Assembly (NCBI GenBank): GCA_964622375.1
Contig: CAZUQA010000036.1
Location: 24,811 to 48,810 of the forward strand
DNA from: an uncultured Erysipelotrichaceae bacterium
GTDB lineage: Bacteria; Bacillota_I; Bacilli_A; Erysipelotrichales; Erysipelotrichaceae
Reading direction: 5' to 3'
DNA: 24,000 nucleotides
The notes under the pieces are model-generated. The model saw only the letters and a program-made list of their open reading frames with translations. It made no database searches and was not told the DNA's origin. Positions within the stretch are counted from its first letter, which is position 1. Every line of letters starts with the position of its first letter. This document shows, in pieces, positions 1 through 24,000 of the stretch. The position numbers and the translations under genes were made by a program.

Positions 1-1
1 T

Positions 2-1078
2 CGTTATAGCCTACTGGTCAGTAAAAAGACAGTTGATGATTTGCAGGAAAAGGCAGAAATACTGACCACAGAAGTCTTACAACTGGAAAAAGCTTTGTTA
101 AAGAAGCCGGAACTGATTTCTGAGCTCGGTTTGCCAAAGAAGGTCTTAAACAAAATTTCTCGAATTAGAAGCGACAAGGAAAATGATGTCAGATTGATGC
201 GGTTTGATTTTCATCCCACAGCGGAAGGTTGGCGTTTATCGGAAGTAAATTCTGATGTACCAGCCGGCTTGGCAGAAAACTCAGCTTTGCCGAAGATTAC
301 CCAAGCCATGTTTCCTCAGGGGGAATTAGGGAGAAATGTTGTTGAAAGCCTGGGTCAAGCTTTCAAAAAACGGCTAGGGGGAAAGGCTAATATTGCTTTA
401 ATTCATGCCACGGCTTACGCTGATGATCGCCAAATTGCCTGTTGTGTAGCTGACTATTTTAATCAAATTGGACTGCATAGTAGTTTGGTGGCACCAAATC
501 ATATTGACTGGCGCCAGCGTCATGCCTATCTCGCTGGTAGCGAATTGCGCTTTGATGGCATCTATCGCCACTTCCCCTTTGAATGGTTAGCCCAGTTGAG
601 CGACAAAGCCCAATGGTTGGGTTACTATGACAGTTTGACCCCGGCTTGTAATCCGGCAATTGCGATTTTATCTCAGTCCAAAAGACTACCCTTACTGTGG
701 GATAAACTACAACTCGATGTACCGGGGTGGCGAACCATGTTACCGGAAACAAAAGCGCTTGAAAAAAAGGCCGGCCCGGGAATTTGGATTTACAAACCGG
801 CATATGGCCGCGTTGGGGAAGGTATCAGCATTAATGAAGCTATATCGGAAAAAGAAAGAAAAAAGATTCTGAAAGCCGTAAAGTATCATAAGAAGTATTG
901 GGTCCAACAACAGAAATTTAACAGTGAAGTTTTAGTGGGCGAAAACAATGAGCGCTTCCATTTGTGCCTAGGGGTGTATACCGTTTGCGGTAAAGCCGCC
1001 GGCTTCTATGGGCGCATCAGTGAGTATGCGCGCATTGATGAAAGAGCGCAAGATATTGCCGTACTAATCGGAGAATAA
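2..1078 (+). CDS. Glutathionylspermidine-synthase-family ATP-grasp amidoligase (YgiC/YjfC-like), 5' end outside window
   Basis: The frame is open from base 2, with no stop before the listed TTG at 41 and no ATG until deep inside, so the gene continues upstream. Blocks match E. coli YgiC/YjfC/GspS synthetase domains as I recall them: RFDFHPTAEGWRLSEVNSDVPAG, SKRLPLLW, IYKPAYGRVGEGISI, GRISEYARIDERAQD. Stop TAA at 1076-1078. Confidence 0.8.
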   Translation, partial: RYSLLVSKKTVDDLQEKAEILTTEVLQLEKALLKKPELISELGLPKKVLNKISRIRSDKENDVRLMRFDFHPTAEGWRLSEVNSDVPAGLAENSALPKITQAMFPQGELGRNVVESLGQAFKKRLGGKANIALIHATAYADDRQIACCVADYFNQIGLHSSLVAPNHIDWRQRHAYLAGSELRFDGIYRHFPFEWLAQLSDKAQWLGYYDSLTPACNPAIAILSQSKRLPLLWDKLQLDVPGWRTMLPETKALEKKAGPGIWIYKPAYGRVGEGISINEAISEKERKKILKAVKYHKKYWVQQQKFNSEVLVGENNERFHLCLGVYTVCGKAAGFYGRISEYARIDERAQDIAVLIGE

Positions 1079-1093
1079 AACGGAGGTAGAGTG

Positions 1094-1858
1094 ATGGATA
1101 GAAACTACGAGATATTTGAAATATGGGCGCCTAGTGACGGGCTTTGGTCACCCTGGGCAAAACCCATCCTATTCACTAATTTAAGAAAAGAAGAAGAACC
1201 TTTGAGTTATAAGACACCGGAGTGGCTTGCAGCTTTTGACCAACAAATGATGATTGTTCTCGATGTTGAAGGAGATAAAGGGGTCAAAACAGCTTTGGGC
1301 TTAGCCTTATTGGGTTATCGACCGGTTCCTTTATATAATGGCGCCTTAAATACCGAAGCCTATAGTGACAATGTGCAAGAAAAGTACAACATGGCGGTTG
1401 ACCCAACTGCTATCTCCAAAGCTTTGTATAGCGGTAGTCGCGATTTGGCTTTGCTTCCGCTTTCCAGAAAAGCGCCACCGGTCTTCATGTTAGACTCGGC
1501 CCGTTTACCGCAAAAGATTTTATCGGGCACAATTTATGATAATCGCTGGACCATCTTTCCTCAAGATTTCCCCTCGGCTACTTTTTTGAAAAATCAGGGA
1601 ATAAACAAAGTGCTGGTACGACAAGACAAAGTGAATGATGATCTTTTACATGTTCTCTATCGTTATAAAGAAAAAGGCTTGGAGATACTAACTTGCAGTA
1701 ACAGTGGGGCCCAAAGAGAATACTTAATGCCGATTCCTCCGCGTTTTCGCCAAGTCGGCTATCGGGCGCAAGCTTTCCTGGGCTTAACCAGCAATTCCAC
1801 CGGGGGCTTTGGGAAAAAAATTGCCATCGATATCAATTCGGGGTATCGCGGCGGCTAG
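1094..1858 (+). CDS. Hypothetical protein (254 aa) coupled to the ATP-grasp ligase; no family recognised
   Basis: GGAGG at 1083-1087 lies 6-7 nt before ATG 1094. The listed GTG at 1091 is too close to the RBS. The gene begins 15 nt after the upstream stop. The long ORF has protein-like composition. The protein ends in SGYRGG. I recognise no motif. Confidence 0.7.
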   Translation: MDRNYEIFEIWAPSDGLWSPWAKPILFTNLRKEEEPLSYKTPEWLAAFDQQMMIVLDVEGDKGVKTALGLALLGYRPVPLYNGALNTEAYSDNVQEKYNMAVDPTAISKALYSGSRDLALLPLSRKAPPVFMLDSARLPQKILSGTIYDNRWTIFPQDFPSATFLKNQGINKVLVRQDKVNDDLLHVLYRYKEKGLEILTCSNSGAQREYLMPIPPRFRQVGYRAQAFLGLTSNSTGGFGKKIAIDINSGYRGG

Positions 1859-1871
1859 ATTAAACAGAAAA

Positions 1872-1880
1872 TGCTATAAT
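1872..1880 (+). promoter_or_regulatory. Extended -10 promoter element TGCTATAAT
   Basis: Exact TGnTATAAT match, 20 nt upstream of the small ORF ATG at 1900. No good -35 is present, as is usual for extended -10 promoters. Confidence 0.45.
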
Positions 1881-1899
1881 GCTTCGGGGCTTATAACTT

Positions 1900-2031
1900 A
1901 TGAAGAAAAAAGTGGGTATAATAATCTTGATTGTCATAGTACTAATTGCGTTAGTTTTTTTGCTACAACAGTTTGGCGGAAAAAAACCGGGAAAAAAGCC
2001 AACTTGTCCCCTTGAAGTTGAACTCTGTTAA
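1900..2031 (+). CDS. Small membrane peptide, 43 aa (MKKKVGIIILIVIVLIALVFLLQQFGGKKPGKKPTCPLEVELC), absent from the ORF track
   Basis: My own translation. It has an ATG start, a KKK N-terminus, an uninterrupted 19-residue hydrophobic helix, and a Lys/Pro-rich tail with two Cys. An extended -10 lies upstream and a hairpin terminator starts at its stop codon. The SD is weak (GGGG at 1886-1889). Confidence 0.5.
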   Translation: MKKKVGIIILIVIVLIALVFLLQQFGGKKPGKKPTCPLEVELC

Positions 2032-2060
2032 GCGCGGAAGAAATTTCGCGCTTTATTTTA
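2031..2060 (+). terminator. Rho-independent terminator (stem 2031-2039 / 2044-2052, GAAA loop, then TTATTTTA)
   Basis: AGCGCGGAA/TTTCGCGCT forms a 9-bp stem including one G-U pair, followed by a T-rich tract. It abuts the stop codon (2053-2055) of the convergent Crp gene. Confidence 0.7.
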
Positions 2061-2700
2061 TAGTAAAGATATTCTTGTGGTAATCAAGAAGGCCGTCTTT
2101 TTTCAGTTTCATTAAAACTGCCGAAAGAGCAGAACGATCAACAAAAAGATAGTCGGCTAATTGTTCGCGGTTTAGTGGTAAAGTGATAGTCGAGCTTTTT
2201 TGTCTTTGTTTCTGTTGATAAAGGTAAGCCAGCAGTTTATCGCGGGTTTTTCGTTGTGCGGCTGTTACTAAACGGAAGTTCATAGTCATTACTTTTTCCG
2301 CTAAAAGTTGCGCCAAGTTAGCCATTAACAGCGGGTAATAAACCGAATTGTTACGCGTGATTAAATCTTGATAAGCCAAATAGAAAACCCGACAGTCCTT
2401 TATCGCCCGGATACTGAAAGGCGACTCAGCAATACCAGCGGCAACCAGGGCTTCACCAAAACTCTGGGGCGGAAAGATTTCGTTGACGATGTTACTGTAG
2501 CCGGATTCATCAATGTTATAAACCAGTAAACTGCCAGATAGTAAGATGCCGATGTTAGGCATGTTGTCACCACATTGAAGCAGGATATCATTCTTCTGGT
2601 AATTTCGATAACTGTGGGAAAATGCTGATAAAAAATCACGGAGTTGAGCTTCACTAAAATTATGAAATAGAGGGTGCTGTAATAAAAGGTGAATTGACAT
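2053..2700 (-). CDS. Crp/Fnr-family transcriptional regulator (215 aa)
   Basis: An N-terminal cNMP-binding-like beta-roll region (LFHNFSEAQLRDFL...GEALV) and a C-terminal HTH (REQLADYLFVDRSALSAVLMKLKKDGLL). I place the start at the internal ATG 2700 (MSIHLL...). The listed 32-aa extension to 2796 would run through the divergent gene's RBS. There is no N-terminal Cys cluster, so this is not a classical Fe-S Fnr. Confidence 0.85.
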   Translation of the reverse strand: MSIHLLLQHPLFHNFSEAQLRDFLSAFSHSYRNYQKNDILLQCGDNMPNIGILLSGSLLVYNIDESGYSNIVNEIFPPQSFGEALVAAGIAESPFSIRAIKDCRVFYLAYQDLITRNNSVYYPLLMANLAQLLAEKVMTMNFRLVTAAQRKTRDKLLAYLYQQKQRQKSSTITLPLNREQLADYLFVDRSALSAVLMKLKKDGLLDYHKNIFTIK

Positions 2701-2711
2701 ATTTATCTTTC

Positions 2712-2725
2712 GTTGTAAATACAAC
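2712..2725. promoter_or_regulatory. Perfect 14-nt palindrome GTTGTA-AA-TACAAC in the divergent intergenic region
   Basis: 6-bp arms with a 2-nt centre, 12 nt upstream of the Crp-family start and 54 nt upstream of the 2779 gene. It is a candidate operator, but it does not match the TTGAT-N4-ATCAA or TGTGA-N6-TCACA consensus. Confidence 0.3.
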
Positions 2726-2778
2726 CGACTCCTAAGCGCTTTAATTATACAATAAAAAAGTAAAAGGAGGATATTTTT

Positions 2779-3321
2779 ATGAAAAAGCAGATACAATTTA
2801 TCAGCCAGACCGCTCTTATGTTGGCTTTACTGATAGTAGTACAAATGCTTACCCGGTCTTTACCGACTTATGTAACCGGATCCTTGGTGAATGCCCTACT
2901 CTTATTGAGCACCTTTTTGATTGGCTTAAACAGCGGTTTATTTATCGCCTTAACTTCACCTTTTTTGGCTTTCATATTGGGTATTGGACCGGCTTTTATT
3001 CAGATACTTTTCTTTGTAGCTATAGCTAATGCCATAATTGTCACTTTAGCTTGGCTGTTGGCGAAAAACAGTATCAGTTCTACTACCAAAACCGCCAGAA
3101 TCAAAAGTAGCGGCGGTTTAGCTATCGCTTCACTGGCTAAGATGACTTTCTTATGGCTGGGTTTAGTGAAGTTTGCCTTGCCTTTAATACCCGGCTTAAA
3201 AGAAGGGCAAATCAAAGTGATCAGCGCTAGCTTCAGTTGGCCACAACTTATAACGGCTTTAATCGGCAGTGGCTTGGCTTTGTTTCTTGTGCCCATGCTA
3301 AAAAAGGCCCTGAAGAAATAG
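2779..3321 (+). CDS. ECF-transporter S-component-like integral membrane protein (180 aa); substrate unknown, niacin-type is only a context guess
   Basis: Strong RBS AAGGAGG at 2763-2769. About 5-6 hydrophobic helices and a size typical of solitary S components. No EcfA/EcfT genes are adjacent. It sits upstream of the pncA/pncB cluster. Confidence 0.55.
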   Translation: MKKQIQFISQTALMLALLIVVQMLTRSLPTYVTGSLVNALLLLSTFLIGLNSGLFIALTSPFLAFILGIGPAFIQILFFVAIANAIIVTLAWLLAKNSISSTTKTARIKSSGGLAIASLAKMTFLWLGLVKFALPLIPGLKEGQIKVISASFSWPQLITALIGSGLALFLVPMLKKALKK

Positions 3322-3341
3322 CAAATATTAGGAAAGTTTGA

Positions 3342-3350
3342 TGCTATACT
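3342..3350 (+). promoter_or_regulatory. Extended -10 element TGCTATACT
   Basis: TGnTATAcT lies 28 nt upstream of the rubredoxin ATG. It has the same ATGCTATA core as the elements at 1871 and 17596. Confidence 0.4.
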
Positions 3351-3377
3351 TTAGTTAGAGAAATAAGGAGATTGGCT

Positions 3378-3500
3378 ATGAAATGGGTATGCAAATTGTG
3401 TGGTTATGTTTACGATGGAGAAATCCCTTTTGAAAGTTTACCGGAAGACTGGGTCTGCCCGCTGTGCGGCGCTGAAAAAAGCGAGTTTATTCAAGAATAA
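3378..3500 (+). CDS. Rubredoxin, unusually short (40 aa: [40 protein letters not shown]), absent from the ORF track
   Basis: My own translation. Both rubredoxin knuckles are present: CxxCGY at residues 5-10 and DWxCPxCG at residues 24-31. AAGGAG at 3365-3370 lies 7 nt before the ATG. Stop TAA at 3498-3500. Confidence 0.85.
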
Positions 3501-3524
3501 ACAATAACGCGAAACTTACAAAGC

Positions 3525-3581
3525 AGGAAGCAAAGACTTTGATTAGGCTTTTATCGGTTATCGTTGTTGCTTCCTTTTTGT
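3525..3581 (+). terminator. Probable terminator: 9-bp stem AGGAAGCAA / TTGCTTCCT with a large 32-nt loop, then TTTTGTT
   Basis: Arms at 3525-3533 and 3566-3574, followed by a T-run at 3575-3581. The loop is atypically large, so an alternative structured leader cannot be excluded. Confidence 0.45.
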
Positions 3582-3623
3582 TGGGCAGGATACATTTGCC
3601 TGTCAGCATAAAGCGGAAAATAG

Positions 3624-3629
3624 TATAAT
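3624..3629 (+). promoter_or_regulatory. -10 hexamer TATAAT upstream of the pncA operon
   Basis: Perfect TATAAT 18 nt before ATG 3647, with GAGGA (3636-3640) between them. The -35 is poor (TGTCAG at 17-nt spacing). Confidence 0.4.
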
Positions 3630-3646
3630 TATATTGAGGAAAATAT

Positions 3647-4204
3647 ATGAAAAACTTACTGATAGTGGTAGACATGATTAACGGTTTTATCAATGAAGGT
3701 AATCTGCATGATAAGGAAATTGCCAATATCATACCGGCTTGCGCCAATCATATCGCGGAGTTTCTGGCTAACAAAGATGACGTCATTGCTTTTTGTGATA
3801 ACCATCAACCAGACAGTAAAGAATTCACAGTTTTCCCAGTGCATTGTTTAACAACTAGTAGTGAAAGTGAATTGGTTGCTGAGTTGCAGGACTTTCAAGA
3901 TGAGATGGTGGTAATTGCGAAAAACTCAACTAACGGATTTTTTGCGCCGGGCTTTGCGCCTTATAAAGAACGCTTAAATGAATATGAAAAGATCCTTATC
4001 GTGGGCTGTTGTAGTGACATCTGTGTCTTACAATTGGCTTTGAGTTTACGGGCTTACTGTAATGAGTTCAACTATGATTGTGTCATCATTGTTGATACAG
4101 CAGCCTGTGAAACCTTTGAAATACCGGGACACTTACGTCAGGACTACAATGAATTTGCCTATAACTTAATGGCAGCCAGCGGTATTACTTTAGTGAATAG
4201 ATAA
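3647..4204 (+). CDS. pncA: Nicotinamidase / isochorismatase-family cysteine hydrolase
   Basis: LLIVVDMINGF supplies the catalytic Asp, IAKNS the Lys, and VGCCSDICV the nucleophile Cys. FPVHC resembles the nicotinamidase WPxHC block. It lies immediately upstream of pncB. Confidence 0.8.
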   Translation: MKNLLIVVDMINGFINEGNLHDKEIANIIPACANHIAEFLANKDDVIAFCDNHQPDSKEFTVFPVHCLTTSSESELVAELQDFQDEMVVIAKNSTNGFFAPGFAPYKERLNEYEKILIVGCCSDICVLQLALSLRAYCNEFNYDCVIIVDTAACETFEIPGHLRQDYNEFAYNLMAASGITLVNR

Positions 4205-4221
4205 TTATCGAGGTAAAAAAG

Positions 4222-5670
4222 ATGAACGAAAAAGACTTGATGTTATTGACTGATTATTATGAATTGACGATGGCTTTTGCCTACTTTCAGGAAGGTAAAC
4301 AAAAGGAAATTGCTTACTTTGATATGTTTACCCGCAAAGCACCGGATGGTGGCGGTTATTTGGTATTCAACGGTTTACAGCGTTTTATCGACTTCGTAGT
4401 AAATTTCAAATTTACGGAAGAACAGTTAGCCTACATCCAAAAGAACAACAGCTTTACTGAAGAATTCATCGCTTACCTGAGAAATATGAAATTGAACATC
4501 GATGTTTGGTCACTACCGGAAGGAGCGGTAGCTTTTCCAAATGAGCCTTTGATGTGTGTGCGTGGCAATTGGATAGAAGCCCAAATTGTGGAAACTATAT
4601 TACTGGTATCGGTAAACTATGCGACTTTGATTGCCACTAAAGCCAGCCGTATTGCCGGAGCAGCCAAGGGGCGTGGAGTTTTGGAGTTTGGTGCCAGAAG
4701 AGCCCAAGGGGCTGTAGCCGCGCTTGAAGGAGCCAGGGCAGCGATTATCGCCGGTTGTATTGCCAGTTCAAATACCTTAGCCGGGTTTAAATATGATATA
4801 CCGGTCGCCGGAACCATGGCGCATAGCTACATCCAACTCTACGACGATGAATATCAAGCTTTCTTAACCTTTGCGAAACATCAACCGCATAATTGTACTT
4901 TCTTGGTTGATACCTACGATTCTTTAAAAAGCGGCGTACCTAATGCCATTAGAGTGGCTAAGGAGTACTTGGAGCCTAAGGGCTACAAACTGAAAGCTAT
5001 CCGCTTAGATAGCGGCGACTTGGCTTACTTGGCGAAGAATGCCAGAAAACTCTTGGATGCAGCCGGTTTGTCTGATGTTAAAATTATGGTCAGCAATTCA
5101 CTCAACGAATTTTTGATTGAAGACTTGTTGAACCAAGGGGCACCCATCGATTTGTTTGGCGTCGGTGAGAACCTGATTACCGCTGCTTCTAATCCGGTAT
5201 TAGGTGGGATTTATAAGGTAGTGGCTTATGAGAAAGATGGTAAGATCGTTCCAACCATCAAAATCAGTGACAATGTTGAAAAAGTTACGACCCCGGGCTA
5301 CAAGAAAGTCTATCGTTTCTATGACCGGGAGAATAAGGCAATTGCCGATTTGATTGCCTTGGCGGATGAAGTGATACCCTTGGAAGGTTATGAACTCTTT
5401 GACCCGGTTTCACCGTGGAAACGTAAATATATCAAGAATTACACAGTCAAAGCTTTACATCAGGAAATCTTTGTCCAGGGGCAACTAGTGTATGAAGCAC
5501 CATCCACTTTAGAAGTGGCTAGCTACCACAAAGCCGAGTTAGCGACGTTGTGGGATGAAGTCAAGCGTCTGCGTAATCCTCATAACTACTATGTCGATTT
5601 ATCGCAGCAGCTCTTTGACATGAAAAACGATTTAATTGCCTATCATCGGGCAAAAAACCAAGAGAAATAG
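4222..5670 (+). CDS. pncB: Nicotinate phosphoribosyltransferase
   Basis: The N-terminal LLTDYYELTMAFAYF block, GTMAHSYIQ and RLDSGDLAYL are typical of the roughly 480-aa Gram-positive PncB. GAGG RBS at 4210-4213. Confidence 0.95.
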   Translation: MNEKDLMLLTDYYELTMAFAYFQEGKQKEIAYFDMFTRKAPDGGGYLVFNGLQRFIDFVVNFKFTEEQLAYIQKNNSFTEEFIAYLRNMKLNIDVWSLPEGAVAFPNEPLMCVRGNWIEAQIVETILLVSVNYATLIATKASRIAGAAKGRGVLEFGARRAQGAVAALEGARAAIIAGCIASSNTLAGFKYDIPVAGTMAHSYIQLYDDEYQAFLTFAKHQPHNCTFLVDTYDSLKSGVPNAIRVAKEYLEPKGYKLKAIRLDSGDLAYLAKNARKLLDAAGLSDVKIMVSNSLNEFLIEDLLNQGAPIDLFGVGENLITAASNPVLGGIYKVVAYEKDGKIVPTIKISDNVEKVTTPGYKKVYRFYDRENKAIADLIALADEVIPLEGYELFDPVSPWKRKYIKNYTVKALHQEIFVQGQLVYEAPSTLEVASYHKAELATLWDEVKRLRNPHNYYVDLSQQLFDMKNDLIAYHRAKNQEK

Positions 5671-5681
5671 GAGGTAAAGTG

Positions 5682-7184
5682 ATGTCCCAAGTCAGTAATA
5701 TTGTCGAAGATAAAAGTTTAACCTACTACCAACAATTAACGGCTTTAGCTCGTTTAGGGGAAAGTACGGATGACACGATTAAGTACAACCCTTTGTATCG
5801 CCATGCGGTGGCTGAGCATTTACTTTGTGATCTCAATGAAGGCTTGCTGCCTTATCGGCCGCGCTATATTATTCCGCGTTATGAACTATTAATGGAGAAA
5901 GGCAGTGAGTTTTTAGGCATCACTAAACCCACAGATATCTGGGAAGCGACAGCCGCCTTGTTGATTATGTATCACCATGTTCCTTCGATCACCACCTTTC
6001 CGGTGTGGTTGGGCAATCTCGATGCTTTACTTGAGCCTTTCATTGATGATGAAAGCGAAGCGCGAAAAGCAATCAGATTGTTTTTAGCACATATTGATAA
6101 AACGCTTCCTGATTCCTTTGTCCATGGAGACCTCGGACCTAAAGCCACTAAAGCCGGTGCAATTATTATAGAATTGACCCAAGAGATGCAGCTGGCTGTT
6201 CCCAATTTGACTTTGAAGTACGACAAAGATCTTACCGAAAAAGACTTCGCGCAAAAGGCAATGAGGTGCATGTTGTTGTCAGCTAAACCGAGTTTCGCCA
6301 ACCACAAGATGTTCACAGCCGATTACGGGGATTACGCTATCGCTTCCTGCTATAACGGTTTTATCAATGGAGGTGGCGGTTATACCCTACCACGGATGAT
6401 CTTGGCGCATATCGCCCAAAAAGCGCTTTCTGTCGCCCATTTCATGCAGGAGATATTACCACACTATGTGGCTTTACAATTGGAATACATGGATCAACGT
6501 ATTGCGTATTTGGTAGAGAAAGCGGCTTTCTTTAAGTCAAATTTCTTAGTTACCGAAGGCTTTGTTGATCGTCAGCTCTTTGTCGGCATGTTTGGTATTG
6601 TCGGCTTGGCGGAGTGTTGTAACAATCTGTTAGGGATTACAGACAAAGCTCAAGGTTTCGGACATAACCAAGAAGCTGATGATTTGGGGGTAGCAATTCT
6701 CGATAAAATTGAAGAACTTCTAGAAGCCCACAAAGCACCCTATAGTGAAGGAAATAACGATCGCTACTATCTGCACGCTCAAGTAGGTATTGATACCGAT
6801 GGTATTACCGCAGCTCCCGGTTGTCGGATACCAATCGGTTTTGAACCACCTTTTGCCCAACAGTTAAAACACAGCACGCGTTATCATAAACTTTTCAGAA
6901 CCGGTATCGGCGATGTCTTCAGTTTTGATCGGACGTGGCTGAACGCTTTAGATGCGCTGAATGATGTCATCGATGGGGCTTTCGCCAATGGGGTCCGCTA
7001 TATTTCCGGTTACTTACAAGATGGTGATTTAATCAGAGTTACCGGCTACTTAGTCAAAAAAAGTGAAGTAGCTAAATTGGATGCCGGTCAAGCCAGCTTA
7101 AACCAAGTGACGGTGTTTGGTAAAGGGGCGCGCGACGGGGCTAAAGCTTTCCAACGCAGTGTAAATCATGAAAGCCGTGATTAA
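5682..7184 (+). CDS. yjjI: YjjI-family glycyl-radical enzyme (about 500 aa), substrate unknown
   Basis: The C-terminal glycyl-radical-type motif is DLIRVTGYLV (Gly codon GGC at 7044-7046). Size and overall look match E. coli YjjI (DUF3029-type) rather than 750-850-aa PFL-type enzymes. It is followed by an overlapping activase gene. GGAGG at 5670-5674 favours ATG 5682 over the listed GTG 5679. Confidence 0.85.
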   Translation: MSQVSNIVEDKSLTYYQQLTALARLGESTDDTIKYNPLYRHAVAEHLLCDLNEGLLPYRPRYIIPRYELLMEKGSEFLGITKPTDIWEATAALLIMYHHVPSITTFPVWLGNLDALLEPFIDDESEARKAIRLFLAHIDKTLPDSFVHGDLGPKATKAGAIIIELTQEMQLAVPNLTLKYDKDLTEKDFAQKAMRCMLLSAKPSFANHKMFTADYGDYAIASCYNGFINGGGGYTLPRMILAHIAQKALSVAHFMQEILPHYVALQLEYMDQRIAYLVEKAAFFKSNFLVTEGFVDRQLFVGMFGIVGLAECCNNLLGITDKAQGFGHNQEADDLGVAILDKIEELLEAHKAPYSEGNNDRYYLHAQVGIDTDGITAAPGCRIPIGFEPPFAQQLKHSTRYHKLFRTGIGDVFSFDRTWLNALDALNDVIDGAFANGVRYISGYLQDGDLIRVTGYLVKKSEVAKLDAGQASLNQVTVFGKGARDGAKAFQRSVNHESRD

Positions 7185-8004
7185 TCATATCATTGAATTT
7201 TCTAATGTTGATGGCCCGGGAAATCGCCTGGCCATCTTTTTTCAGTCTTGTTGTTTTAAGTGTCTGTATTGTCACAATCCTGAGACGATTAGGCTCTGCG
7301 ATAATTGTGGCGACTGTATCGCCGCTTGTCCAAAGTCAGCCTTAAGTTTAGTTGACGGCCTTATCAAACATGATGAAAAAAGTTGTGTACGTTGTGACGC
7401 GTGCATTTTAGCTTGCGAAAAGCTAGCTGATCCTCGGGTCAAAAATTATGAACTGTCGGAGGTGTTAGAGATAATTAAGGCCAATAAAGATTATATTCGC
7501 GGGATAACGGTAAGCGGTGGCGAGCCGTTGTTGTATTGTGAGTTTATCACGGCTTTGTTTAAAGAAACCCAAGCTTTAGGTTTGACTTGTCTGTTGGATA
7601 CTAACGGTAACTACGACTTCATCCAACTACAAGAGCTGTTGTTGTATTGCGATGGGGTGATGTTGGATGTCAAAGGCGTCGCTGATGAGTATCACCGGTT
7701 TTTGACCGCTTGTACTAACGAAAGAGTACTAAAGAGTTTGGATTATCTGTTGGAAATAGCTAAATTATATGAAGTGAGAACGGTCTTACTTCCGGGACAA
7801 ATAGAGCAAAATAAAGAAACCATACGCTATGTTGTGGCAAAATTGAACAATCGTTGTCGCTATAAGTTGATTAAATATCGGCCCTATGGTGTCAGAGAAG
7901 CCGGGCTACAAACTTATGGTAAGCAGGTGCTTAATGAAGCAGAATTTACCGAATTGGTAGATTATGCCAAGTCCTTAAATGCGGAGAATTTGGTATTAAT
8001 TTAG
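7168..8004 (+). CDS. yjjW: Glycyl-radical enzyme activating protein (radical SAM, YjjW-like)
   Basis: NVDGPGNRLAIFFQSCCFKCLYCHNPE carries CX3CX2C. Two ferredoxin-type clusters follow: CDNCGDCIAACP and CVRCDACILACE. GGEPLL is present. It overlaps yjjI by 17 nt. Confidence 0.9.
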   Translation: MKAVINHIIEFSNVDGPGNRLAIFFQSCCFKCLYCHNPETIRLCDNCGDCIAACPKSALSLVDGLIKHDEKSCVRCDACILACEKLADPRVKNYELSEVLEIIKANKDYIRGITVSGGEPLLYCEFITALFKETQALGLTCLLDTNGNYDFIQLQELLLYCDGVMLDVKGVADEYHRFLTACTNERVLKSLDYLLEIAKLYEVRTVLLPGQIEQNKETIRYVVAKLNNRCRYKLIKYRPYGVREAGLQTYGKQVLNEAEFTELVDYAKSLNAENLVLI

Positions 8005-8060
8005 TATCAAAATTAGGATTGTAAGTCATTGTGTGAAATCGCTTTTTATGAGTAATCTCA

Positions 8061-8089
8061 TTGACGGAAGAGCCTATTATTGATAGAAT
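8061..8089 (+). promoter_or_regulatory. Sigma-A-type promoter: -35 TTGACG, 17-nt spacer, extended -10 TGATAGAAT
   Basis: TTGACG at 8061-8066 and TGnTAGAAT at 8081-8089. This is the best consensus promoter in the window. It lies 39 nt upstream of the BMP lipoprotein ATG. Confidence 0.65.
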
Positions 8090-8094
8090 TAGGT

Positions 8095-8108
8095 TGACTT
8101 AAAAGTCA
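8095..8108. promoter_or_regulatory. Perfect palindrome TGACTT-AA-AAGTCA at the predicted transcription start; candidate operator
   Basis: 6-bp arms with a 2-nt centre, starting 6 nt after the -10 and ending 7 nt before the RBS (GGAGG 8116-8120). Confidence 0.35.
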
Positions 8109-8127
8109 CTTAAATGGAGGAGAAATA

Positions 8128-9177
8128 ATGAAAAAGGTTTTTGCTTTGTTATTGGTACTCGCCTTGGTTCTGGGAGCTGTTGGTTGTAAAAAAGAAGAAG
8201 CTGGCGGAAAAATAACAATAGGATTCGTTACCGACGTTGGCGGGATAAATGATAAATCATTTAACCAATCTAGTTGGGAAGGAATTGTTAAGTTCGGAAC
8301 AGAAAACGGTTTGGCAGTTGATAAAGAAATCAAATTCATCCAATCAGCAACTGATGCTGACTTAGTACCTAACTTGACGATTTTAGCTGAAGAAGGTTTC
8401 GAATTGATTATTGGTGCCGGATACAAATTCGAAGGTGCTGTAAAAGAAGTATCGGAAAAATATCCTAACCAAAAAATGCTGATTATTGATGTCGGCGGCT
8501 TAGAAGGAGCCAATGTTCAACAAGCTGTTTTTGCGGAGCACGAAGGATCTTTCTTGGTGGGTGTTGTTGCCGGTATGGCAGCCAAAGAAAAAGGGCATAA
8601 GAAAGTTGGTTACATTGTAGGGTTTGAAGGTGGAATCATGGAAAAATTCTTTGCCGGTTTCGAAGCTGGTGTCAAAGAAGTTTATCCAGAATGTGAAATT
8701 CTCTATGAAGTTGCTTATAGCTTCAATGATGACTCAATCGGTAAAACTATTGCCACTAAAATGTACAATTCCGGAGCTTACATAATTTATCATGCTGCCG
8801 GTGGAACGGGATTTGGCGTTATTACCGAAGCCGCAGAACGTCGTAAGAATGGTCAAGATGTTTGGGCAATTGGTGTCGATTCTGACCAATATCCTTATGG
8901 TTTCTATGATGATGCTAAAACTAAATCATCAGTATTAACTTCGATGTTGAAGAGAGTTGATGTTGCTGCTTACAATGCTTGTAAAGAGGTTAAAGATGGA
9001 ACTTTCAAGGGTGGTACTGTTGTTTATAATTTAGCTAAGAATGGTGTTGGTATTCCTACAGAAAACCCGAACTTTAAAGAATTTACTTCGGATTTCGATA
9101 CCGCACTCAAAACTTATACCGAAAAAATCATTAAGGGCGAGATTGTAGTTCCTGAGATCAGCCCCAGCAGAAAATAA
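8128..9177 (+). CDS. BMP-family (PnrA/TmpC/NupN-like) ABC substrate-binding lipoprotein, probably nucleoside-binding
   Basis: Signal peptide with lipobox LGAVGC. The family block is GFVTDVGGINDKSFNQSSWEG. It is followed by a duplicated-ATPase gene and two permease genes, as in B. subtilis nupNOPQ. Confidence 0.9.
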   Translation: MKKVFALLLVLALVLGAVGCKKEEAGGKITIGFVTDVGGINDKSFNQSSWEGIVKFGTENGLAVDKEIKFIQSATDADLVPNLTILAEEGFELIIGAGYKFEGAVKEVSEKYPNQKMLIIDVGGLEGANVQQAVFAEHEGSFLVGVVAGMAAKEKGHKKVGYIVGFEGGIMEKFFAGFEAGVKEVYPECEILYEVAYSFNDDSIGKTIATKMYNSGAYIIYHAAGGTGFGVITEAAERRKNGQDVWAIGVDSDQYPYGFYDDAKTKSSVLTSMLKRVDVAAYNACKEVKDGTFKGGTVVYNLAKNGVGIPTENPNFKEFTSDFDTALKTYTEKIIKGEIVVPEISPSRK

Positions 9178-9205
9178 GCTAGATTTAGCTGTAAATTATT
9201 AAGTG

Positions 9206-9239
9206 AAAGCTCTGTATTGAACAGAGCTTTTTTTGTTTT
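9206..9239 (+). terminator. Intra-operon hairpin and T-run: AAAGCTCTGT-ATTGA-ACAGAGCTTT then TTTTGTTTT
   Basis: A perfect 10-bp stem (9206-9215 / 9221-9230) with a 5-nt loop and a T tract. It lies between the binding-protein and ATPase genes. Confidence 0.8.
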
Positions 9240-9284
9240 AAATAGTCCCTTTTATGAGTATAATATTAACAAAAGGGGCAGAAT

Positions 9285-10817
9285 ATGATATATGCAATAG
9301 AGATGCTCAATATCACTAAAGATTTTCCGGGGATACGAGCAAATGATAATGTTACTCTAAGAATTGAAAAGGGGAAAATTCACGCAATATTGGGAGAGAA
9401 TGGTGCCGGCAAATCGACTATCATGTCCATACTTTTTGGTTTATATCAACCATCCAGTGGCAGAATTATAGTTAATGGCAAGGAAGTTGTCGTCAGCAAT
9501 CCCAATGTGGCAAACAACCTGGGAATCGGGATGGTCCATCAACACTTTAAGTTGATTGAAAACTACACAGTAACGGAGAATATAATCTTGGGTTCCGAGC
9601 CAAGAACGGTTTTTCACACAATCAATATGAAGAAAGCCATTGCCCGGGTTAAAGAAATATCCGAGAAGTATGGGCTGAATGTTGATCCGACAGCTAAAAT
9701 CCAAGATATTGGCGTTGGCATGCAACAACGGGTGGAAATATTGAAGATGCTTTATCGGGATTCCGATATTCTGATTTTCGATGAACCCACGGCGGTATTG
9801 ACGCCGCAAGAAATCCATGAATTGATGGATATCATGAAGAGTATGGCCGCCGAAGGTAAGACCATTCTGCTAATTACCCATAAGCTCAACGAAATCAAAG
9901 AGGTGGCAGATATCTGTTCGGTTTTACGTAAAGGGAAACTCGTAGGAACGGTTAAGGTCAAAGATATCAATGAAGCGCAGATGGCGGAAATGATGGTTGG
10001 GCGCAAGATAAATTTTGAACTGGATAAAAACGACATCAAGCTGGGAAATGTTGTCTTGTCAATAAAGAATCTGAATGTGAAAAATGCTGTTGGTTTACTG
10101 GCAGTGAAAGACTTCTCCTTAGAAGTTCGCGGTGGGGAGATTGTCGGTCTAGCTGGCATCGACGGCAATGGACAAACCGAGTTGGTATATGCCTTGACTG
10201 GTCTGCGCAAGATTGAATCAGGGACAATCGAGCTAAACGGTGAGGATATTACGACCGTACCCACCAAAAAACGGCTGGCTAAAGGGATGTCTCATGTACC
10301 GGAAGACCGCCATCGCCACGGTTTAGTATTAGATTTTACTTTAGAAAACAACTTCATTATTCATAACTATGATGAAAATCCTTACAGCAAAAGCGGCATT
10401 CTTCAGCCTTCCATTATTAGTAAACACGCCGATGATTTGATTATGCAGTTTGATATCCGCAGCGGACAAGGAAGAGAATCGATAACCAGAACGATGTCGG
10501 GGGGGAATCAACAAAAAGCAATAATCGCCCGAGAGATCGATCGTTCATCGGATTTACTGGTTGTTGTACAACCGACCAGAGGTCTGGATGTCGGCGCTAT
10601 CGAATACATTCACGGTAGAATACTACAGGAACGCGATGCCGGGAAAGCTATACTTTTAGTGTCTTTGGAGCTTGATGAGGTTATGCAACTATCGGATCGC
10701 ATCGCCGTTATTCACAAAGGACAATTAACCGGTTTGATGGCTGGGGCAGGTGCTGATGAAAATGAAATTGGCTTAATGATGTCCGGGGCTTTGAGAAAAA
10801 TCGCAGGTGAATTATGA
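9285..10817 (+). CDS. ABC transporter ATP-binding protein with two fused ATPase domains (NupO/RbsA-type)
   Basis: Walker A is GENGAGKST. The first signature region and ILIFDEPTAVL are present. The second half has MSGGNQQK and a second Walker B-like LLVVVQPTRGLD. At 510 aa it has the typical length. Confidence 0.95.
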   Translation: MIYAIEMLNITKDFPGIRANDNVTLRIEKGKIHAILGENGAGKSTIMSILFGLYQPSSGRIIVNGKEVVVSNPNVANNLGIGMVHQHFKLIENYTVTENIILGSEPRTVFHTINMKKAIARVKEISEKYGLNVDPTAKIQDIGVGMQQRVEILKMLYRDSDILIFDEPTAVLTPQEIHELMDIMKSMAAEGKTILLITHKLNEIKEVADICSVLRKGKLVGTVKVKDINEAQMAEMMVGRKINFELDKNDIKLGNVVLSIKNLNVKNAVGLLAVKDFSLEVRGGEIVGLAGIDGNGQTELVYALTGLRKIESGTIELNGEDITTVPTKKRLAKGMSHVPEDRHRHGLVLDFTLENNFIIHNYDENPYSKSGILQPSIISKHADDLIMQFDIRSGQGRESITRTMSGGNQQKAIIAREIDRSSDLLVVVQPTRGLDVGAIEYIHGRILQERDAGKAILLVSLELDEVMQLSDRIAVIHKGQLTGLMAGAGADENEIGLMMSGALRKIAGEL

Positions 10818-11917
10818 AAAAGAATAAAGCAATGATGGTATCGCTAGTAGCGGTTTTGTTAGGCTTGATGTTAGGTTTTGTTGTCGCGATATTGACTGGT
10901 AGGAATCCTCTGAATATGCTGTATGCCATACTGCGATCGCTTACCGGTTTTGATTTTTCCAAATCACGCCTTACTTTCAATGTAATATTTATCTTAAACT
11001 GGTTTGTTGACTGTGTGCCTTTAATCCTTACCGGTTTATCAGTCGCTTTTGCTTATCGCACCGGTTTATTTAATATCGGTGCCGAAGGGCAATACATGAT
11101 CGGCTCAACGGTGGCAGCTGCTGTAGCTTTATATGTTAAAGCCCCACCGCTTATTCATGTGACGCTTTGTATCCTGGCTGCCATGTTAGCCGGAGCCCTT
11201 TGGGGAGCGATTCCCGGTTTATTAAAAGCGACACGGAATATCCATGAAGTTGTTATTTGTATAATGATGAATTACATCGGTTGGTATGTGTCAAACTGGT
11301 TGGTACGGGGTTACATGCCGATTTATAAAGTGACCAATGATCGGACGATCGAAATTCCTTCAACCGCCAGAATCGAACGCGTCTTCGCTAACTCACCCTC
11401 GCAGTTTAACTGGGGCTTTGTCGTAGTGATAATTGCCATTATTCTTTTTTGGTTTATTATCGAAAAGACAACTTTTGGTTATTCTTTAAAGGCGACGGGC
11501 TTTAATAAAGATGCAGCGAATTTTGCCGGTATGAAAGTTAAGCGGAATATTGTTTACTCCATGATGATTTCCGGAGCGATAGCTGGTAGTGTTGGCGCTT
11601 TACTGATATTAGGGATTTTTAGGTATGGCCGGATATTTACCATGTTTGACAACTATGGTTTTACCGGGATACCGGTAGCTTTAGTCGGTGCCGCTAATGC
11701 CTGGGGTGTAGCCTTAGCCGGGATGCTGTTTGGCTTGCTAAAAGCTTGTAGTAACAGCTTCCAACTATTTGGTATACCGAAGGAAATATCAGAGTTAATT
11801 CAAGCTTCCATAATATTCTTAGTGGCTATTCAATACGGCATTATTTATGTTCTTGACAAACTAAAGAAGAACAAGAATGAAGTAGTTGAAGTGCTAGGGG
11901 AAGGAGAACGCGACTGA
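10814..11917 (+). CDS. ABC transporter permease (NupP-like)
   Basis: A polytopic hydrophobic protein whose ATG overlaps the upstream stop (ATGA at 10814-10817). It has the typical BMP-system permease size of 367 aa. Confidence 0.9.
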   Translation: MKKNKAMMVSLVAVLLGLMLGFVVAILTGRNPLNMLYAILRSLTGFDFSKSRLTFNVIFILNWFVDCVPLILTGLSVAFAYRTGLFNIGAEGQYMIGSTVAAAVALYVKAPPLIHVTLCILAAMLAGALWGAIPGLLKATRNIHEVVICIMMNYIGWYVSNWLVRGYMPIYKVTNDRTIEIPSTARIERVFANSPSQFNWGFVVVIIAIILFWFIIEKTTFGYSLKATGFNKDAANFAGMKVKRNIVYSMMISGAIAGSVGALLILGIFRYGRIFTMFDNYGFTGIPVALVGAANAWGVALAGMLFGLLKACSNSFQLFGIPKEISELIQASIIFLVAIQYGIIYVLDKLKKNKNEVVEVLGEGERD

Positions 11918-12873
11918 TGAAACTGATTATCGAAATGTGTCCGATTGCTTTAATACTGGCAACCCCGCTAATCATCGCCGGTTTAGGCGGCTTTTGGGCG
12001 GAACGCTCCGGCGTCGTAAACATTGCCTTGGAGGGTATTATGGTGATGGGTGGTTTTGCCGGAGCCGGTTTCTTATATGTTTTTAGTGTAGGCAAAGTAC
12101 CGGGGGCGCTTTGGCTTTCCTTGTTATTGGCGATTGTTGTCGGCATGATTTTTAGCACTTTGTTGGGATTTGCCGCTATCCACATGAAGTCGGATCAGAC
12201 TATTACCGGAACTTCACTTAACATTATGGCTGGCGGTTTGGCAATTTATCTCTGCGAAATCATCTTTGGCGCAAAAAATACACCGGCGTATTCTTTAAAT
12301 GCGGCTTTTAATCGGATTTCTGTACCTGTTCTTAAAGATATTCCCGTCGTCGGTGAGATACTTTTCACCGACAACTATCCGACTTTATATATCGCTGTTG
12401 GCTTGGTATTGTTGACCTGGTTTGTCGCATACAAGACACCGTTTGGCATTCATTTGCGTTCTTGCGGTGAATATCCGCAAGCTAGTGCTTCTATGGGGAT
12501 TTCTGTCACCAAGATGCGTTGGATCGGGGTAATCCTTTCCGGGGCGCTGGCTAGTTTCGCCGGAGCGGTTTCTGTGATCACAAACTCCCAAAGTTTCTAT
12601 GCCGGGTCCATTCATGGGTTAGGTTTTATTGCGATTGCCACTTTGATTTTTGGCCGCTGGAATCCTTGGGGAATTTTGGGGGCGGGGTTGTTCTTTGGCT
12701 TTTCACAAACCCTGGGCTACTATTCGACGACTATACCGTTCTTTCTTAGTTGGCCGGGTGAGTTTTTTGCGGCTTTTCCCTATATCACGACCGTGATAGT
12801 GTTAATCCTTACCAGCGGTAAAACGGTTGGTCCGAAAGCTGCCGGCCAAATTTACGACGCCGGTAAACGTTAG
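11917..12873 (+). CDS. ABC transporter permease (NupQ-like)
   Basis: A polytopic hydrophobic protein with a TGATG one-base overlap with the upstream gene. 318 aa. Confidence 0.9.
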   Translation: MKLIIEMCPIALILATPLIIAGLGGFWAERSGVVNIALEGIMVMGGFAGAGFLYVFSVGKVPGALWLSLLLAIVVGMIFSTLLGFAAIHMKSDQTITGTSLNIMAGGLAIYLCEIIFGAKNTPAYSLNAAFNRISVPVLKDIPVVGEILFTDNYPTLYIAVGLVLLTWFVAYKTPFGIHLRSCGEYPQASASMGISVTKMRWIGVILSGALASFAGAVSVITNSQSFYAGSIHGLGFIAIATLIFGRWNPWGILGAGLFFGFSQTLGYYSTTIPFFLSWPGEFFAAFPYITTVIVLILTSGKTVGPKAAGQIYDAGKR

Positions 12874-12908
12874 GGATAATAGAGTATGACGATAAAAGGA
12901 GACCAGTG

Positions 12909-13715
12909 ATGGACAATGCGGAAAAGATCAAACTAGGTCGTCAATTCACCAAATTCGATGATGATCCCGCTTATAAATCTGATCAGGAGTTGAATTTACC
13001 ACAACCGCCTTTAGTGAAAGCGGCGATGACAAAAAATCAAATTGATTTACCCATGAACTTTGAGGATTTAAACCTCAACAATGACGTGCTTTCCCTGCTC
13101 TATAATCGGGAAAGCCATCGCATTTACAGTCAAAAAGAAATGAGCTTATTGGAGCTGTCTTTCTTATTGTGGGCTACTCAGGGCATCAAGGAAATACGTG
13201 GTAACAACTATGCGACCATTAGAACCGTACCCTGTGGCGGTGCCCGCCATGAGTTTGAGACTTACCTGATAGTAAAAAACATTAAAGGATTAGTACGTGG
13301 TATTTATCATTATTTACCAATGGAAGATGCCATTGAATTACTACAAGAGCTAGAAGATACCGACAAAAAGGTAAGTGAAGCTCTGATGGGTCAAGCTTGG
13401 GCCAGTAAAGCCAATGTCGTATTTTTGTGGTCTTTGGTGCCTTATCGTGCTGAGTGGCGCTATGGGATTTTTGCCCATCGGGTGATGATGATGGACATCG
13501 GCCATGTTGGGGAGAACCTCTATTTAGCTTGCGAGGCTTTAGGTTTAGGAACCTGTGGGGTTGGGGCTTTTGATCGAACTGTTTGTGATGGCCTTATCGG
13601 CTTAGAGGGGACAGAAGAGTATACGGTATACGCCTCGCCGGTAGGAACCATCAACAAAAGTGCTAAAGAAAAAACAGCGCTGTCTCTCAAACAGAAAAGA
13701 CAAACGCTGGAGTAG
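12909..13715 (+). CDS. SagB/ThcOx-type nitroreductase-family dehydrogenase (stand-alone)
   Basis: RTVPCGGARHEFETYL, IYHYLP and the GLGTCGVGAFD blocks are typical of SagB-type FMN dehydrogenases. AAGGAG at 12896-12901 favours ATG 12909 over the listed GTG 12906. Confidence 0.8.
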   Translation: MDNAEKIKLGRQFTKFDDDPAYKSDQELNLPQPPLVKAAMTKNQIDLPMNFEDLNLNNDVLSLLYNRESHRIYSQKEMSLLELSFLLWATQGIKEIRGNNYATIRTVPCGGARHEFETYLIVKNIKGLVRGIYHYLPMEDAIELLQELEDTDKKVSEALMGQAWASKANVVFLWSLVPYRAEWRYGIFAHRVMMMDIGHVGENLYLACEALGLGTCGVGAFDRTVCDGLIGLEGTEEYTVYASPVGTINKSAKEKTALSLKQKRQTLE

Positions 13716-13732
13716 AGATAAATATTACAATT

Positions 13733-13760
13733 GAAGACTAGACTAAGTCTTCTTTTTTTA
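13733..13760 (+). terminator. Hairpin GAAGACT-AGACTA-AGTCTTC followed by TTTTTTTA
   Basis: A 7-bp stem (13733-13739 / 13746-13752) and a T7 run. It overlaps the last codons and stop (13738-13740) of the convergent minus-strand gene. Confidence 0.7.
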
Positions 13761-14301
13761 AGGCGAAGATGGTAGTTATATTTTTCTGGATTTTTTTTGA
13801 AATAATGTTGATGATCAGCTCTTCAATAGCCGAGATTAAACCGACGGCTGCTAAATAGATAGTCGGCAGCTTGAAGTCAAAAATGAAGCACAAAAAAGGA
13901 AAACAGAAAACCGAGAAACCGGCTAATTTATTAGCGTAGGAGTGGAGAAAAGCAAATTCCTGGAATTTAATGTAGCCGACAAGTAAAGAGGCTAAACGGA
14001 TGACTACCACAATGGCAATAGCGGCTATCAACCAGGCTTGCCAATCGAGGTAGGGATAAACGACAATAAAGACAATTGCGAAAAATGTTAAGTCAGCGAT
14101 ACTGTCCAGTGTAGCGCCAAAGTGACTGATGACATTGAAACGTCGCGCTAAATAGCCATCTAAAAGATCACTGGCACCGGCTAAAGCGTAGACAACAAAG
14201 AAAACTAATGAAAACGGTGGCAGAAACAAAAGAAAGAGCGCACAAATGACCCTTATTCCGGTTACTAGATTGGGTAAACTACTTTTGAAATTCCTGCTCA
14301 T
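13738..14301 (-). CDS. CDP-alcohol phosphatidyltransferase family protein (PgsA-like size)
   Basis: The family signature D-G-x2-A-R-x8-G-x3-D-x3-D is present as DGYLARRFNVISHFGATLDSIAD. 187 aa with multiple TM helices. Confidence 0.85.
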   Translation of the reverse strand: MSRNFKSSLPNLVTGIRVICALFLLFLPPFSLVFFVVYALAGASDLLDGYLARRFNVISHFGATLDSIADLTFFAIVFIVVYPYLDWQAWLIAAIAIVVVIRLASLLVGYIKFQEFAFLHSYANKLAGFSVFCFPFLCFIFDFKLPTIYLAAVGLISAIEELIINIISKKIQKNITTIFALKKEDLV

Positions 14302-14421
14302 TGTTTGCGCTCCTAAAGAACTGCTTTATTGTTGGACTAATTATACTACTATTATTAGGGCGATTATCTCACATTTATCAGACAATTAAAAGTCGTTGTA
14401 AGTTTTCATTAAGGCTTTAGC

Positions 14422-14450
14422 TTGCGTTAAAAATGAATATTGCTTATAAT
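14422..14450 (+). promoter_or_regulatory. Promoter: -35 TTGCGT, 17-nt spacer, -10 TATAAT
   Basis: TTGCGT at 14422-14427 and TATAAT at 14445-14450, 22 nt upstream of ATG 14473. Confidence 0.5.
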
Positions 14451-14472
14451 GGGCTTACTTTAAGGAAAAGCT

Positions 14473-14769
14473 ATGGCGAAAAATTCTCGGAGACTGAAAA
14501 TCGGCAATATCTTGGTAACCTTGGTCGTCTTGACTATATCAGGGTATTTTCTCTATCAAGCCGGTAGTGACATCGTATCGACGCTTAAACTGACCAGCCA
14601 GGTTAAAGACAGTCAGAAACAAATTGAACTACTGGAAGAAGAGAATAAAATGTTAATTAACCAGAAAAATAAACTACAGGACCCGGAGTACATAAAAAGT
14701 TATGCTCGGGGGGCTTACATGTTATCGAAGAATGGGGAACAGATATTCCACATCCGCGGTGATGAATAA
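14473..14769 (+). CDS. Septum-formation initiator family protein (FtsB/DivIC-like)
   Basis: 98 aa with an N-terminal TM anchor, a coiled-coil segment (QIELLEEENKMLINQKNKLQ), and the DPEYIKSYARGAYMLSKNGEQIF block typical of this family. Confidence 0.8.
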   Translation: MAKNSRRLKIGNILVTLVVLTISGYFLYQAGSDIVSTLKLTSQVKDSQKQIELLEEENKMLINQKNKLQDPEYIKSYARGAYMLSKNGEQIFHIRGDE

Positions 14770-14771
14770 AG

Positions 14772-14799
14772 AAAGACTTGAGTAAAGTCTTTTTATTTG
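14772..14799. terminator. Bidirectional terminator hairpin AAAGACTT-GAGTA-AAGTCTTT between convergent genes
   Basis: An 8-bp stem (14772-14779 / 14785-14792), followed by TTATTT on the + strand and preceded by an A-rich tract. The minus-strand gene's stop is at 14793-14795. Confidence 0.7.
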
Positions 14800-16676
14800 G
14801 TATAAGCGAAAACCTGGGAAGAATTGTCAATCAAGGTAATGACAATAACAGAATAAGGTTGTTCGCTGATGTAAAGCGGAGTGATGAAAGCCAAATACTC
14901 TGACCATTGTTCAAAAGCAACGTCAATCAGATCAATACGCTGCCGTTGCAGACTATCTGTGTTGAAGTAAGGGATATGGTAAAGCGGGGCACTGATACTC
15001 ATTTTGGCAATCAACTGACTGTTGACTTGCGGGATTTCGTATTCATAAGCCGCTAATAATTCCAAGGTGTTGATAAAGCTCGGGAAAATCGCCACGGAGT
15101 AATCTAAAGCTAAGTTGCCTGAGGAGAAACTCAAATAACAAACCGGCAGACCGGAGTTTTGGTAGATAGCTGCAGTATCCAAACGGTATAAATCAGTTTC
15201 TAAGGCAGAAAGTAATTTAGCGGTTTTTTCCTGAGAACCGACGATTTTTCTGCCACCGCTATGGAGCGAATCGTCAATAGAAACCAACAACCAATCTTTC
15301 TCAGTGCGCTGGTTTAATAAGGGCTGGTAAGAAGCTAACCAAATCTTATTATCCAAAATCTCATAATAAAAACTATAAGGGAGGAAAGCTTCGGATACAC
15401 CATAGCGTCTTTTATAATTGAAAACCGCTCTTTGGTAGTTAAGATACAGGGTGAATTGCGAATGTTGCGGATTTAGCCGATAATTGATGAGCTGGGTTTG
15501 TAGTTGCGTAAATTCGCTGATGACTTTTTGTTGCTTGATAATAAGGTAGTCAGGGTGACCCGGGTCATCTTTGAAGATTGAAGCCAGGAAGTCTTCTCGG
15601 ACTTCGATATACAAGACGGTTTCCGGTTCCGGGACAAAGGCCTCATAGCCGAAACCCCCGCTTAGCCGGATGGTTGTTAGGGCGATAATAATAGCCAGGA
15701 TATAGACAACGAAGATCTTCAAAGGGCGAAAGAGATTTTTAAAGCCGCGGGTTGCCAACATTCTGATAGACAAGAATACCAGTAAAGCCAAGATAATCGC
15801 AAACAGATAAGTAAACCAGGGGCGAAAGTTCAAGTTGGAAGTAGTCAAGTAACTTAAAAGAAAGACATTGAAAGTGAAGACATAACTCATCAAAGGATAG
15901 ATCATTCTGGAAGTTGAAGCATCGGCACTCTTTTCCGGTTTGCGACTGTAAAACAGCACAGAAGCCAATATCGGTACCAGCAGTAAAGCGAGTAAATAGA
16001 TGACAAAGATATAAAGTGGGGTAGCACTGAGCCAAGTATAAAAGATACTGAAAAGTGGGGAGATAAAAGCCAGTAAATAAAAATTCTCATAAGGGGGAAA
16101 ACCCAGCAGGGTATTCTCCAGAAAGACGACGATAGCATAGTACAGTGATAAAGGTAAATTGATAAGAATTAAGGAAGCTAAGAAACTGTCGAAGCGATTG
16201 TTGCACTTTTGGATAATCAAAGTCACCAGATTATTGATGGTTAAGTAGAAGAGGACAATTTTTCCGTACATCAATAGATTTTCCCCCAAGAAAGGCGAGC
16301 CATAGAGATGAAGAGTAAATAGTCCACTGGCGACTGCTAAAGTTACCGGGAGTAAAGGAACAATGATGCCGATCAAGTAATTATGAATGAAGAGATCTTG
16401 CCTTTTTATCGGTAAAGCGAAGTAAAAATCACTGGAGTTTTTGGCATTAGTGAAGCTGAACAAGCCGATAGGAAAGACAAAACCCAAGACTAAAAGAACG
16501 GCGGCGATAGCGTAAAAGTAATCGTAGGTGCTTTCAAGGCTGTTATAGTTATTGTAAGTTGCTAATACGACCAGCGGAAAAACCAGGAAACAAAAAAGGA
16601 AGATGAAAATCATCCGACTTAAAAAACTACGCAAACGGAATTTGAAGTAGCGCCAAAGTTTGTCAGGGCGTCCCAT
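14793..16676 (-). CDS. Polytopic membrane protein (about 627 aa) with a roughly 280-aa C-terminal non-membrane domain; presumed permease partner of the upstream ABC ATPase
   Basis: About 10 or more hydrophobic helices occupy the first 350 aa or so, followed by a hydrophilic domain. I prefer ATG 16676 (MGRPDKLW...). The listed start at 16697 is a TTG. Either start overlaps the ATPase stop (16663-16665). I do not recognise a family. Confidence 0.7.
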   Translation of the reverse strand: MGRPDKLWRYFKFRLRSFLSRMIFIFLFCFLVFPLVVLATYNNYNSLESTYDYFYAIAAVLLVLGFVFPIGLFSFTNAKNSSDFYFALPIKRQDLFIHNYLIGIIVPLLPVTLAVASGLFTLHLYGSPFLGENLLMYGKIVLFYLTINNLVTLIIQKCNNRFDSFLASLILINLPLSLYYAIVVFLENTLLGFPPYENFYLLAFISPLFSIFYTWLSATPLYIFVIYLLALLLVPILASVLFYSRKPEKSADASTSRMIYPLMSYVFTFNVFLLSYLTTSNLNFRPWFTYLFAIILALLVFLSIRMLATRGFKNLFRPLKIFVVYILAIIIALTTIRLSGGFGYEAFVPEPETVLYIEVREDFLASIFKDDPGHPDYLIIKQQKVISEFTQLQTQLINYRLNPQHSQFTLYLNYQRAVFNYKRRYGVSEAFLPYSFYYEILDNKIWLASYQPLLNQRTEKDWLLVSIDDSLHSGGRKIVGSQEKTAKLLSALETDLYRLDTAAIYQNSGLPVCYLSFSSGNLALDYSVAIFPSFINTLELLAAYEYEIPQVNSQLIAKMSISAPLYHIPYFNTDSLQRQRIDLIDVAFEQWSEYLAFITPLYISEQPYSVIVITLIDNSSQVFAYTK

Positions 16677-17550
16677 GAGTTTGTGCTTCCATTTCAAACA
16701 GGAAGGAGTCCTTGAGATTTAGCGGTAGTTCATCGATAAAAATTGGCTCCAGGCTGTTTAGTTGCTTTATTATTTTTTTGCGCTCACCACGAACGATGAG
16801 AGTAATTACATGACCGTTTTTTTCAAAAGCCAACAAGGAAAACTTTGCGAAATCAGCTGGTGTTTTTTCGGTGGAAAATGATAATTGGAATTTGCTGATG
16901 TCAGTGCTGAGTTCAGCCGCTGAGCCGCTGAGTTTCATATGGCCGTCTTTGATTAAACCTAAAGAATCACAGATGTCGGTCAGCTCACTCAGATTATCGG
17001 AAGTGATGATGGTGGTTTGCCCAAAATTTTCTACATTGTCTTTCAAAACGGCAATAAGGCCGGCTTGTTGGCCGCTTTCTAAGCCGTCAAAGACCTCATC
17101 CAACAACAAGTACTTACAATTACAGGCTAACGCTAAAGCTAAAGCGGCTTGTTTTTTGGCGCCGGAAGAAAAGCGGTTGATTTTCTTTTTCTCATTAAGC
17201 TGGAAGAGTTCCAACATTTGACGATAGGTTTTATCATTAAAATCGGGGTAGAAAATCAAATAGAACTTCCGCATATCGGCGATAGTAGCTTGATTTAAAA
17301 AGAAGGGGTCATCACTGACCAGACGGATTTGTTGTTTCATCAGGGGGTTTTCATAGACCGCTTGCCCATCGATCTTTACGAAACCGCCATCGGCATGATA
17401 AATACCGGCAATTATCCGCAATACCGTCGATTTTCCGGAACCATCAGCACCCATTAAACCAAAAATCGTAGCGTTGGGGATGCGCAAAGACAGATTGTCT
17501 AGAACCGCTTTATCGTAGAAAGTTTTTTTAACATTGATTAGTTCAATCAC
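16663..17550 (-). CDS. ABC transporter ATP-binding protein (single domain, ABC-2/CcmA-like)
   Basis: Walker A is GADGSGKST and Walker B is YLLLDEVFDGLE. The signature is divergent: FSSGAKKQ instead of LSGGQ. It has a GTG start at 17550 with GGGAGA upstream. Confidence 0.9.
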   Translation of the reverse strand: MIELINVKKTFYDKAVLDNLSLRIPNATIFGLMGADGSGKSTVLRIIAGIYHADGGFVKIDGQAVYENPLMKQQIRLVSDDPFFLNQATIADMRKFYLIFYPDFNDKTYRQMLELFQLNEKKKINRFSSGAKKQAALALALACNCKYLLLDEVFDGLESGQQAGLIAVLKDNVENFGQTTIITSDNLSELTDICDSLGLIKDGHMKLSGSAAELSTDISKFQLSFSTEKTPADFAKFSLLAFEKNGHVITLIVRGERKKIIKQLNSLEPIFIDELPLNLKDSFLFEMEAQTHGTP

Positions 17551-17567
17551 GATTTCTCTCCCGCCAC

Positions 17568-17579
17568 TATTATATAATA
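17568..17579. promoter_or_regulatory. 12-nt AT palindrome TATTATATAATA giving TATAAT on both strands in the divergent intergenic region
   Basis: TATAAT reads at 17573-17578 on the + strand and at 17574-17569 on the - strand. It is a plausible -10 for the minus-strand ABC operon. Confidence 0.35.
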
Positions 17580-17596
17580 CAACAATGATGAATTTA

Positions 17597-17605
17597 TGCT
17601 ATATT
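17597..17605 (+). promoter_or_regulatory. Extended -10 element TGCTATATT upstream of gpmI
   Basis: TGnTATAtT lies 26 nt before ATG 17631, with AGAGGTAGG as RBS. This is the third copy of the ATGCTATA core in the window. Confidence 0.45.
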
Positions 17606-17630
17606 TAGTAAGGAAAAAAGAGGTAGGTTT

Positions 17631-19199
17631 ATGAGTAAAAAACCTTTAGTGTTAGTAGTCATGGACGGTGTCGGTCTCAGTGACAGTAAGTGGGGCAATG
17701 CCGTAGAAAATAGTTATACACCAACTTTAGATCAGCTTATGGCAAGCTGTCCTAATTTGCGAATTAAAGCTCATGGTGGCGCTGTCGGCTTGCCGGGTGA
17801 AGATGATATGGGGAACTCCGAAGTGGGTCATAATGCCTTAGGTTGCGGCCAAATTTATGCGCAAGGTGCTAAACTGGTCAATCAATCGCTCAGTGATGCT
17901 AGCCTTTTCCATAGCGAAACTTGGAAAGCTTTGGTGGAAAACGCGAAAAACAGTTGCCTGCATTTTATCGGTTTACTCTCTGATGGCAATGTCCATTCCC
18001 ATATTGATCACCTGTTGGCTTTATTGCGGCAGGCTAAAGAAGAAGGCTTGCCAAAAGTCAGAATTCACGCTTTGTTGGATGGTCGTGATGTTCCGGAAAC
18101 TTCAGCCTTGATCTATGTTGCCCAATTGGAAGCGGTGTTAGCGGAGCTAAATGATGAGAGATTCGATTGTCAGGTGGCCAGTGGTGGTGGTCGCATGAAG
18201 CTTACTATGGATCGTTATCAAGCCGACTGGGGTATGGTGGAAGCCGGCTGGCAGCATCATGTCTTAGGACAAGGACGTCAGTTCTGCAGTATAACAGAAG
18301 CCATAGAAACGTATCGTCATGAATTAGGGCTTTCCGATCAAGATTTACCGGGCTTTGTGATTGCGGAAAATGGCGAGCCGGTGGGAAGAATAAGCGCTGG
18401 CGATTCGGTCATTCTGTTTAACTTTAGAGGGGATCGGGCTCTGGAAATCTCGCAAGCCTTTGATGATGAAGAGTTTACCAAGTTTGATCGCGGTAGTAGG
18501 CTCGATGTTATGTATGCCGGCATGTTGCAATATGATGGTGATTTGAAGATACCGCGACGCTATTTAGTGAGTCCCCCCAGTATAAAAAATACTTTGACGG
18601 AATATCTGGTCGCCCATAAAATCAAAGAGTACGCCATCAGCGAGACTCAGAAGTTTGGTCATGTCACCTATTTCTGGAACGGTAACCGGTCAGAGCCTTT
18701 CAGCAGTGAGTTGGAAAGCTGGCAGGAAATAAAATCGGACATGGTGCCCTTTGAGCAAAGACCATGGATGAAGGCTGCTGAGATATGTGACAGTTTAATT
18801 CCGGCTATTCTCAGTAAGGAATATGATTTTTTGCGCTGTAATTTCCCTAACGGTGACATGGTGGGCCATACCGGGGTATACCAAGCTACCTTGATTGGGG
18901 TGGAAGCTGTCGATTTGGCTTTAGCCCGTATCCTTAAAGCCGTCACTGAAGTCGGGGGTATCCTGATAGTGACAGCGGACCATGGCAATGCCGAAGAGAT
19001 GTATGAAAAAAGTAAAAACCACGATGAACTGCCAAAACCTAAGACTGCCCATACCTTAAACGCCGTTCCTTTCATCATCTACGGTGCCGAAGTTAAAATA
19101 AAAGCCGGGGAATTTGGTTTGGCTAATGTCGCGCAGACAGTCGTCAAGTTGTTAAACTTACCGGAAAATCCGGCTTGGTTGGAAAGCATTATCGAATAA
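17631..19199 (+). CDS. gpmI: 2,3-bisphosphoglycerate-independent phosphoglycerate mutase
   Basis: VVMDGVGLS, MGNSEVGHNALG, LLSDGNVHSH, LDGRDV, NGDMVGHTG and VTADHGNAEEM are the metal and catalytic Ser blocks of iPGM. Confidence 0.95.
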   Translation: MSKKPLVLVVMDGVGLSDSKWGNAVENSYTPTLDQLMASCPNLRIKAHGGAVGLPGEDDMGNSEVGHNALGCGQIYAQGAKLVNQSLSDASLFHSETWKALVENAKNSCLHFIGLLSDGNVHSHIDHLLALLRQAKEEGLPKVRIHALLDGRDVPETSALIYVAQLEAVLAELNDERFDCQVASGGGRMKLTMDRYQADWGMVEAGWQHHVLGQGRQFCSITEAIETYRHELGLSDQDLPGFVIAENGEPVGRISAGDSVILFNFRGDRALEISQAFDDEEFTKFDRGSRLDVMYAGMLQYDGDLKIPRRYLVSPPSIKNTLTEYLVAHKIKEYAISETQKFGHVTYFWNGNRSEPFSSELESWQEIKSDMVPFEQRPWMKAAEICDSLIPAILSKEYDFLRCNFPNGDMVGHTGVYQATLIGVEAVDLALARILKAVTEVGGILIVTADHGNAEEMYEKSKNHDELPKPKTAHTLNAVPFIIYGAEVKIKAGEFGLANVAQTVVKLLNLPENPAWLESIIE

Positions 19200-19537
19200 T
19201 GGCTTTCTGTTAAGATTTTGTGCCGGCTATTTTAGTCAACGGCTCGATAATTTTCTTTTAGCTACAAAAAGCTGTTTGGTCAGTAGGGTAGTTTAACAAG
19301 GTAAAATGCTTGGCTTGCTAGGTGACCATTAATTCCTTTTACAACCGACGCTCAGAAGTCGAGCGCTATTGCCGGCTTGTGACTTACCGGCTATTAATCC
19401 CGGAGCTAAAGAAACGCAGTTGATCAGCGAACTTCGCGATTGCGACTTATGGTGCCAAGTTATTGAAGTTGCTTGCCGAGAATTACCCTTTTCTAAAACA
19501 AAAACAAGCACTAAGCTTAAATGAAGCAGCTGGCTTG

Positions 19538-19546
19538 TGTTATAAT
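19538..19546 (+). promoter_or_regulatory. Extended -10 element TGTTATAAT upstream of tmk
   Basis: An exact TGnTATAAT, 16 nt before ATG 19562. This implies a very short leader. Confidence 0.45.
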
Positions 19547-19561
19547 TTTCTTGAGGTAATG

Positions 19562-20185
19562 ATGAAAAAAGGTTGTTTTATCGTATTTGAAGGACCGGAC
19601 GGCAGTGGAAAATCCACAGTCTCACAAGCTGTATATGAAATCCTAAAAGCGGAAGAGTGGGATGTGGTTTTAACGCGAGAACCCGGGGGTAGCCGGATTG
19701 CCGAAGAAATTCGTAATTTGATTTTAAATCCGCAGAATACGGAAATGGACGCGCGGACCGAAGCTTTGCTTTATGCCGCCAGTCGTCGTCAACATTTAAA
19801 GGAAAAAGTTTTACCGGCTGTTGCCGGCGGTAAGATTGTCATCTGCGATCGTTTTGTAGATAGTTCTTTAGCTTATCAGGCATATGGCCGGGAAATCGGT
19901 TTGCAACCGGTGGTTGATATCAATGAATTCGCTATCGAAGGCTACCATCCTGATTTGACCATCTTTCTCAATATTGATGCCCAAACCGGTCTACAGCGTT
20001 TAGCTAATCGTAAAGAACTTGATCGTTTAGACCAAGAGAGTCTGGAATTTCACCAAAAGGTCTTTGCGGGTTACCAAGAGATTTTAGCCAATACCAAACA
20101 GAATTATGTCATCGTCGATGCCAGTCAAAGCGTAGAAGCCGTAGTAACAGCGTCGCTCCAGATCATCAAGGAGTTTGTTTCATGA
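19562..20185 (+). CDS. tmk: Thymidylate kinase
   Basis: P-loop FIVFEGPDGSGKST, TREPGG and the DRFVDSSLAYQ block. I start at ATG 19562, after GAGG at 19553-19556. The listed TTG extension from 19463 adds 33 non-conserved residues. Confidence 0.95.
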   Translation: MKKGCFIVFEGPDGSGKSTVSQAVYEILKAEEWDVVLTREPGGSRIAEEIRNLILNPQNTEMDARTEALLYAASRRQHLKEKVLPAVAGGKIVICDRFVDSSLAYQAYGREIGLQPVVDINEFAIEGYHPDLTIFLNIDAQTGLQRLANRKELDRLDQESLEFHQKVFAGYQEILANTKQNYVIVDASQSVEAVVTASLQIIKEFVS

Positions 20186-21162
20186 ATTATGCAACTTTCC
20201 AAGAAAGACAACCCTTAGCATTACAGGCTATCGCCAATAGTATCCGCAATCGACAGTTTGCCCATGCTTATATTTTATATGGCAGTGAAGGCGTGGAACT
20301 GCAGGAATATGGCGAGTTTTTGATTCAGAGTTTACTCTGTGAAAACCCGGTTAACGGTTTAGCTTGTGGCCTTTGCGGTAATTGTAGTCGCGTTGCCCGC
20401 GGGGTTTATGCCGATTTGGTGGTGCTTTCCGGCAGTGAGAAACGTATCGGTAAAGGTGAGATAATCCAATTGATTAACCAGTTGAATAAAACCGGCTTAG
20501 AAAGCAAAGGCTTAAAGTTTTACTTGATTAATGAAGTCGACAATGCGACCGTGGAGGCGCTGAACAGTTTGTTGAAGTTTTTAGAAGAACCGGGCAATGA
20601 ATTGACTTATGCCATTCTGACGACCCACCAACTGGATAAAGTGTTGCCGACTATCACTTCCCGTTGTCTTAAAATACCTTTTTGGGGCTACCCAAAAGCC
20701 GAGTTGATTCAGAAGTCTTACGATATTGCCGGCGATAACAGCGCTTACTACCTGTTAAGCAACATCGCCAAAAACCCGGATCGGGCTTTAGCTTTGGAGA
20801 ATAATGAAACTTTTAAGAAAGCCTTGCAACTGTTTCGTAGTTTTTTAGGCATTTATGATCAAGACAGCCATGAAGCTTTGGTCATTGTCCAAACCGCGGG
20901 CTTGAATGATAAAAAAAGCGACAAAGAGTTGTTGAGTTATTGGTTAGCCTTAAATATTCAGTTCTTTAAAGATATCAACTATACCACGGTACTGCCCAAT
21001 GGTTGGTATCATGATTTATTGGATCGCTATAACAGCTACCATCAGCATAGTATGAAAATGTTGCCAATTTTCTTAGAGGCCTACGACCAACTAGAGCGTC
21101 CCTTGAATTTGAGTTTACTGGTCGAAAAAATGTTTTGGCAGTTAAAGGAGCTTACATCATGA
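20182..21162 (+). CDS. holB: DNA polymerase III delta-prime subunit
   Basis: HAYILYG, the Zn module CENPVNGLACGLCGNCSRV, LLKFLEEP and TSRC. ATGA overlap with tmk at 20182-20185. Confidence 0.9.
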   Translation: MNYATFQERQPLALQAIANSIRNRQFAHAYILYGSEGVELQEYGEFLIQSLLCENPVNGLACGLCGNCSRVARGVYADLVVLSGSEKRIGKGEIIQLINQLNKTGLESKGLKFYLINEVDNATVEALNSLLKFLEEPGNELTYAILTTHQLDKVLPTITSRCLKIPFWGYPKAELIQKSYDIAGDNSAYYLLSNIAKNPDRALALENNETFKKALQLFRSFLGIYDQDSHEALVIVQTAGLNDKKSDKELLSYWLALNIQFFKDINYTTVLPNGWYHDLLDRYNSYHQHSMKMLPIFLEAYDQLERPLNLSLLVEKMFWQLKELTS

Positions 21163-22037
21163 GTGAAAACAATATGGAATATGTCATTGCCGTGCGCTTT
21201 AGAAACAGCAGGAAAGCTTACACTTTCGGCACCAAGATTATCGATCTGAAAAACGGTGATAAGGTAGTTGTGGAAAGCATCCACGGCTATGAGTTGGCGG
21301 AAGTTGTCAGCGAACCCAAGCCGCTAGGCGCGGCTAAAGTGATCGGTGAGTTAAAAACTATCGTACGTAAAGCCAACAACAATGATATAAAAAATGCCGC
21401 TGATAATATCGAGGCGGCAAAATATGCGCGTCAGGTTTGTGAGAAGAGCATCGAAAAATTGGGTTTAGAAATGAACCTGATTGACGTCGGCTACACTTTA
21501 GACAGAACCAAGGTGGTCTTTGTCTATGTTGCCGACGAAAGGGTGGATTTTCGGGAGTTATTAAAGGAACTGTCCAGTGCTTTGCGGTGTCGCATCGAAA
21601 TGCGGCAGGTAGGACCACGAGATAAAGCGAAGATGATTGGTGGTATCGGTAATTGCGGTAATGAAACCTGTTGTTCGCGTTTCATGCGGGATTTCGATGT
21701 AATCTCCATCAATATGGCAAAGAACCAACTTTTAGCTTTAAATATTCAAAAGCTATCAGGACAGTGCGGCAAGCTGATGTGTTGCTTAAAAAATGAAGAT
21801 GATATTTATAGCGAGTTACGTAAAGGCTTACCAAAACTAAACTCGCAAATCAAATACAAAGACAAGATTTATCGCTTAACCGGAATTAATTTTTTAATCG
21901 ATCAGGTGCGCTTAGACTCACGCGAGGAGTCCTTAATTATCAAAGTCGCGGATTTACGTGAATTAATTAAGCTGACCAGTACCGTCGAAGTCATTGAGGA
22001 AGATGATAATGCAGAGGCAGTCGAGTTTTCAGAATGA
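21159..22037 (+). CDS. ricT: PSP1-domain protein RicT/YaaT (stage 0 sporulation protein YaaT family)
   Basis: Strong resemblance to B. subtilis YaaT: VDFRELLKEL, RIEMRQVGPRDKAKMIGGIG, and the Cys blocks CGNETCCSRF and CGKLMCCLKNE. AAGGAG at 21145-21150. ATGA overlap with the holB stop. Confidence 0.9.
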   Translation: MSENNMEYVIAVRFRNSRKAYTFGTKIIDLKNGDKVVVESIHGYELAEVVSEPKPLGAAKVIGELKTIVRKANNNDIKNAADNIEAAKYARQVCEKSIEKLGLEMNLIDVGYTLDRTKVVFVYVADERVDFRELLKELSSALRCRIEMRQVGPRDKAKMIGGIGNCGNETCCSRFMRDFDVISINMAKNQLLALNIQKLSGQCGKLMCCLKNEDDIYSELRKGLPKLNSQIKYKDKIYRLTGINFLIDQVRLDSREESLIIKVADLRELIKLTSTVEVIEEDDNAEAVEFSE

Positions 22038-22854
22038 TCAGCCGACTTTGTTTTTAGTCGCCACCCCCATTGGCAACCTTAGTGAAATGACGCCACGGGC
22101 TATTGACATCCTCAAAAAGGTTGAAGTGATAGCCTGTGAAGATACGCGCAATACGGTAAAACTATTGAGCCATTTTCAAATCAAAACGCATTTGATCGCT
22201 CACCATCGTTTTAACGAAGCGGACTCCAGCGCCGGAATAATTAAGCTGTTAGCTGAAGGAAAAGATGTCGCCTTAGTCAGTGATGCTGGCTTTCCTTTGG
22301 TCTGTGATCCCGGAGCTTTACTGGCGCAAGAAGTGATGAAAGCCGGCTACAATGTTGTCGTGGTTAATGGCAGTTCAGCGCTGCTGAGTGGCTTAGTAGC
22401 CAGCGGTTTAAATATCAACCCTTTTTACTTTCATGGCTACTTGACTCATGATGATAATAGCGCCAGAAAACAACTGCAAGATCTGGCTCATTACCCGATG
22501 ACTTTGGTTTTCTATGAAGCCGTACATCGTTTACGTCGCAGTTTGGAAATGATGTTGGAAATCTTCGGTAATCGGCAAATCTGTGTGGCTCGGGAGTTGA
22601 CAAAGATTTATGAGGAGTACGCTCGGGGTAGCATTACGGAGATCTTGAATATCAGCGATGAAATGAAAGGGGAGTTTGTCATTATCGTCGCCGGTAAAGA
22701 AGATAATCCCCCGGATATCGCTTTGCCCGACTTGCAACTGCGGGTTGAACAATTTATCGGTGCCGGTTATACAGCCTCGCAAGCCATAAAAATGGTAGCC
22801 AAGGAAGCTAATATTTCAAAAAATAAGTTATATCAATATATTCATCAAGCATAA
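22009..22854 (+). CDS. rsmI: 16S rRNA (cytidine1402-2'-O)-methyltransferase
   Basis: LFLVATPIGNLSEMTPRAIDILKKVEVIACEDTR is the tetrapyrrole-methylase-fold N-terminus of RsmI. FYEAVHR is also present. GAGGAAG at 21996-22002 favours ATG 22009. It overlaps the ricT 3' end by 29 nt. Confidence 0.95.
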   Translation: MQRQSSFQNDQPTLFLVATPIGNLSEMTPRAIDILKKVEVIACEDTRNTVKLLSHFQIKTHLIAHHRFNEADSSAGIIKLLAEGKDVALVSDAGFPLVCDPGALLAQEVMKAGYNVVVVNGSSALLSGLVASGLNINPFYFHGYLTHDDNSARKQLQDLAHYPMTLVFYEAVHRLRRSLEMMLEIFGNRQICVARELTKIYEEYARGSITEILNISDEMKGEFVIIVAGKEDNPPDIALPDLQLRVEQFIGAGYTASQAIKMVAKEANISKNKLYQYIHQA

Positions 22855-22858
22855 AATT

Positions 22859-23932
22859 ATGGCGAAAAGAAGAAGACTGAAAAAAGGAGCATGGCCTATA
22901 CTAATTGCCCTACTGATAGCAGTAGTTACTTTGGTCACGTTTTTGGTGCTGTTCATTGTCAAACAGATCGGTTTAGCCGGGGTGAAAATAAGCTTTGTTG
23001 ACAAAAAGAGCACAGTTGAAGTCAACACGGTAATCGATACGGCGACCATGGTGGAAAGTTCTTCCGGCTTGGTGGATTATCCGCCATTTGCCAATGATGA
23101 GTTAGGCGAATTTGTCTTGGAGTTTAAAGTCACCAATGCCAATGGCTACAGTAAAGTCTTCAAACACAGTGTTAAGGTCGTAGATACTACAGCACCGGAA
23201 CTCTTTTTAAAAACCAAATTAGTAGTGATCGATGAACTACCGGATTATCAGGATATTGTTATCGGGAAAGCTCTTGATAATTACTATGGTTATCTCGATG
23301 TTCAATATCGTGGCAAAGTTGAAGATAAACCGGGTATCTATGAAATTGTCTATTTCGCCGAAGATGCCGCCGGTAACAAGGCTGAAGTAAAAACTTTCTA
23401 TTTTTATCAACTGACACCGGAGAATATGACAGAAGTTTTTTCGCTCAATAATATCATAATCGCCAACAAGAAAGTACCTTTACCTAAAGCTTATAGTCCG
23501 GGACGGGATTCTAAGGCTGATTTGATGATGTCCAATATGAAAAAAGAAGCAGCGCGTCAAGGTTATGAGTTGACTGAAGTTTCGGTATTCCGTAACTACA
23601 GTGAGCAACAAAAACTCTACAACAGCTCGTTAGCCAATAACCTGGAAAACAATACGGAAAAATATGTCGCTCCGGCTGGCCACTCAGAACATCAAACCGG
23701 TTTAGCCTATGACTTGACAGATGGTACCAGTAACTTCGCTAAATCAGCGGCTTTTTATTGGTTATTGGACAACTGTGCCGAATATGGTTTTATTTTGCGT
23801 TATCCTGAGGGCAAAGAGAGTATCACCGGCTATGCTTTTGAGCCTTGGCATTTCCGTTATGTCGGTGTAGTGGCTGCACGCCAGATAATGGAGAACCAGC
23901 TTACTTTAGAAGAGTATTTAGGTATCGAATAG
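22859..23932 (+). CDS. Membrane-anchored D-alanyl-D-alanine carboxypeptidase (VanY / peptidase M15B) with an Ig-like middle domain
   Basis: An N-terminal TM anchor (WPILIALLIAVVTLVTFLVLFIV). The middle block VVDTTAPEL...PGIYEIVYFAEDAAGNKA resembles bacterial Ig-like (DUF5011-type) domains. The C-terminus has SEHQTGLAYDL and EPWHFRYVG, the Zn ligands of VanY. Confidence 0.85.
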   Translation: MAKRRRLKKGAWPILIALLIAVVTLVTFLVLFIVKQIGLAGVKISFVDKKSTVEVNTVIDTATMVESSSGLVDYPPFANDELGEFVLEFKVTNANGYSKVFKHSVKVVDTTAPELFLKTKLVVIDELPDYQDIVIGKALDNYYGYLDVQYRGKVEDKPGIYEIVYFAEDAAGNKAEVKTFYFYQLTPENMTEVFSLNNIIIANKKVPLPKAYSPGRDSKADLMMSNMKKEAARQGYELTEVSVFRNYSEQQKLYNSSLANNLENNTEKYVAPAGHSEHQTGLAYDLTDGTSNFAKSAAFYWLLDNCAEYGFILRYPEGKESITGYAFEPWHFRYVGVVAARQIMENQLTLEEYLGIE

Positions 23933-23936
23933 TTAA

Positions 23937-24000
23937 GCCCCTATAGTTAAATGGATATAACGAGCCCCTCCTAAGGGCTAGTTACAAGTTCGATTCTTGT
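23937..24000 (+). tRNA. tRNA-Arg (anticodon CCU), 3' acceptor strand cut off by the window end
   Basis: Manual cloverleaf. Acceptor GCCCCTA. D arm GTTA/TAAC with a GG-containing loop. Anticodon stem AGCCC/GGGCT with loop CTCCTAA (CCT at 23970-23972). 4-nt variable loop. T arm ACAAG-TTCGATT-CTTGT ending at 24000. Confidence 0.85.

Follow-up and report, generated by a model that had tools for sequence, protein, structure and literature searches.

Positions 3647-8004 of a contig from an uncultured Erysipelotrichaceae bacterium carry genes resembling those of nicotinamide salvage, followed directly by an orphan, oxygen-sensitive glycyl-radical enzyme and its activase, which raises the question of whether the niacin genes indicate what the radical enzyme acts on. 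The stretch analysed (24,000 nucleotides; contig CAZUQA010000036.1 of assembly GCA_964622375.1, positions 24,811 to 48,810) is referred to here as the window, and all coordinates are given within it. The original prediction proposed from the tight coupling of these genes that the enzyme acts on a pyridine or nucleoside-related substrate, or supplies an anaerobic branch of NAD salvage. Using a comparison set of about 170 related loci, designated by L numbers, we reach a different emphasis. By guilt by association, we slightly favor the view that 3647-8004 is a lineage-specific operon of two modules joined once, that the partner of yjjI-yjjW is a PnrA-type nucleoside importer, and that YjjI acts on a nucleoside-derived compound.

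The four-gene unit and its flanks

The unit consists of four tightly packed genes on the + strand: a pncA-like hydrolase gene (ORF1; 3647-4204), pncB (4222-5670), yjjI (5679 or 5682 to 7184, from GTG or ATG, respectively) and yjjW (7168-8004). The first two are separated by 17 nt, pncB and the ATG of yjjI by 11 nt, and yjjW overlaps yjjI by 17 nt, each exactly as described in the original prediction. Translation of yjjI likely initiates at ATG 5682 because homologues begin 'MS...', and an AGGAGG ribosome-binding site overlaps the pncB stop codon. A promoter-like site at 3600-3629 (+ strand; CTGTCA, an 18-nt spacer and TATAAT) matches the consensus at 10 of 12 positions, and its TATAAT (3624-3629) is the sole one within 3401-8200. 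The next + strand promoter-like site of equal quality in a promoter scan has an extended -10 element and lies at 8061-8089, ahead of the downstream BMP operon; no terminator was found between yjjW and this site. Terminator-like matches within 3647-8004 are short stems of 5-8 pairs located in coding sequence, with none in the intergenic gaps and none that is convincing. The single upstream TATAAT and the next good promoter at 8061 are as stated in the original prediction, which also noted no internal hairpin or T-run. Upstream, a long + strand hairpin (3518-3582; -24 kcal/mol), the 3' arm of which runs into UUUUUGUU, is likely the terminator of a rubredoxin transcript and the upstream boundary of the unit, an assignment that is suggestive because its z-score is only -1.6. 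The packing is operon-like, and we predict that the four genes form one transcription unit.

Nicotinamidase and nicotinate phosphoribosyltransferase, encoded by pncA and pncB, catalyze the first two steps of niacin salvage, from nicotinamide to nicotinate to NaMN. The 482-residue PncB scores well above the cut-offs of NF006695 (656.6 versus 469 bits) and TIGR01513 (539.5 versus 297.4 bits), and matches Pfam NAPRTase_N and NAPRTase_C (PF17767, PF17956). In an alignment with E. coli PncA and six members of its own subfamily, ORF1 (185 aa; Pfam Isochorismatase, 2.4e-18) has all the signature residues of nicotinamidases, with an invariant catalytic triad (D9/K92/C126) and metal ligands (D51/H53/H66). 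Its score on the NCBIfam PncA equivalog NF008623 is 21.8 bits, below the cut-off of 174 for model membership. Its PDB relatives include cysteine hydrolases and P. horikoshii PncA, the best match being an 'N-carbamoylsarcosine amidase related protein', and it belongs to a small divergent subfamily whose members are named in the sources only as 'isochorismatase family cysteine hydrolase'. We therefore refer to it as a probable nicotinamidase on the basis of its active-site residues and its pairing with pncB, rather than model membership.

YjjI (500 aa from the ATG) is assigned by TIGR04040 (633.1 bits, cut-off 498.3) and by PF11230 (644 bits, cut-off 23), with positions 1-484 of the 485 in the latter profile covered. 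The glycyl-radical motif LIRVTGYLV is present as predicted, and the predicted radical residue, Gly455 (numbered from the ATG), is encoded by GGC at 7044-7046 within RVTGY; the putative thiyl residue Cys223 (codon 6348-6350) lies in an S-C-Y-N loop. Both R452-V-T-G455-Y and S222-C223-Y-N225 are invariant across 19 YjjI representatives drawn from 50%-identity clusters. Among the cysteines at 49, 196, 223, 312, 313 and 381, Cys223 is the only one universally conserved in this set; in an alignment it falls at the Cys-Cys pair of a formate acetyltransferase from the PDB, and by homology it would correspond to PFL C418/C419. Several arginines are also invariant (R61, R238, R382 and R492) and would fit an anionic, phosphorylated substrate.

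YjjW (278 aa) is a radical-SAM activase that exceeds the TIGR04041 cut-off (327.9 versus 250.2 bits) and matches Pfam Radical_SAM, Fer4_12 and Fer4_7. The CX3CX2C motif and two ferredoxin-like clusters attributed to the fourth gene are present as C28-x3-C32-x2-C35 (codons 7249-7272), C44/47/50/54 (codons 7297-7329) and C73/76/79/83 (codons 7384-7416). yjjW directly follows yjjI in 146 of the 150 loci with enough downstream DNA to tell. The original description of the pair as an orphan also stands, as NCBIfam still lists both families as 'hypoth_equivalog', and no characterization of either protein was found in the libraries and papers searched. Overall, both the gene identities and the operon-like packing are as originally described.

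Immediately downstream on the + strand is a four-gene BMP/PnrA-type ABC importer (8128-12873) comprising a binding protein (8128-9177; Pfam Bmp), an ATPase (9285-10817; ABC_tran) and two permeases (10814-11917 and 11917-12873; BPD_transp_2). Upstream are genes for a 40-residue rubredoxin (3378-3500, + strand; Pfam Rubredoxin, 3.7e-12), which is also found upstream in L084 and L085/86, and a 180-residue membrane protein (2779-3321, + strand). Divergent from the latter and outside the four-gene unit is a Crp/Fnr-family regulator gene (2053-2796, - strand; cNMP_binding and HTH_Crp_2), and a Crp-family gene is likewise upstream in L085 and L087. Regulator, rubredoxin and importer are thus what they had been taken to be, whereas the supposed S-component-like transporter is borderline, with 30.5 bits on Pfam ECF_trnsprt, just below the cut-off of 30.7, and no match in NCBIfam.

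Genes neighboring yjjI-yjjW in other genomes

Excluding the small clade that shares the junction with pncAB, the set contains 160 other loci, in which YjjI is 46-61% identical to that of the window. A BMP binding-protein gene of the PnrA-type importer is within 6 kb of yjjI in 37 of these, in at least six gene orders, and no BMP gene occurs in the more distant flanks of the same loci (6-10 kb away, 532 kb in total). Erysipelotrichaceae loci have the BMP genes downstream of yjjI-yjjW on the same strand, whereas in five others (L025, L041, L044, L051, L069) yjjI-yjjW lies between the genes for the binding protein and the ATPase and is transcribed the opposite way; L152, L153 and L160 have a binding-protein match just upstream of yjjI, with the ATPase and permeases downstream on the same strand. 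Locus L013 encodes on one strand an ADP-ribosylglycohydrolase, four BMP genes, an IU-nucleoside hydrolase, YjjI and YjjW, and each of the two hydrolases is near yjjI in eight loci. Other configurations include deoD-deoB-yjjI-yjjW-BMP-cdd-pdp in Breznakia (L017), nupC-yjjI-yjjW (L171) and a uridine-kinase-family gene after the BMP genes (L087); PfkB sugar kinases also recur near yjjI. In Enterobacterales the pair is found beside deoCABD or a NupC transporter gene. The statement in the original prediction that E. coli yjjI-yjjW adjoins deoCABD is correct, deoCABD being divergent from yjjI there and in Edwardsiella, where a NupC transporter gene is additionally convergent downstream. No nucleoside-related neighbor was found in Proteus and Providencia. 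The contexts of yjjI are highly variable across the loci.

These patterns suggest that the conserved signal spanning lineages is nucleoside-related and not related to niacin, and that the BMP/PnrA-type importer is a probable functional partner of yjjI-yjjW. A reading that we consider rather unlikely is that YjjI is unrelated to nucleosides, serving e.g. some anaerobic step of central or nitrogen metabolism, with the BMP and pncAB neighbors reflecting synteny and hitch-hiking. The variability of context is consistent with this, as is the proportion of loci with a recognizable nucleoside-related neighbor, which is 25 of the 82 with both flanks available (about 30%, leaving about 70% without), and the Erysipelotrichaceae and a set of rumen Clostridia, two large related groups, account for much of the BMP signal. 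The only facts found on E. coli yjjI regulation are activation by FNR and co-expression with nitrate-respiration genes (PMC3688515, PMC3228777). However, non-homologous nucleoside systems (the BMP importer, NupC, Deo phosphorylases and mutase, IU-nucleoside hydrolase, cdd and pdp) recur beside yjjI-yjjW in different phyla and many gene orders, some with yjjI-yjjW embedded inside the transporter operon, and the 6-10 kb shells, devoid of BMP genes, also argue against this reading.

Origin of the pncAB-yjjIW junction and a proposed role for YjjI

The four-gene order occurs in the window and in L084, L085/86 and L087 (70%, 72% and 65% YjjI identity), the last three having flanks that differ from one another. 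These loci are monophyletic in a neighbor-joining tree of 164 YjjI sequences, in which the sister loci L004, L089 and L099 lack pncAB, and pncB is within 6 kb of yjjI in none of the 160 other loci. Because the junction is confined to one monophyletic clade with YjjI at least 65% identical, it represents a single evolutionary event. Elsewhere the modules are found apart: pncB-pncA is convergent and beyond the BMP operon in L027, pncAB is 9.6 kb from yjjI in L030, and L172/173 have pncA-pncB alone, without yjjI-yjjW, in an ftsK-M16 slot that corresponds to the RNaseJ-FtsK-yjjI-yjjW(-BMP)-M16 peptidase order of L012, L042, L053 and L036. Related Erysipelotrichaceae thus hold the two modules separately in the same variable slot, and a local rearrangement therefore most likely joined them. 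Retention of the tight or overlapping junctions over this divergence could reflect selection for co-expression.

With the linkage restricted in this way, the BMP importer and deo genes emerge as the real signal and pncAB as a lineage-specific addition, and it is very unlikely that the substrate of YjjI is a pyridine compound (nicotinamide, nicotinate or the ring of a riboside) or that YjjI supplies an anaerobic branch of NAD salvage, as the pncAB coupling had been taken to indicate. The coupling is indeed tight and probably translational, with gaps of 1-53 nt across the clade; it persists in four or five diverged genomes with differing flanks, and pncAB is less than 10 kb from yjjI in L027 and L030. 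Nevertheless, the fusion has a single origin, the niacin genes occupy the same slot without yjjI-yjjW, and the enterobacterial pair is not beside pncA or pncB (the E. coli chromosome has pncA at 1.85 Mb, with yjjI at 4.6 Mb). Nor, to our knowledge, do the steps of the Preiss-Handler pathway require radical chemistry. Confinement of the pncAB linkage to one clade had been named beforehand as an outcome counting against this part of the original inference, and that is what the neighborhood census returned; its other part, a nucleoside-related substrate, fits the comparative data. The distant locus L128 has the order yjjI-yjjW-ORF1-like without pncB, with the hydrolase gene translationally coupled to yjjW through a 4-nt overlap, which hints that the hydrolase may not be a mere passenger. 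That ORF1 is instead an amidase or hydrolase of a YjjI pathway, handling what YjjI consumes or produces, while PncB is the passenger, is nonetheless highly improbable. Its divergence from the PncA model, its best PDB match and L128 would suit such a role, but it conserves all of the nicotinamidase catalytic and metal-binding residues, the genes for its homologues adjoin or run into pncB in L084-L087, L027 and, with no yjjI nearby, L172/173, and coupling to yjjW without pncB is seen once among the 160 loci.

We return to the two-module arrangement with a nucleoside-derived substrate. Modules pncA-pncB and yjjI-yjjW, elsewhere independent of each other, would have come together a single time, in the common ancestor of a small Erysipelotrichaceae-like clade, probably when a variable region already containing the two was rearranged locally. 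YjjW is predicted to have one SAM-binding and two auxiliary [4Fe-4S] sites, and would generate a 5'-deoxyadenosyl radical that removes a hydrogen from Gly455 of YjjI; Cys223 would next take over the radical and attack the substrate. We infer these steps because the chemistry of the glycyl-radical enzyme superfamily is conserved. The downstream PnrA-type importer would be the functional partner, and YjjI would most likely catalyze an anaerobic elimination or lyase-type reaction on a nucleoside or its pentose or pentose-phosphate moiety. Sharing a transcript with pncAB would at most reflect a common theme of nucleoside and base scavenging, e.g. of nicotinamide from imported ribosides, and not pyridine-ring chemistry. 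The role best supported for YjjI is that of an anaerobic enzyme applying radical chemistry to a substrate that derives from a nucleoside and may be phosphorylated. More tentatively, and with somewhat less than even confidence, we propose that YjjI/YjjW serve anaerobic nucleoside catabolism by radical elimination or cleavage, with substrate provided by whichever of the BMP importer, NupC, Deo phosphorylases or IU-nucleoside hydrolase the host has, and that this clade added nicotinamide salvage to the same transcript, so as to use imported ribosides in full, base and sugar alike.

Conserved copies of the pair occur in E. coli and Salmonella and in many Firmicutes of the gut and rumen. The pncAB fusion appears to be a lineage-specific rearrangement that tells us little about function, and the neighborhood census is more useful in this respect, giving ribo- and deoxyribonucleosides, ribose-1-phosphate, ribose-5-phosphate, deoxyribose-5-phosphate and nicotinamide riboside as candidate substrates. 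If correct, the proposal would give glycyl-radical enzymology a new class of reaction and fill in a missing step of anaerobic nucleoside use in the gut.

Comparison with known systems

The first module resembles the Preiss-Handler PncA-PncB pair in that PncB passes its equivalog models, ORF1 keeps the nicotinamidase triad and metal site, and the two genes abut or overlap, as in L027 and L172/173. It differs in the divergent subfamily of ORF1 and in being chained to a glycyl-radical enzyme, an arrangement seen only in the clade of the window.

The nearest solved folds to the AF2 model of YjjI (pLDDT 91.4) are class III ribonucleotide reductases (NrdD), with TM-scores of 0.70-0.75 normalized to the YjjI query. 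These share the glycyl-radical barrel with a finger-loop cysteine and the use of a radical-SAM activase, and they act on a ribosyl substrate, as may YjjI. Sequence identity is 12-15%, and YjjI lacks the ATP cone and the C-terminal Zn-Cys cluster. Assignment of YjjI as a class III reductase was rejected, the resemblance being one of fold, since it scores 23.2 bits on Pfam NRDD (PF13597; cut-off 26.2) with an hhalign probability of 40%. The second active-site cysteine is also not conserved (C49 is replaced by H, Y or D in 6 of the 19 representatives), making reduction of the RNR type unlikely. YjjW similarly differs from the activase NrdG in its two extra ferredoxin-like clusters, which NrdG, judging by its length (about 154 aa in E. 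coli), is not known to have.

PflD and YbiW, glycyl-radical enzymes of the E. coli type that were formerly orphans, are also among the top fold matches and have been solved with 1,5-anhydrohexitol-6-phosphate ligands (PDB 8id0, 8id7, 8yjo). By analogy, they provide a precedent for a phosphorylated cyclic polyol as the target of glycyl-radical chemistry. They are larger than YjjI (about 765-810 versus 500 aa), their sequence similarity to it is not significant (E 0.5-0.6), and their genomic context is unlike that of yjjI-yjjW. Their Cys-loop motif differs as well.

The importer has the composition of PnrA/TmpC systems, with a binding protein, a tandem-domain ATPase and two permeases. The best PDB match of the binding protein is T. 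pallidum TmpC/PnrA (2fqw; E 3.9e-87), a purine-nucleoside receptor, whereas its sole NCBIfam similarity, below threshold, is to a 'putative B6' BMP transporter.

A further comparison is with the E. coli pair, YjjI (b4380) and YjjW (b4379), on which TIGR04040 and TIGR04041 were founded; the window pair exceeds the curated cut-offs of both families. E. coli YjjI is only 34% identical, and its genes form a two-gene FNR-activated unit, whereas those of the window lie downstream of pncA-pncB and upstream of the BMP genes. Gene order and overlap are nonetheless the same, the invariant cysteine (S-C-Y-N) and glycine (RVTGY) are common to both, and each pair adjoins nucleoside genes, deoCABD in E. coli and the PnrA-type importer here.

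Organization and predicted expression of the four-gene unit

The rightward-transcribed genes at 3647–8004 represent a real, clade-specific operon fusion in which a niacin-salvage pair (ORF1 and pncB, together pncAB) is joined to an orphan glycyl-radical pair (yjjI and yjjW, together yjjIW) and is followed by a PnrA-type importer (the BMP importer; 8128–12873, + strand). The window has a GC content of ~42%; among named relatives, Erysipelotrichaceae MAGs are the closest. HMM scans identify ORF1 (3647–4204, +) as an isochorismatase-fold cysteine hydrolase gene, followed on the same strand by pncB (4222–5670; NF006695, 657 bits against a cut-off of 469), a YjjI-family glycyl-radical enzyme gene (5682–7184, with an alternative GTG start at 5679; TIGR04040, 633 bits, cut-off 498), and a YjjW-family activase gene (7168–8004; TIGR04041, 328 bits, cut-off 250). 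The successive spacings are 17 nt, 11 nt, and a 17-nt overlap; YjjI contains the motif LIRVTGYLV (Gly codon at 7044–7046), and YjjW has C28-x3-C32-x2-C35 plus two four-Cys clusters. The layout, spacings, and motifs described in the original prediction therefore all hold up to the sequence check and HMM scans. Because alignment of ORF1 with E. coli PncA shows that the catalytic residues D9/K92/C126 and metal ligands D51/H53/H66 are all kept, yet ORF1 falls below the threshold of the curated E. coli-type PncA model, we refer to its product as a probable nicotinamidase.

A hairpin followed by a U-run is predicted after the upstream rubredoxin gene (3518–3582, +), and the region's only TATAAT is within a predicted promoter-like site with a 10/12 match (3600–3629, +). 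A second promoter-like site is predicted ahead of the BMP importer (8061–8089, +). No intergenic terminator is predicted in the unit upstream of 8004 or between yjjW and the 8061–8089 site, so signal prediction agrees with the earlier description of a single upstream TATAAT, no internal terminator, and a next promoter at 8061. Ribosome-binding sites within the unit lie inside or overlap the preceding stop codons. These predicted signals make it plausible that the four genes are transcribed together, and transcription may continue from yjjW into the BMP transporter genes. There is no Rfam match to a riboswitch or other RNA element upstream of pncA in a window-wide scan at gathering thresholds, and a scan of 3300–3700 at E≤1 returned nothing. 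Neither promoter region contains an FNR/Crp box (TTGAT-N4-ATCAA, ≤2 mismatches), and the window-wide count of 30 is close to chance (19.8±4.6).

Several neighboring features were also recorded. A 180-aa S-component-like membrane protein with a sub-threshold Pfam match is encoded 5′ of the rubredoxin gene and pncA (2779–3321, +); it could be a NiaX-like vitamin transporter of the niacin type, and if so this gene and pncAB would form a niacin uptake and salvage locus. Further left (41–1858, +) are a glutathionylspermidine-synthase-like pre-ATP-grasp protein gene (PF03738) and, after it, a 255-aa ORF that matches nothing in Pfam, a pair also present on ENA contig L002. Within the importer, a strong hairpin and U-run (9205–9231, +) separates the BMP binding-protein and ATPase genes, and is probably an intra-operon attenuator keeping binding-protein transcripts in excess. 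The last BMP permease gene is followed after 32 nt by the gene for a stand-alone protein with a SagB-type nitroreductase fold (12906–13715, +; TIGR03605 domain, 126 bits), just before a terminator-like hairpin (13733–13752); the first 80 genome loci tested have no counterpart within 6 kb of yjjI, and the gene list of L084, a close relative of the window, has none either. A tRNA gene (23937–24000, +; RF00005, 46.6 bits) is cut by the window end.

Distribution and origin of the pncAB-yjjIW linkage

We compared yjjI loci in a genome set (80 loci, one genome per species, YjjI identity 51–61%, drawn from >596 genome hits), a metagenome set (80 loci, 46–61%), and a third set of contigs from the window's closest relatives (L085/86, L084, and L087). 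ORF calling in neighbor loci was weighted by frame bias, all counts derive from tblastn against DNA, neighbor families were ranked both by unbiased clustering of neighboring ORFs and by the tblastn census, and a neighbor-joining tree was built from 164 YjjI sequences.

The hydrolase-pncB-yjjI-yjjW order is kept in L085/86 (72% YjjI identity), L084 (70%), and L087 (65%), with gene gaps of −32 to +53 nt and different flanking genes. Outside this clade, pncB is within 6 kb of yjjI in none of 160 loci (tblastn) and an ORF1-like gene in one. The pncAB-linked loci form one clade in the YjjI tree and their sister group (L004, L089, L099) lacks pncAB, so the fusion goes back to a single evolutionary event. 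An RNase J-FtsK-yjjI-yjjW-(BMP importer)-M16 peptidases order is common to many Erysipelotrichaceae (e.g. L012, L042, L053, L036, L079), and among such loci the position of pncAB varies. A convergent pncB-pncA pair directly follows the last BMP permease gene in L027, an ORF1-like gene lies 9.6 kb downstream in L030, and in L172/173, found via an ORF1 homologue, pncA-pncB sits alone between the ftsK and M16 genes with yjjIW absent there. Thus pncAB and yjjIW are separable modules in one variable chromosomal region, and a local inversion or transposition would suffice to account for their joining in the clade of the window. The flank downstream of yjjW is likewise a variable region, as a defence island replaces the BMP importer there in the 72%-identity relative (L085/L086:12393–15631; GmrSD-like DUF262/HNH, FRG-domain protein, EcoRI-type methylase).

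The ORF1-like hydrolase has a small probability of being a genuine partner in the YjjI pathway, since in one distant lineage it is translationally coupled to yjjW without pncB. On metagenome contig Ga0073360_111 (L128:8001–10992; YjjI 51% identical) an isochorismatase-family hydrolase gene is directly 3′ of yjjW with a 4-nt overlap and no pncB nearby; its product has 39% identity to ORF1 and a ~40-aa N-terminal extension, and this is the sole hydrolase-yjjW case among the 160 loci. The original prediction read the pncAB coupling as evidence for a pyridine substrate or an anaerobic branch of NAD salvage, and named confinement of the linkage to one clade as the observation that would count against it; as the neighborhood tabulation finds exactly this, and the union of separable modules was a one-off, the specific pyridine inference is refuted by that standard, and action of YjjI on a pyridine is highly improbable.

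Nucleoside-related neighbors of yjjIW

A nucleoside-related role for YjjI, the other part of that prediction, fares better, with nucleoside-type neighbors recurring across phyla. After YjjW, the BMP-type ABC importer is the top recurring neighbor family by both ORF clustering and the tblastn census. Of 160 loci, 37 have a BMP binding-protein gene within 6 kb of yjjI, and none is found in 532 kb of flank 6–10 kb away, where ~10 are expected under a uniform distribution. The window's own binding protein has a match to TmpC/PnrA, the receptor for purine nucleosides in T. pallidum (E 3.9e-87). The BMP genes are downstream on the same strand in Erysipelotrichaceae and L151, and in L152, L153, and L160 a binding-protein match is just 5′ of yjjI and the ATPase and permease genes follow downstream in the same direction. 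In five rumen/gut Clostridia MAGs (L025, L041, L044, L051, L069) yjjIW separates the binding-protein gene of a BMP transporter operon from its ATPase-permease genes and runs in the opposite direction, as though the pair had been inserted into the operon.

Other nucleoside functions are also represented. The gene order in Breznakia (L017) is deoD-deoB-yjjI-yjjW-BMP×4-cdd-pdp, L087 has a uridine-kinase-family gene after the BMP permeases, and L013 has a single-strand chain of ADP-ribosylglycohydrolase, four BMP genes, IU-nucleoside hydrolase, yjjI, and yjjW; hydrolase genes are divergent from yjjI in L014/15, L059/66, L093, L104, and L143. The ADP-ribosylglycohydrolase, IU-nucleoside hydrolase, and PfkB kinase assignments are upheld by Pfam. 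The earlier placing of E. coli yjjI-yjjW beside deoCABD proves correct, with deoCABD divergent from yjjI, as in Edwardsiella, which also has a downstream NupC transporter; L171 has nupC-yjjI-yjjW with a 70-nt gap. No nucleoside-related neighbor of yjjIW was found in Proteus or Providencia.

The varied orders and the deo, NupC, and BMP contexts indicate that non-homologous nucleoside systems recur beside yjjIW in different phyla. No stronger clue to function is available, although this one is partial, with a nucleoside-related neighbor in ~30% of loci having both flanks, and associative only. A nucleoside-related function is the best supported reading and we lean slightly towards it as the full explanation; the sharper proposal that YjjI works in the anaerobic catabolism of nucleosides is advanced more tentatively. 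An old orphan enzyme now has a concrete set of experiments, even though the hypothesis first stated for it is weak.

Nine loci (L013, L014, L015, L059, L066, L089, L093, L104, L143) encode beside yjjI a ~650–680-aa protein that combines an ADP-ribosylglycohydrolase domain with an uncharacterised C-terminal half and that usually occurs together with an IU-type nucleoside hydrolase. The substrate of this long protein may point to the true YjjI pathway.

The YjjI family and its relation to other glycyl-radical enzymes

FNR directly activates E. coli yjjI (PMC3688515), which was once placed in 'nitrogen metabolism' through co-expression (PMC3228777), a role not adopted here because its basis is only co-expression with FNR/NarL-regulated genes. 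The literature searched contains no functional assignment of YjjI (DUF3029, PF11230) or YjjW, although papers beyond that search are possible, and no member acting on nucleosides is mentioned in a review of glycyl-radical enzymes from June 2026. Both families still carry the label 'hypoth_equivalog' in NCBIfam release 20, which together with the lack of a reaction in the literature searched agrees with their earlier description as orphans.

The YjjI family is small; a collection of 1.84 billion representatives contains ~20 full-length clusters of it at 50% identity. C223, G455, E53, R61, Y62, D139, H148, and N175 are invariant family-wide, as are R238, E292, H365, Q367, D373, R382, R452, and R492; the second cysteine, C49, is substituted in 6 of 19 representatives. 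A phosphorylated substrate would be consistent with the conserved arginines and with the PfkB kinases encoded nearby. In four loci (L008 and L062, both Anaerorhabdus, L070, and L081) yjjI is followed by at least 4.6 kb of sequence that contains no yjjW homologue, and their activase must be encoded elsewhere or missing.

No YjjI is among the solved structures compared, and the AF2 model is confident (pLDDT 91.4). Among solved folds, class III ribonucleotide reductases come closest to it (TM 0.70–0.75, identity 12–15%), followed by PflD/YbiW and PFL. Matching of YjjI residues to NrdD C175 and C384 using hhalign was rejected, as the alignment is too weak (40% probability). NrdD has an ATP cone and a Zn site whereas YjjI has neither, and the YjjI mechanism would be a single-thiyl elimination or lyase reaction rather than a reduction of the ribonucleotide reductase type.
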